Notes under the pieces: generated by a model
Told to the model about the DNA's origin: nothing
The model's input: the letters and a program-made list of their open reading frames with translations, nothing else
Database searches by the model: none
Assembly (NCBI GenBank): GCA_002366545.1
Contig: DFBH01000055.1
Coordinates: forward strand, 1-52,229
Reading direction: 5' to 3'
Length of the DNA stretch: 52,229 nt
Origin: Candidatus Oleimmundimicrobium americanum
GTDB lineage: Bacteria > Actinomycetota > Aquicultoria > UBA3085 > Oleimmundimicrobiaceae
Shown here: positions 1-52,229 of the stretch, one piece after another
Layout of the letters: every line of letters begins with the position of its first letter
How positions within the stretch are numbered: position 1 is the first letter of the stretch
Made by a program: the position numbers and the translations under genes

Positions 1-49
1 GTAAGGGCGTGGGTATCTATTTATTAAATTAATCAGCCTGGTAAAAATA

Positions 50-79
50 TTGATATTGAAATGCTAAAAAAAATATAAT
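50..79 (+). promoter_or_regulatory. Possible sigma-70-type promoter for ileS (TTGATA, 18-nt spacer, TATAAT)
   Basis: TTGATA at 50-55 and TATAAT at 74-79, about 90 nt upstream of the ileS GTG. Found by motif reading only. Confidence 0.3.
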
Positions 80-166
80 AAAAAGTGGCATTGTAAGCAT
101 CCTCTCTCATTGTTTGAGCGGGGTATTTATTTAACGATTTAAAAACACCGGCGAGAGGTTTTATAG

Positions 167-2965
167 GTGAATTACAAAAAGACGCTTAATCTCCCAAAGT
201 CAAAATTTTCAATGAAGGCAAATTTGGTTCAAAAAGAGCCTGAAATTTTGAAGTTCTGGGATGAAGTTGACATCTATAAATTAGTAAGCAAGAAGACCGC
301 CGAAGCCCCTTTTTTTATTCTGCATGACGGCCCGCCTTATGCAAATGGTGATATCCACTTGGGGCATACTCTCAATAAAGTTCTGAAAGATATTATCGTT
401 AAATACAAAACCATGAGAGGTTTTAATAGTCCGTATGTTCCCGGTTGGGATTGTCATGGGCAGCCAATTGAACACAACGTAGAAAAGAAATTGGGCAAAA
501 AAAAGAGTGAAGTTAGTCAAGTTAAGCTTAGAAAACTTTGCAGAGATTATGCTTTAAAATTTGTAAAACGGCAAACTCAGCAGTTTAAAAGATTGGGTGT
601 ACGCGGAGATTTTAAAAATCCGTATTTAACACTGAAACATCATTACGAAGCGATAAATGTTGAAGTTTTCGGCAAACTTTATAAAAATGGGAATATTTAT
701 AAAGGGAGAAAACCAATTCACTGGTGTTATCATTGTGAAACGGCTTTGGCAGAAGCTGAAATCGAATACAATGACGAAAAATCAACTTCAATATATGTAA
801 AATTTCCTCTAAAAAGTGAATTTGCCCCCCTCGACAGTTATAATTTGCCGAAGTACTTCTTAATTTGGACAACAACACCTTGGACATTGCCTGCAAATGT
901 GGCAATAGCAGTTAATCCTAAAGTTGAATATGTAGCAATTGAAGCGATGGACGAAATTTACATTGTAGCTAAAGATTTGGCTGAAAGAGTTTTTTCGGAG
1001 GCCGAGATTTTAAACTTTAAAGTTATAAAAACCTTTAAAGGCCAAGAACTCGAAGGCCTTGAATGTTTACATCCTTTTCAATCCCGAGAATCTATTATAA
1101 TATCGGCTGATTTTGTGGAATTAGATACCGGAAGCGGCTGTGTCCATATTGCTCCCGGTCACGGTCAAGAAGATTACCAGGCAGGGCTCAATTATAAATT
1201 ACCGATAATCATGCCCGTTGACGGCAAAGGCTTTTTTACTCAGGAAGCGGGCAAATATGTTGGACAACACGTAGAAGAAGCAAATGAAACCATTGTAAAT
1301 GATTTGAGAAAAGATAATTTGCTATTTCACTCTTCAACAATTACTCATTCATATCCACATTGTTGGCGTTGCAAAAATCCGGTTATCTTCCGAGCAACCG
1401 AGCAATGGTTCGTTTCTGCGGACGGTAAAGATCTTCGCAAGAAGGCGCTTGAAGAAATTAGGAAAGTAAATTGGATACCGTCATGGAGTGAAAAAAGAAT
1501 AACAAGCATGGTAAAAGATAGGCCCGACTGGTGTATATCTCGGCAAAGGGCGTGGGGTGTTCCGATTCCTGTCTTTTATTGTAGCGATTGCGGGAAAGAA
1601 ATTGTAACTTTTGAATCAATAAAATCCGTGTTAAATCTTTTTGAAAAAGACGGTTCCGATGCCTGGTTTACTAAATCAGCGGAAGAAATTTTGCCAGAAG
1701 GAACTATTTGCCAAAGTTGTAAAGGAACACAGTTTGTTAAAGAGAGTGACATATTAGATGTTTGGTTTGAATCCGGTGTTAGTCATTTTGCAGTACTAAA
1801 AAATAGATCCGACTTAAATTGGCCGGCGCAGCTTTATCTTGAAGGAAGCGATCAGCATCGCGGTTGGTTCCAGTCTTCTTTGCTGACATCTGTTGGATGT
1901 ACAGGGAAGGCGCCCTATGAATCTGTGCTTACCCATGGGTTTTTGGTGGATGGGGAAGGGCGTAAAATGTCTAAGTCTTTAGGTAATGTTGTTGATCCAT
2001 TGGAAGTTATTAAACAGTCGGGAGCCGATGTTTTGCGATTATGGGTGATTTCATCGGATTACACTTCGGATATAGCGGTTTCTCAAGAAATCCTCGAGCG
2101 AGTTTCTGAAGCTTATCGAAGAATTAGGAATACGATGAGGTTTTTAATGGGCAATTTGTATGATTTTGAACCGGAAAAGGATAAGGTAAATTATGAGAAT
2201 ATGGAAGAAATAGACAGATGGGTTCTCAGCCGACTGTATAAACTCATTAAAACCGTGACTCAGGCACACGATGAATACAAGTTTCACATCATCTATCATT
2301 CTATTTTTAATTTTTGCGTAACGGATTTAAGTTCGTTTTACCTTGATGTCCAAAAGGATTGCCTCTATACTTTTGCTCCGGATTCTAAAGAGCGCAGATC
2401 TTGCCAGACTGCTTTGTCTGAAATACTAATGTCATTGATAGGGATGCTTGCTCCGACCCTTGTTTTTACCGCTGAAGATGCTTGGAGAAGTTTGCCTGAT
2501 AACTACAAAGATGAAATTAGCGTGCAACTTACTTCTTGGCCTCAAGCAAATAACGATTTAATAGACGAGGAACTTGAGGAAAAATGGGATAAGCTTTTGA
2601 AGATTAGAGGAGAAGTTTTAAAAGCTTTAGAAACAATGAGAAACGAAAAGTTGATAGGAAATTCCCTTGAGGCCATGGTTACCATATATTCAAACCATGA
2701 ATTTTATAAGTTTTTAAATTCATATAAAGATATTTTGCCCGGCATCTTTATAGTTTCGCAAGTTAAGCTTTTTGATTCTGTTGACGATATACCGGGTAAG
2801 GCTTTTCAAAGCGAGGAATTACCGGGACTTTTAATTTTAATATCTAAAGCGTCGGGCGACAAATGTGAACGATGTTGGAATTATAGTGAAAGCGTTGGAG
2901 AAGATAATGAGTATCCGACAATTTGCTCTCGGTGTTTGAAAGTTATAAAAAGTCAAAGAAACTAA
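167..2965 (+). CDS. ileS: Isoleucine--tRNA ligase (type 1, with C-terminal Cys4 zinc finger)
   Basis: 932 aa. HIGH motif (PPYANGDIHLGH), KMSKS motif, editing-domain length, and C-terminal CERCWNY...CSRC. GTG start with GAGAGG upstream. Confidence 0.97.
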   Translation: MNYKKTLNLPKSKFSMKANLVQKEPEILKFWDEVDIYKLVSKKTAEAPFFILHDGPPYANGDIHLGHTLNKVLKDIIVKYKTMRGFNSPYVPGWDCHGQPIEHNVEKKLGKKKSEVSQVKLRKLCRDYALKFVKRQTQQFKRLGVRGDFKNPYLTLKHHYEAINVEVFGKLYKNGNIYKGRKPIHWCYHCETALAEAEIEYNDEKSTSIYVKFPLKSEFAPLDSYNLPKYFLIWTTTPWTLPANVAIAVNPKVEYVAIEAMDEIYIVAKDLAERVFSEAEILNFKVIKTFKGQELEGLECLHPFQSRESIIISADFVELDTGSGCVHIAPGHGQEDYQAGLNYKLPIIMPVDGKGFFTQEAGKYVGQHVEEANETIVNDLRKDNLLFHSSTITHSYPHCWRCKNPVIFRATEQWFVSADGKDLRKKALEEIRKVNWIPSWSEKRITSMVKDRPDWCISRQRAWGVPIPVFYCSDCGKEIVTFESIKSVLNLFEKDGSDAWFTKSAEEILPEGTICQSCKGTQFVKESDILDVWFESGVSHFAVLKNRSDLNWPAQLYLEGSDQHRGWFQSSLLTSVGCTGKAPYESVLTHGFLVDGEGRKMSKSLGNVVDPLEVIKQSGADVLRLWVISSDYTSDIAVSQEILERVSEAYRRIRNTMRFLMGNLYDFEPEKDKVNYENMEEIDRWVLSRLYKLIKTVTQAHDEYKFHIIYHSIFNFCVTDLSSFYLDVQKDCLYTFAPDSKERRSCQTALSEILMSLIGMLAPTLVFTAEDAWRSLPDNYKDEISVQLTSWPQANNDLIDEELEEKWDKLLKIRGEVLKALETMRNEKLIGNSLEAMVTIYSNHEFYKFLNSYKDILPGIFIVSQVKLFDSVDDIPGKAFQSEELPGLLILISKASGDKCERCWNYSESVGEDNEYPTICSRCLKVIKSQRN

Positions 2966-3038
2966 ATTGGGATATCGATTTTATATATATTAATGAAGCC
3001 TTAGTTTGGCAGAAAACATCGCAAATAGGAGGTAAATT

Positions 3039-3413
3039 GTGGTAGACAATAAGAGGCTTATTCTTTTAAAAGAAAAGCTGATAAATGAGAAAAGTCGTTT
3101 AGAGGATGAGTTAAAAGAGATTGAAGAGGGGAATGTAAATCAAACTCAATCCGAAGCGACCGGGGAAAATTCTTATGAAGATGATTTTGCAGATAGCGGA
3201 ACGGCAACTTTTGAGCGGGAGAAGGACCTCTCGCTGGATCGAAATATTAAAGATTTATTATTTCGGGTTGACAAGGCACTTGAACGCATAGAAAAAGGAA
3301 CTTATGGGAGATGTATTGTATGCGGTAAAGATATAGACCCCGCGAGATTGAAAGCTGTGCCATACGCAGATCTTTGCATCGAATGCAAAAAGAAAGAAGA
3401 AAAGAGCTGGTAG
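3039..3413 (+). CDS. DksA/TraR-family C4-type zinc-finger protein
   Basis: Coiled-coil N-terminus followed by CIVCGKDI...CIECKKK. AGGAGG RBS before the GTG start. Sits between ileS and lspA, as in many Bacillota. Confidence 0.85.
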   Translation: MVDNKRLILLKEKLINEKSRLEDELKEIEEGNVNQTQSEATGENSYEDDFADSGTATFEREKDLSLDRNIKDLLFRVDKALERIEKGTYGRCIVCGKDIDPARLKAVPYADLCIECKKKEEKSW

Positions 3414-3439
3414 TTTACTGAATAAACGGGGTTGATTAT

Positions 3440-3892
3440 TTGGTTTTTCTATTTATTGCAGGTATCGTATTTTTTATTGATCAATTAACGAAGTTATTTA
3501 TACGTCAAAATTTTCAGATTGGTGAAAGCATCCCTGTAGTAAATAATTTTTTTCATATAACTCGTGTTCAGAATAGAGGTGCGGCGTTTGGTTTGATGCC
3601 AGAGCAGCACCTCTTATTGATTTTGGTTGCCCTTTTTGTTGTTGTTTTTCTGGCTCTTTATTTTTGGCGCAAACAGCCAAAGGGTATTTTAATGCGAATA
3701 TCCCTTGGGACAATATTAGGTGGAGCCGTTGGGAATTTAACAGATCGATTATTTATCGGAAACGTAACTGATTTTCTTGATTTTTGCATCTGGCCGGTTT
3801 TTAATATTGCTGACTCTGCCATTGTAGTTGGAATTGTTTTGATATTGGTTTCGTTGTTTAAAAAACCACGTGGTAAATTAATTAAGAATTAA
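3440..3892 (+). CDS. lspA: Lipoprotein signal peptidase II
   Basis: 150-aa membrane protein with NRGAAFG and FNIADSAI motifs. Confidence 0.93.
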   Translation: MVFLFIAGIVFFIDQLTKLFIRQNFQIGESIPVVNNFFHITRVQNRGAAFGLMPEQHLLLILVALFVVVFLALYFWRKQPKGILMRISLGTILGGAVGNLTDRLFIGNVTDFLDFCIWPVFNIADSAIVVGIVLILVSLFKKPRGKLIKN

Positions 3893-3909
3893 GGTTATGA
3901 GGTGATAAT

Positions 3910-4650
3910 TTGCATCCGGTCTTAATAAAAATTGGATCAATATCGGTTTATTCGTATGGATTTATTCTTGCGGTGGCCTTTATAGTCAGCTTTTTCATTG
4001 CAATTTCTGAAGCAAAACGAAAGAGTATCTCTTTGGATGTTGTTTATGATTTAACATTGGCTGCAATGATTGGGGGAGTTGTAGGGGCCAGGATTTTTTA
4101 TGTTATTGCCCATTTGGATTATTTTTTCGAACATCTCTTAAAGATTTTCGTTATTCAAGACGGAGGGTTAGTATTTTACGGAGGTTTGGTGGGTGGTACC
4201 CTTGCAGTCTTTCTTGTTATTTCGCTTAAAAAACTTGTAACATCTAAAGTAGCGGATATGGTGGCTCCATGTTTAGCTCTTGGAGGAGCGATTGGACGCA
4301 TAGGTTGTTTTTTAAATGGCTGTTGTTATGGAAAACCCTCAAATGTGTTTTGGGTTGTTAAATTTCCGGGTTTGCCTTATGCTCGTCATCCAACTCAAAT
4401 TTACGATCTTTTATATAATTTAATTATCTTTGGAATTATTTGGAATTTTAGAAAAAAAACAGATAAAGATGGAATGATTTTCTGGATTTATTTATTTCTT
4501 TATTCTACCGGGCGTTTTATCGTTGAATTTTTTAGAGTTACGAAAATTGTATCTTTGGGATTGACAGGGGCTCAGTTGATAAGTCTGGGAATATTTTTAA
4601 TTTCAGCGGTTGTTTTGTTTAAAAAATATCTACTAAGTCGTTCTTCTTAA
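3910..4650 (+). CDS. lgt: Prolipoprotein diacylglyceryl transferase
   Basis: Polytopic membrane protein with GGLVFYGGL, GRIGCFLNGCCYG and HPTQIYD motifs. Confidence 0.93.
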   Translation: MHPVLIKIGSISVYSYGFILAVAFIVSFFIAISEAKRKSISLDVVYDLTLAAMIGGVVGARIFYVIAHLDYFFEHLLKIFVIQDGGLVFYGGLVGGTLAVFLVISLKKLVTSKVADMVAPCLALGGAIGRIGCFLNGCCYGKPSNVFWVVKFPGLPYARHPTQIYDLLYNLIIFGIIWNFRKKTDKDGMIFWIYLFLYSTGRFIVEFFRVTKIVSLGLTGAQLISLGIFLISAVVLFKKYLLSRSS

Positions 4651-4679
4651 AACTTCGGATAAGGTGATTATTTTTTAAA

Positions 4680-5615
4680 TTGAGAGATATTAAAAAAATT
4701 ACTTTAGAAATTGAGGATAATGATGAGGGGAAAAGGCTGGATTCTTTTTTGGCTCATCAAAAAGTAGTTCCATCGCGTTCTTTTGCCCAACGTTTAATCA
4801 GCGAAGGGTTTGTTAAAATTGACGGTAAACCGACAACAAAAAACCATCGTTTAAAAAAAGATGAAACCGTTTTCATTGAAATTCCACCTCCGAAGCCGTC
4901 ATTGGTAATCCCGGAGAATATACCGTTAAATATAATTTATGAAGACGAGGATTTAATTGTTCTTTCAAAACCGGTGGGTTTAGTTGTTCATCCTTCATAC
5001 GGTCATGTTAACGGTACTTTAGTCAATGCTCTATTGGCTCATACTAAGGATTTGTCAGGGGTGGGAGGAGTTATTCGTCCCGGGATTGTTCATAGACTGG
5101 ATAAAAATACATCCGGCCTCATGATTGTGGCAAAGAATGATCGGGCCCACCACATTTTATCGAGAGCGCTGAAAGACAGAAAAATAAAACGTTCATATCT
5201 TGCATTGGTGCATGGCGTTATGGAAGTTGAGGCCGGTATTATAGATGCCCCGATTGGAAGGAACCCAAAAACAAGAAAAACAATGGCGGTAACAGAGAGA
5301 GGGAGCAAAAGAGCGGTAACAACATTCAAGGTAAAGGAAAGGTTCAGAAATTATACACTCCTTCAGCTTAAATTAGAGACCGGAAGAACACACCAAATAA
5401 GAGTTCATATGAGATACGTTAATCACCCTGTAGTCGGAGATCCCGAGTATGGCTACAAAAAAATCGAGAAAAACCTTGGCCTCGCTCGTCAATTTCTACA
5501 TTCTTACCGTCTTGAATTTACTCACCCGCGAACGGGAGAAGAATTATCATTCGAGGATGAACTTCCCGATGAGTTAACAGAAGTTTTAATTCGTTTGCGA
5601 GCTTGTCAAATATAA
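4680..5615 (+). CDS. rluD: RluA-family 23S rRNA pseudouridine synthase (RluD-like)
   Basis: N-terminal S4 domain plus catalytic HRLDKNTSGLMIVAKN. TTG start. Confidence 0.9.
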   Translation: MRDIKKITLEIEDNDEGKRLDSFLAHQKVVPSRSFAQRLISEGFVKIDGKPTTKNHRLKKDETVFIEIPPPKPSLVIPENIPLNIIYEDEDLIVLSKPVGLVVHPSYGHVNGTLVNALLAHTKDLSGVGGVIRPGIVHRLDKNTSGLMIVAKNDRAHHILSRALKDRKIKRSYLALVHGVMEVEAGIIDAPIGRNPKTRKTMAVTERGSKRAVTTFKVKERFRNYTLLQLKLETGRTHQIRVHMRYVNHPVVGDPEYGYKKIEKNLGLARQFLHSYRLEFTHPRTGEELSFEDELPDELTEVLIRLRACQI

Positions 5616-5642
5616 GCGCCAATAAAATTCATGAGTTTAGAC

Positions 5643-6785
5643 TTATTCCCCATCCCTTTTTTTAATTGTTTTTAGATACAAACCGTAAGTTATGTTTTGT
5701 AGCTCTTTCGCCTCTTCGATAAGTTTTTTAGTTTTTTCATCAAGAGCGTTGCTGTCTAAAAGGTTTTTAAGAGATTTATTATCAATTTGTACAATTTTTT
5801 CCCAAAGATTCAGGGGTTCTAAAACATCTCTGACTTTTTCGGGGTCATAAATATATTTTGCTCTTTCAGATAAAGTAATGGCGTTGACCTGTGAAAAAAT
5901 TTGTTTTAAATTATGTTCTTCGAAATATTGACGAAGGATATCTTTTATCTTTTCAAGACGAGATGTAATTAATTTTTTTTGCCCATTAAGATTTGCATAT
6001 TCGTCTATCACCTTTTCAATTTCTATTGATCCCTCGGTTTTTTTAAATTTATCCTTAAAAAATGGACAACGAGCTTGGAATGCGCACCAAGGGCACAGAT
6101 TGTTTTGAATGGGGTCAAAATTGCCCGCTTTGATATTTTCGGCGGTTTGCAAGATTAGTTCCTCGATTTTTGGTAGCTCTTCAGCTTTTCTAATCGTGCT
6201 CATCCTTATATTTGGCACTACGAAATATAAAGTAAGTTTTTCCGGCTCAATTGACCAGATATTTTTTGCGGCAAAGTAATACATGGAAAGTTGTAGGTTT
6301 TCGTCAATTTTTGACTGAGGGGGAAGTTTTCTGTTTGTTTTATAGTCTATGATTTCCAAATTGCCATTTGGGGTTTTTTCAACCTTATCGATTATTCCTG
6401 TTAGAATACATGGTTCACCTGAAGATAAATTGTCGTCAAGCTTAATTTGAAATTTGTGTTCAAGCGCTACGGGTAGAGAAAAGCTGTCTACATTGGTGCG
6501 GTAAAAGTTTCTTAAAATTTGTTTTGCAAACTCTCGGTAGGTTTTTTCTTCTCCCTCGTCTGAATATCCTTCGGAAAACCAATTTTTGTTTAGAAAATTT
6601 AAAAGGTTTTCAAGAGAAGGTGGTTTTGGAGTGGGAACGTTATAAAAGTAATACAATGTTTTATGAATGGTGCTTCCAAAGCTTAAAGCGGGAGTTTTTT
6701 TGCGAGGGAATTTGTCCACGTAAATAAATTTGTAGGAAAGCGGACAGTTCCGATATGTTGAAATAGATGAGTAGCTAAGTTTCAT
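5643..6785 (-). CDS. Cas4/RecB-like PD-(D/E)XK nuclease with a 4-Cys (Fe-S type) cluster and a C-terminal helical extension of about 130 aa
   Basis: N-terminal Cys (YRNCPLSY); GIIDKV...LEIIDYKT (D...E-x-K core); QLSMYYF (QxxxY); C-x2-C-x5-C (CPWCAFQARC). GGAGG RBS. It is the only complete minus-strand gene in the window. Confidence 0.8.
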   Translation of the reverse strand: MKLSYSSISTYRNCPLSYKFIYVDKFPRKKTPALSFGSTIHKTLYYFYNVPTPKPPSLENLLNFLNKNWFSEGYSDEGEEKTYREFAKQILRNFYRTNVDSFSLPVALEHKFQIKLDDNLSSGEPCILTGIIDKVEKTPNGNLEIIDYKTNRKLPPQSKIDENLQLSMYYFAAKNIWSIEPEKLTLYFVVPNIRMSTIRKAEELPKIEELILQTAENIKAGNFDPIQNNLCPWCAFQARCPFFKDKFKKTEGSIEIEKVIDEYANLNGQKKLITSRLEKIKDILRQYFEEHNLKQIFSQVNAITLSERAKYIYDPEKVRDVLEPLNLWEKIVQIDNKSLKNLLDSNALDEKTKKLIEEAKELQNITYGLYLKTIKKRDGE

Positions 6786-6818
6786 TTTGCCTCCATATTT
6801 CGTATATGTATATAGTAA

Positions 6819-6846
6819 TGTATACAGAACATATGTTCGCTGTCAA
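6819..6846 (-). promoter_or_regulatory. SOS promoter with a LexA (Cheo) box for the PD-(D/E)XK nuclease
   Basis: The minus strand reads TTGACA (6846-6841), then the 16-nt spacer gCGAACATATGTTCTg, then TATACA (6824-6819). The box at 6826-6839 matches CGAAC-N4-GTTC(G) at 13 of 14 positions, 41-54 nt upstream of the ATG. Confidence 0.75.
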
Positions 6847-6954
6847 GGTTTATTTGATATTTATTATACGCGGTTTCCGCTTATTTCGAATACTTTAAAG
6901 CTTATTGCCTTAAATTAAGTTGTTGTGTTAAACTGTTCACACTTTACAACACAC

Positions 6955-7011
6955 GTTGGTGGACTTCTTTTAAGTTCCCTTTTTTTGGGTTAAAAGAAGG
7001 TTGAAGCCAAC
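6955..7011 (+). promoter_or_regulatory. Structured 5' leader of rpsB (nested stems)
   Basis: GTTGG (6955-6959) pairs with CCAAC (7007-7011). This encloses CTTCTTTTAA (6964-6973) pairing with TTAAAAGAAG (6990-6999), just upstream of the rpsB SD. Function was not established. Confidence 0.3.
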
Positions 7012-7044
7012 GGAGGAAAAAACCGGTAGAAAGGAGGAGAGAGC

Positions 7045-7767
7045 ATGGCAGTAGTTTCAATGAAAAACCTGCTTGAGGCAGGTGTTCACTTTGGGCATCA
7101 AACAAGACGCTGGAACCCAAAAATGAAGCCGTATATCTTTACTGAGAGAAATGATATTTATATCATTGATCTTCAGAAGACATTGGTTTTAATAGAGAAG
7201 GCATACGAATTTGTCAAAGAAACCGTTGCTAATGGTGGAACGGTTCTTTTTGTAGGTACGAAAAAGCAAGCTCAGGAGTCAATTAAGCAAGAAGCTGCTC
7301 GTTGTGGAATGCCTTATGTTAATTATCGCTGGTTGGGCGGTATGCTAACCAATTTTAAGACAATCAGCAAACGGATTGAGTGTTTGGAAGAATTAGAGAA
7401 AATGGACGAAAGCGGATTAATGAATAAGCTTACCAAAAAAGAAGCAATGAAACTTAATGCTAAAAAAGATAAGCTCAATAAATATCTCGACGGAATAAGG
7501 GATATGAAAAAATTGCCTGATATCGTGTTTGCAATTGACACCAAAAAAGAAGCTATAGCGATCAAAGAGGGTAGAAGACTTGAAATTCCGATAATAGGAA
7601 TAGTGGATACCAACGCTGATCCGAATGAAGTTGATTATGTTATTTCTGCAAACGATGATGCAATTAGAGCAGTTGCTTTAATGAGTAAAATTATGGCAGA
7701 CGCTTGTTTGGCGGGTATCAAGAGAAGGGTGCCCATTAAAGAAGAATTAGGAGTAATTGAAGGTTAA
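7045..7767 (+). CDS. rpsB: 30S ribosomal protein S2
   Basis: [15 protein letters not shown] signature and a strong AGGAGG RBS. Confidence 0.97.
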
Positions 7768-7771
7768 ATGC

Positions 7772-7798
7772 ACAGCGAGTCATTTTTTGACTCGCTGT
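7772..7798 (+). other. 10-bp perfect hairpin between rpsB and tsf, with no U-tract
   Basis: ACAGCGAGTC (7772-7781), loop atttttt, GACTCGCTGT (7789-7798). Followed by aatcaaaa, so it is not a canonical intrinsic terminator. Confidence 0.5.
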
Positions 7799-7833
7799 AA
7801 TCAAAATCAATTAAATTAGGGGGTTGCTGATAA

Positions 7834-8430
7834 ATGGCAATAAGTGCCACCCAAATAAAGAAATTAAGGGATTCTACCGGGGCGGGTATGATGAATTGTA
7901 AAGCCGCATTGGTTGAAGCTGAAGGAGATATAGAAAAAGCAGTTGATATTTTGCGCAAAAAAGGAGCTGCTGCTTTAGGTAAAAAATCTGGAAGAACAGC
8001 AAACGAAGGAGTTATAGTTTCTTATATTCATTCGGGTAACAGGCTTGGTGTGTTATTAGAAGTTAATTGTGAGACTGATTTTGTAGCTCGAAATGAGGAT
8101 TTCAAAAACTTTGCGCACAATATAGCCATGCATATCGCTGCCTCAAACCCACTTTGGGTTTCGAGGGAAGAGGTGCCTTCCGAAGTATTGGAGAAGGAAC
8201 GTGATATATATAAGGAGCAAGCCCTTAACGAAGGGAAACCGGATAAGATAATCGACAGGATAGTTGAAGGTAAAGTCGAAAAATTTTATGAGCAAACTTG
8301 TTTGATGGAACAACGCTTTGTTAAAAATCCGGACTTAACCGTTCAGGATTATCTTGCCGAGTTGGTTGGAAAAATTGGAGAGAACGTAGTTGTTAAGCGA
8401 TTTACCAGGTATTTTCTTGGTGAGGAATGA
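7834..8430 (+). CDS. tsf: Elongation factor Ts (short form)
   Basis: TGAGMMNCKAAL UBA-like N-terminus. 198 aa. Confidence 0.95.
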   Translation: MAISATQIKKLRDSTGAGMMNCKAALVEAEGDIEKAVDILRKKGAAALGKKSGRTANEGVIVSYIHSGNRLGVLLEVNCETDFVARNEDFKNFAHNIAMHIAASNPLWVSREEVPSEVLEKERDIYKEQALNEGKPDKIIDRIVEGKVEKFYEQTCLMEQRFVKNPDLTVQDYLAELVGKIGENVVVKRFTRYFLGEE

Positions 8431-8473
8431 TAATCAATTTATTTTTAAATTTTGATAAATTATTTTAAGCTAA

Positions 8474-9815
<1,342 letters not shown>

Positions 9816-9848
9816 GCATAGGTTTTAATAAAGGAGCAGTTTTAAAGC

Positions 9849-10646
9849 GTGTTGGATAAGTTTAAAAGATTAATTAAAAGTCTTCGTTTGGAATCATTAA
9901 AGAAAAGCGAGGACTTTTTTTTAAAACGGATAGATAAAGATAAGTTGCCTTTACATATTGCCATAATTATGGATGGGAATGGACGTTGGGCGAAAAAAAG
10001 GGGACTTCCTCGTATTGCCGGTCACAAGGCTGGAACAGAAACTGTTCGTCGAATCGTAAAAATCGCCGCGGAACTAAATATTAGGTATCTAACTCTTTAC
10101 GCTTTTTCCATTGAAAATTGGCGACGACCTAAAGGAGAGGTATCCGCCCTTATGAACCTAATTGAGGAAATGCTGGATGCGGAAGCAAAGGATCTCCATA
10201 AGAACAATGTCAAATTTATAGTTATTGGTCGACTAAATAAATTATCTGAGAGTTTGCAGAAAAGCATTAGAGATGTAATGGCCATCACAAAAAATAACAC
10301 GGGGTTGACTTTAGTTCTTGCGATTAATTATGGAGGCAGAACGGAAATAGTTGATTGTGTAAGGCAAATTGCCGATAAAGTTAAGCAAAAAAAGTTGGAA
10401 CCAAGTAAAATTAACGAAGATACCATAATTAAACATCTTTATTTGCCAGAGGTTCCCGACCCGGATATTTTAATAAGAAGCGGTGGCGAAAAAAGAGTAA
10501 GCAATTTTTTGCTTTGGGAAATAGCGTATTCCGAATTTTGGATAACTCCTGTTCTTTGGCCAGATTTTAAAAGAAGCGATTTTTTCCAAGCAGTATTTGA
10601 TTTCCAGAGAAGGAAGAGACGTTTTGGTGGATTAGAGGAATGGTAG
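9849..10646 (+). CDS. uppS: Undecaprenyl (isoprenyl) diphosphate synthase
   Basis: HIAIIMDGNGRWA and RTSGE-like (IRSGGEKRVSNFLLWE) motifs. Confidence 0.95.
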   Translation: MLDKFKRLIKSLRLESLKKSEDFFLKRIDKDKLPLHIAIIMDGNGRWAKKRGLPRIAGHKAGTETVRRIVKIAAELNIRYLTLYAFSIENWRRPKGEVSALMNLIEEMLDAEAKDLHKNNVKFIVIGRLNKLSESLQKSIRDVMAITKNNTGLTLVLAINYGGRTEIVDCVRQIADKVKQKKLEPSKINEDTIIKHLYLPEVPDPDILIRSGGEKRVSNFLLWEIAYSEFWITPVLWPDFKRSDFFQAVFDFQRRKRRFGGLEEW

Positions 10647-10673
10647 ATTAAGTGGTTTAATAATGGAGGAAGG

Positions 10674-11462
10674 ATGCTCAAAGAGAGAATTATTACAGCT
10701 GTTATAGGCATTCCGGTGTTGTTGGGTTTTTTGTTTTGGGGAAGGATTCCATTCTTTCTGTTGCTGACGAGCATTATTTTTTTAGCTTTGTTGGAATTTG
10801 CTTCGCTTTTTAGAAAGCGCGATGTAAGACCCGATATTTTGCTTGTCTTACTGGGAGGAATAATCTTTTGTTTCTCTGCGCTTTTCTACGGAACGAAGGG
10901 TTTCACTCTCGGGATCGTTCTTATTGTTCTTATTACTTTGGCGAGAATGCTTTTTTCAAACGGTTCGTTCTCAATTAAAAGCGTTGCCCTGACTATTTTT
11001 GCCCCCATTTACATCGGTTTAATGATGGGTCACTTAATTTTGATTAGAGATATTGAAACAAATGGAATTGTTCTGGTTTTTTCGGTTTTTTTGGCGACTT
11101 GGATTTGTGATATCTCAGCGTATACTTTAGGTTCATTGTTTGGTAAACGGAAATTAGCTCCCAAAATTAGTCCTCATAAAACATGGGAAGGCGCTATAGG
11201 CAGTTTTTTTATAACGACCTTTTTAGTTGGAGGATTATGGTTTATCTCCTTGTCTTTTTTTGAAAGGGCAATGCTTGGTGCGGTGGTGGCTGTTTCTGGG
11301 CAATTTGGTGACCTCGTTGAGTCTAAACTAAAACGAGAGGTGGGTGTTAAAGACAGTGGCACCATGCTTCCGGGGCATGGAGGAATATTAGATAGGTTCG
11401 ATAGCCTTATTTTTTCTGCCCCCGCGATCTTTTATTTTTTAAAGTTATTGTCATTGAAATAA
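10674..11462 (+). CDS. cdsA: Phosphatidate cytidylyltransferase
   Basis: Membrane protein with the signature SKLKREVGVKDSGTMLPGHGGILDRFDS. Confidence 0.94.
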   Translation: MLKERIITAVIGIPVLLGFLFWGRIPFFLLLTSIIFLALLEFASLFRKRDVRPDILLVLLGGIIFCFSALFYGTKGFTLGIVLIVLITLARMLFSNGSFSIKSVALTIFAPIYIGLMMGHLILIRDIETNGIVLVFSVFLATWICDISAYTLGSLFGKRKLAPKISPHKTWEGAIGSFFITTFLVGGLWFISLSFFERAMLGAVVAVSGQFGDLVESKLKREVGVKDSGTMLPGHGGILDRFDSLIFSAPAIFYFLKLLSLK

Positions 11463-11463
11463 A

Positions 11464-12618
11464 ATGAAAGAACTTATTATTCTTGGTTCAACCGGTTCAA
11501 TCGGGAGACAAACCCTTGATGTTGTCAGAAAACATCAAGATGCCTTCAAGATAATTGGACTTTCAGCTCATCAAAATGTTGATCTTTTAGCGGAACAGAT
11601 AAACGAGTTTAAGCCGAAGGCTGTTGTTGTTTCAGATCGTAAATATGTTCAAAAGCTCCGTAATTTACTGAAAAAAGATGTTGATATTTTAGATGGCAAA
11701 GATGCGCTTACCAAACTGGTTTTGTTTGATGCTGATTTGGTGTTAAATGCTTTGGTGGGCTCCGCTGGCTTGGAGTCGACGATTGCGGTTATCAAGACGG
11801 GCAAAACCCTTGCTTTGGCCAACAAAGAGTCGATGGTCATTGGCGGCGAGATTATAAATCGTCTTCTTTTAAAAAACGGGGGTGTAATTATCCCTGTAGA
11901 TAGTGAACATAGTGCAATTTGCCAGTGTCTTTTAGGTGAAAAAACACAGGAGATAAACAAAGTAATTTTAACCGCATCAGGTGGTCCTTTTAGAGGAAAA
12001 CGATCTTCCGAGTTGCGTCGGGTAACGGTTGAGGAAGCTCTTGCTCACCCCAAATGGAATATGGGTAAAAAAATATCTATAGATTCTGCTACATTGATGA
12101 ATAAAGGACTGGAAATAATTGAAGCCCACTATTTATTTAATTTAAGTTACGATGATATTGAAGTGGTAATTCATCCCCAAAGCGTCATTCATTCAATGGT
12201 TGAGTTCGTTGATGGTTCCATCAAAGCGCACATGGGTCCGACGGATATGAGAATTCCGATACAATATGCTCTTTCTTATCCCGAACGTTTGCCGTCGCCG
12301 ATTCCTATGCTCAATTTGTTAACGGTGGACAAACTTACTTTTGAAGAGCCTGATTCGGTGAATTTTCCATGTTTAAGATGTGCAGTGGAAGCCGGGAAAA
12401 AAGGCAAAACATATCCTGCGGTATTAAATGCTGCAAACGAAGAAGCGGTTGCCGCATTTTTAAATGGTGAAATTGCGTTTTTAACCATACCGGAAGTTGT
12501 TGATAAAGTTCTTTCAAAGCACAAACCGGTTGAGCCGGTTGAGTTGAGTGTCTTAAAAGAGGCTGAAAGCTGGGCAAGAAATCAGGCAAGTGAAATTATA
12601 AAAACTGCGAGGTATTAA
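11464..12618 (+). CDS. dxr: 1-deoxy-D-xylulose 5-phosphate reductoisomerase
   Basis: ILGSTGSIGRQTLDV NADPH-binding motif. Syntenic after cdsA. Confidence 0.96.
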   Translation: MKELIILGSTGSIGRQTLDVVRKHQDAFKIIGLSAHQNVDLLAEQINEFKPKAVVVSDRKYVQKLRNLLKKDVDILDGKDALTKLVLFDADLVLNALVGSAGLESTIAVIKTGKTLALANKESMVIGGEIINRLLLKNGGVIIPVDSEHSAICQCLLGEKTQEINKVILTASGGPFRGKRSSELRRVTVEEALAHPKWNMGKKISIDSATLMNKGLEIIEAHYLFNLSYDDIEVVIHPQSVIHSMVEFVDGSIKAHMGPTDMRIPIQYALSYPERLPSPIPMLNLLTVDKLTFEEPDSVNFPCLRCAVEAGKKGKTYPAVLNAANEEAVAAFLNGEIAFLTIPEVVDKVLSKHKPVEPVELSVLKEAESWARNQASEIIKTARY

Positions 12619-12619
12619 T

Positions 12620-13678
12620 GTGAATATTGGTGTTTTAGGTAGAATAATTTTAACGATTTTAGGGCTCGGTTTTTTAATTTTTATTCATGAGTTGGGACAT
12701 TTTTGGGTTGCTAAAATTTTACATATAAGAGTTTATGAACTTGTTTTGGGGTATGGACCAAAGTTATTTTCATTTACGCTCGGAGAAACAGTTTACGGGG
12801 TAGCTGCTGTGCCTTTAGGGGGATATGTTAGACTTGAAGATATTAAGCCGGAAGATATTTCTTTAAGAGAAGAAAGGTTGCCCGTTTTGGGCGACCAACC
12901 TTTATGGAAGCGTATTTGTGTTCTTTTTGGCGGTCCGTTTATGAATTTTTTAATCCCCGTTTTCTTAATCGCAATAATTTTTATGCTGGGGGTGCCTTCT
13001 CTAACAACAACCGTTGAAGGGGTTATCTCGGGTTATCCTGCTGCAGAAGCCGGATTTAAAAAAGGAGATAAAATTATTTCTGTTGAAGGGAATAAAATTG
13101 AAACCTGGGATAAGGTAACTGAAATTATCAAAGAAAACCCAAACAAAACTCTAAAATTTACGGTTCAACGTAGTGACAATAAAGTTACCATCGATGTTAA
13201 AACTGCCGAAAAAGATGGTGCGGGTTTTTTAGGTGTAGCCGCAAGGGCGGATATCAAGAAATTTGGCATTTTCTCCGCGTTTTATCAAGGTTTTAAGGTA
13301 ACGCTTGAATCTATATGGATAACGTTAAAATTCCTGTTTTTAATTATTGTCGGAAAAATCCCCGAGGGTCTTAATGCAAAGGTAATTGGTCCCGTGGGCT
13401 TGGTTAAAGAGATATCGGTTGGTATTCAAGAGGGGCTCATGGTTTACTTGGGAATCTTAGCACAAATGAGCATAGGTTTGGGGATTGCAAACCTAATTCC
13501 CATACCTCCTTTAGATGGTGGAAAACTTGCTTTTATAGGGTATGAGTTTATAGCAAAAAAACCGTTAAAAATTAAAACCATGCTTGTTTTGCAATCTATT
13601 GGGATAGCTTTACTTGTTTTTTTGATGGTCATGGTTACTTTTTCTGATATTTTCGGATTTTTTGTTATGGGAGGTTGA
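12620..13678 (+). CDS. rseP: RIP metalloprotease (site-2 protease, M50) RseP/RasP
   Basis: HELGHF zinc motif, a PDZ segment, and multiple TM helices. Confidence 0.93.
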   Translation: MNIGVLGRIILTILGLGFLIFIHELGHFWVAKILHIRVYELVLGYGPKLFSFTLGETVYGVAAVPLGGYVRLEDIKPEDISLREERLPVLGDQPLWKRICVLFGGPFMNFLIPVFLIAIIFMLGVPSLTTTVEGVISGYPAAEAGFKKGDKIISVEGNKIETWDKVTEIIKENPNKTLKFTVQRSDNKVTIDVKTAEKDGAGFLGVAARADIKKFGIFSAFYQGFKVTLESIWITLKFLFLIIVGKIPEGLNAKVIGPVGLVKEISVGIQEGLMVYLGILAQMSIGLGIANLIPIPPLDGGKLAFIGYEFIAKKPLKIKTMLVLQSIGIALLVFLMVMVTFSDIFGFFVMGG

Positions 13679-14736
13679 TAATGAAGCGCAGGAAAAGTAG
13701 GCAAATTAACGTGGGAAATTTAAAAATTGGAGGAGACGCGCCAATATCCGTGCAGTCAATGGCCAACACCAAAACTCAAGATATTGAGGCGACGGTTTCT
13801 CAAATTAAGCAATTAGAGTTAGCGGGCTGTGATTTGGTGAGGGTTGCCGTTCCAAACGAAGAAGCGGCTAAAGCAATGGGTGAAATAAAGAGAAATATCA
13901 ATATGCCCCTCATTGCCGATATTCATTTTGATTACAAACTTGCTTTAGCGGCTCTCGATGCAGGAGCTGATAAAATTCGTATAAATCCGGGAAACATTGG
14001 AGATGGTGCTCGTGTTAAAGCAATAGTCGAAGGGGCAAAAGAAAAAAAGGTACCTATTAGGATAGGTGTAAATGCCGGTTCTCTTCACAAGAAATATCGA
14101 GATACTGAAAATTTAGTTAAAGCCCTGGTAAATAGCGCTCTTGAGTACGTTGATTTTCTCGAGAATTTAGACTTTTTTGATTTCATAATTTCAGTAAAAG
14201 CTTCGTCGGTCTTGACGACCATTGAGGCGTATGAATTGCTTGCAAATAAGGTAGATTATCCTTTACATGTTGGTGTAACTGAGGCGGGGACTCTCGTTTC
14301 GGGTGCGGTGAAGTCCGCAATGGGGATTGGCACCCTTCTCAGGGAAGGGATAGGGGACACGATTAGGGTTTCGCTTACCGCTGATCCTGTAAAAGAAGTA
14401 GAGGTTGGTTTCAAAATTTTACGCGCTCTTAATTTAAGAAATTTTGGTCCCGACATTGTATCTTGCCCTACCTGTGGTAGGTGTGAGATTGATTTAATTG
14501 CTTTGACGAAAAAAGTGGAAGATGCTCTTAGAGGTTATAAAACTCCCATTAAGGTTGCCGTTATGGGGTGTATTGTAAATGGTCCGGGCGAAGCGCGGGA
14601 AGCTGATATTGGTATTGCCGCCGGCAAGAAGGAAGGTTTAATATTTGTTAAAGGTAAACCAATTAAAAAAGTTCCGGAAAAAAAGTTGGTTGATGCGCTT
14701 CTTGGGTTAATATCGGAATTTGGGAAGGAGAATTGA
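13675..14736 (+). CDS. ispG: 4-hydroxy-3-methylbut-2-enyl diphosphate synthase
   Basis: GcpE-family sequence with a CPTCGRC Fe-S motif. Confidence 0.95.
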   Translation: MIMKRRKSRQINVGNLKIGGDAPISVQSMANTKTQDIEATVSQIKQLELAGCDLVRVAVPNEEAAKAMGEIKRNINMPLIADIHFDYKLALAALDAGADKIRINPGNIGDGARVKAIVEGAKEKKVPIRIGVNAGSLHKKYRDTENLVKALVNSALEYVDFLENLDFFDFIISVKASSVLTTIEAYELLANKVDYPLHVGVTEAGTLVSGAVKSAMGIGTLLREGIGDTIRVSLTADPVKEVEVGFKILRALNLRNFGPDIVSCPTCGRCEIDLIALTKKVEDALRGYKTPIKVAVMGCIVNGPGEAREADIGIAAGKKEGLIFVKGKPIKKVPEKKLVDALLGLISEFGKEN

Positions 14737-16181
14737 TGGTGGTAAAAGATAAAAATAATTTTGTTGAAGCAATTACCAATAAAAGCGTTGATTTTCGCAG
14801 GTGGTACACCGATGTTATAATTGCTGCTCAACTTGCTGATTATTCTCCGGTTAAAGGTTGTATGGTTATCAGGCCCTACGGTTATGCTCTTTGGGAAAAC
14901 ATGAAGGCTCTATTGGATAGAAAAATTAAAGACACAGGACACGAAAATGCTTACTTTCCGTTGTTTGTTCCCGAAAGTTTATTAGCTAAAGAAGCTGAGC
15001 ATATTGAAGGTTTTGCTCCGGAGGTGGCTTGGGTAACTCATGCCGGGAACGAAAAGCTTGAAGAGAGGTTGGCCATTAGACCAACATCAGAGGCAATTAT
15101 CGGTAGCATGTATGCAAAATGGATAGATTCTTGGCGCGATTTACCGGTTTTAATAAATCAATGGGCAAATGTAGTAAGGTGGGAAAAAGTGACCCGCCCC
15201 TTTTTGCGGACGACGGAGTTTTTGTGGCAAGAGGGACATACTGTTCACCGTACGGAAAAGGACGCGGAGGAAGAGACGCTCAAAATGCTTGAAGTATATA
15301 GGGATTTTATGGAAAACGATTTAGCTATTCCCGTATATACGGGCAGAAAAACTGAACGCGAAAAGTTTGCGGGCGCTCTCAAAACATACACTCTTGAAGC
15401 CTTGATGTCGGACGGTAAAGCTCTTCAGTCAGGAACATCGCATAATCTCGGTCAACATTTTGCAAAGGTTTTCAATATAACATTTCAGGATATTGACGGC
15501 GAAAGAAAATTTGCATGGCAGACTAGCTGGGGTGTTTCAACCAGGTTAGTTGGAGCTTTAATCATGACTCACGGTGACGACTCAGGACTTATTTTCCCGC
15601 CAAAAGTTGCTCCAATTCAAGCCGTTGTTTTACCGATTTGGGGTAAAAAAGAACGTGAGGACGAGGTTGAAAACAAGATGGGAGAGATTGAAAAGATGCT
15701 AACCGGGGTATGCAGACTTAAGGTTGACAGGAGGCGCGAACATACAATCGGTTGGAAATTTAATGAATGGGAGCTCCGCGGTGTTCCTTTAAGAATTGAG
15801 ATTGGCCCAAGAGATGTTCAAAAAAATCAGGTTGTTTTGGTTAGACGGGATACGCGTGAAAAAGAGTTTGTTCCAATCAGCGAATTAAAGAATAAGGTTT
15901 TAAAAGTGTTGGATGACATACAAAAAAATCTTTTTGAACGAGCAAAAAAATTTCGTGATGAAAACACAAGAGAAGTTTCTACTTTTGAAGAATTGGCTTC
16001 TACGGTTGAGAAAAAACGAGGTTTCGTTGGCGCCTTCTGGTGTGGAGATGAAAAATGTGAAGTTGAAGTGAAGGAAAAGACTGCGGCAACGATTCGATTC
16101 ATCTCTCCTGACAGCAAAGAAGGCAAATGTGTTTTGTGTGGCAAAACCGGGCATTTAGTATATTTTGCTAAAGCTTATTAG
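14733..16181 (+). CDS. proS: Proline--tRNA ligase (archaeal/eukaryote-like type with a C-terminal zinc domain ending in Tyr)
   Basis: Class II motifs (AIRPTSEA), no bacterial INS editing insertion, and C-terminal CGDEKC...CVLCG...KAY. Confidence 0.93.
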   Translation: MMVVKDKNNFVEAITNKSVDFRRWYTDVIIAAQLADYSPVKGCMVIRPYGYALWENMKALLDRKIKDTGHENAYFPLFVPESLLAKEAEHIEGFAPEVAWVTHAGNEKLEERLAIRPTSEAIIGSMYAKWIDSWRDLPVLINQWANVVRWEKVTRPFLRTTEFLWQEGHTVHRTEKDAEEETLKMLEVYRDFMENDLAIPVYTGRKTEREKFAGALKTYTLEALMSDGKALQSGTSHNLGQHFAKVFNITFQDIDGERKFAWQTSWGVSTRLVGALIMTHGDDSGLIFPPKVAPIQAVVLPIWGKKEREDEVENKMGEIEKMLTGVCRLKVDRRREHTIGWKFNEWELRGVPLRIEIGPRDVQKNQVVLVRRDTREKEFVPISELKNKVLKVLDDIQKNLFERAKKFRDENTREVSTFEELASTVEKKRGFVGAFWCGDEKCEVEVKEKTAATIRFISPDSKEGKCVLCGKTGHLVYFAKAY

Positions 16182-16189
16182 GGACCAAA

Positions 16190-16852
16190 ATGGAAAAAAA
16201 ACATCCTAAAGTTGCTCTTATAATCCCTGCATACAATGAAGCTGAAAGAATTGGCGCTGTTTTGGATGAAGCCGTAAAATCCCCGGTTATAAATGAGATA
16301 ATTGTTGTGGATGACGGTTCAACCGACACAACGGCTGAAGTTGCGGGCAGCCATGAAGGGGTAACGGTGATTAGCCGCAATTTAAACGGTGGCAAAGGAG
16401 CCGCTTTAAAGATGGGCATAGATTCAACCGATGCCGAAATTTTAGTCTTGATAGACGCGGACTTAATTGGTCTTAAGGTTAAACACATTGAAGACTTAGT
16501 TGAGCCCCTTCTCTTAGAGGAAGACTTGGAGATGACGAGGGGTAAATTTACAAAAGGGAGAACGGCTACAAATATTTCTCAGGCGGTGGTTCCCAATATT
16601 TCCGGGCAGAGGGCTTTTAAAAGAAAATTTTTAACAGATATGCCGGACTTTACTAATAGCGGCTACGGGGTAGAAGTTGCATTTACGAGGCAAATTAGGC
16701 GAAAGCAAACAGAAGTAAAAGAAGTAATTTTGCCTAACATAACGCACGTTATGAAAGAAGAAAAGATGGGTTTGCGCAAGGGGTTATTGGAAAGATTCAA
16801 AATGTACCGGGATATTTTTTATCTTTTAATTAAGCCTAAGAGAAAGGGGTAG
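16190..16852 (+). CDS. Family 2 glycosyltransferase (small, soluble type)
   Basis: IIPAYNEAERIG...VVDDGSTD...DADL motifs. The substrate cannot be inferred. Confidence 0.8.
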   Translation: MEKKHPKVALIIPAYNEAERIGAVLDEAVKSPVINEIIVVDDGSTDTTAEVAGSHEGVTVISRNLNGGKGAALKMGIDSTDAEILVLIDADLIGLKVKHIEDLVEPLLLEEDLEMTRGKFTKGRTATNISQAVVPNISGQRAFKRKFLTDMPDFTNSGYGVEVAFTRQIRRKQTEVKEVILPNITHVMKEEKMGLRKGLLERFKMYRDIFYLLIKPKRKG

Positions 16853-16955
16853 ATGGAATAATTTTATTTAAAGGGCGGTTGTGATATCTTTGCATTATCG
16901 TTGCGCGACCACAAATGTTATGATAACATAAAATCGTCACATAAAGATGGCTAAT

Positions 16956-16981
16956 AAGTGGGTTCAGAGCCCACTTTTTTT
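16956..16981 (+). terminator. Intrinsic terminator in the rimP-nusA operon leader
   Basis: AAGTGGG (16956-16962), loop ttcagag, CCCACTT (16970-16976), running into a T7 tract. It lies 30 nt before the rimP start and about 100 nt after the GT2 stop. Confidence 0.7.
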
Positions 16982-17012
16982 AATATTATAAGAATGTACA
17001 GAAGAGGTTGCT

Positions 17013-17477
17013 GTGGCAAAAATGAAGGTTTCGGACATCGAAAAATTGATTTCTCCAATTTTATTGAATGAAGGGTTGGAATTGGTGGATGTTGAATTTA
17101 AAAAGGAACCCGTTGGAATGGTTTTAAGAACATACATTGATTCGGAAAACGGAGTTGATTTGGATACATGCTCTCGAGCAAGCAAAATACTCTTAAGAGA
17201 GCTTGATAAATCAAATCTTATTGAACAAAATTATATATTGGAGGTTTCGTCACCGGGGATAGAAAAGCCTCTGAGAAAACCCGAGCACTTTAAAAAATTT
17301 ATTGGCTCGAAAATTTTTGTTAAGACAAAGGTGGCTATAGAAAAAAGAAAGCAATTTAAGGGAATGCTTAAGGTTGCAAAAGACGATACATTTGAAGTTG
17401 ATTGTGATGGCAAGATTTTTAAAATACCGTATGATATATTGGGAAAAGCTCATCTTATAGTTGATATAGATTTATGA
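17013..17477 (+). CDS. rimP: Ribosome maturation factor RimP
   Basis: LEVSSPGIEKPL motif and position upstream of nusA. Confidence 0.92.
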   Translation: MAKMKVSDIEKLISPILLNEGLELVDVEFKKEPVGMVLRTYIDSENGVDLDTCSRASKILLRELDKSNLIEQNYILEVSSPGIEKPLRKPEHFKKFIGSKIFVKTKVAIEKRKQFKGMLKVAKDDTFEVDCDGKIFKIPYDILGKAHLIVDIDL

Positions 17478-17490
17478 ACTTACGAAGGGG

Positions 17491-18633
17491 GTGCGCAGGT
17501 TGAATTTAAATTTAATTGATGCTATTAAGCAAATTGAAAGAGAAAAGAAAATAGAAGCTGAGACGATTTTAGAAGCATTGAGAGCGGCGTTAACATCGGC
17601 GTACAAAAAGAACTATGATGTTGAGCAAAATATTCGTGTTGATATAAATCTTGAATCTGGGCAAATTAAGGTTTTTTCGCAAACAGAGGTTGAAAAAGAA
17701 GGAGAAAAAGAGATAGTTGAGAAGGAAGTTACTCCAAAAAACTTCGGTCGAATTGCGGCTCAGACGGCAAAGCAGGTAATTCTACAAAGAATAAGAGAAG
17801 CAGAGCGCGAGATGATGTACGATGAATATGTTGACAGAGAAGGAGATATCGTTACAGGTATTATTCAGCAAAGCGATCAGCGTTATACTCTGGTTAATTT
17901 GGGCCGGGTTGAGGCGCTTTTGCCTCCAAACGAACAGGTTCCCGGAGAAAGATATAGTCATGGGCTGCGCATTAAAGCCTGCATTGTTGAGGTAAGACGA
18001 ACCACGCGCGAGCCTCAAATAATTCTTTCAAGGACACACCCTAATTTGCTGAAGCGGTTATTTGAACTTGAAGTACCGGAAATTTATGATGGGTATGTTG
18101 AAATTAAATCAGTTGCTCGTGAACCCGGTCACAGGTCAAAAATTGCTGTGTCTTCTCGCGATGAGAGCGTAGATCCGGTTGGTGCGTGTGTTGGGCCTAA
18201 GGGCTCCAGGGTTCGTATGGTTGTGGGAGAACTTCGTGGCGAGAAAATTGATGTGGTTAGATGGAGCGAAGATCCGGCAGCCTATGTTGCAAATGCTTTA
18301 AGTCCGGCCAAAGTTAAAAAAGTTGATATAGATGAAGAAAAAAAGACGGCGGAAGTAATTGTTCCGGATGATCAGCTCTCCTTGGCTATCGGCAAGGAGG
18401 GACAAAATGCACGCTTGGCTGCAAAGCTTACCGGCTGGAGAATAGATATAAAAAACGAAAGTCAATTTGCCGAAAAAGTTAAAGTGAAAGAGACGGGCGA
18501 AGCTACTTTTGACAAAGAAGGTTTTGTTGAAGAAAGTATATGCCAAGCTATTACTAAGTCGGGGAAATCATGCAAAAATAAAGCAAAACCGGGAAGCAAG
18601 TATTGTGGAGTGCATAAGGGGCTTGAGGAGTAA
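17491..18633 (+). CDS. nusA: Transcription termination/antitermination factor NusA (with an extra Cys/His tail)
   Basis: NTD, S1 (GDIVTGIIQ), and KH1/KH2 (GACVGPKGSRV; AIGKEGQNARLAAKLTGWRIDI). The real start may be the TTG at 17500, which is 8 nt after GAAGGGGG. Confidence 0.95.
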   Translation: MRRLNLNLIDAIKQIEREKKIEAETILEALRAALTSAYKKNYDVEQNIRVDINLESGQIKVFSQTEVEKEGEKEIVEKEVTPKNFGRIAAQTAKQVILQRIREAEREMMYDEYVDREGDIVTGIIQQSDQRYTLVNLGRVEALLPPNEQVPGERYSHGLRIKACIVEVRRTTREPQIILSRTHPNLLKRLFELEVPEIYDGYVEIKSVAREPGHRSKIAVSSRDESVDPVGACVGPKGSRVRMVVGELRGEKIDVVRWSEDPAAYVANALSPAKVKKVDIDEEKKTAEVIVPDDQLSLAIGKEGQNARLAAKLTGWRIDIKNESQFAEKVKVKETGEATFDKEGFVEESICQAITKSGKSCKNKAKPGSKYCGVHKGLEE

Positions 18634-18912
18634 ATGTTTACAAAGAAAATCCCTACAAGGAAATGTATTGGATGTTATAAATCATTTCCTAAAAGGGAGT
18701 TGACACGGATAGTTCGCACTCCTTCGGGTGAAGTTATGGTAGATTTGACGGGAAAGGCAAATGGGAGAGGCGCATATATTTGCAGTTTGAAGTGTTTTGA
18801 AATAATCATCAAGAAAAAAAAGTTAGGAAATGCATTGAAGGTAGATTTGGATGAAAAAACGATAGAAAACTTAAGCGATAAACTACTGCGAATTTTTAAA
18901 AAAGAGGAATAA
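18634..18912 (+). CDS. ylxR: YlxR/DUF448 family RNA-binding protein
   Basis: RKCIGCYKSFPKRELTRIV motif and position between nusA and infB. Confidence 0.9.
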   Translation: MFTKKIPTRKCIGCYKSFPKRELTRIVRTPSGEVMVDLTGKANGRGAYICSLKCFEIIIKKKKLGNALKVDLDEKTIENLSDKLLRIFKKEE

Positions 18913-18938
18913 AACTTCCTTGATAAAGGGTGATTTAA

Positions 18939-20948
18939 TTGAGCATAAGAGTTTATGAATTAGCGAAAGAGATGAAAATTTCAAGCGGTGAGTTAATGAA
19001 GAGGCTTGAGAAAATGGGTATCACCGTTAAAAATCATTTTGCAACCATTGGTGATGATGCTGTTGGTCTTTTAAAAAAAGAGGGTATTAAAGTCGCGGAT
19101 ACAGGGGCTGTGCTCCCTAAATCCGACAAATCAGTGCAATTGAAAAAATCTGAATTAAAAAAAGAAGCCAAAGTGAAAGAGGAAAAGACTTTAGAAGAAA
19201 ATGAGCCTGAACTTAAAATTAGCGAAGGGTCAACCGTAAAAGAGCTTGCTGCCATATTTAAAAGATCTTCTTCGGAAACAATAAAGATTCTTATGAACAT
19301 GGGCGAAATGGATACAATAAATCAACCTGTAAGCAATGAAGCAGTTGAACTTTTGGGCGAGGAATTCGGATATAAGGTTAAGATAATTTCTTTAAAAGAG
19401 AAGATGGAAGAAGATTTCCCCGAAGAAATTCTCGAAGACTTAAAGTTTCGGCCTCCGGTGGTGACCGTAATGGGTCATGTTGATCATGGTAAAACACTTT
19501 TGCTTGATGCTATCCGAAAGACTGATGTTGTTTCAACTGAAGCTGGTGGCATAACTCAGCATATTGGGGCATACCAGGTTAATCACAACGGTAAAAAGAT
19601 AACTTTTATCGACACGCCCGGTCATGCGGCTTTTACGGCAATGCGAGCAAGAGGTGCCAAAATTACCGATATAGCCATTCTTGTAGTCGCTGCCGATGAT
19701 GGTGTAATGCCGCAAACGGTTGAGGCAATCGATCATGCTAAAGCTGCAGGGGTGCCCATACTGGTTGTGATAAATAAAATAGATAAACCCGAAGCTAATC
19801 CGGATAAAGTAAAACAACAACTTACAGAATATGGTTTGGTACAAGAGGAATGGGGAGGAGACACAATTTTTGTTTCTGTCTCTGCTAAAGAAAAAACCAA
19901 CATAAGTGAGCTTTTGGATATGGTTTTGCTTCTCTCTGAGATTGAAGAAATAAAAGCAAGCCCTAAAGGAATGGTTGTCGGCACTGTAATTGAAGCTTTT
20001 TTAGATAAAGGGCGAGGCCCGGTAGCAACAGTTTTATTGCAGCGTGGAACATTAAAAATCGGTGATGTGTTAATTGCCGGATACGCTTACGGAAAAGTCC
20101 GAGCTATGATTGATGACAAAAGCAAACGAATTGCCGTTGCAACTCCGGGTCAGCCTGTTGGGGTAATTGGATGGTCATCTACTCCTCAAGCCGGTGATAT
20201 TGTGAAGCAAGTTGTTAACGAAAAGAAAGCTCGTCATATTACTGAGGAACGTCTCTTAAAAAAGAGGGTTCTTGAAAAAGGATTACACAAACATATAGCT
20301 TTAGAAGATCTCTTCGATCAAATTAAGAAGGGTGAGATAAGAGATTTAAATCTTGTGGTTAAAGGAGATGTTCAAGGTTCGGTAGAAGCATTATGCGATG
20401 CTTTGAAAAAAATTGAGCAAGAAGAAGTTCATGTAAAAGTTATTCATAAAGGAGTAGGATCTATATCTGAAACGGATATAATGCTTGCTTCCGCATCCAA
20501 TGCTATTGTTATTGGGTTTAATGTTCGTCCCGACGTTAAAGCTAAAGTGCTTGCCGAGAAAGAAAATGTTGATATGAGAATGTACCGAGTAATTTATCAA
20601 GTCGTTGAGGATATTGAGGCCGCCAGAAAGGGGCTTTTAAAACCAAAGTTTGAGGAAGTTGAAATCGGACAAGCTGAGATAAGAAACATCTTTAAAGCAT
20701 CTAAAATCGGAACGATTGCCGGTTGTTTCGTTAAGAAAGGTGAAGTGGACAGAAAAGCTCAAGTTAGGGTTGTAAGGGATGGAGTTGTTGTTTACGAAGG
20801 GTTGATTGGTTCACTCCGCCGTTTTAAAGAAGATGTTTCTTCGGTTAAAAGTGGGTTTGAGTGCGGCATTCGCATTGATGGTTTTAATGATATCAAAGTG
20901 GGCGATGTTTTTGAGTTTTTTCAAATGGTTGAAAAACCCGCAATTTAA
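18939..20948 (+). CDS. infB: Translation initiation factor IF-2
   Basis: G domain (GHVDHGKT, DTPGH, NKID). 669 aa. TTG start. Confidence 0.97.
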   Translation: MSIRVYELAKEMKISSGELMKRLEKMGITVKNHFATIGDDAVGLLKKEGIKVADTGAVLPKSDKSVQLKKSELKKEAKVKEEKTLEENEPELKISEGSTVKELAAIFKRSSSETIKILMNMGEMDTINQPVSNEAVELLGEEFGYKVKIISLKEKMEEDFPEEILEDLKFRPPVVTVMGHVDHGKTLLLDAIRKTDVVSTEAGGITQHIGAYQVNHNGKKITFIDTPGHAAFTAMRARGAKITDIAILVVAADDGVMPQTVEAIDHAKAAGVPILVVINKIDKPEANPDKVKQQLTEYGLVQEEWGGDTIFVSVSAKEKTNISELLDMVLLLSEIEEIKASPKGMVVGTVIEAFLDKGRGPVATVLLQRGTLKIGDVLIAGYAYGKVRAMIDDKSKRIAVATPGQPVGVIGWSSTPQAGDIVKQVVNEKKARHITEERLLKKRVLEKGLHKHIALEDLFDQIKKGEIRDLNLVVKGDVQGSVEALCDALKKIEQEEVHVKVIHKGVGSISETDIMLASASNAIVIGFNVRPDVKAKVLAEKENVDMRMYRVIYQVVEDIEAARKGLLKPKFEEVEIGQAEIRNIFKASKIGTIAGCFVKKGEVDRKAQVRVVRDGVVVYEGLIGSLRRFKEDVSSVKSGFECGIRIDGFNDIKVGDVFEFFQMVEKPAI

Positions 20949-20972
20949 AATTTCTATTTATGAGTCAATAAG

Positions 20973-21266
20973 ATGATTTTAGGTTTACTCGAACTTGAAC
21001 TGCATATTTCAGATTGTGGTTCTCTAAAGGGAAAAAGAAAGGTAATAAAAAGCATAATTCATAAGATTAGAAACAAATATAATGTTTCAATTGGCGAAAT
21101 GGGAAATCAAGATTTATGGCAACGGGCCCTAATCGGGATTGCTTGTGTTTCGCAGACGGAAAACGATGCAAGAAAGTTGTTAGACAAGATAGAGCGTGAA
21201 ATATTTGATATGTATCTTGTTGATAAAATTCACGGAAGAATTTCAATTTATGCTCCCGAAAACTAA
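20973..21266 (+). CDS. DUF503 (YlxP-like) protein
   Basis: 97 aa, in the canonical slot between infB and rbfA. ELHISDCGSLKGKR N-terminus. Confidence 0.8.
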   Translation: MILGLLELELHISDCGSLKGKRKVIKSIIHKIRNKYNVSIGEMGNQDLWQRALIGIACVSQTENDARKLLDKIEREIFDMYLVDKIHGRISIYAPEN

Positions 21267-21285
21267 TTCAAAAGCAAGGTAACCA

Positions 21286-21642
21286 ATGAGTTATTTACGT
21301 TCTGCCAAAGTCGCTGAGGCGATAAAAGAAGAAGTCAGTATAATTATAAGCAAACTGAAAGACCCTCGAATCAAAATGATCACCATCACCGGAGTGGATG
21401 TGTCGCCGGATTTAAGGCATGCCATAATATTTATAAGTGTCATAGATTTCTCAAAAAAGGAAAGTACCCTGAACGTTCTCAAGAAAGCCAAGGGATATAT
21501 TAAAGCTGAATTGGGAAAGAAATTAAGGATGAAATATATGCCCGATCTGGATTTTAAGTGGGATGAATCGATAGAACAGGGGCTTAAAATATCAAAGATA
21601 CTACATCAAATACATGAAGAAGAAAGTGAAAACAAAGAATGA
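21286..21642 (+). CDS. rbfA: Ribosome-binding factor A
   Basis: ITGVDVSPDLRHA motif. 118 aa. Confidence 0.93.
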   Translation: MSYLRSAKVAEAIKEEVSIIISKLKDPRIKMITITGVDVSPDLRHAIIFISVIDFSKKESTLNVLKKAKGYIKAELGKKLRMKYMPDLDFKWDESIEQGLKISKILHQIHEEESENKE

Positions 21643-22679
21643 AAAAATCAAGTTCCCGGGATGTTTATTTACACGGCAACAAACCGGATGTTTTGGATGA
21701 TGATATTGTTTTAATAGGAGAGACGATACTTAAAAAAAAGGATTTTGTTTTAGCTACGCATGTTCAACCGGACGGAGACGCTATCGGATCCATTTTGGGG
21801 TTGGGCTTATTTTTAAAAAAGCTTGGCAAGAATGTCTTTTTGAGTCTGAGCCAATCTTCAAAACCCATTAAACACAAGAATTATTTACCCATTCCTCCAC
21901 AGTATGCTTTTTTACCTGGTACCGATTTGTTTTCGGACTATTTTAAATGTCCGGATGAAACAGAATGTTTCATTGCTCTCGACTGTGCCAGTTTTGAAAG
22001 AATAGGCAATTTAGGGAGCTGCGCGAAGAACGCGGGCACTTTTATCAATATTGATCATCATCAAGACAATGATAAGTTTGCTCACATAAATTTTGTTGAC
22101 GGAAATTCGCCGGCAACGACTGAGATTGTTTATCGGCTTATAAAATCCATGAACGAAAAAATAAATAAAGACATCGCGATCTGTTTATATACGGGGCTTG
22201 TTACAGATACAGGTAGATTTCAATATTCGAATACCGACAAAAGAGCTTTTCAGATGGCTTTGGAACTCTTGGGTTACGGCGTATCTCCTTCTGAAATTTT
22301 TCATAATATATATGAAAACGTCTCTTTTTCTTATTTAAAATTGCTGGGGAAAGTGCTACAAAACATTAAATTCGATTCCGGAATAATTTATGCAGTTATT
22401 TCTCAACATGATTTAATTTCGATTGGGGCCAGAGTTGAGGAAACGGAAAATTTAATTGACGTTTTAAGATCAGTTGGACAAGCTAAAATCGCGGTCATTT
22501 TAAAAGAGACAGGTGATGGGAGATGGAAGGTTAGCTTGAGGTCTAAAAATGAGATAGATGTAAGCAAGGTGGCCAAGCAGTTTGGTGGCGGCGGGCATCA
22601 TAACGCAGCTGGTTACGTTTCGGAAAAGGACAAAAAAGATACAATTGAGTTTATGTTAAAAGCCCTGAGGAGTTTATGA
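21639..22679 (+). CDS. nrnA: DHH/DHHA1 phosphoesterase (NrnA-like oligoribonuclease/pAp phosphatase)
   Basis: DGDAIGS, DHH and GGGGHHNAAG motifs. Confidence 0.88.
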   Translation: MKKSSSRDVYLHGNKPDVLDDDIVLIGETILKKKDFVLATHVQPDGDAIGSILGLGLFLKKLGKNVFLSLSQSSKPIKHKNYLPIPPQYAFLPGTDLFSDYFKCPDETECFIALDCASFERIGNLGSCAKNAGTFINIDHHQDNDKFAHINFVDGNSPATTEIVYRLIKSMNEKINKDIAICLYTGLVTDTGRFQYSNTDKRAFQMALELLGYGVSPSEIFHNIYENVSFSYLKLLGKVLQNIKFDSGIIYAVISQHDLISIGARVEETENLIDVLRSVGQAKIAVILKETGDGRWKVSLRSKNEIDVSKVAKQFGGGGHHNAAGYVSEKDKKDTIEFMLKALRSL

Positions 22680-23599
22680 GCAAAGAAGGACTTATCATTG
22701 TGAATAAACCTGCCGGCGTTACTTCTCATGATGTGGTTGCAAAGGTAAGAAGAATTCTAAAAGTAAAAAAAATTGGTCATACAGGAACGCTTGATCCGGA
22801 CGCAACAGGGGTCCTGGTTTTAATGGTTGGAAAAGCTACAAAAATTGCGCAATTTCTTCAAATTGACACTAAAGAATATCGGGCAGAAATGGTATTGGGA
22901 ATTAAAACTGACACTCAAGATGCTTCAGGGAAAGTTATTTTTAAGTCCGTATGTGATGTATCCGAAGAAGAAGTAAAACAAGCTTTAGAACATTTTAAGG
23001 GGAAAATTGTTCAAGTTCCCCCCATGGTATCAGCCATCAAAATAAACGGGGAACGTTTGTACAAGTTGGCGCGTGAAGGGAAAGTGGTTCACCGTTCTCC
23101 GCGAACAGTTGATATTTTTTATATCAATTTTTTAGGAATGACCATGGGCACCAACCCAATTGTTAATTTTGTCGTAGGGTGCTCAAAGGGGACGTATGTA
23201 AGAACACTCTGCACTGATATTGGAGATTTTCTTGGCTGCGGGGCTCATCTTGGGAAATTGATTCGAACTCGTTGCGGCGATTATAGTCTAAATGAAGCTT
23301 TGTCAATTGAACAAATTGAAAAATTAGCCGTGTCTTCGGCTATAGACGATCACTTTATCTTGATGAAAGATGCTTTGAAGAGATTTTCTTCAATAATAGT
23401 GAAAAAACCTTATGTCAGGGATATTTTAAATGGACGTTTTCTGGTAAGTAAAATGATTGAAGAGATGTCGAGTAAACTTGAGGAGGGAAATTTTGTCAAG
23501 TTGCTTGATGAGAGTCAAAATTTGCTTGCGGTATTTAAAACAGTCGATTGTTTCGAGGACGACTTGGTTGCAAAGCCGATACGAGTTTTTGCCGGGTGA
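22676..23599 (+). CDS. truB: tRNA pseudouridine(55) synthase
   Basis: GHTGTLDPDATGVL catalytic motif and a PUA-like C-terminus. Confidence 0.95.
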   Translation: MSKEGLIIVNKPAGVTSHDVVAKVRRILKVKKIGHTGTLDPDATGVLVLMVGKATKIAQFLQIDTKEYRAEMVLGIKTDTQDASGKVIFKSVCDVSEEEVKQALEHFKGKIVQVPPMVSAIKINGERLYKLAREGKVVHRSPRTVDIFYINFLGMTMGTNPIVNFVVGCSKGTYVRTLCTDIGDFLGCGAHLGKLIRTRCGDYSLNEALSIEQIEKLAVSSAIDDHFILMKDALKRFSSIIVKKPYVRDILNGRFLVSKMIEEMSSKLEEGNFVKLLDESQNLLAVFKTVDCFEDDLVAKPIRVFAG

Positions 23600-23608
23600 A
23601 ATTGCAGA

Positions 23609-24577
23609 TTGAAAACAATTTTTGGTCTTAAAAAACTAAAACCTCAAAAAAAGAAAAGTATTGTGGCCATAGGAGTATTTGATGGTGTGCATCAAGGACA
23701 CCAAAGAATAATAAAAACAGCTGTTGATGATGCTAAAAAGTTGAATGCTCAAAGTGTTGTGGTTACATTTAAACCCCATCCTCTCGGGGTGCTTATGCCG
23801 GGGAAGTATCCTCCCATACTTACAAGTTTGGATTTGAAAATCAGGCTGATCGAGCGGTTGGGTGTGGATTTAATGTTGGTGATTAATTTTACCCGAGAAT
23901 TTGCTCATATGTCTGCGCAATGTTTTATCGACGAAGTTCTTATTAAAAAACTAAATGTTCTTGAAGTTGTAGTGGGGGAAGGTTTCAGGTTTGGGAAAAA
24001 CGAAGTTGGGGATGTTAATTTTCTTCTTAACAGCGGAAGAAAAAGTGGTTTTAAGGTTAAGAGTGTCCCGCTTGTTCTCGTAGATAAAAAAGTTATAAGC
24101 AGCACCAGGATAAGAAATCTTTTAAGAAACGGTAAGATTGATGAAGCCGGCAGAATATTGGGGCATTATCCGAAATTAATGGGAAAAGTAATTCAAGGTT
24201 GCGGGCGGGGGAGGGATGTTGGGTTTTGTACGGCAAACATTGAGACCGAAGATAAAGCTTCGGTGCCATGCGAGGGAGTTTATGCCGGCTTTGTGAGGTT
24301 AAATGACAAAAAGAGAGCCTGTGTTGTTAATGTAGGCACCTGTCCTACTTTTAATATAAAAGAACCTCGAATAGAAGCGCACATAATTGATTTTAATGAG
24401 GACATTTATGGAAATAAAATTGAGATTGAAATAATTAAAAACCTTCGCGGGCAGAAGAAATTTAAAGACAAGAAGGCTCTCTCTGATCAAATTAATGAGG
24501 ATATAAAGGAAACAAAAAAGATACTGTGTGCAAAGTTTACCGAATTCAGCAAGTATGATACTATTAACCGGTTGTAA
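23609..24577 (+). CDS. ribF: Bifunctional riboflavin kinase/FAD synthetase
   Basis: GVFDGVHQGHQ nucleotidyltransferase motif plus a C-terminal riboflavin kinase region (GFCTANI). Confidence 0.94.
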   Translation: MKTIFGLKKLKPQKKKSIVAIGVFDGVHQGHQRIIKTAVDDAKKLNAQSVVVTFKPHPLGVLMPGKYPPILTSLDLKIRLIERLGVDLMLVINFTREFAHMSAQCFIDEVLIKKLNVLEVVVGEGFRFGKNEVGDVNFLLNSGRKSGFKVKSVPLVLVDKKVISSTRIRNLLRNGKIDEAGRILGHYPKLMGKVIQGCGRGRDVGFCTANIETEDKASVPCEGVYAGFVRLNDKKRACVVNVGTCPTFNIKEPRIEAHIIDFNEDIYGNKIEIEIIKNLRGQKKFKDKKALSDQINEDIKETKKILCAKFTEFSKYDTINRL

Positions 24578-24670
24578 AAAAACAAGTTGGAATCACGCCC
24601 TTGACTATGATAACGAGTCACCGACGTTAATCTTGGTTTAGGGAGCAATCATAAAGGAGGTGAAGATAGC

Positions 24671-24940
24671 ATGGCTTTGACCAATGAAAAAAAGGCAGAA
24701 ATTATTAAAGATAATGCTTTACACGAGAAAGACACCGGTTCCCCCGAAGTTCAAATTGCAATCCTCACAAAACAAATAAATGAATTAACTGAACATTTAA
24801 AAGAACACAAAAAAGATCATCATTCACGACGGGGTTTGTTAAAAATGGTTGGTCGGAGGAGAAAGTTGTTGAAATATTTAAAGGAAGTTGACGTTGAAAG
24901 GTACCGTAAAATTGTGAAAAAACTGGGCTTGCGCAGTTAG
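24671..24940 (+). CDS. rpsO: 30S ribosomal protein S15
   Basis: [12 protein letters not shown] motif. 89 aa. AGGAGG RBS. Confidence 0.97.
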
Positions 24941-24997
24941 GGCAGGCCGTTTTATTTTTTTTGCTTAATGAGACATATTTAGGAGGTTAAATATTTA

Positions 24998-27082
24998 ATG
25001 AGTGTTATAACAAAAGAATTGGATCTTGGCGGAAAGACTCTTGAGTTCCAGTTTGGTAAGGTTGCGCGTCAAGCAGATGGAGCCGTCGTTGTTAAGTGCG
25101 GAGACACTGTTGTTTTGGTTACTGTCGTTGCCTCTAAAGAATCGCGTGAAGAGTTAAATTTTCTTCCGCTTACCGTTGAAGTTGTGGAAAGGATGTATGC
25201 GGCGGGAAAGATACCGGGTGGCTTTATTAAGAGAGAAGGGCGACCAAGCGAGAGGTCCATTTTAACAGCGAGGTTAATCGATAGACCCTTAAGGCCTCTT
25301 TTCCCTGAAGGTTTTAGAAATGAGGTTCAGATAATTGCCACCGTTCTCTCTGTGGATCAGATAAATGCTCCCGATATATTTGCTTTAAATGGAGCTTCTA
25401 TTGCTTTAGCAGTTTCCGATATTACCACGGAAAAGATAGTAGCCGGAGTGAGAGTCGGACGGGTTGATGGGCGTTGGACGATAAATTCCACCTTTCAAGA
25501 GCTTGAGCATTCAGAATTGAATTTAGTTGTGGCAGGCACAAAAGATTCAATTGTTATGGTTGAAGCCGGAGCAAGAGAAGTTGATGAGGAAACTATGTTG
25601 CAGGCCTTAGAAGAAGGGCATAAGGCAATAAAGAAACTGGTTGGGTTTATTGAAGAAATTCGAGATGAGCTCGGGAAAGATAAAAGAGAGTTTTCTTTGG
25701 TTGGAGTAAACGCTGAAATAGAAGCGGAGACTCGCAAGATAGCTACTGAAAGGATTAAAAAAGAACTTTGTAATTCCGATAAATTAGCACGGGAAGAAGC
25801 CATTAAAACCACCAAAGAAGCTGTACTAAGCGAGCTATTGACGTTATTTCCTGAAAGGGAAAAGGATATTAAGAATGTTCTTAAAAAGATAGAAAAAGAA
25901 GAAGTTAGAACGATGATTTTAAACGAGGGAACTCGTCCTGACGGAAGAAAATTGGATGAGATAAGGCCAATTTCATGTGAAGTCGGGGCTCTTCCGCGAC
26001 AGCACGGCACGGGTTTATTTACCCGTGGCCAAACACAAGTTTTAAGCGTTCTTACATTAGGAACCGTGGGAGAGGTTCAACGATTGGATGGATTGGAAAT
26101 TGAGGAATCAAAAAGATTTTTACATCAATACAATTTCCCGCCGTATTCAACCGGTGAAGTATGGCGGCTTATGGGACCAAAGAGAAGAGAGATAGGACAC
26201 GGGGCTTTAGCTGAAAGAGCGTTGCTTCCAATGATACCCGATGAGTCCGAGTTTCCTTATACAATTAGAATAGTATCTGAAGTATTTGAATCAAATGGGT
26301 CGTCTTCAATGGCAAGTGTTTGCGGAAGCAGCCTTGCTCTTATGGATGCAGGGGTACCGGTGAAAGCAATGGTGTCCGGAATAGCCATGGGGTTGGTGAA
26401 AGAAGGAGATAAAGCCGCAGTTCTTAGCGACATTCAAGGTGTGGAAGACGCTTTGGGGGATATGGACTTTAAGGTCGCCGGAACTTCAAATGGGATTACT
26501 GCCTTGCAAATGGACATGAAAGCAAGCGGGGTGGCGACGGATATTTTAAGAAAAGCTCTGGAGCAGGCCAAGGAAGGACGTCTGTTTATCCTCAATAAGA
26601 TGATCTCTGTAATTTCAACACCTCGCGATGAGCTTTCGGAATTTGCTCCAAGGATAATTACCGTAAAGGTTAAGACCGATAAGATAAGGGAGATAATTGG
26701 GCCCGGAGGCAAGATGATTAGAAGCATAATCGATGAAAGCGGGGCTAATATCGATATTGAAGATGACGGGACGGTGTACATTTCTTCAATTGATAGAGAG
26801 AGCGGAGAAAAAGCTCAGCAGATGATAGAGCTTATAGTGAAAGAAGTTAAAGCGGGTGACGTTTATATGGGCACAGTTAAAAAGATTATGAACTTCGGTG
26901 CCTTTGTTGAAGTTCTTCCGGGGAAAGATGGCCTGGTTCATATTTCAAAACTTGCAAAAGAAAGAGTTCCTTCTGTAGAAGATGTAGTTAAAGTTGGGGA
27001 CAAAATTTTAGTTAAAGTTACTGAAATTGACAAGATGGGCAGAATAAATCTTTCTGCGATTGACGTGGAAGAGGGTAAATGA
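24998..27082 (+). CDS. pnp: Polyribonucleotide nucleotidyltransferase (PNPase)
   Basis: Two RNase PH domains (FKVAGT), plus KH and S1 domains. 694 aa. Confidence 0.97.
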
Positions 27083-28323
27083 GTTTCGAGAGAAGTCTTC
27101 TTGATAACGGAATCGAAATTTTAACCGAATGTATGTCAAATGTTAGGTCAATTGCACTTGGATTTTGGGTAAAAACCGGCTCGAGGAATGAATCGCAGTC
27201 CATGAATGGAATGTCTCATTTTCTCGAGCATCTCTTGTTTAAGGGAACGGAAACACGGTCCGCAAAGCAGATTTCCGAGACATTTGATGGTCTTGGAGCC
27301 GAGCTGAATGCTTTTACCGGGAAAGAATACACGTGCTACTATACTCGTATCCTTGACGAGAATTTAGAAGTTGCGGTTGAAAATCTCTCAGACATGATTT
27401 CCAATCCCGCTTTTAAAGAAGACGATATTAAATCCGAGAAAGAGGTAGTCTTAGAGGAAATAAGTCTTCACGAAGATTCTCCCGATGAGCAGGTACACGA
27501 TTTGTTCGCAGAGACTTTGTGGAAAAAACATCCTTTGGGTGAAAGCATCCTTGGACATTTAGATATCGTTAAAAAGTTTGAACGCGAAGATGTAATCGGG
27601 TATTTTAAAAAACAATATACTTCGAAAAATATAATCGTAGTCGGAGCCGGTCATCTTGAGCACGAGGAGCTTTTAAAATTGGCTCAAGTTTATCTTGGAG
27701 ATATTGATGGGGATGCTTCGGTTAAGGATAAAATTGATGCAAAAGTGAAACCATGCGTTAAGATTCTGGGAAAGAAAACCGAGCAAGCTCATATTTGTTA
27801 TGGGTTTGAGGGATTGTCGGCCGGTCATAAGGATAGATTTTCCTTAAGCATTTTAGATAGTATTTTGGGTGGGGGAATGAGTTCACGTCTCTTTCAAGAA
27901 ATAAGAGAAAAACGCGGGCTTGCTTACTCAGTCTTCTCTTATCATTCTTTTTATAGAGACACAGGTTCGTTTGTGGCTTATGCGGGAACAAGGCCATCAA
28001 ATGCTGAGTTGGTTATAGAATTGATTAAGAAGGAAATAAAAGATATCGCGGAGAAAGGAATTAAAGAGAGCGAATTAAATCGCGTTAAAGGGCAAATAAA
28101 AGGACAACTGGTTTTAAGCTTAGAAAATACCGGAAACAGAATGATGAGACTCGGTAAATCCGAAATAACTCACGGGGAAATTTTGTCGCTCACTGAATTA
28201 ATAGAGCGCGTTAATGAAGTCACGTTAGAAGATGTGCAAAGGGTTGCGCAAAATATATTTTTACCGGAAAAGGCCGTGCTTACCGTGATCGGACCCTTCA
28301 ACGAAGAGGAGCTTAAAATTTAA
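27079..28323 (+). CDS. M16-family zinc peptidase (MlpA/pitrilysin-like)
   Basis: [10 protein letters not shown] (HxxEH) motif. Position after pnp, as in Bacillus. Confidence 0.9.
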
Positions 28324-28342
28324 TCAAGAGGGGATATGCTTT

Positions 28343-29137
28343 ATGACAAAGGTGCTTGTGAGTGGTGCTTGCGGAAAAATGGGATGTGAGGTTTGCAGAG
28401 CGGTTTACGAAGACCCCGAATTATCCTTAGTTGGTGTTGTTGATATATCACATATTGGGGAAGATATTGGAGAATCGGTTGGTCTCGGGAAATTAGATAT
28501 TTGCATAAAAAATGATTTAGAGGCGACTTTAAACGAACTAAAACCCGATGTGATGGTTGATTTCACAAACCCAAGTGCGGTTATGAATAATATTAAAACG
28601 GCCATAAAGTGCGGGGTTAATTCCGTTGTGGGAACAACGGGTATTACCGTTGACGGTTTAGAAGAAATCGAATCATTGCTGAAGAATAAAAATGTTAATG
28701 TCTTTATAGCTCCAAATTTTGCCATTGGTGCGGTTCTAATGATGAAATTTTGTGAGAAAGCAGTTGAATCTTTCCCCAATGTTGAGATAATTGAGCTTCA
28801 TCACGACCAGAAGGTTGATGCTCCCTCGGGGACGGCTTTAAAAACGGCTGAAATGATGTCTGCTTTACAAAAAAAAGATATTTTCGAGTTACCTGAAAAA
28901 GAAATATTAAAAGGTGCTCGCGGAGGTAAATTTAAAAACATTCGTATTCACAGTGTGCGCTTGCCGGGGTTTGTTGCCCATCAAGAGGTTATTTTCGGTT
29001 CCAAGGGGCAAACTCTGACCATACGTCATGATTCAATTGACAGAGTGTCATTTATGCCGGGTGTTGTGATGGCAATAAAACAGGTTCAAAGACGAAAAGG
29101 TTTAACCTATGGCTTAGAGAAACTTATGGATTTGTAA
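28343..29137 (+). CDS. dapB: 4-hydroxy-tetrahydrodipicolinate reductase
   Basis: ELHHDQKVDAPSGTA motif. Confidence 0.95.
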   Translation: MTKVLVSGACGKMGCEVCRAVYEDPELSLVGVVDISHIGEDIGESVGLGKLDICIKNDLEATLNELKPDVMVDFTNPSAVMNNIKTAIKCGVNSVVGTTGITVDGLEEIESLLKNKNVNVFIAPNFAIGAVLMMKFCEKAVESFPNVEIIELHHDQKVDAPSGTALKTAEMMSALQKKDIFELPEKEILKGARGGKFKNIRIHSVRLPGFVAHQEVIFGSKGQTLTIRHDSIDRVSFMPGVVMAIKQVQRRKGLTYGLEKLMDL

Positions 29138-29155
29138 ATTTGGAGGGAGAATAAA

Positions 29156-30031
29156 ATGTTTGGAGAAGTTTTAACCGCTATGGTTACTCCGTTTAAGGAG
29201 GATTTAAGCGTCGATTACGATAGGGCTCAAGAATTGGCTTCTTATCTAATTGATAATGGCTCTGACGGCATTGTTGTAACGGGAACCACGGGTGAATCAC
29301 CGACACTTTCGGATGATGAGAAAGTTAACTTGTATCAAGCGGTTAAAGAGGCAGTTGAGGGAAAGGGCTCGGTCATTGCGGGAACGGGTTATAATTGCAC
29401 ACGAGAAAGTATCCAACTCACAAAAAGAGCAGAGAACGTTGGCGTGGATGGATGCATGTTGGTAACTCCCTATTACAATAAGCCGCCTCAAAAAGGATTA
29501 TATAATCACTTTAAAACAATTGCGGAAAGCACTTCGCTACCCACAATTCTTTACAATGTTCCTTCGCGTACGGCAAGAAATCTTGAAGCCGATACGGTGA
29601 TTGCGTTATCGGAAGTTCCTAATATCGTTGGAGTTAAGGAGGCCGGTGGAAATTTTGAGCAAGTTGCAAAAATTATAAACAAAACCCCGGAAAATTTTCT
29701 TTTATATAGTGGAGACGATGCTATAACTTACCCGATACTTGCTTTGGGTGGGGATGGAGTGATAAGCGTAGCTTCGCATATTGCCGGAAGAGAAATCAAG
29801 AAGATGGTTTCGTTTTATAAAAGCGGGAACGTAAAGGATTCTTTGGGGATTCATATGCGGTTATTACCGTTTTTTAAATCGCTTTTTTTGACCACTAACC
29901 CAATAATGGTTAAGGCCGGGGTTAAGCTTATGGGAATAGAAGTTGGAGAACTTAGGCCCCCCATGGTAAGCGCGACAGAAGAGCAAGTATTAAAACTTAA
30001 GAAAGCAATGGATGAATTGGGATTATTATAA
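29156..30031 (+). CDS. dapA: 4-hydroxy-tetrahydrodipicolinate synthase
   Basis: TGTTGESPTLS motif and the GVKEA active-site Lys context. Confidence 0.95.
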   Translation: MFGEVLTAMVTPFKEDLSVDYDRAQELASYLIDNGSDGIVVTGTTGESPTLSDDEKVNLYQAVKEAVEGKGSVIAGTGYNCTRESIQLTKRAENVGVDGCMLVTPYYNKPPQKGLYNHFKTIAESTSLPTILYNVPSRTARNLEADTVIALSEVPNIVGVKEAGGNFEQVAKIINKTPENFLLYSGDDAITYPILALGGDGVISVASHIAGREIKKMVSFYKSGNVKDSLGIHMRLLPFFKSLFLTTNPIMVKAGVKLMGIEVGELRPPMVSATEEQVLKLKKAMDELGLL

Positions 30032-30040
30032 AGTTAGGAA

Positions 30041-31714
30041 ATGTGTATGTTAATGAAGAAAAAGCCAAAAACCGTTAAAATTATCCCCTTAGGTGGGCTC
30101 GGTGAAATTGGCAAAAACATGATGGTCATTGAAATTGAGAAAGATATTATTTTGGTAGATGCGGGTCTAATGTTTCCGGAGGAGGAAATGTTGGGCATTG
30201 ATTTGGTTCTCCCTGATTTTTCTTATGTTGTTGAAAATAAAGATCGTCTTAGAGCAATAATTATTACCCATGGTCATGAGGATCACACAGGGTCCTTGCC
30301 CTATCTTTTAAAAGAGGTCTCAGCTCCCCTTTATGGAACCAAGTTGACTTTGGGTCTAATTCGGGAAAAATTAAAAGAACATAGATTAAAGACTGAGCTT
30401 AGAGAAATATCTTCAAAGTCTAAATTAAAAATAGGACAATTTAGATTGAGCTTTTTTGGTGTTTGCCACAGCATACCTGATGGTCTTGGAATTATCATTG
30501 AGACTCCACTCGGCATTATCGTCCACAGCGGAGATTTTAAGCTTGATCAAACTCCTGTGGATGGTAAGGCAACGGAGTTTAAGAAACTTGCGGCCATAGG
30601 CCAAAAAAAAGTGCTTGCTTTATTATCTGATAGCACCAATGCGGAGTCGCCGGGCTACACTATTTCTGAAAAAGCGGTTGGTTCCGCTTTGCTTGAAATT
30701 TTTGAAGACTCAAAACAAAGGATAATTATTGCTACTTTTGCATCACATCTTCATCGGATACAACAAGTAATCGATGTTACCATGAAAGTAAACCGAAAAC
30801 TGGCAATTTCCGGGCGAAGTATGCTTAATAACGTTCGAATAGCTTCAGAGCTTGGTTATTTAAAAATTCCGAATGATTTAATTATTGATATTGGGGAAAT
30901 TGGGAAATATCCTTCCGACAAGGTAGTTTTGCTCTGCACGGGAAGCCAAGGGGAACCGTTATCCGCTCTTTCCAGAATATCTTCTAACGATCATAAACAA
31001 GTGAAGCTTCATCCTGGGGATACGGTAATAATATCGGCTTCGCCGATACCGGGGAATGAAAAATCAATCTCAAGGATTATTAATCAAATTTATAAGTGCG
31101 GGGCTGAGGCTTACTATGAATCGATTGCAGATGTTCATGTTTCAGGTCATGCCGCCCAAGAAGAGTTGAAACTTATGATTAATTTAGTCCAACCTGAATA
31201 TTTTATTCCAATTCATGGTGAGTTTAGGCATCTTAGGCATCACGCTAAATTGGCGAAACAGGTTGGGATTCCAAGCGAAAATGTTTTCGTTGGGAAAGAT
31301 GGGGATATAATAGAGTTTAATGAGCTCGGGGCAAATATTTCGGGAAAGGTTTCTACCGGAGATGTTTTTGTTGACGGGTTGGGAGTGGGGGATATTGGAG
31401 ACGTTGTTTTGAGAGACAGGATGCTTCTTTCGAAAGACGGAGTTTTTATTGTGGTGGTTGCGGTGAGCAAACAAGATGCGCAAATAATAGCCGGGCCGGA
31501 TGTCATTTCCCGAGGATTTATATATGTTAAGGAATCGAAAGAGCTTATTGATGAGTCAATAGCAAATGTTGAAGAGACTTTATCAAAAACTACACGGGAA
31601 GGCGTCATAGATATTTTAGTATTAAAATCGAGGATAAGAAAAGATTTAAGCAAGTTTTTATACAATAAAACCAGGCGTCGCCCAATGGTTATGCCAATAA
31701 TTATTGAAGCATAA
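30041..31714 (+). CDS. rnj: Ribonuclease J
   Basis: Metallo-beta-lactamase HGHEDHTG, a beta-CASP region and the RNase J C-terminal domain. The real start is probably one of the ATGs at 30047 or 30053. Confidence 0.94.
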   Translation: MCMLMKKKPKTVKIIPLGGLGEIGKNMMVIEIEKDIILVDAGLMFPEEEMLGIDLVLPDFSYVVENKDRLRAIIITHGHEDHTGSLPYLLKEVSAPLYGTKLTLGLIREKLKEHRLKTELREISSKSKLKIGQFRLSFFGVCHSIPDGLGIIIETPLGIIVHSGDFKLDQTPVDGKATEFKKLAAIGQKKVLALLSDSTNAESPGYTISEKAVGSALLEIFEDSKQRIIIATFASHLHRIQQVIDVTMKVNRKLAISGRSMLNNVRIASELGYLKIPNDLIIDIGEIGKYPSDKVVLLCTGSQGEPLSALSRISSNDHKQVKLHPGDTVIISASPIPGNEKSISRIINQIYKCGAEAYYESIADVHVSGHAAQEELKLMINLVQPEYFIPIHGEFRHLRHHAKLAKQVGIPSENVFVGKDGDIIEFNELGANISGKVSTGDVFVDGLGVGDIGDVVLRDRMLLSKDGVFIVVVAVSKQDAQIIAGPDVISRGFIYVKESKELIDESIANVEETLSKTTREGVIDILVLKSRIRKDLSKFLYNKTRRRPMVMPIIIEA

Positions 31715-32531
31715 GGGTGCAAAATTGAATTTTATTCAAGCTGTTGTATTAGGAATCGTACAAGGTATAACCGAATTTGCTCCAATAAGCAGTTCCGCGC
31801 ATTTAGTTTTGGTGCCTAATTTGATGGGGTGGCCCAAACCCAATATAAGCTTTGATGTGATGTTACATTTGGGTACCTTGACGGCTGTGATTTGTTTTTT
31901 TAGGAGTGAAGTCTCGGAGTTATTTACCGCTTTTTTTAGTGGCTTTAAGAAAAAAACGGTGCGGCAAAAACCGGAATACAAACTTGCTTGGTTGATAATA
32001 ATCGGCACAATCCCCGCTGTTTTTATGGGATTGCTATTTCAAGACTTTTTCGAGGGACTTTTTTCAAATCCTTTAACCGTTTCTTTGCTTTTAATAGTAA
32101 CCGGGACTTTTTTGTGGATAAGCGAAGCAGCCTCAAAAAGACTCATGGTTTTGGATGATATAGGCTTTTCTGATACTCTGATAATAGGGTTGGCTCAGGG
32201 ATGTGCCATAGCTCCCGGGATATCGCGTTCAGGGGCAACCATCGCCGCCGGCCTTTTTAGGGGTTTAAACCGAAGCTCCGCGGCAAGATTTTCGTTTTTG
32301 TTGGCGATACCAATAATTTTAGGTGCGGTTATTTTAAAAACAGGTGATTTTATTTGTTTGTGCGGAGAGCAAAAAAATATGCCTCTGTTGGCGGGTTTTT
32401 TGGCGGCTGCCGTAAGCGGATATTTGTGCATTAAGTATCTTTTGGATTATTTAAAAAAGGGAAGGCTCATGGTTTTTGCTTATTATTGTTGGTTCGTGGG
32501 CTTGGTTTTTGTTTTAATCAACATTTTTTAA
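31704..32531 (+). CDS. uppP: Undecaprenyl-diphosphate phosphatase (BacA/UppP)
   Basis: SSSAHL and PGISRSGATI motifs. A more likely start is the TTG at 31725, which follows AAGGGTG. Confidence 0.93.
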   Translation: MKHKGAKLNFIQAVVLGIVQGITEFAPISSSAHLVLVPNLMGWPKPNISFDVMLHLGTLTAVICFFRSEVSELFTAFFSGFKKKTVRQKPEYKLAWLIIIGTIPAVFMGLLFQDFFEGLFSNPLTVSLLLIVTGTFLWISEAASKRLMVLDDIGFSDTLIIGLAQGCAIAPGISRSGATIAAGLFRGLNRSSAARFSFLLAIPIILGAVILKTGDFICLCGEQKNMPLLAGFLAAAVSGYLCIKYLLDYLKKGRLMVFAYYCWFVGLVFVLINIF

Positions 32532-32547
32532 TATTTCAGAGGAAAAT

Positions 32548-34710
32548 ATGGCTAATCATAAAAAGAGGGTTTTTACTAAAAACAAAAAACATAAAGAAAG
32601 CTTGGATGACGTTTACGCCGTAGCTTTATTTGCACTTTCCGCCATATTGATCATAAGTCTTTTTGCCGGAGACAGAGGTTTAATAGGCAAATATATTGTA
32701 AGGGTGCTCGAATATTCTGTCGGTGTGGGAAGATACATCATACCCGTTTTTCTTGTGGGCTGGGGGGTATCTTTTTTAATTAAAAAGATTAGGTTAAATG
32801 TCGAATCAACCGGTTTGGGACTTGCCGTTTCTTTTGTCAGCATCATTTCTCTTATCCATTTAAGCGTGCCTTCTTCTAAAGAATTAAGTTCCGAATATAT
32901 TGTTTCTTACGGAGGTTATATAGGCGGAATTTTTGCGTATGTATTGAGAGTTCTTTTGGGGAATGTCGGCTCTTACATCGTTCTTTTTGCGTTGCTTATT
33001 ATCGGAGTTGTAATTTTCACGGGGATTTCGTTGTCGCGCCAATTTTCGGTTTTGGTTAATGGAGTTAAGGCAATTTTTAAACCAAAGCTCAAAGGGAAAA
33101 AAGAGTCTATTTTCGATGAAGAACAAATCACTCGAGGTTTTTCTAAAAAGGAAAAATCTGTTTTTCCCGAGCAGTTAATTCAAGGTAACAAAGAGAATGC
33201 GAGAAAAACAAAGGTGATTCCGGCCGAGACAAATGAATTTGCGTCACAAAAGACAACTGAGCTAAAAATTGAATTACCCAAATTAAAATTAGGAGAATAT
33301 CAATTTCCTCCTCCGTCGCTTCTGAAAAAAACCCTAACAAAAGATTTACATTTGAAAAAAAACATTAAAGAGAACGTGAGAGTGCTTGAGCGGACGTTGG
33401 CCAATTTTGATGTTGATGCCAGGATAAATAAGGTTACAAAAGGGCCAACGGTGACCCTTTACGAGATTCAGCTTGCATCCGGAGTAAAAGTTAACCGGAT
33501 ACTTGGTTTGGCTGACGATATTGCCCTCGCTTTAGCATCCTCAGATATCAGGATACTTGCTCCCATCCCAGGTAAATCGGCAATCGGCATTGAGGTTCCC
33601 AATAAACAAAGGGAACTTGTAACTCTTGGAGATATTTTATCTAATCCCGAAGCTCAAAGGGACGGCATTTTGAAAGTTGCCCTGGGCAAAGACATTTCGG
33701 GAAAACCCGTTATTGCTGATATTGGGGATATGCCTCATCTTTTAATTGCCGGTTCCACGGGGAGCGGCAAGAGTGTTTGTATAAATTCCATCTTGATGTC
33801 TCTTTTAATGAGAGCGCGGCCCGATCAGGTAAAGATGATATTGATAGATCCGAAGAGAATAGAATTAACTTTTTATGACGGTATTCCTCATTTAGTAACT
33901 CCCGTTGTGGTTAATCCCAAAGAGGCCTCTCGCGCTCTTTTGTGGGCGGTAAAAGAGATGGAAAACAGACTCGGTCTTTTAGCTGAAAGTGGAACCAGAA
34001 ACATAGATGGTTACAATGCCTTTTTGAGGAAAAAGGAGATTAAAGACGAGTTTATGCCTTATATTGTCATCGTTATAGACGAATTGGCCGACTTAATGAT
34101 GGTTGCTCCGGGTGAGGTTGAGGGTTCAATATGCCGTTTAGCACAATTAGCCAGGGCGGTTGGAATTCATCTTGTAATTGCTACACAGCGTCCCTCTGTA
34201 AATGTTATAACAGGGCTAATTAAGGCCAACATAACATCAAGAGTTGCTTTTGCCGTTTCATCTCAAATTGATTCAAGGGTTATTTTGGATAGCGCGGGGG
34301 CAGAAAAGTTGGTAGGCAAGGGCGACATGTTATTTATGACTCCTAAGCTGCAAAAACTTAAACGGTTGCAGTGCTCTTTTGTTTCAGAACAAGAGGTGGA
34401 ACTGATTACGGACTTTGTTAAAAAACAGGCGAAACCAAGTTATCAAGGGGAGATTTTAGAAAAGAAAAAGTCTAAATTTTCGTTGGATGACTACGAAGAC
34501 GATCTTTTTGACGATGCAATGGAACTTGTTGTTTCGATCGGTATGGCTTCGGTGTCTATGCTTCAGAGACGTTTGCGAATTGGCTACACTCGAGCTGCGA
34601 GATTAATGGATATTTTAGAGGAAAGAGGAATAGTTGGTCCGTCGGAAGGTAGTAAATCCAGGGCGGTGTTTCTTACCAAAGAGGACTTAGAAAAAATGAG
34701 AAAGGGATGA
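32548..34710 (+). CDS. ftsK: DNA translocase FtsK/SpoIIIE
   Basis: N-terminal TM helices, Walker A (GSTGSGKSV), Walker B (VIDELADL), and the gamma winged-helix (LQRRLRIGYTRAARLMD). Confidence 0.96.
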   Translation: MANHKKRVFTKNKKHKESLDDVYAVALFALSAILIISLFAGDRGLIGKYIVRVLEYSVGVGRYIIPVFLVGWGVSFLIKKIRLNVESTGLGLAVSFVSIISLIHLSVPSSKELSSEYIVSYGGYIGGIFAYVLRVLLGNVGSYIVLFALLIIGVVIFTGISLSRQFSVLVNGVKAIFKPKLKGKKESIFDEEQITRGFSKKEKSVFPEQLIQGNKENARKTKVIPAETNEFASQKTTELKIELPKLKLGEYQFPPPSLLKKTLTKDLHLKKNIKENVRVLERTLANFDVDARINKVTKGPTVTLYEIQLASGVKVNRILGLADDIALALASSDIRILAPIPGKSAIGIEVPNKQRELVTLGDILSNPEAQRDGILKVALGKDISGKPVIADIGDMPHLLIAGSTGSGKSVCINSILMSLLMRARPDQVKMILIDPKRIELTFYDGIPHLVTPVVVNPKEASRALLWAVKEMENRLGLLAESGTRNIDGYNAFLRKKEIKDEFMPYIVIVIDELADLMMVAPGEVEGSICRLAQLARAVGIHLVIATQRPSVNVITGLIKANITSRVAFAVSSQIDSRVILDSAGAEKLVGKGDMLFMTPKLQKLKRLQCSFVSEQEVELITDFVKKQAKPSYQGEILEKKKSKFSLDDYEDDLFDDAMELVVSIGMASVSMLQRRLRIGYTRAARLMDILEERGIVGPSEGSKSRAVFLTKEDLEKMRKG

Positions 34711-34823
34711 GAAAAACAACATCCTTGTTTAGAGCAAAAAGGAATTGATGGTATTTTGGTGAATAATATATAAGTTACAATGTGAAAGAGCAAGGTTTAC
34801 CACCTTTAACTGTGAGGATAAAA

Positions 34824-35585
34824 ATGGATTCGATTGGGGAAATATTTGAAAATAAGCGAAAATCTTTGGGGTTAAGCTTAAAAGAGATAGAAAACGCCAC
34901 AAAAATAAGAACTCGCTATCTTCAGGCAATTGAGGACGATAATTTTGACGTAATTCCGGGTGGCGCTTATGTAAAGGGATTTATTAGAACATATGCTTCT
35001 TTTTTAAAAATAGATAGCGGGCCTCTTATAAAAGAATACGAAGAGGAATACGGAGAACCCCTTCAGTACGAGGAGGAAAAATATATTGATGTACGCGAGA
35101 AAGATGTTTTTAAGCGCCGAAGATTGATTTTATTTTTTTCCGTAGTTGGAGCTATTTTGTTGGTTTTGGCTATTGTCTGGGGGATAAGGGCTTTAAATAA
35201 AAAGACTCAGGCTCCAAAACAGGAGGAAAAAATAGAAGTTCCCCTTGAAGACGTTTTGCCTCCTGAGGAAGAAATGCCTTTAGAAGAGATGGTTCCTCCT
35301 GAGGAGGAGGTATCTACGACCGATACTGCATCCGCATTACCATCGGCGGAAGAAGAGTTTAAAATTGAAGTTACGGCTCTTGATAGAGTTTGGCTGAGGG
35401 TATTTGTAGACGAGGAAAATATTTTTGAGGAAATACTGGAGAAGGACCAGTCAAAAGAGTGGACGGCAAAAGAGTCTGTTAGAATAAAAAGCGGGAACGG
35501 CGAACTGGTAGAAGTAAAGAAAGATGGAAAATTGCTTGGTGAACTTGGGGTTGGCTTGGAGGAAAAGGTATTTACTTTTGAATAA
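34824..35585 (+). CDS. rodZ: RodZ-like cytoskeleton protein (HTH, TM helix, E/P-rich linker, DUF4115-like C-terminus)
   Basis: HTH (LSLKEIENATKIRTRYLQAIE), a single TM helix, and a PPEEE repeat linker. I prefer the ATG at 34824, which follows GAGGA, over the GTG at 34782. Confidence 0.8.
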   Translation: MDSIGEIFENKRKSLGLSLKEIENATKIRTRYLQAIEDDNFDVIPGGAYVKGFIRTYASFLKIDSGPLIKEYEEEYGEPLQYEEEKYIDVREKDVFKRRRLILFFSVVGAILLVLAIVWGIRALNKKTQAPKQEEKIEVPLEDVLPPEEEMPLEEMVPPEEEVSTTDTASALPSAEEEFKIEVTALDRVWLRVFVDEENIFEEILEKDQSKEWTAKESVRIKSGNGELVEVKKDGKLLGELGVGLEEKVFTFE

Positions 35586-35600
35586 TTAGGAGATGGTTTT

Positions 35601-36101
35601 GTGGCAAAAGAAAATTCATTTGATATAGTATCTGAGATTAACATGCAAGAAGTTGACAATGCTGTCAACCAGGCAATCAAAGAGGTTAGGAACAGATATG
35701 ATTTAAAAAACAGCGACACGGAAATCCTTTTAAACAAAGATGAGGGCGAGATAATCATAACTACGGAAAATGATTTTACCCTCAAAAGTGTTTTAGATGT
35801 TTTTAAGTCAAAACTTATAAAAAGGGGAATTTCTTTAAAAGCTTTACAGGCAGGCAAGATTGAGCCGGCGATAGGGGGCAAATCTAAGCAAAAATTCGAC
35901 ATTGTTCAAGGGATATCACAAGATATCGGGAAAGAGATAAATAAAGCTATTAAGGAAAATAAAATTAAGGTTAAAGTGCAAATTGAGGATGTAAAACTGC
36001 GAGTTTTTGGTAAGAGCAGGGATGAACTTCAAGAAGCAATCTCTCTCATAAAATCCAAAGATTTTAAAATCCCCCTTCAATTTACCAATTATAGGCAGTG
36101 A
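35601..36101 (+). CDS. yajQ: YajQ-family (UPF0234) nucleotide-binding protein
   Basis: SFDIVSEINMQEVDNAVNQ N-terminus. 166 aa. Confidence 0.9.
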   Translation: MAKENSFDIVSEINMQEVDNAVNQAIKEVRNRYDLKNSDTEILLNKDEGEIIITTENDFTLKSVLDVFKSKLIKRGISLKALQAGKIEPAIGGKSKQKFDIVQGISQDIGKEINKAIKENKIKVKVQIEDVKLRVFGKSRDELQEAISLIKSKDFKIPLQFTNYRQ

Positions 36102-36108
36102 GAAAAAA

Positions 36109-37431
36109 TTGGATTTAAATGTTGCGGTTATTACTCTTGGATGTCCTAAAAACGAGGCGGATTCGGATTTTATAAAGGGCCATCTTTATTGTTCGGGCTA
36201 TCATTTGGTTTCCCAACCAAAAGAAGCTCAAGTTATAGTTTTAAATACATGTGGGTTTATTGAATCGGCTAAACGGGAGTCAATAGAAACAATCCTTGAA
36301 CTTTCTCGGTATAAAGAGGAGGGGAAATGTCGGGTACTTGCCGTTGTCGGGTGTTTAGCTCAAAGATATTCCGGTGAATTATTTGATGAAATTCCGGAAA
36401 TAGATATACTCCTTGGATTGAGCGATTCATCAAAACTTCCTGAAAAAATTATTGAATCTTTGAATGGCAAACGTATTCTTGAGGTAAATAAACCGTCAAA
36501 TTATTTGAGCAAAAATCTTTCTCGAATTAAACCAAGTTCACCTTCCGCTTATTTAAAGATATCCGATGGTTGTAATGGTTCTTGTTCTTATTGCGCGATA
36601 CCACTTATAAGAGGAAATTATCGCAGTTGTTCTGAAAAATTACTGATTAACGAAGTTAAATTTTTGGTAAAAAATAGCGTCAAGGAAATAGTTCTTGTTG
36701 GTCAAGACACAAGTTATTATGGTAAAGATATCTATGGCGAAAGAAAATTGTCTCAACTCATTTTGAAGCTTTCACAAATAGAAGGACTTAATTGGATAAG
36801 GTTATTGTACGTTCAGCCCGATGGTTTTTCTAAGGATCTATTGACGGTTTTTGCAAGTAATCCCAAGGTATGTAAATACATCGATATTCCTTTTCAGCAT
36901 TCAAGCAAGAAGATATTGCGTTTAATGAAACGAAAAGGCTCCGCTGAAGAATACTTAAGTTTGCTTAAGCAAATGAGGGAATATCTTCCCGATGTTGCCG
37001 TTAGAACTTCTTTGATGGTTGGTTTTCCGGGAGAAACAGATGATGATTTTGAGGAGTTGTTGGCTTTTGTGAAGGCAGCGCGTTTGGATTATTTGGGGGT
37101 TTTTGAGTATTCTGCCGAGGAAGGGACGAAGGCATCAGGTTTACCATTTCAAATTTTAAACGAGGTTAAAAGGGAGCGTTATCATCAATTGGTTGCTTTG
37201 CAGGATTCAATAACCCTTGAAAAAAATAAAAGCTATAAAGGGAAAAAAATGAAGGTGTTGGTTGAATCGCGTGAGGATGGAGGCCTGTTTTTAGGAAGGA
37301 ATCAATATCAGGCTCCGGAAATTGATGGTATAGTTTATCTAAATAAAAAAAATTTAAAGATTGGGGAGTTTGTCTCGGCTAAAATCACCGGTGTTGATGG
37401 GTATGATTTAATTGGAGAGGTTACATGTTAA
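36109..37431 (+). CDS. rimO: Ribosomal protein S12 methylthiotransferase
   Basis: MTTase N-domain, radical SAM CNGSCSYC, and a TRAM C-terminus. Its architecture differs from the miaB paralog at 48912. Confidence 0.9.
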   Translation: MDLNVAVITLGCPKNEADSDFIKGHLYCSGYHLVSQPKEAQVIVLNTCGFIESAKRESIETILELSRYKEEGKCRVLAVVGCLAQRYSGELFDEIPEIDILLGLSDSSKLPEKIIESLNGKRILEVNKPSNYLSKNLSRIKPSSPSAYLKISDGCNGSCSYCAIPLIRGNYRSCSEKLLINEVKFLVKNSVKEIVLVGQDTSYYGKDIYGERKLSQLILKLSQIEGLNWIRLLYVQPDGFSKDLLTVFASNPKVCKYIDIPFQHSSKKILRLMKRKGSAEEYLSLLKQMREYLPDVAVRTSLMVGFPGETDDDFEELLAFVKAARLDYLGVFEYSAEEGTKASGLPFQILNEVKRERYHQLVALQDSITLEKNKSYKGKKMKVLVESREDGGLFLGRNQYQAPEIDGIVYLNKKNLKIGEFVSAKITGVDGYDLIGEVTC

Positions 37432-37970
37432 ATACCGCTAATCGAATTACAATTTTAAGGATTTTATTGATTCCCGCTTTTATGGCCTTTTTGCTTTCCA
37501 ATGTAAAATATGGCGGTTGGATTTCAGTTGGAATATTTATTTTGGCGGCTGCTTCCGACAGTCTGGATGGTTATATTGCCCGCACAAGAGGTTTGGTTAC
37601 TGTTTTCGGAAAATTTTTAGACCCTCTTGCCGATAAGCTCCTAATCTCGGCCGCCTTAATTTCTTTAGTTGATTTAAATCTCTTATCTGCCTGGATAGCC
37701 ATGATTATAATTGCCAGAGAGTTTGCCGTTTCAGGCTTAAGACTTATGGCCATCGCGGAAAACAAGGTTATTGCCGCAAGCGCTTGGGGGAAACTAAAGA
37801 CTCTCAGTCAGGTTATAGCCGTGGTTGCTTGGATTATTCTGCCTCAAACCATATTGGCTTGGGTTTTAATGATTATCGCAATTTTACTTACCGTTATTTC
37901 CGGGATCGACTATTTTGTTAAATCGCTTGATATTTGGATGATACGGGGGAAAGAAACGAGTGAATTGTGA
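37425..37970 (+). CDS. pgsA: CDP-diacylglycerol--glycerol-3-phosphate 3-phosphatidyltransferase
   Basis: DSLDGYIAR...LDPLADK CDP-alcohol phosphatidyltransferase motif. Confidence 0.94.
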   Translation: MLNTANRITILRILLIPAFMAFLLSNVKYGGWISVGIFILAAASDSLDGYIARTRGLVTVFGKFLDPLADKLLISAALISLVDLNLLSAWIAMIIIAREFAVSGLRLMAIAENKVIAASAWGKLKTLSQVIAVVAWIILPQTILAWVLMIIAILLTVISGIDYFVKSLDIWMIRGKETSEL

Positions 37971-39210
37971 GATATTAACGATAGGTTCCGAAATAACATT
38001 GGGATTATCGGTGGATACAAACTCTTGTGTCATATCAAGAGAACTTGGCAAAATTGGCATTGAAATTACGCGCATATCGAGCGTGCCTGATGATATTGAA
38101 TTAATAGCTTCGGCTATCGATGGAGCATTAAATCGAGCTGATTTTTTAACAATTACGGGTGGTTTGGGGCCAACCGTTGATGATTTAACCAGAGAAGCCA
38201 TTGTAAAATTTACCAAAAAAAAGCTTTTATTTGACCCTGATTTAGCTGGCCTAATCAAAAAAAGATATCTGAGTTTCAAAAGTTCAATGCCCGAAGTTGT
38301 TTTAAAACAAGCACATCTTCCCGAAGACACAATTCCAATAATACCGGTTCAAGGGACCGCGTCCGGTTTAATTATTGAAACCGGGGAGAAGGTCATTTTT
38401 GCGTTGCCGGGTGTTCCAAAGGAAATGGAAGAAATGTTACAGAGAGGGGTTGTCCCTTATCTTTTAAAACGTGTCGGTCACGATGAAATTATAAATATAA
38501 GGACACTTAAAATATGCGGTTTAAGTGAAGTTGAAATTCAGGAAAAGATTAAAAAAGTGCTTGAAGAAAAGAAAACGGCCATTGCTCTTATTCCTCATTT
38601 TGGTCAAGTTGACGTGCAAATAATTGCAAAAGGAAACCTCGACCATACCCAAAGAATTTTGCTTGAAACCGAAAATGAAATTCGAAAACAACTCAAAGAT
38701 TATATTTTTGGGGTAAATGAAGAGAATTTGGAAAAAGTCATTGGAGATATTTTAAGAGAACGCAAACTTACGCTGTCCGTTGCGGAATCCTGTACGGGCG
38801 GATTGCTTTCCAATCGCATAACCAATGTCCCCGGAAGTTCAGATTATTTCCAAGGAGGTATTATTTCATATAGCAACAAAATTAAAGAGGCCGTTCTTGG
38901 CGTGCCCGAAGAAATTTTATCTAATTACGGGGCCGTTAGTTCTCAGACAGCTGAAGCCATGGCAAGCGGAGCGGCTCATGTTTGCAACGCGGATGTGTCG
39001 TTGGCAATTACAGGGATAGCGGGTCCGGGCGGTGGAAGCAGAGATAAACCCGTGGGTACCGTCTGCATTGCTTTGTGGAGTAAGGAATTTACTTACTGTA
39101 AGAAGTTTCAGTTTTGCGGCTCAAGGGAAGAAATAAAATGGAAAGCGTCTCAAAAAGCATTGGGAATCGTTTGGAGATTTCTACTTAAAAAACCTATAGG
39201 TAGGGATTAA
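37960..39210 (+). CDS. cinA: Competence/damage-inducible protein CinA (MoCF-like N-domain plus PncC nicotinamide-nucleotide amidase C-domain)
   Basis: Two-domain CinA architecture and the canonical pgsA-cinA-(recA) synteny. Confidence 0.93.
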   Translation: MNCEILTIGSEITLGLSVDTNSCVISRELGKIGIEITRISSVPDDIELIASAIDGALNRADFLTITGGLGPTVDDLTREAIVKFTKKKLLFDPDLAGLIKKRYLSFKSSMPEVVLKQAHLPEDTIPIIPVQGTASGLIIETGEKVIFALPGVPKEMEEMLQRGVVPYLLKRVGHDEIINIRTLKICGLSEVEIQEKIKKVLEEKKTAIALIPHFGQVDVQIIAKGNLDHTQRILLETENEIRKQLKDYIFGVNEENLEKVIGDILRERKLTLSVAESCTGGLLSNRITNVPGSSDYFQGGIISYSNKIKEAVLGVPEEILSNYGAVSSQTAEAMASGAAHVCNADVSLAITGIAGPGGGSRDKPVGTVCIALWSKEFTYCKKFQFCGSREEIKWKASQKALGIVWRFLLKKPIGRD

Positions 39211-39774
39211 ATGTTGAGGTTATTTGTAGCACTGGAGATTCCTGATGAGTTAAAACACGAAATTGCGTTGTTGAGCGGAAAATTAAACGAGGACATCAAA
39301 AACGCTAAATGGGTTCCCGAGAGAAATCTTCATTTAACTTTGAAGTTTCTGGGGCAGTGCGGGGATGAAATGCCGCTTGAGATCGAGTCCCGTCTTAAGG
39401 CTTTGACTAAAAAATTTAACCGTTTTAATTTTAGGTTAAGCGGTTTGGGAGCTTTTCCGTCAATTAAGAGAGCTCGCGTCCTCCATGTTGGCGTGAACGA
39501 GGGCAGGGAAAATATAATTAGTTTGCAGCACTCTATCAAGGAATCTCTTTATCAGGTTGGCTTTGCCAAAGACGAGAGAGAATTTTCTCCCCATATTACG
39601 TTTGCAAGGTTGAAAAATCCCTGTAACGTTGAGAGATTTTTAAAAAAAATGGATACGAGAGGTTTTTCAAAACGTTTTGTAGAAGTTAATAGCGTTAATC
39701 TTTTTAGAAGCCATTTGATGTCAAGCGGACCAATTTATGAGAAAATTTTAGAAATAAAACTAAAAGATGATTGA
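39211..39774 (+). CDS. thpR: RNA 2',3'-cyclic phosphodiesterase (2H family, LigT/ThpR)
   Basis: Two H-x-T-x motifs (HLTLKF, HITFAR). 187 aa. Confidence 0.9.
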   Translation: MLRLFVALEIPDELKHEIALLSGKLNEDIKNAKWVPERNLHLTLKFLGQCGDEMPLEIESRLKALTKKFNRFNFRLSGLGAFPSIKRARVLHVGVNEGRENIISLQHSIKESLYQVGFAKDEREFSPHITFARLKNPCNVERFLKKMDTRGFSKRFVEVNSVNLFRSHLMSSGPIYEKILEIKLKDD

Positions 39775-39799
39775 CATTCGAACCTATGTTCGATAAAAT
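39771..39799 (+). promoter_or_regulatory. SOS promoter: TTGACA, a 17-nt spacer containing a perfect Cheo/LexA box, then TAAAAT
   Basis: TTGACA at 39771-39776 overlaps the thpR stop. CGAACCTATGTTCG at 39779-39792 is an exact CGAAC-N4-GTTCG. TAAAAT at 39794-39799. Confidence 0.85.
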
Positions 39800-39907
39800 T
39801 TGTGGGTAAAGACATATAGGAGGAATTGAAAGTTGCTAAATAATCACCAAAACTTATCAAAATGGTAGACGTGGGGGCAGAAAGAAGTTAAAAGAGGAGT
39901 TAGATAT

Positions 39908-41215
39908 ATGAGAAAAGTTATACATGGTGAAATTTATAGCCCTGATTTTGATAATCTCAATAAATTAGTATCTGATTGGGCTTCTGCCTATAGGTTTTCC
40001 TTCTGTCGATTTCAGAAAGATAAATTAAGTTTCAACGAAGTTAGAAATTGGGCAAAGACAAAATATCCGTCCTTAAATACTCGCCAAATATCTGATGTGG
40101 TCACACAAGCACAAGGATTGTATTCAAGAGTTGAAGATAAAAAAGTAATATTTGGTGGAAGAAAATATTGGGACAAGTTAATAAAGAATGAGATATCTAA
40201 TGATGAGTGGAAATTCAAAAGAGATAACCAAATATATGTCAGAGGAGATAAAACTAAAAAAGGTAACCCAAATATCCGATTGTTAAACAAAAACGGTGGT
40301 TTTTATTTAAGAGTAACTATTGGAAACAGAAAATTCGAGGAGCATAAACTATTTGTCCCTGCTAAGTTTGAGGAACAATTAGTATCTTTATTCGGTTCAG
40401 GTAATCCTTATAATGTTCGTTTGATAAAAAAAGGCTCACAGCATTATAAAATGGTTATTGATTATGAAGTTGAAAATCCTCAAACAGTAATTGATTTTTC
40501 AAATGGAGTTATTGGCGTAGACGTAAACCCTGACAGGGTTGCAATTTCTGATATAAGGAGAGATGGAAATTTAATCAACTCTTTTTCTGTATTGAACAAT
40601 AGGATGTTTTTTGCATCAACGAACAAAAGAGATTATGAAATTGGTTGCATAGTTAAGCAGATTATGCAGTATGCTTTAAATAGAAATAAGGGAATAGTGT
40701 TTGAAAATTTGAAATTTAAGAAAGAATTTGAGAATCAAGGTAGAAGGTTTAATAGGATAAAGAGTAATTTTGTCTGGAAAAAGTTGCTTACATTGCTTGA
40801 GAGGAAATGTATTGAAAATGGTATTCAATATAAGAAAGTCAATCCCGCTTTTACTTCTGTTATAGGAAAATTTAAATATCAAAAAATGTATAATTTATCC
40901 ATCCATGAATCTGCCTCTTATATAATAGGCAGACGCGGATTAGGATTTAATGAGAAATTATCTCTTTATAAATATCCATCAAAATATGTGAAGGAAGTTG
41001 TTTTTGACCTTGCCGGAAATAAAACAAAACGAATTCACAGTTGGGCTTCGTGGAGAAAGTTAAGAGATAATTATAAAAAAGCCGTCCTCACAGGACTTCA
41101 GGGAAGAATGTCAGACCTAAAAGAGTCTGATGACAATCTCTGTTATGTAGGTGAGAACCCTACAGGCGAAGTCCTCTCAAAAGAACTGGTCTTGAGGGGC
41201 ATAAATGGTTACTAA
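39908..41215 (+). CDS. TnpB/Cas12-superfamily (IS200/IS605 OrfB-like) protein lacking the zinc ribbon and with an atypical RuvC-III motif
   Basis: RuvC-I-like VIGVDVNPDR; RuvC-II-like GIVFENLKF; NPAFTSVIG in place of the usual TS-x-x-C zinc-finger entry; IHESASYIIGRRGLG where D-x-D/N-AA-x-N is expected. No CxxC pair occurs anywhere. GAGGAG RBS 8 nt upstream. The gene is visibly more AT-rich than its neighbours. Confidence 0.7.
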   Translation: MRKVIHGEIYSPDFDNLNKLVSDWASAYRFSFCRFQKDKLSFNEVRNWAKTKYPSLNTRQISDVVTQAQGLYSRVEDKKVIFGGRKYWDKLIKNEISNDEWKFKRDNQIYVRGDKTKKGNPNIRLLNKNGGFYLRVTIGNRKFEEHKLFVPAKFEEQLVSLFGSGNPYNVRLIKKGSQHYKMVIDYEVENPQTVIDFSNGVIGVDVNPDRVAISDIRRDGNLINSFSVLNNRMFFASTNKRDYEIGCIVKQIMQYALNRNKGIVFENLKFKKEFENQGRRFNRIKSNFVWKKLLTLLERKCIENGIQYKKVNPAFTSVIGKFKYQKMYNLSIHESASYIIGRRGLGFNEKLSLYKYPSKYVKEVVFDLAGNKTKRIHSWASWRKLRDNYKKAVLTGLQGRMSDLKESDDNLCYVGENPTGEVLSKELVLRGINGY

Positions 41216-41258
41216 ACATCTATAGGAAGAAGAAAGGCTTCCTTCAAAGCTCATTATT

Positions 41259-41288
41259 TGGACCAAGGGTCCATTGTCCTCTGGACAA
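41259..41288 (+). repeat. 30-nt twin-hairpin cassette (TGGACC-aag-GGTCCA followed by TTGTCC-tct-GGACAA) in the TnpB-like/recA spacer
   Basis: Two abutting perfect hairpins, each with a 6-bp stem and 3-nt loop. The architecture is the same as the indel cassette at 43042-43071, and the TTGTCC/GGACAA stem is shared. Confidence 0.8.
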
Positions 41289-41315
41289 TTTGGTGGGTTT
41301 TGTAAACCAGGGGAA

Positions 41316-42362
41316 ATGGAACGCGACAAAGTATTGGAATTGACAAAAGAACAAATTGAGAGAAAATACGGCAAAGGCGCCATTATGAGACTTGGCGATA
41401 ATCCTTTTAAGCTTGATTACTCGGTAATTTCAACGGGTTCTTTAGCTTTGGATGTTGCATTGGGCGTGGGCGGGATTCCAAGGGGAAGGGTTGTTGAGAT
41501 ATTTGGGCCGGAAGCGTCGGGCAAGACCACTCTGGCCTTGCAAATAATCGCTCAAGCTCAAAAAACAGGGGGAGCAGCGGCATTTATCGATGCTGAACAT
41601 GCTCTTGACTCAGCGTATGCGCGGAACCTGGGAGTGGATGTAGATAACTTGCTTGTTTCTCAACCCGATACGGGCGAACAAGCACTTGAAATTGCAGAAA
41701 TGCTTGTTAGAAGCGGAGCTCTTGACGTTGTGGTTATTGATTCAGTTGCCGCGCTTGTGCCCCGAGCTGAGATTGAGGGTGATATGGGAGATTCCCACGT
41801 AGGTCTCCAAGCGAGGTTAATGTCACAAGCTCTGCGAAAATTATCCGGCGTCATCAGTAAATCTCAAACCTCTGCAATATTTATCAACCAACTACGAGAA
41901 AAAATAGGGATAATGTTTGGCAATCCCGAGGTAACTCCGGGTGGTCGTGCTTTAAAATTTTATTCTTCCGTGAGGATTGATATAAGGAGGATTGAGTCTC
42001 TCAAACAGGGGATTGATATTGTCGGAAACAGGGTTCGCGCAAAAATTGTTAAAAATAAAGTCGCTCCTCCTTTTAAAAAGGCAGAATTTGACATCGTTTA
42101 CGGCAAAGGAATTTCCAGAGAGGGCACTTTAATCGATATGGGTGTTGACCAAGGGATAGTGAATAAAAGCGGAGCTTGGTACACTTGTGGGGACGAGAGG
42201 CTTGGCCAGGGAAGAGAAAACGCAAAGCAGTTTTTACAGGAAAATCTCAAAATGGCCGATGAGATAGAAAAAAAGATTAAGGTTGCGGTTGGTTTAATTG
42301 AAAACGAAGAAAAAACTGATAAAAAAACCGATAAACAAGCAAAAAATAAAAGCATGGGTTAA
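41316..42362 (+). CDS. recA: Recombinase RecA
   Basis: [28 protein letters not shown]-terminus and Walker [11 protein letters not shown] prefer the ATG at 41316. The ORF-track TTG at 41274 lies inside the hairpin cassette and adds a non-RecA extension. The SD is weak and close either way. Confidence 0.95.
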
Positions 42363-42376
42363 GTGTTTAATAAAAG

Positions 42377-42847
42377 ATGATTTCCAATGATGAAAAAAGA
42401 GCGATAAATAAAGCTCTTAAGTATCTTAGTTATAGAGCTCGCAGCGTTAAAGAAACAAAAGTTTATCTAACGAAAAAAGGGTATAGCGAAGATATTATTG
42501 ACGGGGTTATAAAATATCTTAGAGAACGTGATTATTTAAACGATTTGGTTTATGCAAAGATGTGGATTGAGGATAGGAAAGAGCGAAAACTTTTTGGTCG
42601 AAACAGGATAAGGTCTGAGTTGATTTTAAAAGGGATAGATTCAAATTTAGTTGAGGAAGAACTTACCAAATTGTATTTGGAAGAAGACGAAGAGGGGAAA
42701 GCTTTTAAAGTAGCCGAAAAGCAATTAAAAAAATATAAGGAATTTGATAATTCGACTAAAAAAAGAAAGCTTTATCGATACTTGGCAAACAGGGGATTTA
42801 ATACGGAAGTTTCCATAAAAGTGTGTGAAAGGTTGTTAGTGCTATAA
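42377..42847 (+). CDS. recX: Recombination regulator RecX
   Basis: 156-aa helical-repeat protein immediately after recA, with RecX-like repeats (YLSYRARSVKE...). Confidence 0.85.
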   Translation: MISNDEKRAINKALKYLSYRARSVKETKVYLTKKGYSEDIIDGVIKYLRERDYLNDLVYAKMWIEDRKERKLFGRNRIRSELILKGIDSNLVEEELTKLYLEEDEEGKAFKVAEKQLKKYKEFDNSTKKRKLYRYLANRGFNTEVSIKVCERLLVL

Positions 42848-42904
42848 ACCACCGGTTTATCCGGTGGGCACGGCGGTAGGCAGGTCGTGGCAACCCCTCA
42901 CCTC

Positions 42905-43311
42905 CGTCATTGCGCCTGTCCGCCTCTGGCGGGAGCCCTGGTAAGGGCGTGGCAATCTCGGTTTAGCCATAATAGCCAACTTTCTTTTTTGTTTATTCAG
43001 TTGTATTTTTTGTGGGTCGCACGCACTTCACGCTCGGTTGTTTGTCCAAAGGACAATCCTCCTCTGGAGGAATCCGCGACTTTACTCGCTCCGGGCGGGC
43101 CGAGAATAACTCGCTTGCGCTCAGACAGATTCTCGGGCGCTCACTTCGTTCGTCTGTCCGCCTTCAGCCAGAAAGAGGCTTGAGCCAAGGGTTCATCAGC
43201 CTCTGGCTGAGATGGTCCCCTGGACTACTGGAGGGCTTTCCGGCCATCCACTCGCTTCATCGGGGCGGCCTCAAATTTCGCCTTGTCCAACCCACCGGGG
43301 TTTTAAAAACC
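42905..43311 (+). repeat. Copy A of a GC-rich mosaic repeat of roughly 350-400 bp
   Basis: Aligns by eye with 47181-47534 from CGTCATTGCGCCTGTCCGCC through GGCAATCTCGGTTTA..., CTTTCTTTTTTGTTTATTCA.TTGTATTTTTTGTGGGTCG, GGGCCGAGAATAACTCGCTTGCGCTCAGACAGATTCTCGGGCGCTCAC and TTCATCGGGGCGGCCTCAA.TTTCGC to CCCACCGGGGTTT. Three hairpin-associated indels interrupt the alignment. Confidence 0.85.
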
Positions 43312-43342
43312 ATAATCAGTAAAAAGCTTTTATTTTTTTCCT

Positions 43343-43364
43343 GAAAGCTAACGGCTGGCAGCTG
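43343..43364 (+). repeat. NNNNGCT heptamer array (3 units)
   Basis: GAAAGCT AACGGCT GGCAGCT G. The paralogous position in the second island carries 4+4 units. Confidence 0.7.
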
Positions 43365-43498
43365 TATTCAAATGATATGGCAACTAGCGAATAGCAGATG
43401 GCGGGAGGAGCGTTAAGCGACGCGGCAATCTCTGGGTTACATTTTACATTTTTCATTATCGTTTTTATATTTTCATTTTTATTTCTTATTTTGAAAAA

Positions 43499-43629
43499 CC
43501 TGCCCGCCTTCAGCCAAAGGTTTCAGCCAAAGGCTGATGGTTCTCTGGACTACTGGCGGGAGTGACCAAAGGAAGCGCGGCAATCTCATCCTCCTCCCGC
43601 CCTCGATGGGAGGGGCGGGAGGAGGATGA
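43499..43629 (+). repeat. Hairpin-repeat unit with a 46-nt loop insert, followed by a purine/pyrimidine hairpin of about 19 bp
   Basis: CCCGCC (43503-43508), insert TTCAGCCAAAGG...GGACTACT (43509-43554), GGCGGG (43555-43560), then ...GCGCGGCAATCTC (to 43587). Then TCATCCTCCTCCCGCCCTC / GAGGGGCGGGAGGAGGATGA (43586-43629), which has one bulged G. Confidence 0.8.
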
Positions 43630-43955
43630 GACAAACAATGGCCGGTGGCTTTTCTGCCCTGTGGTTGGTGGTAGTTTACTTGGCTTTTGATTTTTATAAT
43701 TGACAACAACCGGTCTTTAATAATAATATGATTAAGAATTGTTTTTAAGTTAATAATGGTTGAATTTAAATAGTAGATGTTTTTAAGTATTGTTGGGATG
43801 TTAATATATTTACTTAATTAGTTAATCGATTGTTCATATAAATTTAAAGCTTAAGTTCAAGCTTTAAGATTTTAATTAAATATGGCTAAGAGATTTCCTT
43901 AAATAATTTAATTTATTTAAGGATGATTTGAATTTAATTAAGTAAATTAGAACTT

Positions 43956-43978
43956 ACCGAGCAATGCTCGGTTTTTTT
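43956..43978 (+). terminator. Intrinsic terminator immediately upstream of the rny RBS
   Basis: ACCGAGC (43956-43962), loop aat, GCTCGGT (43966-43972), running into a T7 tract (43972-43978). The rny SD AAGGAGG follows within 20 nt. Confidence 0.7.
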
Positions 43979-44007
43979 ATTTTTATACTACAAAAGGAGG
44001 TATTAAA

Positions 44008-45546
44008 ATGTCGGGAATTCATGTTTTATTGATATTCGTTGCTGGGTTTTTGGGTATTGCAATCGGCTTTTTTGTAAGAAGATATTTGGCTGAAACGAAG
44101 ATAGATTCTGCTGAATCGGAAGCAAAAAAGATACTTATTGAAGCAAAAAAGGAAGCTGAAACAAAGAAAAAAGAAGCAGTTTTTGAAGCAAAAGATGGAA
44201 TTCATTCTATGAGGGCGGAAGCAGAGAGAGAGATTAGGGAACGTCGGTCAGAAGTTCAAAGGATGGAAAGAAAGCTTGTTCAAAAAGAAGAGACTCTTGA
44301 AAGTAAACGCGAGGCTGCAAACCAAGAAGAGAAAAATTTAATTGAAAGCAAGAAGAAAGTCGAAGATATTAAGAATAATTTAGAGAAGGTAATTGATGAG
44401 CAAAAGAGCGTTCTTCAAAAAGTTGCGGGGATGTCGGTTATTGAGGCCAAGGAGTTGTTGCTAAAAAGGGTTGAGGACGAGTCAAGACATGACGCAGCCT
44501 TAATGATTAGGAATATTGAAAGTGAAGCCCGAGAAGAGGCGGAGAAAAGGGCTTGCAACATTGTTTCTTTAGCTATTCAACGTTGTTCATCAGATCATGT
44601 AGCCGAAACCACGGTTTCTTCGGTTCCTCTCCCCGGTGACGAAATGAAGGGAAGAATAATAGGTCGTGAAGGAAGAAATATTAGAGCTTTTGAGAATGTC
44701 TCAGGCGTTAATTTAATAATAGACGATACTCCTGAGGCGGTTGTGCTGTCGTGTTTTGACCCGGTGCGACGAGAAATTGCAAGACTCGCTCTTACGAAAT
44801 TAATTGCCGACGGCAGAATACATCCGGCGCGGATTGAAGAGATGTATAAAAAAGCGACGCAGGAAGTAGAAACGAAAATTCGTGAAGCAGGAGAGCAGGC
44901 TGCTTTTGATGCCGATGTTCAAAGACTGCATCCCGAACTGGTTAGGGTGTTGGGGAGGTTGAAGTATAGGACAAGTTACGGACAAAATGTTTTAATGCAT
45001 TCAATTGAAGTTTCTCATTTGGCCGGAATCATGGCTTCAGAATTAGGGGTGGACGTGAAAATTGCCAGAAGAGCAGGTTTATTGCACGACATCGGAAAAG
45101 CTATCGATCATGAAGTCGAGGGTTCCCATGCTGTTATTGGAGCGGATTTAGCACGGAGATTTCAAGAGTCAGAAGCGATCTGGCATCCGATTGAAGCTCA
45201 TCATACGGATGTGGAGCCCAGAACAATTGAGGCCGTTTTAGTACAGGCTGCAGATGCAATTTCGGCTGCTCGTCCCGGGGCCAGAAGAGAAACTTTGAAA
45301 AGCTATATTAAAAGATTGGAAAATCTTGAGAGAATAGCTAATTCTCATAAAGGCGTGGATAAATCATATGTTATGCAAGCAGGCCGGGAGATAAGAATTG
45401 CGGTTAAGCCTGAAGAGATGGATGATGCTGAAGCTATTTTGTTGTCCAAGGAAATTGCCAAGGAAATTGAATCGGAAATGGAGTACCCGGGTCAAATTAA
45501 GGTAACCGTAATTCGCGAACAGAGAGCTACCGAGTACGCTAAATAA
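44008..45546 (+). CDS. rny: Ribonuclease Y
   Basis: N-terminal TM helix, coiled coil, KH ([15 protein letters not shown]) and HD (LLHDIGKA). 512 aa. Confidence 0.97.
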
Positions 45547-45566
45547 TTAATTAGCGAGGGGTAACC

Positions 45567-46682
45567 TTGTCTTCAAAAGAGCAAGATAAATTAATAAACT
45601 TTATCAAAGGAGTTGCCGGAGACGAGCATCTGAAAATCGAAGAGGATTTAGGAAACGGGTTCGTTCGTCTCCGTGTAAGCGAAGCAGAAAGAAGACAAGC
45701 AAAACATGATATTCGTTTTGCTGAAGATGTAGTCATTGAACTCATTCGTAATTCTCGCGATGCGGGTTGCAGAAATATATTTGTTGCTTTCCATAAAGAT
45801 AAAGATATTAGAAATATCGTTATTATAGATGACGGGAGCGGTATACCGTCTAATTTAATGCCAAGGATTTTTGAGCCGCGCGTTACCTCTAAGCTTGAAA
45901 CCGTTGTTACCGACAAATATGGCATTCATGGACGCGGAATGGCTTTATATTCCATAAAAAGCAATGTCGAAGACGTTGATATAGTTGCCTCGGCAATTAA
46001 CAGAGGGTCGGTAATAAGGGTTAGAGTGAATACCGGAAAACTCCCGGAACGCCACGATCAATCCACCTTTCCTATAACAAAGATGCATCGCGGAGAAATT
46101 AATGTTGTCAAGGGGCCTCATAACATCTTGAGGTTGTTGACGGAATTTTGTATCGAACACCCTGAATTAAAAATCTTTTTTGGTTCCCCGGCTCAAGTTC
46201 TTGCCACAATGTATGATTTAAGTCAGAATTTATTAACATCAAATAAAGGCGGTAAGGCGGTATTTCTTGAAAATTTTGAAGAAGGGGTGCTTCCTCTGTG
46301 GCAATGCACGGGTTTCATTGCGGACGTAAAGGCACTTATGGAAATATCGAAAACTTATTATGGTTTAGATGTTTCCCAACGCAATGTTCACCGGATTTTT
46401 AGTGGTGAAATAGAATCCCTCGATGATTTGCATTCAATTTTAATCAGTAAACATAAAAATTCTGTTACCAAGAGAGTATCCGGGGTTGATTTAAGTTGCT
46501 CAACCAATCTTGTAAAATATATCCAGAAAGATGATTTAGACATATTGTCAAAGGGAATTGAAAAGGAATTTAATAAAATAGGAAATAAATATTTTTTACA
46601 CTTAAAGGGCGACCCAAAGATTTGGCGAGAAAAAAACAAGATAAAAATTTTATTAGAAGTTGAAGGAGAAGACGATTTTTGA
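45567..46682 (+). CDS. Orphan GHKL/GHL-type ATPase with MutL-N-like motifs; the C-terminal roughly 200 aa are uncharacterised
   Basis: ELIRNSRDAGC (N box), IIDDGSGIP (G1), FEPRVTSK (compare MutL RHATSK), and GIHGRGMALYSI (G2). No DHp/His-kinase domain and no MutL C-terminal domain. TTG start after AGGGG. Confidence 0.65.
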   Translation: MSSKEQDKLINFIKGVAGDEHLKIEEDLGNGFVRLRVSEAERRQAKHDIRFAEDVVIELIRNSRDAGCRNIFVAFHKDKDIRNIVIIDDGSGIPSNLMPRIFEPRVTSKLETVVTDKYGIHGRGMALYSIKSNVEDVDIVASAINRGSVIRVRVNTGKLPERHDQSTFPITKMHRGEINVVKGPHNILRLLTEFCIEHPELKIFFGSPAQVLATMYDLSQNLLTSNKGGKAVFLENFEEGVLPLWQCTGFIADVKALMEISKTYYGLDVSQRNVHRIFSGEIESLDDLHSILISKHKNSVTKRVSGVDLSCSTNLVKYIQKDDLDILSKGIEKEFNKIGNKYFLHLKGDPKIWREKNKIKILLEVEGEDDF

Positions 46683-46761
46683 TTAAAAGCAGGGAAAGGC
46701 GACTTTTTGGTGAAGTTTAATCTAATCACAGTTAATTATTGTAGCAACCAAGGAGGAAAAC

Positions 46762-47022
46762 ATGGGAGTACTAAAAGTCTCGTCAAAGTCCAATCCAAAC
46801 TCGGTTGCCGGTGCGTTGTCCGCGGTTCTTCGCGAATCAGGGAAGGCTGAAATTCAAGTTATTGGTGCCGGAGCATTAAATCAAGCCGTTAAGGCGGTAG
46901 CGATTGCCCGCGGGTTTGTTGCCCCGGGCGGGATGGATTTAGTCGTGGTTCCTGCTTTTACTGACTTAAAAATTGATGGAGAAGAGAGAACCGCAATTCG
47001 ATTATTGGTTGGCCCCAGATAA
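46762..47022 (+). CDS. spoVS: Stage V sporulation protein S family protein
   Basis: 86 aa. LKVSSKSNPNSVAGAL...AIARGF signature. AGGAGG RBS. Confidence 0.93.
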   Translation: MGVLKVSSKSNPNSVAGALSAVLRESGKAEIQVIGAGALNQAVKAVAIARGFVAPGGMDLVVVPAFTDLKIDGEERTAIRLLVGPR

Positions 47023-47032
47023 AAATAAATTT

Positions 47033-47074
47033 TTTTGGTTCGTTTTCTTACTCGCCTAAGAAAACGAACCAAAA
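47033..47074 (+). other. 18-bp perfect hairpin directly after spoVS (no 3' U-tract on the + strand)
   Basis: TTTTGGTTCGTTTTCTTA (47033-47050), loop ctcgcc, TAAGAAAACGAACCAAAA (47057-47074). Confidence 0.8.
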
Positions 47075-47180
47075 GACGAAGGAATTTTGTTAAATCTACA
47101 AATATTGAGATTAATAAAGAGATTTCATCGAAATTCCTGAGCTGGGCGGCCGATCATTTTTTACGGCTCCTCCCGCCATC

Positions 47181-47534
47181 CGTCATTGCGCCTGTCCGCC
47201 TTCAGCCAAAGGTTTCAACCAAAGGCTGATGGTCCTCTGGACTACTGGCGGGAGCGACCAAAGGAAGCGCGGCAATCTCGGTTTAACTATAATAGCTAAC
47301 TTTCTTTTTTGTTTATTCAATTGTATTTTTTGTGGGTCGAACACGCTCCACGCTCGGCCGTATCCGCGACTTTACTCGTTCCAGGCGGGCCGAGAATAAC
47401 TCGCTTGCGCTCAGACAGATTCTCGGGCGCTCACTTTGCTCGCCTGCCCACCTCTGGTGGGCTTTCCGGCCTTCCGCTCGTTTCATCGGGGCGGCCTCAA
47501 GTTTCGCTTTGTCCGACCCACCGGGGTTTAAAAG
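47181..47534 (+). repeat. Copy B of the GC-rich mosaic repeat (same orientation as copy A)
   Basis: See copy A. Compared with A, B carries a 46-nt insert in the first CCGCC/GGCGG hairpin (47201-47246). B lacks the 30-nt twin hairpin and the 67-nt insert that A carries. Confidence 0.85.
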
Positions 47535-47563
47535 GCAAAACTAATGCCTATTGGCTGTATATT

Positions 47564-47658
47564 CGTCATTGCGCCTGCCCGCCTCTGGCGGGAGTGACCC
47601 GCCAACGGTGGGGAGCGCGGCAATCTCGTTCTCACCCCTCCCTCAATGGGAGGGGTGA
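47564..47658 (+). repeat. Short hairpin-repeat unit (CGTCATTGCGCCTG...GCGCGGCAATCTC) followed by an 11-bp purine/pyrimidine hairpin
   Basis: CCCGCC-tct-GGCGGG at 47578-47592 and GGCAATCTC at 47619-47627. TCACCCCTCCC (47632-47642), loop tcaat, GGGAGGGGTGA (47648-47658). Confidence 0.8.
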
Positions 47659-47732
47659 GGGGAGGGTGAAACAAACAACCCACTCGGGTTTTTAAAAACC
47701 AAAATCTAACAACAATGCTCTTTTGTTTTCCT

Positions 47733-47806
47733 GAAGGCTGAAGGCTAGAGGCTAATGGCTGTTTCTAATGTTTTTCCTGGAGACTGGCGTCTGGCAGCTG
47801 GAGTCT
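47733..47806 (+). repeat. Two NNNNGCT/NNNNNCT heptamer arrays (4+4 units)
   Basis: GAAGGCT GAAGGCT AGAGGCT AATGGCT (47733-47760), and GGAGACT GGCGTCT GGCAGCT GGAGTCT (47779-47806). Confidence 0.75.
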
Positions 47807-47981
47807 GTTTTTAAATGATATGGCATTTAATTTGATGGTTTTATACAATAGAGTTAAAATTTAAATAAATCCAGGGCCCGCATCAGGGGCAGGAAAGCCA
47901 TCGGCCTTGTAGCCGGTAGTAGTTTACTTACGTAATGAAAAAATTATTGTGCAGATAAAAGCTGTAGGCAGGTTTTAAAAA

Positions 47982-48800
47982 ATGATAGATTTACATATTC
48001 ACAGCACAGCTTCAGATGGAACTTGTACCCCGGAAGAACTTGTAAAGCTCGCAGTTAATTTAGGGTTAAAGGTTATAGCAATAGCAGATCATGATAGTGT
48101 TGACGGCATTCAGCCGGCAATTGATGAAGCTTCCAAACAGGGCATTGAAGTAATTCCGGCGATTGAGCTTAGTTCAGATTTAGAAGGTCGAGATATCCAT
48201 ATCCTCGGTTATTTTATTGACTACAAACATCCATGGTTTGAACATCATCTTAAGGATTTACGTAAAGCTCGGTATGAGAGAGCATTAAAAATGGTTAAGC
48301 GGCTCCAAGAAGTGGGTCTTGATATTTTGGTAAAGGATGTTCTTAAACACACCGCTGACGGTACCGCGGTGGGACGGGCACATTTAGCTCAAGCTATGCG
48401 TGAGAAAGGTTATGTCGATAGCATTCAGGAAGCTTTTGATAGATATATCGGAAAAGATGGCCCTTGTTATGTGGAGAAAAGCATATATTCTCCCCGGGAA
48501 GTTATCAAAATTATAAAGCAGGTGAACGGAATACCTATTTTAGCTCATCCCGGAATTTCAAAAGTTGATGAATTTATTCCGGATTTTATTGATGCCGGCC
48601 TTCAGGGATTGGAGGCGTATCACAGCCGACATGGTAGAGCTCAAACCTTAAAGTATAAAAGATTGGCAAAAAAACTTGGATTAATTGTTACGGGGGGTTC
48701 CGATTTTCACGGGCTAAGTGTGGGCTTGCTCATTGGTTCGGTTAATGTCCCCGATTCAATTGTTGACGATTTGAAGAGGTTAAAACAACCTACTGCTTAA
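47982..48800 (+). CDS. PHP-domain phosphoesterase (TrpH/YciV-like)
   Basis: DLHIHSTASDG N-terminus plus conserved His/Asp positions of the PHP fold. Confidence 0.88.
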   Translation: MIDLHIHSTASDGTCTPEELVKLAVNLGLKVIAIADHDSVDGIQPAIDEASKQGIEVIPAIELSSDLEGRDIHILGYFIDYKHPWFEHHLKDLRKARYERALKMVKRLQEVGLDILVKDVLKHTADGTAVGRAHLAQAMREKGYVDSIQEAFDRYIGKDGPCYVEKSIYSPREVIKIIKQVNGIPILAHPGISKVDEFIPDFIDAGLQGLEAYHSRHGRAQTLKYKRLAKKLGLIVTGGSDFHGLSVGLLIGSVNVPDSIVDDLKRLKQPTA

Positions 48801-48911
48801 AATTCTTATCGCTTTTTCAAAAATAGACACATTTCGTTACAAAAAGCACCGAAAGTAAATTTTATAAATTATGATATACTTTTCCTGATAGATTGCTATT
48901 AAGGATGGAAA

Positions 48912-50255
48912 ATGGCCAAGAAATTTTTTGTTAAAACTTATGGTTGCCAAATGAATAAACACGATTCAGAAAAGATTGCCGGACTGCTTTTATCCGAAGG
49001 CCATGAATCGGCTGAGGGAATAAATGATGCGGACATTGTTGTGTTTAACACTTGTTGTGTTCGCGAATCGGCTGAAGCTAAGTTGTATGGTAACGTGAAT
49101 TCTTTAAGGGTCGTTAAAGACCAAAGACCCGATTTAATTATTGCCATTGGTGGTTGTCTGGCACAAAAAGAAGGAGCTAATCTTCAGGAGAAGATGCCCC
49201 ACGTTGATGTAGTTTTCGGCACTCATAATTTTGCGAACCTTCCGAATTTAATAAGAAATGCCGGACGAGGCCAAAAAATTTGCGAGATATTGCAAGCTTC
49301 CCCCGGTGTAATTAAAAACCCGTCCACCCAACGCGAAAATTCCACAAAAGCGTGGGTTACTATATCCACCGGTTGCAACAATTTTTGTTCCTATTGCATT
49401 GTTCCGTATGTTAGGGGTAGGGAAACGAGCAGACCGTTTGAAGATATAGTCGCGGAAGTTGAGAAACTTGCCGATGAAGGATTTTTAGAAACAACTTTGC
49501 TCGGACAAAACGTTAATTCATATGGGCGGGATTTATATGGCAAACTTCGTTTTGCGGAACTCTTAAGAACATTAAACAAGATTGATGGCATTGAGAGAAT
49601 TAGGTTTACAAGTCCTCACCCACGGGATTTTGGTATGGATGTAGTCTTGGCCATTGCAGAGTGCGAAAAAGTCTGCGAGCACGTGCATCTGCCCCTGCAG
49701 GCCGGCTCAAATAAAGTTTTAAAAGATATGCGCAGAGGTTACACAAAAAAGGATTATCTTGAGCTCGTTGAAGCAATTTATAAAACAATTCCCGAATGCA
49801 GCATTACAACGGATATTATGGTTGGATTTCCGGGAGAAACCGAGGAGGACTTCGCAGATACTCTCGACGTTATTAAACAAGCTCGCTTTGATAACGCCTT
49901 TATGTTCATTTACTCTCCCAGAAAGGGAACAAAAGCGGCCGAGATGAAGAATCAAATATCCGAAGAAGTAAAGATGGATAGATTCAACAGGCTGCTCGAA
50001 GCACAAAATAAAAGTTGTATTGAAAACAACCGCCTGCTTGTTGGAAAAGAGATTGAAGTTTTGGTGGAAGGGGTAAGCAAAAAGGATAAAAGTGCCTTAA
50101 CGGGAAGGACCAGGACCAATAAGGTGGTTAATTTTTCAGGCCCGCCTTCGTTGATTGATGAGTTGGCAAGGGTTAAAATAAAAGAAGCTCGCTCGTGGTC
50201 TTTAGTGGGGGAGCTTAACGGGGCATATAAACGGAGGATTACATGTCAGTTGTAA
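48912..50255 (+). CDS. miaB: tRNA-2-methylthio-N6-dimethylallyladenosine synthase
   Basis: MTTase N-domain (KTYGCQMN), radical SAM CNNFCSYC, and a TRAM domain. Confidence 0.93.
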   Translation: MAKKFFVKTYGCQMNKHDSEKIAGLLLSEGHESAEGINDADIVVFNTCCVRESAEAKLYGNVNSLRVVKDQRPDLIIAIGGCLAQKEGANLQEKMPHVDVVFGTHNFANLPNLIRNAGRGQKICEILQASPGVIKNPSTQRENSTKAWVTISTGCNNFCSYCIVPYVRGRETSRPFEDIVAEVEKLADEGFLETTLLGQNVNSYGRDLYGKLRFAELLRTLNKIDGIERIRFTSPHPRDFGMDVVLAIAECEKVCEHVHLPLQAGSNKVLKDMRRGYTKKDYLELVEAIYKTIPECSITTDIMVGFPGETEEDFADTLDVIKQARFDNAFMFIYSPRKGTKAAEMKNQISEEVKMDRFNRLLEAQNKSCIENNRLLVGKEIEVLVEGVSKKDKSALTGRTRTNKVVNFSGPPSLIDELARVKIKEARSWSLVGELNGAYKRRITCQL

Positions 50256-51640
50256 TAGGTTGCACCTCTCCTCACCCACCTATACTTGTGCCCGAAATTG
50301 GTGGGGAAAGTTTATTAGAAATTAAAGCCACTCAGGATGCCATGAACAAAATGGCAGATAAGGTGGCTTCTTTAAATCCCGATATATTGGTTTTTACGTC
50401 CCCGCATAGCCCGGCATTTTCTGATGCTGTAGCCATAAAGACGGGCTCCGAACTTAGCGGCTCATTTGCGCAGTTTGGGGCTTTTTCGGTTAAATTTGAG
50501 GTAAAAAATGATGTCGAGATGGCAAAAGCCGTAATTGATGAGGCTGCGGTTTTAGATGTTCCCATGGCTGACTTAAAAGAAATGGGTTACCGGCATCTTG
50601 AAGAACTTGACCATGGAGTACTCGTTCCCCTTTGTTATCTCAAGAAGAAACTGAATGTGCCCATAGTTTCCATATCCATTTCATATTTAAGTTATCTTAA
50701 ACATTACCAATTGGGAGTTGCCGTACAAAGGGCTGCGGAAAAACTCGACAGAAGAATCGCTTTTATTGCCAGCGGGGATCTTTCTCACAGGCTTATACCC
50801 TCAGCCCCGGCTGGATATAATCCAAGAGGTATAGACTTTGACTTGAGGGTTAAGGAAATAATAGAGAAGGCCGAGTTCAAAGAATTATTAAAAATAGACG
50901 AATCCCTCATAGAAGATGCGGGGGAATGTGGCTTACGTTCATTTATTGCTTTAGGCGGAGCTTTCGATGGGCATAAAGTTAAGTCAGAGGTTCTATCTTA
51001 CGAGGCGCCGTTTGGCGTGGGTTATATGGTGGCGGTGATTGAGCCCATCGTGAAGGATAAATGCCGATTTTTTTTAACGGAAATGATGGCCGAGGAAGCC
51101 GTTAAAAGAGAAGAACGACGAAATAATGAAAGTGAACCCGTGAGACTGGCACGTGAAGCAGTTGAATTATATGTAAAAAACGGAAAATCAATAAAAGCTT
51201 CGATAAATCCGTCCAAAGAGCTTTTAGAGGAAAAAGCCGGTGCTTTTGTCTGTATAAAACGAGGCGACAAAGCGCTTAGGGGTTGCATCGGCACCACCGT
51301 CCCTTGCCAGGAAAATTTGGCGGAAGAGATTGTAAAAAACGCGATACAAGCCGCAACTTCTGATCCGAGATTTCCACCTGTGGATGAGAACGAGCTTCAT
51401 GATTTAGAATATTCAGTTGATGTTCTTGAACCCCCTGAATTCATTTCGGATGAGAGCTATTTGGATCCTGAAAAATATGGGGTAATTGTAAAGTCCGGTT
51501 TTAAAGTCGGGCTCTTGTTGCCGAATCTCAAAGGAGTGGATACCGTAAAGAAACAATTGGATATAGCCAAGCAAAAAGCCGGTATACAAGAAGGCGAGCC
51601 TGTTGAACTGTTTAGGTTTAAGGTGAAGAGATATAACTGA
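50243..51640 (+). CDS. Fusion protein: class III extradiol dioxygenase-like (LigB/MEMO-type) N-domain plus AMMECR1 C-domain
   Basis: N-terminal part has SPHPP...TSPHS...LDHG...SGDLSHRL. C-terminal part has GAFVCIKRGDKALRGCIGT (AMMECR1 signature). The ATG overlaps the last 13 nt of miaB, with GGAGGA upstream. Confidence 0.85.
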   Translation: MSVVIGCTSPHPPILVPEIGGESLLEIKATQDAMNKMADKVASLNPDILVFTSPHSPAFSDAVAIKTGSELSGSFAQFGAFSVKFEVKNDVEMAKAVIDEAAVLDVPMADLKEMGYRHLEELDHGVLVPLCYLKKKLNVPIVSISISYLSYLKHYQLGVAVQRAAEKLDRRIAFIASGDLSHRLIPSAPAGYNPRGIDFDLRVKEIIEKAEFKELLKIDESLIEDAGECGLRSFIALGGAFDGHKVKSEVLSYEAPFGVGYMVAVIEPIVKDKCRFFLTEMMAEEAVKREERRNNESEPVRLAREAVELYVKNGKSIKASINPSKELLEEKAGAFVCIKRGDKALRGCIGTTVPCQENLAEEIVKNAIQAATSDPRFPPVDENELHDLEYSVDVLEPPEFISDESYLDPEKYGVIVKSGFKVGLLLPNLKGVDTVKKQLDIAKQKAGIQEGEPVELFRFKVKRYN

Positions 51641-51641
51641 T

Positions 51642-51692
51642 AATGGAGAGCACGGAGCTTAGAGCGTAGAGCAAAGAGCCTGGAGCAGAGAG
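51642..51692 (-). repeat. Heptamer array, inverted orientation (AGCNNNG on + equals CNNNGCT on -), about 7 units
   Basis: AATGGAG AGCACGG AGCTTAG AGCGTAG AGCAAAG AGCCTGG AGCAGAG. Confidence 0.7.
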
Positions 51693-51810
51693 ATTGAATA
51701 GAGATTAAGTGGTAATTAAGTGGAGACTTCAAATTAATTACAATCAGTTACCATTAGTTTTAACGAAGCAATCTCTGTCTTACAAACTGTTTTAATTTTT
51801 AGGTGGAAAC

Positions 51811-52092
51811 ATGGATAAAGTTCGTGCTCATGTAAAGGTTGAAGGAAGAGTTCAAGGTGTATGCTTTCGTTCATACACGAAAAAAGTTGCCGAGGATAAT
51901 AATGTAACTGGTTGGGTTGGAAATATGCCCGACGGTTCGGTTGAGATGGTTTTAGAAGGCGAAAAAAAAGATGTTAAAAAGGTTATTGACTGGGCCTACG
52001 AGGGCCCGTCGTATGCTAAGGTGACGAACGTGGTCGTTAACTGGGAAGGTTATAGAGGGGAGTTTAACGGCTTTAAGGTTAGATACTGGTAA
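51811..52092 (+). CDS. acyP: Acylphosphatase
   Basis: VEGRVQGVCFR and GWVGNMPDGSVE motifs. 93 aa. Confidence 0.92.
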   Translation: MDKVRAHVKVEGRVQGVCFRSYTKKVAEDNNVTGWVGNMPDGSVEMVLEGEKKDVKKVIDWAYEGPSYAKVTNVVVNWEGYRGEFNGFKVRYW

Positions 52093-52101
52093 AACCTCAT
52101 A

Positions 52102-52136
52102 AATAGCAGATGGCTTATGGCTTATGGCTGATAGCT
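52102..52136 (+). repeat. NNNNGCT heptamer array (4-5 units)
   Basis: (AATAGCA) GATGGCT TATGGCT TATGGCT GATAGCT. It abuts the IS end. Confidence 0.75.
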
Positions 52137-52141
52137 TGGAG

Positions 52142-52229
52142 TGAACCCCAAATTTCCGACAATAAGTTAAGACACCATGGCTACGATTTGCCCCTCAAAT
52201 TCATTGGGTGGTACATAGCCAAGTGATGA
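52142..52229 (-). mobile_element. End of an IS3-family insertion sequence (terminal inverted repeat plus the 3' end of the transposase gene); it runs off the window
   Basis: TGAACCCCAAATTTCCGACA at 52142 resembles IS3/IS2-group terminal repeats (TG...CCCC...TTTCC.GACA). The minus-strand reading frame ends in an rve-type C-terminus. Confidence 0.5.
52167..52229 (-). CDS. C-terminal 20 codons of a DDE (rve) transposase, partial
   Basis: The minus strand translates to ...SSLGYVPPNEFEGQIVAMVS*. LGY-x-P-x-EFE is the typical end of the IS3-family OrfB integrase core. Confidence 0.45.
   Translation of the reverse strand, partial: SSLGYVPPNEFEGQIVAMVS

Follow-up and report, generated by a model that had tools for sequence, protein, structure and literature searches.

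Why does a gene for a TnpB-like protein stand between recA and a promoter that carries a LexA box? We addressed this question in the window, a 52,229-nucleotide (52-kb) stretch of Candidatus Oleimmundimicrobium americanum DNA analysed at its full length. A sequence-only reading had offered two answers, a fresh IS insertion that hijacks SOS control or a fixed operon that ties an RNA-guided-type protein to the SOS response and recombination. As we set out below, the arrangement is very probably a lineage-specific insertion of a tnpA-less IS607-type element in front of recA, with the LexA-box promoter reading into the element first. Our literature search found no description of a TnpB-like/LexA/recA arrangement or of the SSO2105 clade in which the protein falls.

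The recA promoter and its LexA box

Upstream of the promoter lies thpR (LigT-type 2'-5' RNA ligase/phosphoesterase; 39211-39774, plus strand; Pfam LigT_PEase, E=3.6e-29), which also precedes recA in relatives L113-L116 and L134-L136, in agreement with the earlier placement of the promoter at the thpR-recA junction. The promoter itself (39771-39799, plus strand) consists of a -35 element TTGACA (39771-39776), a 17-nt spacer ttCGAACCTATGTTCGa and a -10 element TAAAAT (39794-39799). With a consensus match of 11/12 it was the top site of the promoter scan in 39000-43000, and an exact CGAACCTATGTTCG box fills the spacer between the two elements, so the description of a near-ideal promoter with an exact LexA operator in its spacer held.

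LexA-type operators follow the Cheo/SOS box consensus CGAAC-N4-GTTCG, extended to TCGAAC-N4-GTTCGA in mycobacteria. The putative box in the window, assigned by sequence match, widens to the same 16-bp palindrome (TCGAAC-CTAT-GTTCGA, 39778-39793, without strand), and its core at 39779-39792 is the sole exact CGAAC-N4-GTTCG in the 52 kb; a search tolerating one mismatch gives 3 matches where 0.94 are expected. A one-mismatch second box (6826-6839) lies upstream of a PD-(D/E)XK nuclease gene. A search for lexA found no ORF with an S24-peptidase motif within the 52-kb window.

Promoter and box read TTGACATCCGAACTTATGTTCGATAAGAT in genomes with 97-99% RecA identity (alignment A1) and TTGACATCGAACACTTGTTCGTATAAAAT in a relative with 86% RecA identity (alignment A4). 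Across this range (L113-L116 and L135; RecA identity 86-99%) the half-sites and the -35 element upstream of recA are kept while N4 varies, and the promoter is conserved both with and without the insert (A1, A4). In this the window resembles LexA-regulated recA promoters of Gram-positive and actinobacterial type: its box is an exact palindrome that overlaps the promoter just 5' of recA and is kept in relatives. The promoter with its LexA box at 39771-39799 is the ordinary recA promoter, and the unusual part is the insertion downstream only.

recA (41316-42362, plus strand; start ATG at 41316; Pfam RecA, E=3.6e-138) is intact and is followed by recX (42377-42847, plus strand; RecX_HTH domains in L010 and L113) as the downstream member of its unit. 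Against the uninterrupted L113 allele, recA shows 36 synonymous and 5 non-synonymous codon differences, a pattern that points to purifying selection still acting on the window copy.

The insertion and its junctions

We compared the thpR-recA interval across relatives. In those without the insert the order is thpR, 53-54 bp, recA (L113-L116, RecA 97-99%; L134-L136, RecA 86%): the TnpB-like gene is absent, and in L113-L116 and L135 the LexA box is conserved. The window carries at this place an element of 1,488 bp (39824-41311, plus strand; alternatively 39822-41309, the boundaries being ambiguous by a shared GG), inserted between the recA Shine-Dalgarno sequence AGGAGG and the recA ATG. The part of the earlier reading that spoke of an IS insertion is thereby supported. 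The insertion at recA was found only in the window, in L010 (Logan SRR5324184; 100% identical) and in L011 (JGI 3300001749; 99.98%), which represent one strain. The otherwise collinear insert-free relatives have 93-97% nucleotide identity; because the empty-site genomes differ by 3-6% in the flanking DNA, the insertion is lineage-specific and not necessarily very recent. Among the matches listed from a RecA search of genome contigs, relatives reach at most 73% identity, with no close genome, and a CinA search of metagenome contigs gave relatives of ~40% identity only.

The empty site ends in ATAGGAGG followed directly by GGAAATG, that is AGGAGG/GGAAATG (A1). In the window the left junction reads GGAGG/AATTG and the right junction CCAGG/GGAAATG (A1), so that GG stands at both element-host junctions and in the unoccupied target; BLAST placed the breakpoints at 39823 and 41309, with an overlap of AGG. 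Neither terminal inverted repeats nor a target-site duplication were found at the window copy, where the junctions share only 2-3 nt, (A)GG. For the IS607 family, GG is described where transposon and host meet on either side and again in the target before insertion (PMC6188088), and the combination of this GG with missing inverted repeats and duplication fits the IS607 descriptions in PMC6188088 and 10.1101/2023.11.20.567912 and is shared with ISFba1-type elements. The original recA Shine-Dalgarno sequence (39818-39823, plus strand) now forms the left flank of the insertion, as a TAM-like target, with the likely crossover dinucleotide GG at 39822-39823. From these junctions and the uninterrupted alleles we read the element as a lineage-specific insertion and not as a conserved operon.

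Parts of the element

The left end (84 bp in all) starts with a conserved motif, (A/G)TGCTAAATAATCACCAA (39824-39861, plus strand), which matches the left ends of related copies L001, L004, L129 and L119, all of which start directly after GGAGG flanks. A leader mini-ORF with a TTG start (LNNHQNLSKW-stop; 39833-39868, plus strand) begins 9 nt after the captured host Shine-Dalgarno sequence, from which it may be translated; an equivalent stands at the start of the left end in L001, L119 and L004, its stop in L004 overlaps the tnpB ATG, and in P0005 the mini-ORF and the protein form one in-frame fusion (A2). The following segment (39862-39907, plus strand) corresponds by homology to the final ~46 nt of tnpA, the MerR-resolvase gene, in L001 and holds the Shine-Dalgarno sequence of the TnpB-like gene (GAGGAG, 39894-39899). 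Of the TnpA encoded upstream of tnpB in the IS607 family, a serine recombinase whose N-terminal domain is MerR-like, the window copy retains only this ~46-nt remnant; since full-length relatives carry MerR_1+Resolvase genes, the window copy is a non-autonomous derivative. IS607 elements with an RNA-guided TnpB (ISFba1 and RAGATH-18 reRNA systems; CboIStron) likewise have a serine-recombinase TnpA in full-length relatives, and tnpA-less copies are common among them. The copy is single, tblastn and blastn finding no further one in the window. The first ORF downstream of the promoter had been noted as encoding 435 aa behind a good Shine-Dalgarno sequence, and this is what the element contains (39908-41215, plus strand).

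Scaffold RNA and guide

An omega-RNA-like scaffold of 231 nt with 8 helices (41081-41311, plus strand; ending in UUUUGUAAACCAGG) overlaps the last 45 codons of the TnpB-like gene and runs to the right end of the element. RNAalifold on 9 loci gave compensatory changes in 31 of the 54 pairs, 97.7% of the cells were paired against 35-50% when the partners were slid, and the observed values were reached by 0 of 500 shuffles. Similarity between loci stops exactly at CCAGG, the right end. Beyond it, a predicted guide segment with its target, GGAAATGGAACGCGACAAAG (41312-41331, plus strand), comprises the remaining recA spacer, the ATG and the first codons; its position follows the build of IS607 TnpB guide RNAs, for which we took the architecture from 10.1101/2023.11.20.567912 and PMC11061315, and its length is a prediction.

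In ISFba1-type elements, too, the scaffold ends at the right end and the guide derives from flanking DNA, and the IS200/IS605 element ISDra2 shows the same overlap of omega-RNA and 3' gene end. Unlike the ISFba1 reRNA, the window RNA overlaps the coding 3' end and has no Rfam match: no guide-RNA family, RAGATH-18 or group I intron was found in the whole window at the gathering threshold or in 39700-41450 at E<=5. We considered an IStron identity and rejected it, as IStrons differ by their group I intron, of which Rfam found none here, and the left end is so short.

Related copies and target choice

Related copies occur in plasmid, phage and chromosomal contexts, beside unrelated neighbours (rplU, a YbjQ-family gene, phage and plasmid genes); in L001-3 and L008 the homologue lies directly behind a MerR_1+Resolvase gene. 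In viral contigs a single-protein search gave no match, and a search with alignment A2 found two loci only. All 6 mapped left flanks (6/6) end in GGAGG, a start codon follows within 4-12 nt in 9/9 right flanks, and 9/9 insertions are co-oriented with the downstream host gene, one of them (L129) directly upstream of the essential rplU-rpmA-obg. Separately, L004 shows an unexplained 10-bp repeat. ISFba1-type elements similarly have an AG-rich TAM by the left end, AGGAG and GAGGG being TAMs of IS607 TnpBs (PMC11061315) where the motif here is GGAGG.

The PF27229 clade thus inserts at the GGAGG ribosome-binding sites of many genes, recA being one. Because the clade targets ribosome-binding sites, SOS control of the TnpB-like gene would be a by-product, and to say that the element hijacks SOS control overstates its specificity.

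The TnpB-like protein

Precomputed annotations, from which we took the name, place the protein in the PF27229 'SSO2105_N' clade. It scored 58.7 bits with the TnpB-related domain TIGR01766 (cut-off 32), 61 bits with NF040570 guided_TnpB (below the cut-off of 100) and 22 bits with Pfam TNB (below the cut-off of 26), the latter covering profile positions 1-28 of 60. Sequence searches of the PDB, whether started from the protein or from the A2 profile, gave no meaningful match, and hhalign of A2 against E. coli InsQ aligned only the first Asp motif, at a probability of 0.4%, which is not significant. The AF2 model (pLDDT 79.9) matched AsCas12f (2e-12), ISDra2 TnpB (8exa, 1e-6) and ISFba1 TnpB (8iaz, 2e-6) in Foldseek, with a probability of 1.0 each. 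As modelled, the protein has the WED-REC-RuvC fold of Cas12f and TnpB, common also to ISDra2, and its kinship to PDB entries is visible only by fold.

D205, E266 and H333 are invariant in A2, transposon-borne copies included. The third RuvC motif reads I-H333-E334-S-A-A against D-x-N-A-A (residue equivalence by motif comparison only), with E334 replaced by Gln in 2/50 relatives (A2). There is no zinc finger, as the protein has no CxxC pairs and its Cys lie only at 33, 247, 301 and 412. The label 'TnpB-like' is thus sustained by fold and context, while canonical TnpB differs by its zinc finger and, on motif comparison, by its third catalytic Asp. Unlike ISFba1 TnpB, the window protein belongs to a separate clade, PF27229, falls below the guided_TnpB cut-off, has no zinc finger and shows His-Glu where D371 would lie; against ISDra2 TnpB it also differs in the third RuvC motif and the zinc finger. 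Nuclease activity is uncertain, given the missing zinc finger, His-Glu in place of the third RuvC Asp and Gln for Glu in 2/50 relatives.

Proposed mechanism and alternative explanations

We propose that the element entered by an exchange of the serine-recombinase type, at the GG with which the recA Shine-Dalgarno sequence ends (AGGAGG/GGAAATG). This point is 4 nt upstream of the recA ATG and ~18 nt downstream of where transcription likely starts. From the host promoter, the order is the left end with the leader ORF behind the captured host Shine-Dalgarno sequence, the tnpA stub, the intact TnpB-like gene and the omega-type RNA, whose guide would come from the start region of recA. The protein-RNA pair may then recognise, and probably cut, the empty site, and recombination would restore the element. 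This resembles ISDra2 homing, in which the TAM is the left flank, the guide is the right flank and the system is expected to recognise the donor or target site when it is empty; unlike ISDra2, the partner would be a serine recombinase and not a Y1 HUH enzyme, and the target is GGAGG and not a TTGAT-type motif. As guide-plus-GGAGG targets exist only in uninterrupted recA alleles, the usual selfish role is to be expected.

Transcription from the recA promoter most likely crosses the insert, because the insert is co-oriented and lacks promoter and terminator signals. Its read-through would make the TnpB-like gene and the RNA LexA-repressed and damage-inducible, and recA and recX would be expressed from a leader longer by ~1.5 kb. 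The substitute Shine-Dalgarno sequence in front of recA, CCAGGGG, is predicted to pair more weakly than AGGAGG, from -10.7 kcal/mol before to -6.5 kcal/mol after the insertion. A TnpB-like gene under a LexA-controlled promoter, with recA reliant on read-through, is consistent with the sequence.

The alternative that survives best, though we consider it improbable, places transcriptional signals in the element: an outward or internal promoter of its own would express recA or the guide RNA independently of LexA, or transcription would stop inside, so that the TnpB-like gene is under SOS control but recA is not, or the reverse. Relatives directly upstream of essential genes, such as the L129 copy, lend it some weight, as the element must permit downstream expression somehow, and the host lineage is a deep-branching actinobacterial one whose promoter consensus may not be that scanned. 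Against it, no plus-strand site of at least 9/12 to the sigma-70 consensus was found in 39955-41340, a scan that a weak outward promoter at the right end could escape; the sole plus-strand terminator-like hairpin (39977-39990) is weak, of a kind no commoner than in shuffled sequence, and no hairpin with U-tract was found 3' of the TnpB-like stop codon. The earlier statement that no convincing promoter or terminator lies between the two genes therefore stands, and strict co-orientation is what read-through from host promoters predicts.

Far less probable is a domestication in which the TnpB-like gene and its RNA would serve recA as a partner or SOS-linked regulator, in the manner of a nuclease-dead TldR whose guide matches the recA start in a selected operon. 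TldRs are likewise small and of TnpB fold, their RuvC region is altered towards the C-terminus, and beside them lies a guide RNA aimed at a host-gene start. In favour of this reading, the gene is intact behind the LexA box, its product departs from the canonical third RuvC motif and has no zinc finger, and the guide falls on the start of recA translation. This last match carries no special weight, since any IS607/IS605 guide matches the DNA beside the right end. TldRs differ in being fixed beside partner genes (fliC, oppF), with transposon ends lost and guides that target a promoter elsewhere, whereas the window copy keeps its IS607 ends, is polymorphic, has its flank as guide and an untruncated RuvC region. 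The arrangement is moreover limited to one strain and absent at 93-97% nucleotide identity, the clade elsewhere precedes unrelated genes and adjoins an IS607 transposase, and D205, E266 and H333 stay invariant across transposon-borne copies. On the presence and absence among relatives and the diverse contexts of homologues, we rejected the fixed-operon and TldR-like readings, and with them the operon proposed earlier. An assembly chimera, a mobile-element contig misjoined at recA, would suit metagenomic-type data and the lower GC of the insert (33% vs 39% for the window), yet its probability is negligible given identical junctions in three independent assemblies from different sources (the window, L010 and L011) that fall at GG exactly as IS607 chemistry has it.

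Implications

On the preferred reading, insertion of a tnpA-less IS607-type element, a striking gene order has an ordinary origin: an inserted mobile element can look like part of an operon, and close relatives settle the matter quickly. The placement of the clade between ribosome-binding site and start codon, in sense orientation (at recA here, at rplU elsewhere), implies that it would live on the transcription and translation signals of the host without silencing essential genes. A more speculative idea, which we regard as rather unlikely, is that this zinc-finger-less His-Glu clade is specialised for sense insertion at GGAGG ribosome-binding sites, borrowing the host promoter and Shine-Dalgarno sequence through its leader ORF and giving the host gene a substitute (CCAGG); here the outcome would be a damage-inducible RNA-guided protein with a guide matching the uninterrupted recA start, co-induced with the recombinase that homing requires.

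A TnpB/Cas12f fold with a well-supported guide RNA, no zinc finger and His-Glu offers a testable natural active-site variant, and the 1.5-kb leader with its weaker Shine-Dalgarno sequence could alter recombination and SOS dynamics in this strain. Should the clade be specialised in this way and the protein active, the element would amount to a gene drive at recA timed by the SOS response; with a nuclease-dead protein, the insertion may be a first step to an RNA-guided regulator of recA alleles arriving by gene transfer.

Promoter, operator and gene order at the recA locus

We scanned the window sequence around recA and recovered a promoter made of TTGACA (39771-39776), a 17-nt spacer (ttCGAACCTATGTTCGa) and TAAAAT (39794-39799), which matches the consensus at 11 of 12 positions and is the top site of a consensus scan of 39000-43000. 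The spacer holds an exact CGAAC-N4-GTTCG LexA box, the single occurrence in the 52-kb window, where two more sites have one mismatch. The thpR gene (LigT family) ends at 39774, 5' of the recA promoter, and is followed by a TnpB-like ORF of 435 aa (39908-41215, with GAGGAG 7-8 bases upstream) and by recA (ATG at 41316; Pfam RecA, E=3.6e-138), so that the layout and ORF order described in the sequence-only reading were confirmed. That reading had also noted no convincing promoter or U-tract terminator between the TnpB-like gene and recA, and our sequence scans of this interval likewise detected neither a promoter-like site on the plus strand nor a hairpin with a U-tract behind it; an internal promoter or terminator inside the element is accordingly a rival that we hold to be unlikely.

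The promoter and LexA box were found both with and without the insert, including in a relative with 86% RecA identity, where they read TTGACATCGAACACTTGTTCGTATAAAAT (promoter alignment A4). Across the junction and promoter alignments, the LexA half-sites and the -35 element are conserved in relatives and the N4 spacer varies, as one would expect if the operator is functional. The promoter and its LexA box are native to recA. A second LexA-like box with one mismatch (AGAACATATGTTCG, 6826-6839) lies about 40 bp 5' of a minus-strand gene (5643-6785) encoding a 380-aa nuclease of the PD-(D/E)XK/Cas4-like type whose C-terminus bears a Cys cluster; this gene is a candidate member of the SOS regulon, and the box fits a small SOS regulon.

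Empty sites and insertion junctions

Searching with the RecA protein, we retrieved close relatives whose RecA is 99%, 97% or 86% identical; among those that bear a name, Candidatus Oleimmundimicrobium and further deep-branching Actinomycetota stand nearest. Gene order on their contigs is that of the window (rodZ-like, yajQ, rimO, pgsA, cinA, thpR, recA, recX, rny), with a thpR-recA gap of only 53-54 bp. In the recA junction alignment (A1), the empty site reads TTGACATCCGAACTTATGTTCGATAAGATTTRTGGGTAAAGACATATAGGAGG followed directly by GGAAATGGAACGC, the left junction of the window reads ATATAGGAGG (ending at 39823) followed by AATTGAAAG, and the right junction reads GTAAACCAGG (ending at 41311) followed by GGAAATG. 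The empty recA start allele is AGGAGGGGAAATG and the occupied one carries CCAGGGGAAATG with the full insert; by BLAST the alignment breaks at 39823 and 41309, its two sides overlapping by 3 nt. Junction alignment and breakpoints together therefore define a 1,488-bp insertion (39824-41311, plus strand) between the recA Shine-Dalgarno (SD) sequence and the start codon. Gene callers begin RecA at a TTG (41274) within the right end of the element, which gives 362 aa; in insert-free relatives RecA begins at the counterpart of ATG 41316 (348 aa), so the longer call is a false annotation caused by the insertion.

Comparing the thpR-recA interval in relatives, a check that had been suggested from the sequence, showed the TnpB-like gene to be absent and the LexA box conserved. 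Of the two origins then envisaged, a fresh IS insertion is upheld by the 53-54-bp gap in relatives and by the IS607-type junctions, and a fixed operon is not, the arrangement being absent from collinear relatives and confined to one strain lineage. Both this polymorphism and the diverse contexts of the homologues contradict the idea that the TnpB-like gene is a domesticated regulator, which we regard as very improbable. Flanking DNA is 96-97% identical to two of the empty loci (L113/L114) and 93.5-95% to two others (L115/L116), and the insertion-bearing allele turned up in two further assemblies (L010 from SRR5324184, 100% identical; L011 from JGI 3300001749, 99.98%), which rules out an assembly artefact and leaves a chimeric junction next to no probability.

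GG is present at the left junction, at the right junction and in the empty target, without inverted repeats or duplication, as described for IS607 transposition (PMC6188088; 10.1101/2023.11.20.567912). The initial 8-10 nt of the left end otherwise differ among elements. Direct repeats longer than the expected GG span the junctions of two homologous elements, GGTATAAGAA (10 bp) at L004 (5906-5925, 7360-7380) and GGTTTT at L129 (about 2415-2432, 3862-3880). IS607 elements are said to produce no target duplication, and these repeats do not fit that description.

The element and its relatives

A search with the 435-aa protein gave 425 matches, and precomputed annotation assigns PF27229 ("SSO2105_N"). 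The homologue lies directly after a MerR_1+Resolvase gene (the TnpA characteristic of IS607) at four loci (L001-L003, L008), adjoins a degraded resolvase gene at L119, is found on phage-like contigs at L004-L007 and in a conjugative type IV secretion region at L012-L014 (86% identity, the closest relative), and sits 5' of rplU-rpmA-obg at L129. In this last case (2501-4453, JGI 3300009329) an element copy of 70% identity lies 7 nt 5' of the GTG of rplU (L21), before rpmA and obg, which shows that the clade can live with, or relies on, a place ahead of essential, highly expressed genes.

DNA similarity between the window and the related loci extends over about 39862-41250 and resumes in a 23-nt island ending at 41311; every right end closes with TTTTGTAAACCAGG or a near variant, where similarity ends. 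The left end (39824-39861) resembles those of L001, L004, L119 and L129. Because 39862-39907 matches only the 3' end of tnpA (the final ~46 nt of the L001 gene), the window copy is a tnpA-less derivative; it is non-autonomous. Junctions, partner genes and RNA layout identify the element as of the IS607 TnpB type. A left-end motif (CACCAAAA, 39844-39851) is by eye the reverse complement of a right-end motif (TTTTGGTG, 41288-41295), and relatives conserve both motifs, which might bind the transposase as repeats or reflect RNA pairing between the ends.

Elsewhere in the window, short repeated modules with hairpin potential (e.g. CGTCATTGCGCCTGTCCGCCTCTGGCGGGAG...GCGCGGCAATCTC) form mosaics at 42880-43720 and 47150-47800, with a GC content of 51-53% against 39% for the window. 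A module in the recX-rny spacer and its partner in the second intergenic region share 77-97% identity, the module content varies between close relatives, and Rfam gave no match in either region; the modules resemble intergenic repeats of the REP or MITE type.

Ribosome-binding sites as targets

GGAGG closes all six mapped left flanks (TAGGAGG in the window and at L119, AAGGAGG at L004 and L129, GGGAGG at L001, TTGGAGG at L008), and on the right flank the start codon of a co-oriented host gene lies 4-12 nt away in 9/9 cases. The specificity for SOS control implied by the sequence-only reading is thus unsupported, the family inserting at GGAGG sites before varied host genes. AGGAG and GAGGG are reported TAMs of IS607 TnpBs (PMC11061315), so a purine-rich, SD-like target is not in itself new; our literature search found, within the searchable library, no paper connecting IS607 insertion with Shine-Dalgarno sites.

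At the left end a short ORF opens with ATG or TTG, 8-10 nt past the captured SD (in the window 39833-39868, LNNHQNLSKW). At L004 the stop of the short ORF overlaps the TnpB-like start (ATGA), and in the homologous protein P0005 the short ORF is joined in frame to the TnpB-like protein; this arrangement suggests that the element exploits the host SD through its left-end ORF. After insertion the SD of the host gene becomes CCAGG plus flank, and for recA the predicted anti-SD pairing drops from -10.7 to -6.5 kcal/mol. The recA gene is intact and differs from the uninterrupted allele by 36 synonymous and 5 non-synonymous codons, consistent with a RecA that still functions.

RNA scaffold and predicted guide

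We aligned nine independent loci from the final ~165 nt of the gene to just beyond the right end (A3). RNAalifold predicted eight helices, with compensatory changes in 31 of 54 pairs. Paired cells amounted to 97.7%, against 35-50% when partners were slid by 1-3 columns, doubly changed pairs to 31 against 2-7 in these slid controls, and 0/500 shuffles attained the observed pairing values. The predicted scaffold (41081-41311 in the window), which no Rfam family matches, has the layout of the omega/reRNA architecture. A 30-nt insert (TGGACCAAGGGTCCATTGTCCTCTGGACAA, 41257-41286) forming two small hairpins occupies the loop of the last helix in the window and is absent from all eight related elements.

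If the element follows the characterised IS607 systems, its guide would comprise the 16-20 nt 3' of 41311 (GGAAAUGGAACGCGACAAAG), that is, the rest of the recA spacer, the AUG and the first codons. The predicted guide sequence is preceded by CCAGG when the locus is occupied and by GGAGG in the empty allele, and TAM and target would therefore occur together only in uninterrupted recA alleles, as in other TnpB systems.

The 435-aa protein

The protein scores above the TIGR01766 (TnpB-related domain) cut-off and below those of NCBIfam guided_TnpB and Pfam TNB. We built an AlphaFold2 model on 50 homologues (mean pLDDT 79.9), in which the C-terminal 40 residues, whose coding part overlaps the RNA, are disordered. 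Foldseek against the PDB returned Cas12f, ISDra2 TnpB and ISFba1 TnpB (E down to 2e-12, TM-scores ~0.5), making the assignment to the Cas12f/TnpB fold sound.

In the family alignment (A2), D205 (GVDVNPD), E266 (VFENL) and H333 are invariant and E334 nearly so. The third RuvC motif reads H-E-S-A-A in place of the canonical D-x-N-A-A, and by motif comparison H333 or E334 would take the position of the third catalytic Asp, an assignment to which an hhalign comparison of the family alignment with E. coli InsQ lent no significant support. A His beside an acidic residue in this motif is reminiscent of RuvC and Cas9 RuvC-III, which we take as a lead only. The zinc finger between "FTS" and the third motif is absent (four Cys, zero CxxC pairs). 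Unlike canonical TnpB, the protein thus has neither of two defining features, zinc finger and third Asp, and we therefore name it a TnpB-like variant clade, not a canonical TnpB, and a putative nuclease.

Probable consequences for recA and for the element

The insert, a TnpB-like element of IS607 type that includes a structured RNA, sits 4 nt before the recA ATG, in sense orientation. Transcripts from near 39806 would cross it and continue into recA and recX. LexA would thereby repress the TnpB-like gene and RNA, DNA damage would induce them, and translation of recA would begin at a weakened SD. The protein-RNA pair may recognise GGAGG-flanked empty recA sites and so help the element to be retained or to home. 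Being induced together with RecA would be convenient for homing that depends on recombination; it is best seen as a by-product of the landing site of the window copy. The striking recA-TnpB arrangement has an ordinary explanation; what deserves specialist attention is how precisely ribosome-binding sites are targeted, how signals for host expression are captured and how the active-site motif departs from the usual one.

Follow-up and report, generated by a model that had tools for sequence, protein, structure and literature searches.

The spacer at positions 41216-41315 of the window (the whole stretch of DNA analyzed here, 52,229 nt) separates the stop codon of a 435-aa TnpB-like ORF (41213-41215) from the ATG of recA (41316). 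Three hairpins are present in this spacer exactly where the initial annotation had located them, namely AGGAAG-N8-CTTCCT (41224-41243), TGGACC-aag-GGTCCA (41259-41273) and TTGTCC-tct-GGACAA (41274-41288), and the last of these is followed by TTTGGTGGGTTTTGTAAACCAGGGG and then by the recA start codon. The hairpins had been interpreted as a candidate omega or guide RNA encoded at the 3' end of the TnpB-like gene, with a recA leader that modulates translation as the alternative. The features identified at this locus are the following.

39771-39799, + strand: native recA promoter TTGACA-17-TAAAAT, now upstream of the element (promoter scan, 11 of 12 matches)
39818-39823, + strand: host recA Shine-Dalgarno sequence AGGAGG, now the left flank of the element, in a TAM-like position (present in the empty site of L164-L167)
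39824-39862 (about 39 nt), + strand: left-end remnant AATTGAAAGTTGCTAAATAATCACC..., 87% identical to L003:669-715, which lies upstream of the L003 tnpA
39863-39907, + strand: 3' remnant of the deleted serine-recombinase gene tnpA, with the Shine-Dalgarno sequence of the TnpB-like gene (alignable with the part of tnpA that encodes the C-terminus in L004, L003 and L161)
39908-41215, + strand: TnpB-like gene (435-aa product; RuvC residues D205, E266 and H333; no C4 zinc finger), identified by NCBIfam, alignment and AF2/Foldseek
41084-41311, + strand: conserved structured RNA, an omega-RNA/reRNA-like scaffold (covariation, covariance model R1, strand specificity)
41084-41096, + strand: P0, a covarying hairpin
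41111-41130, + strand: P1, with the invariant loop CUAAAAGA
41146-41164, + strand: P2
41173-41199, + strand: P3, the loop of which holds the pseudoknot strand 41186-41190
41224-41243, + strand: P4, the first of the three annotated hairpins
41247-41256 with 41291-41300, + strand: P5
41186-41190 with 41306-41310, + strand: pseudoknot between the P3 loop and the last bases of the element, which ends at 41311
41259-41288, + strand: copy-specific 30-nt insertion in the P5 apical loop, consisting of hairpins 2 and 3 (loop-length comparison)
41289-41311, + strand: right-end terminus TTTGGTGGGTTTTGTAAACCAGG, near-invariant in relatives, with the crossover dinucleotide GG at 41310-41311
41312-41331, + strand: host flank GGAAATGGAACGCGACAAAG, comprising the residual recA Shine-Dalgarno sequence, the start codon (41316) and the codons next to it (exact match to the empty site on the right of the junction)
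41316-42362, + strand: recA, intact (Pfam RecA, E = 3.6e-138; 97-99% identical to insertion-free relatives)

An IS607-family element in the recA ribosome-binding site

The borders of the element are defined by comparison with the contigs of four close relatives (L164-L167; RecA 97-99% identical), in which the genes are arranged in the order cinA-ligT-recA-recX and the ligT-recA spacer is only 53 nt long; the gene upstream of the element in the window is ligT as well, according to a Pfam search. The empty site in these relatives reads ...CATATAGGAGG/GGAAATG (the slash marks the junction) or, at greater length, ...TTGACAtcCGAACttatGTTCGaTAAGATttgtgggtaaagacatatAGGAGG/GGAAATGgaacgc, and the window contains about 1.49 kb inserted at this point (39824-41311), with the left junction ...catatAGGAGG/AATTGAAAGTTGCTAAAT... 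and the right junction ...GTAAACCAGG/GGAAATGG. A GG dinucleotide is found in the empty site AGGAGGGGAAATG and at both occupied junctions, AGGAGG/AATTG and CCAGG/GGAAATG, as predicted by the GG crossover of IS607 elements (PMC10711439). This alignment, which involves one directly verified empty site (the recA locus in the four contigs), shows the element inserted at the GG of the recA Shine-Dalgarno sequence (AGGAGG/GGAAATG), between the recA promoter and the ATG. The same insertion is found in contigs from two other samples. DNA similarity between copies of the element ends directly after ...AAACCAGG, the end of the terminus TTTGGTGGGTTTTGTAAACCAGG, and neither a second copy of this right end nor a second copy of the element is present in the 52-kb window. 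The AGGAGG at 39818 was considered as a potential part of the element and rejected, given that it occurs in the empty site.

These observations bear directly on the possibility that the hairpins evolved as a recA 5' leader, either an attenuator or a translational regulator. The stretch does lie immediately upstream of the recA ATG and, given that the pseudoknot strand ACCAG overlaps the residual Shine-Dalgarno sequence, the fold may affect recA translation in practice. However, the relatives with nearly identical RecA have only the 53-nt spacer, with none of the sequence of this stretch, and downstream of the TnpB-like gene this sequence and structure recur in over 50 unrelated contexts. On the evidence of the empty sites, a leader origin is already refuted, and we assign it a negligible probability. 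The same comparison accounts for the poor Shine-Dalgarno sequence close to the recA ATG in the initial annotation: it is indeed short, being the remainder of the native AGGAGGGG, which the element has split and reduced to AGGGG.

Full-length relatives of the element encode, immediately upstream of the TnpB-like gene and overlapping its start, a protein with MerR HTH and Resolvase domains (in L003, the tnpA ORF at 916-1509; Resolvase 8e-23, MerR_1 2e-06), and a RefSeq plasmid that carries a distant relative is annotated with an 'IS607 family transposase' followed by an 'IS200/IS605 family accessory protein TnpB-related protein'. In the window, tnpA is reduced to its last 45 nt or so, joined to the left-end remnant. 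By these sequence comparisons, the element at 39824-41311 is an IS607-family insertion sequence that has lost its serine-recombinase gene and, because tnpA is deleted, the copy in the window is non-autonomous, that is, unable to move by itself. The mobility of the family is apparent from the more than 25 distinct flanks among close relatives and from the multiple copies of distant relatives in Bacillaceae genomes. The relatives with 68-86% protein identity are located in unrelated contexts, never beside recA, and no conserved synteny of the TnpB-like gene with recA was detected in 160 loci, which makes domestication unlikely.

Several other features of the left part of the family are worth recording. 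The full-length elements contain an internal promoter TTGACT-17-TATATT (L003 750-935 and the equivalent regions of L004, L091 and L136) and, in the same four elements, a conserved ORF of about 53-61 aa (MEIKELTKDY...) located between the left end and tnpA, for which no Pfam match was found; both are deleted in the window copy. A short TTG ORF at 39833 was examined as a possible conserved peptide and rejected, given that more distant relatives do not share the start codon. The L086 and L105 loci share a common left flank and have different right flanks, which suggests rearrangement or recombination between copies.

Elsewhere in the recA neighborhood, the segment of about 790 nt between recX and rny (42874-43666) is missing in L164 and L167; L165 and L166 have part of it. 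It is GC-rich in an AT-rich setting and contains internal direct repeats (43154-43235 and 43500-43560), a perfect 19-bp hairpin (43584-43631) and three occurrences of the motif GCGGCAATCTC, with a related motif near 47200; no Rfam match was found within 42874-43666.

A conserved RNA structure at the right end

When folded alone, the region 41216-41330 has a minimum free energy of -32.3 kcal/mol (z = -1.74), and 14 of 200 shuffled sequences are equally stable, so the fold of the single sequence is not clearly beyond chance. It includes a fourth helix, in which AAGCUCAUUA pairs with UGGUGGGUUU, enclosing hairpins 2 and 3. Given that the single sequence is indecisive, the significance of the stretch derives from the comparison with homologous loci. 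In this comparison, the RNA consists of six stems and a pseudoknot, spans the last 130 nt or so of the gene together with the spacer, and ends exactly at the boundary of the element. The hairpins listed in the initial annotation are thus real and the list is incomplete, lacking the conserved helix formed by 41247-41256 and 41291-41300 around hairpins 2 and 3, the pseudoknot between 41186-41190 and 41306-41310, and the portion that extends back into the ORF.

Covariation was assessed in two alignments. The first (A2) is a plain MAFFT alignment of the last 170 nt or so up to the boundary in 27 loci, in which the structure consisting of P1-P5 and the pseudoknot was tested. The stems in this alignment change by compensatory substitutions and the loops are fixed; 94.2% of the cells are paired, compared to 41-57% with slid partners, and 24 pairs show double changes, compared to 4-11 with slid partners, with none of 500 shuffles reaching the observed values. 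The covariance model R1, built from A2, matches 72 loci, once each and in every case at the 3' end of a TnpB-like gene, including relatives down to about 37% protein identity and one archaeal MAG; its single match in the window covers 41110-41311, and no standalone copies of the RNA were found by this model in the window or in the contigs of the relatives. In the second alignment (A4; 60 distinct sequences), 96.0% of the cells are paired (40-52% with slid partners) and 33 of the 39 pairs show double changes, although these numbers are somewhat inflated because the sequences were fitted to the nested helices of R1. The pseudoknot, which is not part of R1, is paired in 99.3% of the A4 cells, with the states CTGGT:ACCAG, CTGCT:AGCAG and CTGAT:ATCAG. 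The stem of P4 takes the forms GGUAG/CUACC, GGGCG/CGUCC, GGCAG/CUGCC and GGAAG/CUUCC in homologues around a conserved loop of the GAAAGG type. The structure partly overlaps the coding sequence, which adds to the conservation and does not yield compensatory pairing.

These data also allow us to weigh two other explanations of the right end. It could be mainly a DNA site, recognized by the serine recombinase or serving as another DNA-level signal, with the hairpins as by-products and no guide RNA, considering that TnpA requires binding sites and the GG crossover at the ends of IS607 elements (PMC10711439) and that the terminal 23 nt are almost invariant, as would be the case for a recombination site. 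However, double-stranded recombinase sites need no intrastrand complementarity, and yet the great majority of the pairs are compensatory. Furthermore, the pairing is strand-specific: across homologous loci, there are 277 G·U and 17 A·C combinations, an excess indicating that it is the sense strand that folds, which argues for an RNA over a double-stranded DNA site. Finally, the structure reaches about 130 nt into the ORF and includes a long-range pseudoknot. We therefore regard a mere DNA site as improbable. Highly improbable is an intrinsic terminator or an mRNA-stabilizing 3' structure of the TnpB-like gene, for which the stable hairpins directly 3' of the stop codon could be taken. There is no U-tract, and the + strand scan finds no terminator here; nor does it show a recA promoter downstream of the element, so that recA must be transcribed through this region. 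In addition, the structure shared by the family begins deep within the coding sequence, and some relatives have an ORF that reaches the end of the element. Known RNA families and a group I intron (IStron) were also considered and rejected: no Rfam model reached its gathering score anywhere in the window, and a local search of 39700-41450 gave no match with E<=1.

Taken together, the comparison of homologous loci shows a conserved, covarying sense-strand structure that stops exactly at the border of the element, which agrees with the proposal of an RNA structure at the 3' end of the gene. In view of the anatomy that matches characterized IS607 TnpB systems, we infer that this structure is the scaffold of the guide RNA of the element (omega RNA or reRNA). 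The original omega RNA assignment holds with respect to hairpin 1, the 3' tail and the position of the guide, and fails with respect to hairpins 2 and 3: among orthologues, hairpin 1 covaries, whereas hairpins 2 and 3 are absent from the 59 other distinct sequences.

Hairpins 2 and 3 together constitute a private insertion of 30 nt flanked by repeated ATTTGG, so that its borders are ambiguous by a few nucleotides. The P5 loop is 34 nt long only in the window; it is 1-6 nt long in relatives with at least about 47% identity, with the exception of L125 (14 nt), and 3-17 nt long in the group with about 38-40% identity. Even the closest relative (86% protein identity) lacks the 30 nt. No related sequence was detected in the window or the loci, and blastn-short against all loci gave only chance-level matches; the GTCCTC...GGAC core of the insertion resembles P0, which could be a coincidence. 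Folding with and without the 30 nt leaves P1, P2, P4 and P5 in place, and the insertion adds only two small hairpins at the tip of P5. Comparable private insertions are found in the P4 or P3 loops of other copies, so that the apical loops seem tolerant of insertions, although an impairment of the RNA by the 30 nt in P5 is conceivable.

After the stop codon, distant relatives with 30-37% identity, namely the multi-copy elements of Bacillaceae (L008-L055) and L168 on a Peptoclostridium plasmid (3120-3340), have a long conserved non-coding region of a different kind; in L168, this region still ends with ...AACCAGG, and an ATG follows 7 nt later. The superfamily probably has two RNA architectures, of which this would be the second.

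Overall, we interpret the stretch 41216-41315 as the non-coding right end of an IS607-family insertion sequence of about 1.49 kb that includes a guide-RNA scaffold, and assign this reading a probability of roughly 80%.

The TnpB-like protein and related systems

The identification of the upstream ORF as a TnpB-like gene was borne out by NCBIfam matches, the family alignment and structural comparison with Foldseek. The NCBIfam matches (guided_TnpB, 1.1e-16; TIGR01766, 6.2e-16) are both partial and cover only the central RuvC part of the 435-aa protein; the N-terminus matches Pfam SSO2105_N, and Cas12f1-like_TNB matches at model positions 1-28 of 60 only, with a score under the cut-off. A literature search on SSO2105 returned nothing relevant. 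In the alignment of the protein with 23 relatives (24 sequences), D205 of RuvC-I and E266 of RuvC-II are invariant, and the RuvC-III position is occupied by an invariant H333-E334 in place of the Asp. No C4 zinc finger (CxxC...CxxC) is present in this alignment, with a single Cys between E266 and H333. A PDB sequence search with the 435-aa protein yielded no meaningful match, so only the fold comparison is informative. The AF2 model (pLDDT >85 for most of residues 1-350, and poor for 351-435) has Cas12f as the best Foldseek match (E = 3e-10), followed by Cas12e, Cas12g and Cas-lambda, and thus the predicted structure shows a TnpB/Cas12 fold, a split RuvC-like nuclease whose N-terminal part is of the WED/REC type. 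The ORF is intact, and the window protein departs from the family at only 5 of 158 conserved columns. The invariant L-K-E (DLKE) at residues 404-406 coincides with the invariant RNA loop CUAAAAGA at 41117-41124, and the conservation of the C-terminal tail may be partly driven by the overlapping RNA.

A His in place of the RuvC-III Asp and the lack of a zinc finger are the traits of RIIIr-4, a major TnpB clade (Altae-Tran et al., PNAS 2023; PMC10691335), and both are shared by the protein in the window and the 23 aligned relatives; this likeness is one of residue traits set beside the published description, rather than a placement in a tree. Clade RIIIr-4 is presumed to be active because the replacement of the Asp is conserved (PMC10691335), and the window protein is a putative nuclease. 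No experimental test of a RIIIr-4-type TnpB was found in the literature searched, and the main text of PMC10691335, as far as searched, makes no mention of this RNA or of a preference for insertion into Shine-Dalgarno sequences.

A close parallel in overall anatomy is the IS607 TnpB system of ISXfa1 (Yoon et al., NAR 2023; PMC10711439), in which a right-end RNA of about 150 nt with a pseudoknot runs past the transposon boundary and takes its guide from the flank, and the TAM is G-rich, GGG, and includes the crossover GG. In the present family, too, the relatives carry tnpA with MerR HTH and Resolvase domains upstream of tnpB, GG is found at both junctions and in the target, the left flank is G-rich, and a structured RNA with a boundary-adjacent pseudoknot overlaps the 3' end of tnpB and is placed for a right-flank guide; this resemblance is known from sequence and predicted structure. 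In contrast to ISXfa1, the protein has a RuvC-III His instead of Asp and no zinc finger, this copy lacks tnpA, the family scaffold is longer, at about 200 nt (228 nt in the window, where the private insertion adds to it), and nearly all insertion sites have a complete GGAGG on the left and a start codon on the right. Another likeness is to the homing of IS605 elements with TnpB and omega RNA (ISDra2, G. stearothermophilus; see also bioRxiv 10.1101/2023.11.20.567912), where the guide RNA is likewise located at the 3' end of tnpB, the TAM and target are likewise recreated only at the empty site, and the proposed role is element retention. Those systems differ from this one in the Y1 transposase with single-strand 'peel and paste' transposition, in the TAM, and in an unrelated RNA sequence and structure. 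The feature thus appears, with high probability, to be the guide-RNA end of an IS607-type TnpB element, one of a known kind in an unusual genomic position.

Insertion into Shine-Dalgarno sequences and a candidate guide at recA

The position of the element at recA is typical of its family. An ORF in the same orientation, 40 codons long or more, begins 0-12 nt past the right end (...CAGG) in 20 of 24 distinct insertions, compared to 21% for control positions after AGG in the same flanks (p = 1.5e-10), and GGAGG (as AGGAGG, GGGAGG or TGGAGG) directly precedes the left end at about 22 independent junctions, in relatives down to about 35% identity; the junctions surveyed are those of the window (39818-39823 and 41308-41318), L003, L004 and L083-L146. 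At recA, the empty site demonstrates that GGAGG is host sequence. Combined with the junction counts, this indicates that members of the family insert, in sense orientation, into Shine-Dalgarno sequences. The pattern could be caused either by the specificity of the recombinase or the TAM, or by the survival of tolerated insertions. With some reserve, we lean toward the first of these in the specific form that this IS607-like family with a His-type RuvC-III and no zinc finger is programmed for insertion into Shine-Dalgarno sequences, the target or TAM being a sense-strand GGAGG a few bases before a start codon. No description of Shine-Dalgarno targeting by IS607 or another serine recombinase was found in the literature searched.

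If the scaffold functions as in the IS607 and IS605 TnpB systems, transcription through the right boundary would extend into host DNA, at this locus the start of recA, and the guide would be a copy of it. This makes GGAAAUGGAACGCGACAAAG (41312-41331), also written GGAAAUGGAACGCGAC, the predicted guide, a role proposed on the basis of the behavior of the IS607 reRNA (PMC10711439). The ribonucleoprotein would recognize and cut the unoccupied site, consisting of GGAGG (the predicted TAM) followed by the flank sequence (the predicted target), and recombinational repair after the cut would restore the element. At the occupied locus, the target is preceded by AAACCAGG and would be protected if the TAM requires the full GGAGG. 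RNA processing, the identity of the TAM, protein binding and cleavage are all inferred by analogy with the characterized systems.

The suggestion that a guide would lie over the recA start region is supported, as a guide read from the flank would cover 41312 onward. The overlap with recA follows from the insertion point and is an ordinary outcome of insertion; it provides no evidence of recA regulation. The host flank 41312-41331 is unique in the window.

Expression of the element in this copy would most likely come, by read-through, from the recA promoter. This promoter contains, at 39779-39792, a LexA/Cheo-type box CGAAC-CTAT-GTTCG, which we take to be a LexA site on the strength of the established CGAAC-N4-GTTCG consensus, and the same promoter and box are located directly before recA in the relatives with the empty site. 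Neither a terminator nor a separate recA promoter was found by the + strand scan in 41216-41315, and between the recA promoter and recA the scan gives only weak matches, one promoter-like (39927-39955, 9/12) and one terminator-like (39977-39990), both at the 5' end of the TnpB-like ORF. From the location of the promoter upstream of the element and a scan without strong signals before recA, we propose that a single LexA-controlled transcript spans the TnpB-like gene, its 3' RNA and recA. As the recA promoter now points into the transposon, the TnpB-like gene and its RNA would be SOS-inducible, and expression of recA would require read-through.

Another reading is that the immobile copy has been domesticated in the manner of TldR, being retained because the protein and its RNA attach to the start region of recA, at the DNA or the mRNA level, and thereby tune RecA or the SOS response. 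The tnpA gene is lost while the ORF is intact, the same insertion is present in contigs from two other samples, the unit is located under a promoter with a LexA box, and the flank-derived guide matches the recA start. The TldRs have lost their catalytic residues and are conserved next to partner genes. Like TldRs (named in PMC13418256), which are nuclease-dead TnpB-like RNA-guided repressors, the present system combines a TnpB-like protein with a 3' guide RNA the guide of which matches the 5' region of a host gene. Unlike in TldRs, however, none of the catalytic-type residues typical of the clade has been lost, the TnpB-like gene shows no conserved linkage to recA, and the insertion is missing from four close relatives. 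The guide matches recA as a result of where the element inserted, the guide being identical to the flank in every insertion of this element family. Moreover, the target at the occupied site lacks an upstream GGAGG. We consider domestication to be decidedly improbable, and return to the reading of the locus as the right end of a mobile element with its guide-RNA scaffold.

For annotation, this reading implies that the spacer 41216-41315 should be described as a transposon end rather than as a recA regulatory leader. For the large TnpB lineage with a RuvC-III His and no zinc finger, it provides a well-supported RNA secondary structure, exact element boundaries, and a predicted TAM and guide, which are the inputs for testing RNA-guided cleavage by the variant active site. 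If insertion into Shine-Dalgarno sequences is indeed programmed, each guide RNA of the family would be a 'start-codon-region' guide, and the host Shine-Dalgarno sequence would end up before the element, whereas the terminal ...CCAGG would return a partial one to the host gene. In this copy, the TnpB-like gene, the guide RNA and recA would then belong to one LexA-controlled transcript, in which maturation or binding of the guide would compete with recA translation; transcripts matured into guide RNA or bound by the protein would be unavailable as recA mRNA. With the transposon located between the SOS promoter and recA, a putative RNA-guided nuclease would come under DNA-damage control.

What the first reader, a model, noticed from the sequence alone, without database searches (positions are those of the whole stretch)
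43042..43071. A precise 30-nt twin-hairpin cassette is an indel between paralogous repeats and matches the structure next to the TnpB-like gene
Copy A reads ...CGGTTGT[TTGTCC-aaa-GGACAA TCCTCC-tct-GGAGGA]ATCCGCGAC. Copy B reads ...CGGCCGT ATCCGCGAC (about 47356-47368). The bracketed 30 nt is therefore a clean insertion or deletion. Its design is two abutting 6-bp/3-nt hairpins, the second with a TCT loop. That is identical to 41259-41288 in the recA leader. The TTGTCC/GGACAA stem is reused but in the other position. A discrete, structure-conserving, sequence-variable 30-nt unit that appears and disappears precisely suggests a very small mobile or templated hairpin module, or a protein- or RNA-recognised motif.
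Basis: seen in the sequence. Interest (0 to 1): 0.7.

Follow-up and report, generated by a model that had tools for sequence, protein, structure and literature searches.

The report
Tiny 30-base twin-hairpin mobile insert
The 30-base twin hairpin is a real, precise insertion, and it belongs to a family of very small GC-rich double-hairpin inserts found in at least 120 uncultivated bacterial and archaeal genomes, including inside essential genes as 10-codon in-frame additions; I found no prokaryotic description of it.

Summary
Window 43042-43071 is an exact 30-nt indel between two ~90% identical copies of a ~170-280-nt dispersed repeat (M2). The repeat has 12 copies on hand: 3 carry the cassette, 8 are empty at that site, and one (L127) has a larger deletion there. 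The same design (T-N3-CC-ARA-GG-N3'-A, then T-N3-CC-TCT-GG-N3'-A) occurs five times in the window against 0.02 expected.

The copy at 41259-41288 is a secondary insertion into the right end of a TnpB-type element. Three homologous elements lack exactly those 30 nt.

Hits come from Patescibacteria, Ignavibacteria, Bacteroidota, Omnitrophota, Nanoarchaeota and others. Both stems are complementary in 100 of 128 matches, where chance gives about 0.3%.

- Flanks are unrelated and there is no target duplication.
- Insertion favours the centre of TTY^RAA (57-fold enriched).
- There is no strand bias, and stem decay is symmetric.
- Cassettes are depleted in ORFs. ORF-borne copies mostly read SAKGGSASGG, for example an exact 10-residue insertion in RsmH.

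Best reading: an ultra-small non-autonomous mobile DNA element. It is analogous to mitochondrial double-hairpin elements. The mobilising enzyme is unknown, and no link to TnpB was found.

The parts
43042..43071 (+). The finding: a 30-nt twin-hairpin cassette (TTGTCC-aaa-GGACAA | TCCTCC-tct-GGAGGA) inserted in copy A of the M2 repeat.
   Evidence: Exact 30-nt gap against copy B. Present at this M2 site in 3 of 12 copies and absent in 8. Folds as two hairpins. Present at the same offset in an independent assembly, L002.
41259..41288 (+). Twin-hairpin cassette (TGGACC-aag-GGTCCA | TTGTCC-tct-GGACAA) inserted in the right end of the TnpB-type element, in the recA leader.
   Evidence: Three homologous elements (L137, L140, L143) align on both sides and lack exactly these 30 nt.
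43181..43210 (+). Twin-hairpin cassette (TGAGCC-aag-GGTTCA | TCAGCC-tct-GGCTGA) nested inside another hairpin module.
   Evidence: The same nested arrangement occurs in L134.
43164..43227 (+). 64-nt composite hairpin insertion at CCGCCT^CTGG of the 19-nt module of M2 copy A. It is a twin hairpin with an enlarged first loop and carries the nested cassette 43181-43210.
   Evidence: Absent from copy B and from the other M2 copies.
43510..43552 (+). 43-nt insertion in the TCT loop of a partial R unit. It consists of a 13-nt partial duplicate followed by the cassette 43523-43552 (one mismatch to the pattern).
47202..47244 (+). 43-nt insertion in the TCT loop (CCGCCT^CTGGCGG) of the R unit of copy B. 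It consists of a 13-nt partial duplicate followed by the cassette 47215-47244.
   Evidence: Absent from the R unit of copy A. Pattern match.
47442..47460 (+). 19-nt single-hairpin module GCCTGCCCACCtctGGTGG inside M2 copy B.
   Evidence: Absent from the orthologous spacer of a related strain, L127. Present in 6 of 12 M2 copies, with compensatory stem variants.
47573..47591 (+). 19-nt single-hairpin module GCCTGCCCGCCtctGGCGG inside an R unit.
   Evidence: Absent from strain L127, which reads CGTCATTGC^GAGTGACC.
43012..43295 (+). M2 repeat, copy A. It is the host of the finding. The basic form is about 171 nt, closed by the stem GTGGGTCG/CGACCCAC.
47332..47521 (+). M2 repeat, copy B. The site of the finding is empty here, between 47361 and 47362.
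39908..41311 (+). TnpB-related ORF (39908-41215) plus the conserved right end of its element (to ...GGTTTTGTAAACCAGG). This is the target of cassette 41259-41288.
   Evidence: TIGR01766 scores 58.7 bits against a cut-off of 32. Homologues lie in varied mobile contexts. Right-end alignment. The element is absent from the syntenic locus of the relative L146.

Best explanation
The 30 nt at 43042-43071 are one copy of an ultra-small, non-autonomous mobile DNA element, which I call a prokaryotic double-hairpin element.

**Anatomy.** The unit is two abutting 15-nt palindromes, T-N3-CC-loop-GG-N3'-A. The first loop is A(A/G)A or AAG and the second is TCT. It is exactly 30 nt (10 codons), and in its commonest form it has no stop codon in any of the six frames.

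**Behaviour (shown).**
- It enters DNA precisely and without target duplication.
- In the many genomes sampled it prefers the centre of the palindromic hexamer TTY^RAA.
- It inserts in either orientation.

**In this window (shown).**
- One copy entered an M2 dispersed repeat and was then carried along as that M2 sub-lineage multiplied (3 of 12 copies).
- Another copy entered the right end of a TnpB-type insertion sequence just upstream of recA.
- Others nested inside earlier hairpin modules. This helped swell the recX-rny spacer from about 270 nt to 1160 nt and the spoVS-PHP spacer to 959 nt, against 686 nt in strain L127.

**Mechanism (inferred).**
- The element is mobilised in trans by an unidentified enzyme, probably one acting symmetrically, that recognises the hairpin or palindrome architecture rather than the stem sequence.
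- New stem variants appear as perfect palindromes because one arm is regenerated from the other during mobilisation, through a fold-back or hairpin intermediate.
- After insertion the copies decay neutrally.
- The 3n length and the stop-free, Gly/Ser-coding frame let copies survive inside genes of compact genomes.
For: **Precise filled/empty pairs with no duplication.**
- M2 copy A against copy B.
- 12 M2 copies.
- The right end of the TnpB element against three homologues.
- A pseudo-tRNA-Ser with two cassettes against the intact tRNA-Ser in L052.

**Distribution and chance.**
- Window enrichment is 5 sites against 0.02 expected.
Both stems pair in 100 of 128 matches, against about 0.3% by chance.
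- A block-shuffled control of the 0.85 Mb of loci gave 0 relaxed matches.
- Flanks are unrelated across loci.

**Structure.** At the six free stem positions, 94.9% of cells pair against 77.3% in shuffles. There are 125 double-sided changes against 40.5 +/- 4.8, reached by 0 of 500 shuffles.

**Target.** Positions -3..-1 are T, T, Y and +1..+3 are R, A, A. The exact hexamer TTYRAA occurs at 15 of 96 sites, a 57-fold enrichment. Sites with at most one mismatch are 42 of 96, against 2.8% background.

**DNA-level behaviour.**
- No orientation bias: GC skew is positive on the cassette strand in 50 of 96 cases.
- Stem decay is symmetric: 20 G.T against 23 A.C.

**Selection filter typical of selfish inserts.**
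- 35% of cassettes lie in open stretches of 200 aa or more, against 77% of random positions.
- 15 of 27 ORF-borne copies are in the one frame that reads SAKGGSASGG.
- The canonical unit is stop-free in all six frames.
- RsmH carries an exact 10-residue insertion relative to a solved homologue, and MurF an 11-residue gap at the cassette.

**Lineage history.** The nearest named relative has the same gene order but no TnpB element and no GC-rich hairpin modules in these spacers.

**Neighbours.** No gene family travels with the cassettes.
Against: - No mobilising enzyme was identified, and no transposition event was observed. Mobility is inferred from comparative presence/absence.
- For the finding's own site, a two-state comparison cannot by itself separate insertion from hairpin-mediated deletion. 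The three filled M2 copies share flank variants (CTCGGYTGT), so they represent one event, not three.
- In this lineage the cassettes are few and partly decayed. Their insertion sites (ATT^TTT, TGT^ATC, GCT^GAT, CCT^CTG) share only the T at -1 with the TTY^RAA preference seen elsewhere, so current activity here is unproven.
- All genome hits are metagenome-assembled or single-cell genomes. None came from 7.3 Gb of plasmids or 2.3 Gb of phages, collections drawn mostly from cultured hosts, so no laboratory system is at hand.
Confidence: 0.72

Rival explanations
1. The twin hairpin is a functional cis-element selected in place, either in RNA or in single-stranded DNA. It could be a binding site for a dimeric protein, an mRNA stabiliser or processing site, or part of the structured M2 RNA. 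On this view the indel reflects gain or loss of a regulatory module.
For: - Structure is conserved while sequence varies.
- All five window copies lie on the coding strand in transcribed spacers.
- Several partly decayed window copies keep G.T rather than A.C mismatches.
- REP-like hairpins are known to stabilise mRNAs (PMC3733652).
Against: - The same 30 nt occur with unrelated flanks: inside ORFs of RsmH, MurF, DnaK, RpoC and Mfd, in tRNA fragments, and nested in each other.
- There is no orientation bias relative to genes: 54 same-strand against 41 opposite.
- Mismatch decay is strand-symmetric: 20 G.T against 23 A.C.
- The cassettes are absent from the orthologous spacers of the nearest relative, from most M2 copies, and from homologous TnpB elements.
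- No U-run follows the cassette; +1..+3 are RAA.
- No Rfam family matches.
Confidence: 0.1
2. The cassettes are miniature derivatives of IS200/IS605-type elements (PATE- or REP-like). They would be mobilised as single-stranded DNA by a Y1 HUH transposase (TnpA or RAYT) encoded elsewhere, and the copy beside the TnpB-like gene would be that element's own end structure.
For: - Hairpins lie at both ends and there is no target duplication.
- A TnpB-related gene lies 44 nt upstream of one copy.
- All window copies share one orientation, on the strand with positive GC skew.
Against: - Three homologous TnpB elements lack the cassette while conserving the sequence on both sides.
- One homologue of this TnpB sits beside a serine recombinase, an IS607-like arrangement rather than a Y1 TnpA.
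- Across 96 cassettes there is no orientation bias with GC skew: 50 of 96.
- The target is symmetric (TTY^RAA), not a one-sided tetra- or pentanucleotide.
- The hairpins are terminal and make up the whole element, leaving no room for guide or cleavage sequences.
- A crude Y1 signature scan of about 190 kb of this lineage was negative.
- No shared neighbouring gene was found.
Confidence: 0.1
3. The cassette is not mobile. It was ancestral to the M2 repeat and to the other sites, and was lost from most copies by hairpin-promoted replication slippage. Alternatively, it arises repeatedly de novo by template-switch (quasi-palindrome) mutation.
For: - Palindromes are deletion-prone (established knowledge).
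- The nested cassette 43181-43210 is flanked by a 4-nt repeat (GGCT), which is compatible with slippage.
- The spacers turn over quickly between strains.
Against: - Eight of the 11 M2 copies that retain this site, and all three homologous TnpB ends, are empty with clean junctions and no microhomology at 43042 or 41259.
- De novo template switching would copy neighbouring sequence. Here GC-rich stems with the same CC-ARA-GG / CC-TCT-GG core sit in AT-rich, unrelated flanks in many phyla.
- The insertions interrupt otherwise conserved proteins.
Confidence: 0.05
4. The cassette is a sequencing or assembly artefact shared by metagenome assemblies.
For: - All hits are metagenome-assembled or single-cell genomes.
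- There are none in the plasmid and phage collections, which come mostly from cultured hosts.
Against: - Hits come from many studies, assemblers and platforms, including long-read assemblies and a single-cell genome.
- Stems covary.
- Copies decay, nest, and are inherited by paralogues.
- The reading-frame bias and ORF depletion show selection acting on real DNA.
- The same cassette appears at the same site in independent assemblies of this locus, L001-L003.
Confidence: 0.02

Closest known systems
Double-hairpin elements (DHEs) of fungal mitochondria (Allomyces, Schizosaccharomyces; Paquin et al. 2000, as summarised in PMC10085805 and PMC2800124)
   Same: - Short, GC-rich units that fold into two adjacent stem-loops in AT-rich genomes.
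- Dispersed in intergenic DNA and occasionally inside rRNA or protein genes.
- No flanking duplication.
- Identical copies across species suggest horizontal spread.
- Not removed from transcripts.
- The mobilising mechanism is unknown.
   Different: - Those are confined to mitochondria of a few fungi and are 26-79 nt long.
- This one is a fixed 30 nt and is found in bacterial and archaeal chromosomes of many phyla.
- It has a defined target preference (TTY^RAA) and a stop-free 10-codon design.
- Sequence relatedness to DHEs could not be tested here.
Yeast mitochondrial GC clusters (e.g. GC42; PMC4478555)
   Same: - Small palindromic GC-rich mobile units in AT-rich DNA.
- Hairpin structure is under constraint.
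- Units merge, nest and shuffle, as seen in the window's spacers.
   Different: GC clusters are flanked by a duplicated AG target and are about 30-60 nt single palindromes. The cassette here has no duplication and a two-hairpin plan.
REP / REPIN elements and their RAYT transposases (PMC3116915, PMC3733652)
   Same: - 20-40-nt GC-rich palindromes in many copies, mostly between genes, sometimes inside them.
- Thought to be non-autonomous mobile DNA.
- The neighbouring R units in this window do begin with the CGTC tag.
   Different: - REPs carry an unpaired GTAG or CGTC tag.
- They are species- or genus-specific in sequence.
- GTAG REPs are tied to a RAYT gene.
- The cassette has no tag, keeps one consensus across many phyla, and shows no sign of a RAYT.
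Rickettsia palindromic elements (RPEs; from my own knowledge, Ogata et al. 2000)
   Same: Palindromic selfish DNA that survives inside protein-coding genes as in-frame insertions adding a tolerated peptide segment.
   Different: RPEs are about 100-150 bp and restricted to Rickettsia. This element is 30 nt and phylogenetically very broad.
Small dispersed repeats (SDR4-6) of Nostoc (Elhai et al. 2008; paper not held, from my own knowledge)
   Same: Very small (21-27 nt) dispersed repeats proposed to be mobile. They are found nested, with hairpin potential.
   Different: They are limited to heterocyst-forming cyanobacteria, with a different sequence and architecture.

Membership tests
Mitochondrial double-hairpin elements (DHE) | Short GC-rich unit folding into two adjacent stem-loops, with stems that covary. 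| tested here: met
   Two 6-bp/3-nt hairpins. 125 double-sided changes against 40.5 in shuffles.
Mitochondrial double-hairpin elements (DHE) | Dispersed copies with no flanking target duplication, in spacers and occasionally in genes. | tested here: met
   (no duplication). (locations).
Mitochondrial double-hairpin elements (DHE) | Resident of fungal mitochondrial genomes, with sequence homology to the DHE consensus. | tested here: not met
   Hosts are bacterial and archaeal chromosomes. Homology to DHE sequences could not be tested because no DHE sequences were on hand.
REP/REPIN-RAYT | Unpaired GTAG or CGTC tag at one end of the palindrome. | tested here: not met
   The cassette starts T-N3-CC and ends GG-N3-A, with both ends paired.
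REP/REPIN-RAYT | Family sequence specific to a species or genus. | tested here: not met
   The same consensus appears in more than 15 phyla.
REP/REPIN-RAYT | A RAYT (Y1) gene in the genome, flanked by the repeats. | tested here: inconclusive
   A crude H-u-H...Y signature scan of about 190 kb of this lineage was negative. There is no shared neighbour gene in 121 loci. The full genome was not available.
IS200/IS605-derived miniature element (PATE) | Insertion 3' of a fixed 4-5-nt target without duplication. | tested here: not met
   There is no duplication, but the target is a symmetric hexamer, TTY^RAA, with information on both sides.
IS200/IS605-derived miniature element (PATE) | Orientation bias relative to replication, because the element targets the lagging-strand template. 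| tested here: not met
   GC skew is positive on the cassette strand in 50 of 96 cases. Skew was measured on loci of 8 kb or less, so the test is coarse.
TnpB element right end / omega-RNA scaffold | The structure is conserved among homologous elements at the same position. | tested here: not met
   L137, L140 and L143 conserve both flanks and lack the 30 nt.
Intrinsic transcription terminator | GC-rich hairpin followed by a U-run. | tested here: not met
   Positions +1..+3 are R, A, A; A occupies +2 in 80 of 95 sites.
tRNA intron-like insert | Removing the insert restores an intact tRNA gene. | tested here: not met
   In-silico excision in 121 loci restored no tRNA. The carriers are tRNA fragments.
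Any Rfam RNA family | A match at the family's gathering score. | tested here: not met
   0 matches in the window. Only chance-level hits appeared at E up to 5.

The most novel reading that the evidence does not exclude
The twin-hairpin cassette is an undescribed kind of mobile DNA and, at 30 nt, would be among the smallest proposed. On this reading it is still active and spreads horizontally across Bacteria and Archaea, especially the small-genome uncultivated lineages. It is moved by a widespread, as yet unrecognised enzyme that cuts at the centre of TTY^RAA and recognises a double hairpin by shape. It has been shaped by selection (3n length, no stops in six frames, a Gly/Ser-coding frame) to be tolerated inside genes. 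It therefore seeds 10-residue loops in essential proteins and remodels structured RNAs such as transposon guide-RNA regions.
Probability: 0.4. Interest if true: 0.9.

Novelty: new variant of a known kind. Interest (0 to 1): 0.78.

Why it matters
If correct, this extends the idea of selfish palindromic DNA (REPs, MITEs, mitochondrial double-hairpin elements) to a 30-nt unit shared by very distant prokaryotes. That raises a directly testable question: what machinery moves something this small?

It has three practical consequences:
- These cassettes insert 10 residues into conserved proteins and inflate spacers. They can therefore mislead gene calling, alignment, phylogenetic markers and RNA-motif discovery in metagenome-assembled genomes.
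- They break short-read assemblies at repeats, as seen at this locus.
- They disrupt or remodel the guide-RNA-encoding ends of TnpB elements.

The clear target motif and the fixed architecture make phylogenetic profiling for the responsible enzyme feasible.

Tried and rejected
- **Rfam.** The gathering-score and permissive searches found no family for the cassette, M2 or the R units.
- **Hairpin-loop targeting.** The window's nested copies and tRNA loops suggested it, but reconstructed empty sites lie in predicted hairpin loops no more often than controls: 23% against 30%.
- **tRNA-intron idea.** Excising cassettes in silico restored no tRNA. The carriers are tRNA fragments next to intact copies.
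- **Small GIY-YIG nuclease genes as the mobiliser.** They are present in only 6 of 121 loci.
- **Unbiased all-against-all clustering of ORFs around cassettes.** No shared transposase emerged. The top clusters are T9SS C-terminal-domain proteins and housekeeping operons.
- **Orientation bias.** None was seen with GC skew or with coding strand.
- **RNA-strand-specific selection.** Rejected by the symmetric G.T and A.C counts.
- **Larger elements bounded by separated AAA-loop and TCT-loop hairpins.** None were seen.
- **Y1 transposase signature.** None in contigs of this lineage, though the regex was crude.
- **Plasmid and phage collections.** No cassette was found.
- **Literature.** Searches by DNA and peptide sequence and by concept found no prokaryotic description. 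Elhai et al. 2008 could not be read.

Full report
**1.

Window 43042-43071 reads TTGTCC-aaa-GGACAA TCCTCC-tct-GGAGGA. In an alignment of the two paralogous repeats (42880-43320 against 47160-47545, about 90% identical outside indels) it is an exact 30-nt gap. The empty site in copy B lies between 47361 and 47362. The boundaries cannot be slid, and there is no target duplication.

41259-41288 has the same plan, and its second stem (TTGTCC/GGACAA) is the first stem of the finding.

The design TNNNCCAARGGNNNATNNNCCTCTGGNNNA, allowing up to 2 mismatches, occurs five times on the plus strand against 0.02 expected. All GC-rich NNNCC-N3-GGNNN mini-hairpins of the 52-kb window sit in three spacers between 41.2 and 47.6 kb. 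Each cassette folds into two 6-bp/3-nt hairpins.

The two other indels between copies A and B are also hairpin modules, and both sit at CCGCCT^CTGG in the TCT loop of an older hairpin. One is a 43-nt block in B (47202-47244). The other is a 64-nt block in A (43164-43227) that contains a further nested 30-nt cassette.

**2. Local context**

The genes are cinA, ligT, a TnpB-related ORF, recA, recX, rny, a HATPase-domain ORF, spoVS, a PHP-domain gene and miaB. The nearest named relative by RNase Y (82% identity) is Candidatus Oleimmundimicrobium, a deep-branching, uncultivated lineage of Actinomycetota.

That relative has the same gene order. However, it has only 54 nt between ligT and recA (no TnpB element), and its recX-rny spacer is a 271-nt AT-rich stretch without any GC hairpin module, against 1160 nt here. 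The repeat-laden spacers are therefore recent accretions. Short-read assemblies of this locus break at them.

The host of the finding is a dispersed repeat I call M2. Its basic form is about 171 nt, closed by GTGGGTCG/CGACCCAC, and it matches nothing in Rfam. A metagenome scan with its core, together with the window and strain L127, gave 12 copies from this lineage.
- At the finding's site, 3 copies are filled: window copy A, L131 and L135. In the last two the first loop is AGA.
- Eight copies are empty, and one carries a larger deletion.
- The filled copies share flank variants. The simplest history is one insertion, later spread by M2 itself.

A related 19-nt single-hairpin module (GCCTGYCCRCC-tct-GGYGG) is present in about half of the M2 copies, with compensatory stem variants. 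It is absent at two places from the orthologous spacer of a closely related strain.

**3. The copy beside the TnpB-like gene**

The 435-aa ORF passes the TnpB-related domain model: TIGR01766 scores 58.7 bits against a cut-off of 32. Its homologues lie in changing mobile contexts, one directly after a serine recombinase in an IS607-like arrangement.

Aligning the 3' flanks shows a conserved element end:

...GAAGAAAGGCNTCCTTCAAAAC..TT^TTTGGTRGGTTTTGTAAACCAGG

Only the window copy carries the 30-nt cassette at ^. Three homologous elements are empty. The cassette is therefore a later insertion into the transposon's right end, not part of it.

**4. The family is very widespread**

I estimate about 35 chance matches for the whole collection. 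In 100 of 128 matches both stems are complementary, where chance gives about 0.3%.

Hosts include many Patescibacteria, Ignavibacteria, Bacteroidota, uncultured Gammaproteobacteria, Omnitrophota, Elusimicrobiota, Zixibacteria, Margulisbacteria, Melainabacteria, Planctomycetota, Verrucomicrobiota, Chloroflexota, a KSB1 single-cell genome and a Nanoarchaeota genome. All are uncultivated. There were no hits in 7.3 Gb of plasmids or 2.3 Gb of phage genomes, and only one in IMG/VR.

The commonest form is TCCGCCAAAGGCGGATCCGCCTCTGGCGGA. Flanks are unrelated and AT-rich. Extra copies, some degenerate, occur in the same 8-kb loci, whereas a shuffled control gave none.

On 69 distinct cassettes the six free stem positions covary strongly:

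| Measure | Observed | Shuffled control |
|---|---|---|
| Cells forming a standard pair | 94.9% | 77.3% |
| Cells with a change on both sides | 125 | 40.5 +/- 4.8 (reached by 0 of 500 shuffles) |

With the 3' partners slid by 1 to 3 columns, only 21-43% of cells pair.

**5. How it behaves**

- **Direct filled/empty proof outside this lineage.** In L052 a duplicated 5' fragment of tRNA-Ser carries two cassettes, at GGTT^GAAAG and GTCTC^GAAAAC, while the intact gene 350 nt away carries none.
- **Target preference.** Flank statistics over 95 cassettes give T, T, Y before and R, A, A after. The exact hexamer TTYRAA is 57-fold enriched. Sites with at most one mismatch are 44% of the total, against 2.8% background. 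The tRNA T-loop sequence GGTTC^GAATCC is a recurrent target.
- **No structural targeting.** Targets are not preferentially in hairpin loops.
- **No orientation bias**.
- **Symmetric decay.** Stem mismatches are 20 G.T against 23 A.C, which argues against strand-specific (RNA) selection after insertion.
- **Depletion in ORFs.** 35% of cassettes lie in open stretches of 200 aa or more, against 77% of random positions. Of 27 ORF-borne copies, 15 use the one frame that reads SAKGGSASGG.
- **Stop-free design.** The canonical unit has no stop in any of six frames.
- **Insertions in conserved proteins.** RsmH has an exact 10-residue insertion relative to a solved homologue, and MurF an 11-residue gap at the cassette. 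Cassettes also lie within long ORFs that by their sequence look like DnaK, RpoC, Mfd, PheT, Pgk, DnaJ and ribosomal proteins (my reading, not checked against a family library), and within T9SS C-terminal domains.
- **No travelling gene.** No gene family accompanies the cassettes.

**6. Interpretation**

The evidence best fits an ultra-small, non-autonomous, DNA-level mobile element.

Shown:
- precise insertion without duplication;
- a target preference;
- indifference to orientation;
- nesting;
- a selection filter in genes.

Inferred:
- mobilisation in trans by an unknown enzyme, probably one acting symmetrically and recognising the double-hairpin or palindrome shape;
- generation of new perfect stem variants through an intermediate in which one arm templates the other;
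- the 3n, stop-free design as an adaptation to gene-dense genomes.

In the window's own lineage the copies are few and partly decayed, and their sites share only the T at -1 with the general preference. They may therefore be relics.

**7. Comparison with what is known**

The closest analogues are the double-hairpin elements of fungal mitochondria (PMC10085805, PMC2800124) and yeast mitochondrial GC clusters (PMC4478555). REP/REPIN-RAYT systems (PMC3116915, PMC3733652), Rickettsia palindromic elements and Nostoc small dispersed repeats share parts of the picture.

The defining tests for REP, for IS200/IS605 miniature elements, for TnpB end structure, for terminators and for tRNA introns were not met. 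Searches by sequence, by peptide and by concept found no prokaryotic description. That is absence of evidence within a limited library.

**8. Verdict**

The link to TnpB or a Y1 transposase is not. I rate it a new variant of a known kind (small palindromic mobile DNA), with high interest because of its size, its breadth and its presence inside essential genes.

Noticed in passing
window 43012-43295 and 47332-47521; L127, L129-L136: M2 is a multi-copy structured repeat. Its basic form is about 171 nt, closed by the 8-bp stem GTGGGTCG/CGACCCAC, with an internal perfect stem CCGAGAAT/ATTCTCGG. At least 12 copies occur in this lineage, none matches Rfam, and its ends come in two alternative left-hand contexts. 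It could be a MITE or a multi-copy ncRNA.
   Followed up: partly
window 42905-42959, 47181-47279, 47564-47627 (partial copies near 43395-43432 and 43497-43587): R units of the form CGTCATTGCG...GCGCGGCAATCTC are REP-like elements with a CGTC tag. Their interior has been invaded by hairpin modules; strain L127 has the uninvaded form CGTCATTGCGAGTGACC.... Similar GTCATTGCGAGG...GCAATC units occur in Omnitrophota (L034) and Patescibacteria (L035), which suggests a second widespread small repeat family.
   Followed up: partly
window about 39850-41311: A solo TnpB-related element lies between ligT and recA and is absent from the syntenic locus of the Oleimmundimicrobium relative (L146). Its right end stops immediately before the recA ribosome-binding site and start codon (ATG at 41316), so recA is now read through or out of a transposon end. 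One homologue of this TnpB is paired with a serine recombinase (L140).
   Followed up: partly
window 47875-47935; also 43640-43690; L146 8795-8850; L131; L018 about 150-175: A conserved motif, GGCAGGAAAGCCAYCGGCCYTGTRG..GGTRRTAGTTTAC, lies downstream of a promoter-like AATGATATGGCATTTAATTTGATGG....TATACAAT. It is kept upstream of the PHP-domain gene in the distant relative and recurs elsewhere. It is a candidate cis-regulatory RNA and has no Rfam match.
   Followed up: no
window 43585-43630 and 47625-47672: A long GC-rich perfect hairpin follows R units, e.g. ATCCTCCTCCCGCCCTCGATGGGAGGGGCGGGAGGAGGAT and then GAGACAAACAA. Stem changes between the two copies are compensatory.
   Followed up: no
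window 47726-47800 against 43340-43375; L131-L135: Downstream of M2 there is a module, TTTTCCTGRA.GCT...GGCTG...AAATGATATGGCA. Its middle is a variable run of GGCTNNNGGCT-like 8-10-nt units (CCTGAAGGCTGAAGGCTAGAGGCTAATGGCTG) that differ in number between copies.
   Followed up: no
L052 1320-2050; L095 4300-4760; L051 2530-2940; L107 5300-5620: Small (about 80-aa) GIY-YIG nuclease genes sit next to tRNA genes and duplicated tRNA fragments that carry cassettes, in Bacteroidota and Patescibacteria. In L095 the same cassette at GGTTC^GAATCC flanks both sides of an inserted GIY-YIG gene within tRNA-Asn. This may be a separate tRNA-targeting mobile gene; it occurs in only 6 of 121 loci.
   Followed up: partly
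L040, L043, L112 (also L064, L106): In Ignavibacteria and Bacteroidota, cassettes sit at the same position of T9SS C-terminal sorting domains (...xF^N..SSGIYFY, DNA TTT^AAT). This is either repeated hits on one target motif or spread through this large paralogous domain family.
   Followed up: no
window 45567-46682: A 371-aa ORF between rny and spoVS has only a GHKL/HATPase_c domain, with weak similarity to the MutL N-terminus. It is conserved in the same position in the relative L146. Its function is unknown.
   Followed up: no
L148 1-130 against window 43460-43690: A strain whose RNase Y is 96% identical has completely different sequence between TTATTTTGAAAA and GGTAGTTTAC upstream of rny. 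It has no R unit, cassette or long hairpin there, which shows very fast turnover of these spacers.
   Followed up: partly

Follow-up and report, generated by a model that had tools for sequence, protein, structure and literature searches.

Nested GC-rich modules in two intergenic gaps of an actinomycetotal genome: a REP/BIME-like mosaic

Two long intergenic gaps in the window (the whole stretch of DNA analysed here, 52,229 nt) are a REP/BIME-like mosaic of small GC-rich modules nested one inside another. The nesting has three layers: a host layer, consisting of a REP-like unit (X) and a larger element (Y), contains a small palindrome (H), and H in turn contains a filler (F). The origin, diversification and spread of REP-like repeats are unsettled, especially for the CGTC class, which has no known transposase. 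The locus provides a natural series at single-base resolution, from the host, to the host with a 19-nt palindrome, to the host with the palindrome and a 64-nt filler. This series is conspicuous in an AT-rich genome, and relatives keep the empty ancestral spacers.

Results

Genomic context of the mosaics

All genes in the window are encoded on the + strand. The relevant part of the gene order is cinA, an RNA 2',3'-cyclic phosphodiesterase gene, a TnpB-related ORF (39908-41215, + strand, 435 aa), recA, recX, rny, a GHKL-ATPase domain gene, spoVS, a PHP-domain gene and miaB. The recX gene (+ strand) ends at 42847 and is followed by a gap of 1160 nt to rny (44008-45546, + strand); spoVS (+ strand) ends at 47022 and is followed by a gap of 959 nt to the PHP-domain gene. 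Mosaic A (42848-43699, + strand) runs from the recX stop to the promoter-like site of rny (TTGACA-16-AATAAT at 43700), and roughly 850 nt of modules separate the two. Mosaic B (47100-47796, + strand) lies 3' of spoVS and is paralogous to Mosaic A. The organism is known from metagenomes only, and its genome is AT-rich. Mosaics of this type break short-read assemblies: contigs stop inside both gaps, as repeats would lead one to expect. They also give rise to spurious ORFs.

We compared both gaps with the orthologous spacers of relatives. The nearest named RNase Y, at 82% identity, is that of Candidatus Oleimmundimicrobium (Actinomycetota, class Ca. Aquicultoria), where the gene order is kept. 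The presence of spoVS and rny and the low GC content might suggest a firmicute, an origin that RNase Y homologues and synteny reject in favour of Actinomycetota. In a Ca. Oleimmundimicrobium sp. (locus L243), the recX-rny spacer measures 271 nt and the promoter-like site of rny directly follows recX. In an Aquicultoria MAG (locus L245), the spacer between spoVS and the PHP-domain gene is only 48 nt. X, H, F and Y are all absent from these two spacers. Considering that the orthologous gaps in relatives are short and free of modules, the mosaics are lineage-specific accretions. In a closer relative (sequencing run X2; RNase Y 96%), position 43497 is joined to 43699, and the H arm of the second filled site marks the exact start of the missing block.

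The mosaic sequence is identical in three independent assemblies of the window's organism, which gives no sign of current activity, and no presence/absence polymorphism was seen. Every comparison of an empty with a filled site is one of paralogues, not of alleles.

The motif CCTCTGG occurs eight times in the window compared to 2.9 times expected, a count reached in one of 100 shuffles. Seven of the eight copies are on the + strand and six lie within the two gaps. TCT is also the commonest loop among the triloop hairpins of the window with perfect stems of at least 5 bp (eight hairpins). The initial annotation had counted at least nine stems closing on CC-TCT-GG, a number that drops to seven in our count of the + strand (41273, 42919, 43057, 43196, 47230, 47446 and 47578). 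The first belongs to a pair of hairpins, TGGACC-aag-GGTCCA and ATTGTCC-tct-GGACAAT (41259-41289, + strand). These are located within the tnpB-like insertion, 25-50 nt from its right end, and resemble H in the CC-tct-GG centre only. The hairpin elements of the mosaics recur at other loci and in other organisms.

The REP-like unit X

X is a CGTC-tagged REP-like unit, CGTCATTGCG ... GCGYGGCAATCTC, with the form CGTC-ATTGC...GCAAT-CTC. In its fold, ATTGC pairs with GCAAT to close the unit, one or two small hairpins are enclosed, and the H site lies inside the interior loop. The window contains four units. X1 (42905-42960, + strand) has an empty H (CCTGTCCGCC-tct-GGCGGG, 42915-42933) and a second hairpin, CCCT-ggta-AGGG. 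X2 (43499-43587, + strand) consists of H with a short F (43510-43552) and the 3' half of X; it lacks the 5' CGTCATTGCG and follows an AT-rich module. The homologue of X2 at locus L144 has a long F at the same place. X3 (47181-47279, + strand) is a complete unit, in which the H arms (47191-47200 and 47247-47252) enclose a short F (47202-47244). In X4 (47564-47630, + strand), H is empty (47574-47592) and the second hairpin is expanded to CCCGCC-aac-GGTGGG (47598-47612). Folding gives X4 a z-score of about -4 and the filled units modest values of -0.9 to -2.1.

Units without H are also found: in loci L222 and L127 the sequence reads GTCATTGCG^AGCGACC..., and X with H occurs as well. All units in the window have the + orientation; L127 and L240 contain units in alternating orientations.

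With the 18-mer CATTGCGCCTGYCCGCCT, which covers X with H, we scanned one genome per species and matched at least 114 loci, about half of them chance or coding matches in GC-rich genomes; the source genome is not among the matches listed. Among those listed, full X+H units come from Patescibacteria (Gottesman-, Roizman-, Shapiro- and Berkelbacteria, Saccharibacteria), Stahlbacteria, WOR-3, Planctomycetia, Cyclobacteriaceae, Micavibrio and others. In the true X+H units listed from other lineages, the loop of H is mostly TCT, followed by TTT, TCA and TTG. Longer loops among the units listed measure 8-9 nt in two lineages and 23 nt, with a hairpin of its own, in one. None of the X+H units listed from other lineages contains the filler F.

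The palindrome H and the element Y

H is 19 nt long and reads CYTGYCCRCC-tct-GGYGGG. It has one fixed insertion point per host, after CGTCATTGCG in X and at GTTC^G^CTTTCC in Y, and its net addition is 19 nt in X and in Y alike. Besides these hosts, H is found next to an AT-rich module and alone, followed by [AG]C[TA]GATGG. Since it occurs in at least four contexts, H behaves as a small REP-like palindrome. To our knowledge, it is shorter than any known mobile unit. One compensatory change separates the versions with CCCACC/GGTGGG and CCCGCC/GGCGGG arms, in keeping with selection for base pairing.

Y measures about 200 nt, is multicopy and has GTGGGTCG...CGACCCAC as its closing sequences; copies from different samples or organisms are 86-94% identical. 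It ends in an 8-bp terminal inverted pair, without a visible target duplication. Copy Y-A (43012-43295, + strand), closed by GTGGGTCG...CAACCCAC, carries two inserts. One of these, of 30 nt (43042-43071, + strand), consists of two 15-nt triloop hairpins, TTGTCC-aaa-GGACAA and TCCTCC-tct-GGAGGA, and is absent from all six other Y copies. The other is an H filled with a long F (43153-43235, + strand), with arms TCTGTCCGCC (43153-43162) and GGAGGG (43230-43235) and with the loop split into T (43163) and CT (43228-43229). Copy Y-B (47332-47521, + strand) contains an empty H, CCTGCCCACC-tct-GGTGGG (47443-47461). At the same site of Y, locus L241, which comes from a sample shared with the window, has an identical CCTGCCCACC-tct-GGTGGG hairpin.

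An alignment of seven Y copies (two each from the window and L222, single copies from L240, L241 and L242) revealed a single Y site in three states. Four copies lack H and read GTTC-(A/G)-CTTTCC, two have H only (Y-B and L241), and one, Y-A, has H with the long F. The same states appear as joints in contigs of two metagenomes, where joining of 43151 to 43235/6 gives Y without a hairpin and joining of 43163 to 43228 gives the empty hairpin. In the Y consensus fold, H and the 30-nt insert both have their sites in stretches predicted to be unpaired. Covariation in Y amounts to one compensatory pair among 49, a figure drawn from seven near-identical copies only.

Rfam 15 gave no match at the gathering score in the window, and at E ≤10 only chance-level matches appeared in the mosaics and around the insert-free Y of L240. 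As a separate candidate, we considered Y as a guide RNA of the nearby TnpB-like protein. This was rejected: Y is not adjacent to the gene, whose own 3' flank spans only about 95 nt.

H was initially annotated as a landing site for larger inserts. The filler is indeed a derived insertion at one fixed loop position, and the hairpins that carry it lie in three or more settings with nothing else in common (X, Y and beside an AT-rich module). The other half of the claim needs revision, since H is itself a 19-nt insert in X and Y, and one long-F copy has no arms. H is not merely a landing pad but a module inserted in its own right.

The filler F

The empty hairpins described previously, CCGCC-tct-GGCGG (42920-42932), (G)CCCACC-tct-GGTGGG(C) (47446-47462) and CCCGCC-tct-GGCGGG (47578-47592), are all present, as are the filled sites with 46 nt (47201-47246 and 43509-43554) or 67 nt (43163-43229) between the arms. 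Alignments show matching flanks on both sides, in agreement with the proposal that empty and filled copies are homologous. The insert boundary suggested at the time, T^...^CT, is the sole placement compatible with a simple insertion. With this boundary, the net inserts are 43 nt (47202-47244 and 43510-43552) and 64 nt (43164-43227), and F follows the first of the three loop bases of H (CCT^CTGG), without target duplication. The junction CCGCC-T^TCAGC...GGACTA^CT-GG is the same in all six assembled copies of F, each of them in an H loop, three from the window and one each from L127, L144 and L222.

F thus exists in a short form of 43 nt and a long form of 64 nt, with two to four triloop hairpins; hairpins of 15 nt recur with a period of about 12 nt. 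The long F of Y-A (43164-43227, + strand) contains TCAGCC-agaaaga-GGCTTGA, TGAGCC-aag-GGTTCA, TCAGCC-tct-GGCTGA and TGGTCC-cct-GGACTA. The short F looks like the long F without a segment of about 17-21 nt that lies between AGCC direct repeats. In all six copies the TGGTCC/GGACTA stem includes a G.T pair, which works only on the TCT strand. One further level of nesting, a "recursive" insertion at TCAGCC-tct-GGCTGA (43196-43210), had been proposed in the initial annotation. This hairpin turns out to be the homologue of TCAGCC-aaa-GGCTGA in the short filler. Every F has this hairpin, with either aaa or tct as its loop, and the long filler of L144 has the aaa version; the inner tct hairpin is thus a variant in the loop and not a further insertion.

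The F copies outside the window came from a metagenome scan with GGTNCNCTGGACTACTGG, a loose pattern whose listed matches are mostly chance and of which L127, L144 and L222 proved useful. A near-identical long F lies in an X unit of L222. The closest paralogues that differ only by F are L127:4514 (empty) and L127:9960 (filled), as well as L240:9898 and X1 (both empty) and X3 (filled).

In the window's own metagenome the long F has four left flanks: Y, the AT-rich module with H, X with H, and a 7.8-kb contig without arms. In this contig, the flanks of F are limited to ...GCTCATCC-T[F]CT-GACAGAAC (...CATCC-T[F]CT-GACAG) and no hairpin arms are present, which makes CATCCTCTGACAG a stem-less site. 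Partial copies of the short F also occur in contexts without H. Because one long-F copy is arm-less and partial fillers lie outside hairpins, the hairpin is not strictly required, and CCT^CTG as a sequence, more than the hairpin, may be what is targeted.

Empty TCT loops predominate in the X units listed from distant phyla and represent the general state, so that the filled state is the derived one and F a lineage-specific insertion.

Abundance and candidate mobilizers

Depth was compared to that of flanking single-copy genes in two metagenomes that contain the lineage. The Y core reached 25-35x and the bin of X and H about 16x; the long F reached about 6x in one metagenome run and was not detected in the other, and the short F reached 2-3x. 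These figures are rough because a metagenome may hold several strains.

The TnpB-related gene in the window matches TIGR01766 with 58.7 bits. A tnpB-family element is thus inserted nearby, and relatives of IS200/IS605 therefore occur in the lineage. A phmmer search for a Y1/RAYT transposase found none, and is a weak test: approximate IS608/IS200 TnpA queries were run against about 170 kb of related DNA, roughly 5% of the genome. Scans of viral contigs for Y, F and X+H returned no matches, and accordingly there is no sign of a phage vector. A literature search with GTCATTGCGAG and similar strings returned primers only.

Discussion

How could such a series arise? We assign a probability of roughly 45% to a reading in which the modules are added at the DNA level, into single-stranded DNA at CCT^CTG, by a trans-acting HUH-type enzyme, after which the composites spread and decay. 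Modules would enter while the top strand is single-stranded, in unpaired stretches such as hairpin loops and junctions. Their target would be the short CCT^CTG, usually presented by H in its loop, and the agent would be a strand-specific nicking-joining enzyme of the HUH type (RAYT or IS200-like) acting in trans. Following insertion, composite units would be carried along in larger modules as these spread, and small deletions and truncations would erode them.

The proposal of an HUH-type enzyme follows the published model of BIME diversification. TnpA_REP cuts at several sites, and in the model of Ton-Hoang et al. single-strand circles form and BIMEs diversify by cutting and re-joining (PMC3333891). 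The link to single-stranded DNA transposition drawn in the initial annotation is plausible. We count in favour of an enzyme the position of F in a loop and the predicted unpaired sites of H and of the 30-nt insert in Y. Unpaired insertion sites fit two readings, insertion into single-stranded DNA or selection for insertions compatible with structure. Further points in favour are the constant junction and homologous flanks of F, the three states of Y, the derived nature of the filled state, the strand-specific G.T pair, the lack of target duplications, the module-free spacers of relatives and the nearby tnpB-family element. The F copy without a stem speaks for a sequence, and not homologous arms, as the target. 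Against an enzyme, F lacks the end geometry of IS200/IS605, H is very short for a mobile unit, the mosaic does not vary among the three assemblies, the empty and filled sites compared are paralogues, the fold z-scores of the filled units are modest, and a weak check of the window and the fetched loci revealed no Y1/RAYT gene. The partial F fragments in unrelated contexts suggest that untidy recombination also took part.

The main rival, possible but in our view rather unlikely, is that no dedicated enzyme is involved and that F and H spread by gene conversion or replication template switching. Synthesis stalled at an extruded hairpin would switch to a copy with the same arms, and the exact junction would be a mere edge of the sequence shared by donor and recipient. 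The H arms and X flanks indeed offer 10-25 nt of identity per side in most copies. On its 5' side, the filled H of Y-A has an arm (TGTCCGCC) that resembles those of X and not the CCCACC of Y-B, as expected from co-conversion. Long and short F interchange at homologous places, partial F fragments and truncated units are common, and the weak search of about 170 kb found no transposase, all of which agree with an enzyme-free process. Such a process has difficulty with three observations. Beyond CCT|CTG, one of the long-F copies shows no arm homology; in Y there is no homology outside H, where the arms span just 6-10 nt; and H lengthens X and Y by exactly 19 nt each, yet these hosts share no flanking similarity.

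We consider it improbable that the units are functional structured RNAs, such as 3'-UTR stabilisers or multicopy small RNAs, in which insertions occur at random and only those in loops or junctions survive, reflecting tolerance and not targeting. Within the window, all units follow recX or spoVS in sense orientation, and their G.T pairs are valid on one strand only. Y is conserved at 86-94% between organisms and has a closed predicted fold, and REPs are generally viewed as RNA elements (PMC3733652). Random insertion nevertheless leaves unexplained why the junction and the 64-nt sequences are identical in different hosts. Orientation relative to genes varies in L127 and L240, and the single compensatory pair in Y and the lack of an Rfam match also speak against a structured RNA.

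A reverse history, with the filled hairpins as the ancestors and the empty ones as products of an exact loss of F, is highly improbable: small deletions do occur, as the AGCC-bounded difference between short and long F illustrates, and HUH-type elements are capable of precise excision, but the X units of distant phyla have empty TCT loops and no F among the matches listed, the F junctions have no microhomology to drive precise loss, and most Y copies lack even H.

Returning to insertion by a trans-acting enzyme, if this is responsible, its target is already defined as CCT^CTG in a loop. A bolder version, to which we give little credence, is that H (19 nt) and F (43 or 64 nt) are the smallest site-specifically inserting DNA modules yet seen, and that an unrecognised trans-acting enzyme drives them into the heptamer CCT^CTGG in single-stranded loops, building structured multi-hairpin elements from scratch in repeated rounds. 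If true, REP-like elements and structured RNAs could be born and grow in this way across the many phyla that share X.

Comparison with known repeat systems

X shares many features with the CGTC-tagged REP superfamily (Di Nocera et al. 2013, PMC3733652), which includes Neisseria dRS3 and Rickettsia RPE-4 and RPE-6 and has no dedicated transposase. The families in it have a stem of 8-9 bp that starts with an A-T and a T-A pair, a loop of 4-5 nt and the tail CCA, carry CGTC or the variant tags TGTC and CCTC, and were reported from five phyla (PMC3733652). As in these repeats, there is a CGTC or TGTC tag: X1, X3 and X4 begin with CGTCATTGCG, and units from other phyla with CGTC, TGTC or GGTC. The first pairs are A-T and T-A, continuing with T-A, G-C and C-G, and a 3-nt unpaired tail is present. 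Tail-to-tail inverted dimers, which are also a feature of the superfamily, were found in L127 (4514-4625 and 9960-10108) and L240 with no adjacent transposase. Like the CGTC REPs, X units cluster in mosaic intergenic regions and occur in many phyla.

Unlike those families, which we compared by description, X has a stem of only 5 bp around an interior of 25-90 nt with one or two variable hairpin slots, and its tail reads CTC or CTN instead of the consensus CCA. Because the 8-9-bp stem and the 4-5-nt loop are missing, we set X outside the four described CGTC-tagged families and would file it as a relative rather than a member. Its distribution over Actinomycetota, Patescibacteria, Stahlbacteria, WOR-3 and Planctomycetes goes beyond the five phyla reported for CGTC REPs and extends this type of unit to Actinomycetota and several candidate phyla.

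The mosaics as a whole resemble the REP/BIME regions of E. coli (PMC3333891, PMC2817692), where GC-rich palindromes and other motifs form intergenic arrays after genes. H agrees with a classical REP, an imperfect palindrome of 20-40 nt, in size, copy number and extragenic position: it has 19-20 nt, a stem of 5-7 bp, a loop of 3 nt and more than 12 assembled copies, all intergenic. It differs from REPs and REPINs by having no GTAG tag at the foot of the hairpin, where CCTG or CTTG precedes. Further differences from REP/BIME regions are that no RAYT was found, that the units in the window have one orientation, and that the modules are nested in loops and not placed side by side. BIMEs combine REPs in alternating orientation with conserved linker motifs; orientation alternates likewise in L127 and L240, but not in the window.

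Several IS elements target REPs, including IS1397, ISKpn1 and ISPpu9/10 (PMC1525189, PMC12288879). F is similar to these in its site-specific insertion into a repeated extragenic palindrome, but the IS elements are 1-2 kb long and encode their own transposase, whereas F is 43-64 nt and non-coding. F is not a typical MITE either, as its ends (TCAGCC.../...GGACTA) are not inverted repeats and no duplication flanks it. With IS200/IS605 elements and PATEs, F has in common the lack of a target duplication, a position 3' of a fixed short sequence (the 5' flank is always ...CCT) and strand-specific hairpins, and a tnpB-family gene is present in the window. In contrast to them, F has no subterminal hairpins with guides, its hairpins abut the ends, no guide/cleavage tetranucleotide pairs are recognisable in it, it is far smaller, and no TnpA was seen.

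Yeast mitochondrial GC clusters and fungal double-hairpin elements are likewise short GC-rich palindromes that invade AT-rich intergenic DNA and are sometimes nested. We know of no enzyme encoded by these elements. They differ from the mosaics in belonging to another domain of life, in their unrelated sequence and in often having target-site duplications.

The closest precedent for insertion at the centre of a palindrome comes from Thermomicrobium roseum, where GTAG-23 REPs lie inside palindromes of the form CCGSSCC(n3,4)GGSSCGG; Anabaena GTAG-15 dimers similarly lie inside long palindromes (PMC3733652). As in H, the T. roseum palindrome is small and GC-rich, a loop of 3-4 nt is the place of an insert at the centre, and many copies in the genome are unfilled. 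In T. roseum the palindrome hosts a REP, whereas here the palindrome H sits in a REP-like unit, the filler is a chain of hairpins and there are three levels. The system described here is a variant of the REP/BIME kind and not a new kind of system. What is new is the nesting over three levels at single-base precision, the very small size of the inserts and the host lineages, which are new for this type of repeat.

Repeat units and their distribution

The X unit, a CGTC-tagged, REP-like host of inserts, is present with its exact 18-mer CATTGCGCCTGYCCGCCT in very distant phyla. Its carriers are Patescibacteria, Stahlbacteria, WOR-3, Planctomycetia, Bacteroidota and Micavibrio (loci L010, L022, L025, L045, L072, L085-L087, L109 and L112, among others). 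The interior of X holds hairpin 'slots' that vary among copies, and the variants GTCATCCTGAG... and GTCATTCC...GGAATC have a short closing stem with compensatory changes.

The other insert host, the multicopy element Y, is about 200 nt long and has roughly 25-35 copies per genome. Copies lie at 43012-43295 and 47332-47521 of the window, and elsewhere at L222:7727-7928, L222:10942-11144, L240:10129-10330, L241:4033-4240 and L242:1565-1750. Long stretches within Y are invariant (e.g. GGGCGGGCCGAGAATAACTCGCTTGCGCTCAGACAGATTCTCGGGCGCTCAC), its termini pair over 8 bp, and it matched no family in Rfam.

In two unrelated genomes, X carrying H, the 19-nt CC-tct-GG hairpin module, ends exactly after CCGCCT (L112:5674-5700 and L075:50-75). 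This break point is the base of the left junction of F, the 43/64-nt filler of the H loop, and both cut-off units adjoin other REP-type units.

Modules associated with the mosaics

Both mosaics, the module-built gaps between recX and rny and between spoVS and the PHP gene, have a long, nearly perfect GC-rich hairpin directly 3' of an X unit (43587-43628 and 47627-47668; e.g. CATCCTCCTCCCGCCCTC-gatg-GGAGGGGCGGGAGGAGGATG). Another recurrent module, ATAAACC-acc-GGTTTAT followed by CCGGTGGG, is found immediately 3' of stop codons, where it opens several mosaics (window 42844-42870; L127:9327-9343; L241:3950 and 7177; L242:1344; L222:8016). It looks like a common terminator-like unit.

H+F units are flanked by an AT-rich module, TGGGTTACATTTTACATTTTTCATTATCGTTTTTATATTTTCATTTTTATTTCTTATTTTGAAAA, which is about 65 nt long and a repeat in its own right (window 43434-43497; two copies in L144). 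It contains a promoter-like match, TTTACA-17-TATATT. In L241, from the same sample as the window, 15-nt triloop hairpins form overlapping pairs, TTGTCC-nnn-GGACAA over CAAYCC-ttt-GGRTTG (6427-6453, 7235-7249 and 9385-9411), with AAAAGTTTT on their 5' side. These pairs lie repeatedly about 100 nt upstream of genes and resemble both the 30-nt insert of the Y copy at 43012-43295 and the hairpins that follow the tnpB-like gene.

The PHP gene is preceded by a conserved stretch, AAATGATATGGCA ... TCCAGGGCCCGCATCAGGGGCAGGAAAGCC ... GGTAGTAGTTTACTT (window 47797-47930; L243:8700-8860; L240:10385-10530), possibly a leader or a small RNA. It is retained at the orthologous site of a relative without the mosaic, and a partial inverted copy lies at 43640-43690. 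A 60-nt insert with a GTCATCCTGG...GGGATGA unit, flanked on either side by ATGA, interrupts the stretch in L240.

Coding features

The window's only sizeable minus-strand ORF (5643-6785, 380 aa) has weak Cas4/AddB-type nuclease-domain matches.

A TnpB-related gene (ORF 39908-41215) occupies an insertion of about 1.5 kb (39826-41310); Ca. Oleimmundimicrobium (L243) lacks this insertion at the orthologous position. Its TIGR01766 match (58.7 bits) is confined to the C-terminal RuvC/zinc-ribbon part. The insertion separates the recA promoter, SOS-type box (CGAAC-N4-GTTCG) and RBS from the start codon of recA, which is probably the ATG at 41317. This position makes it probable that the TnpB-related gene and recA share an SOS-controlled transcript.
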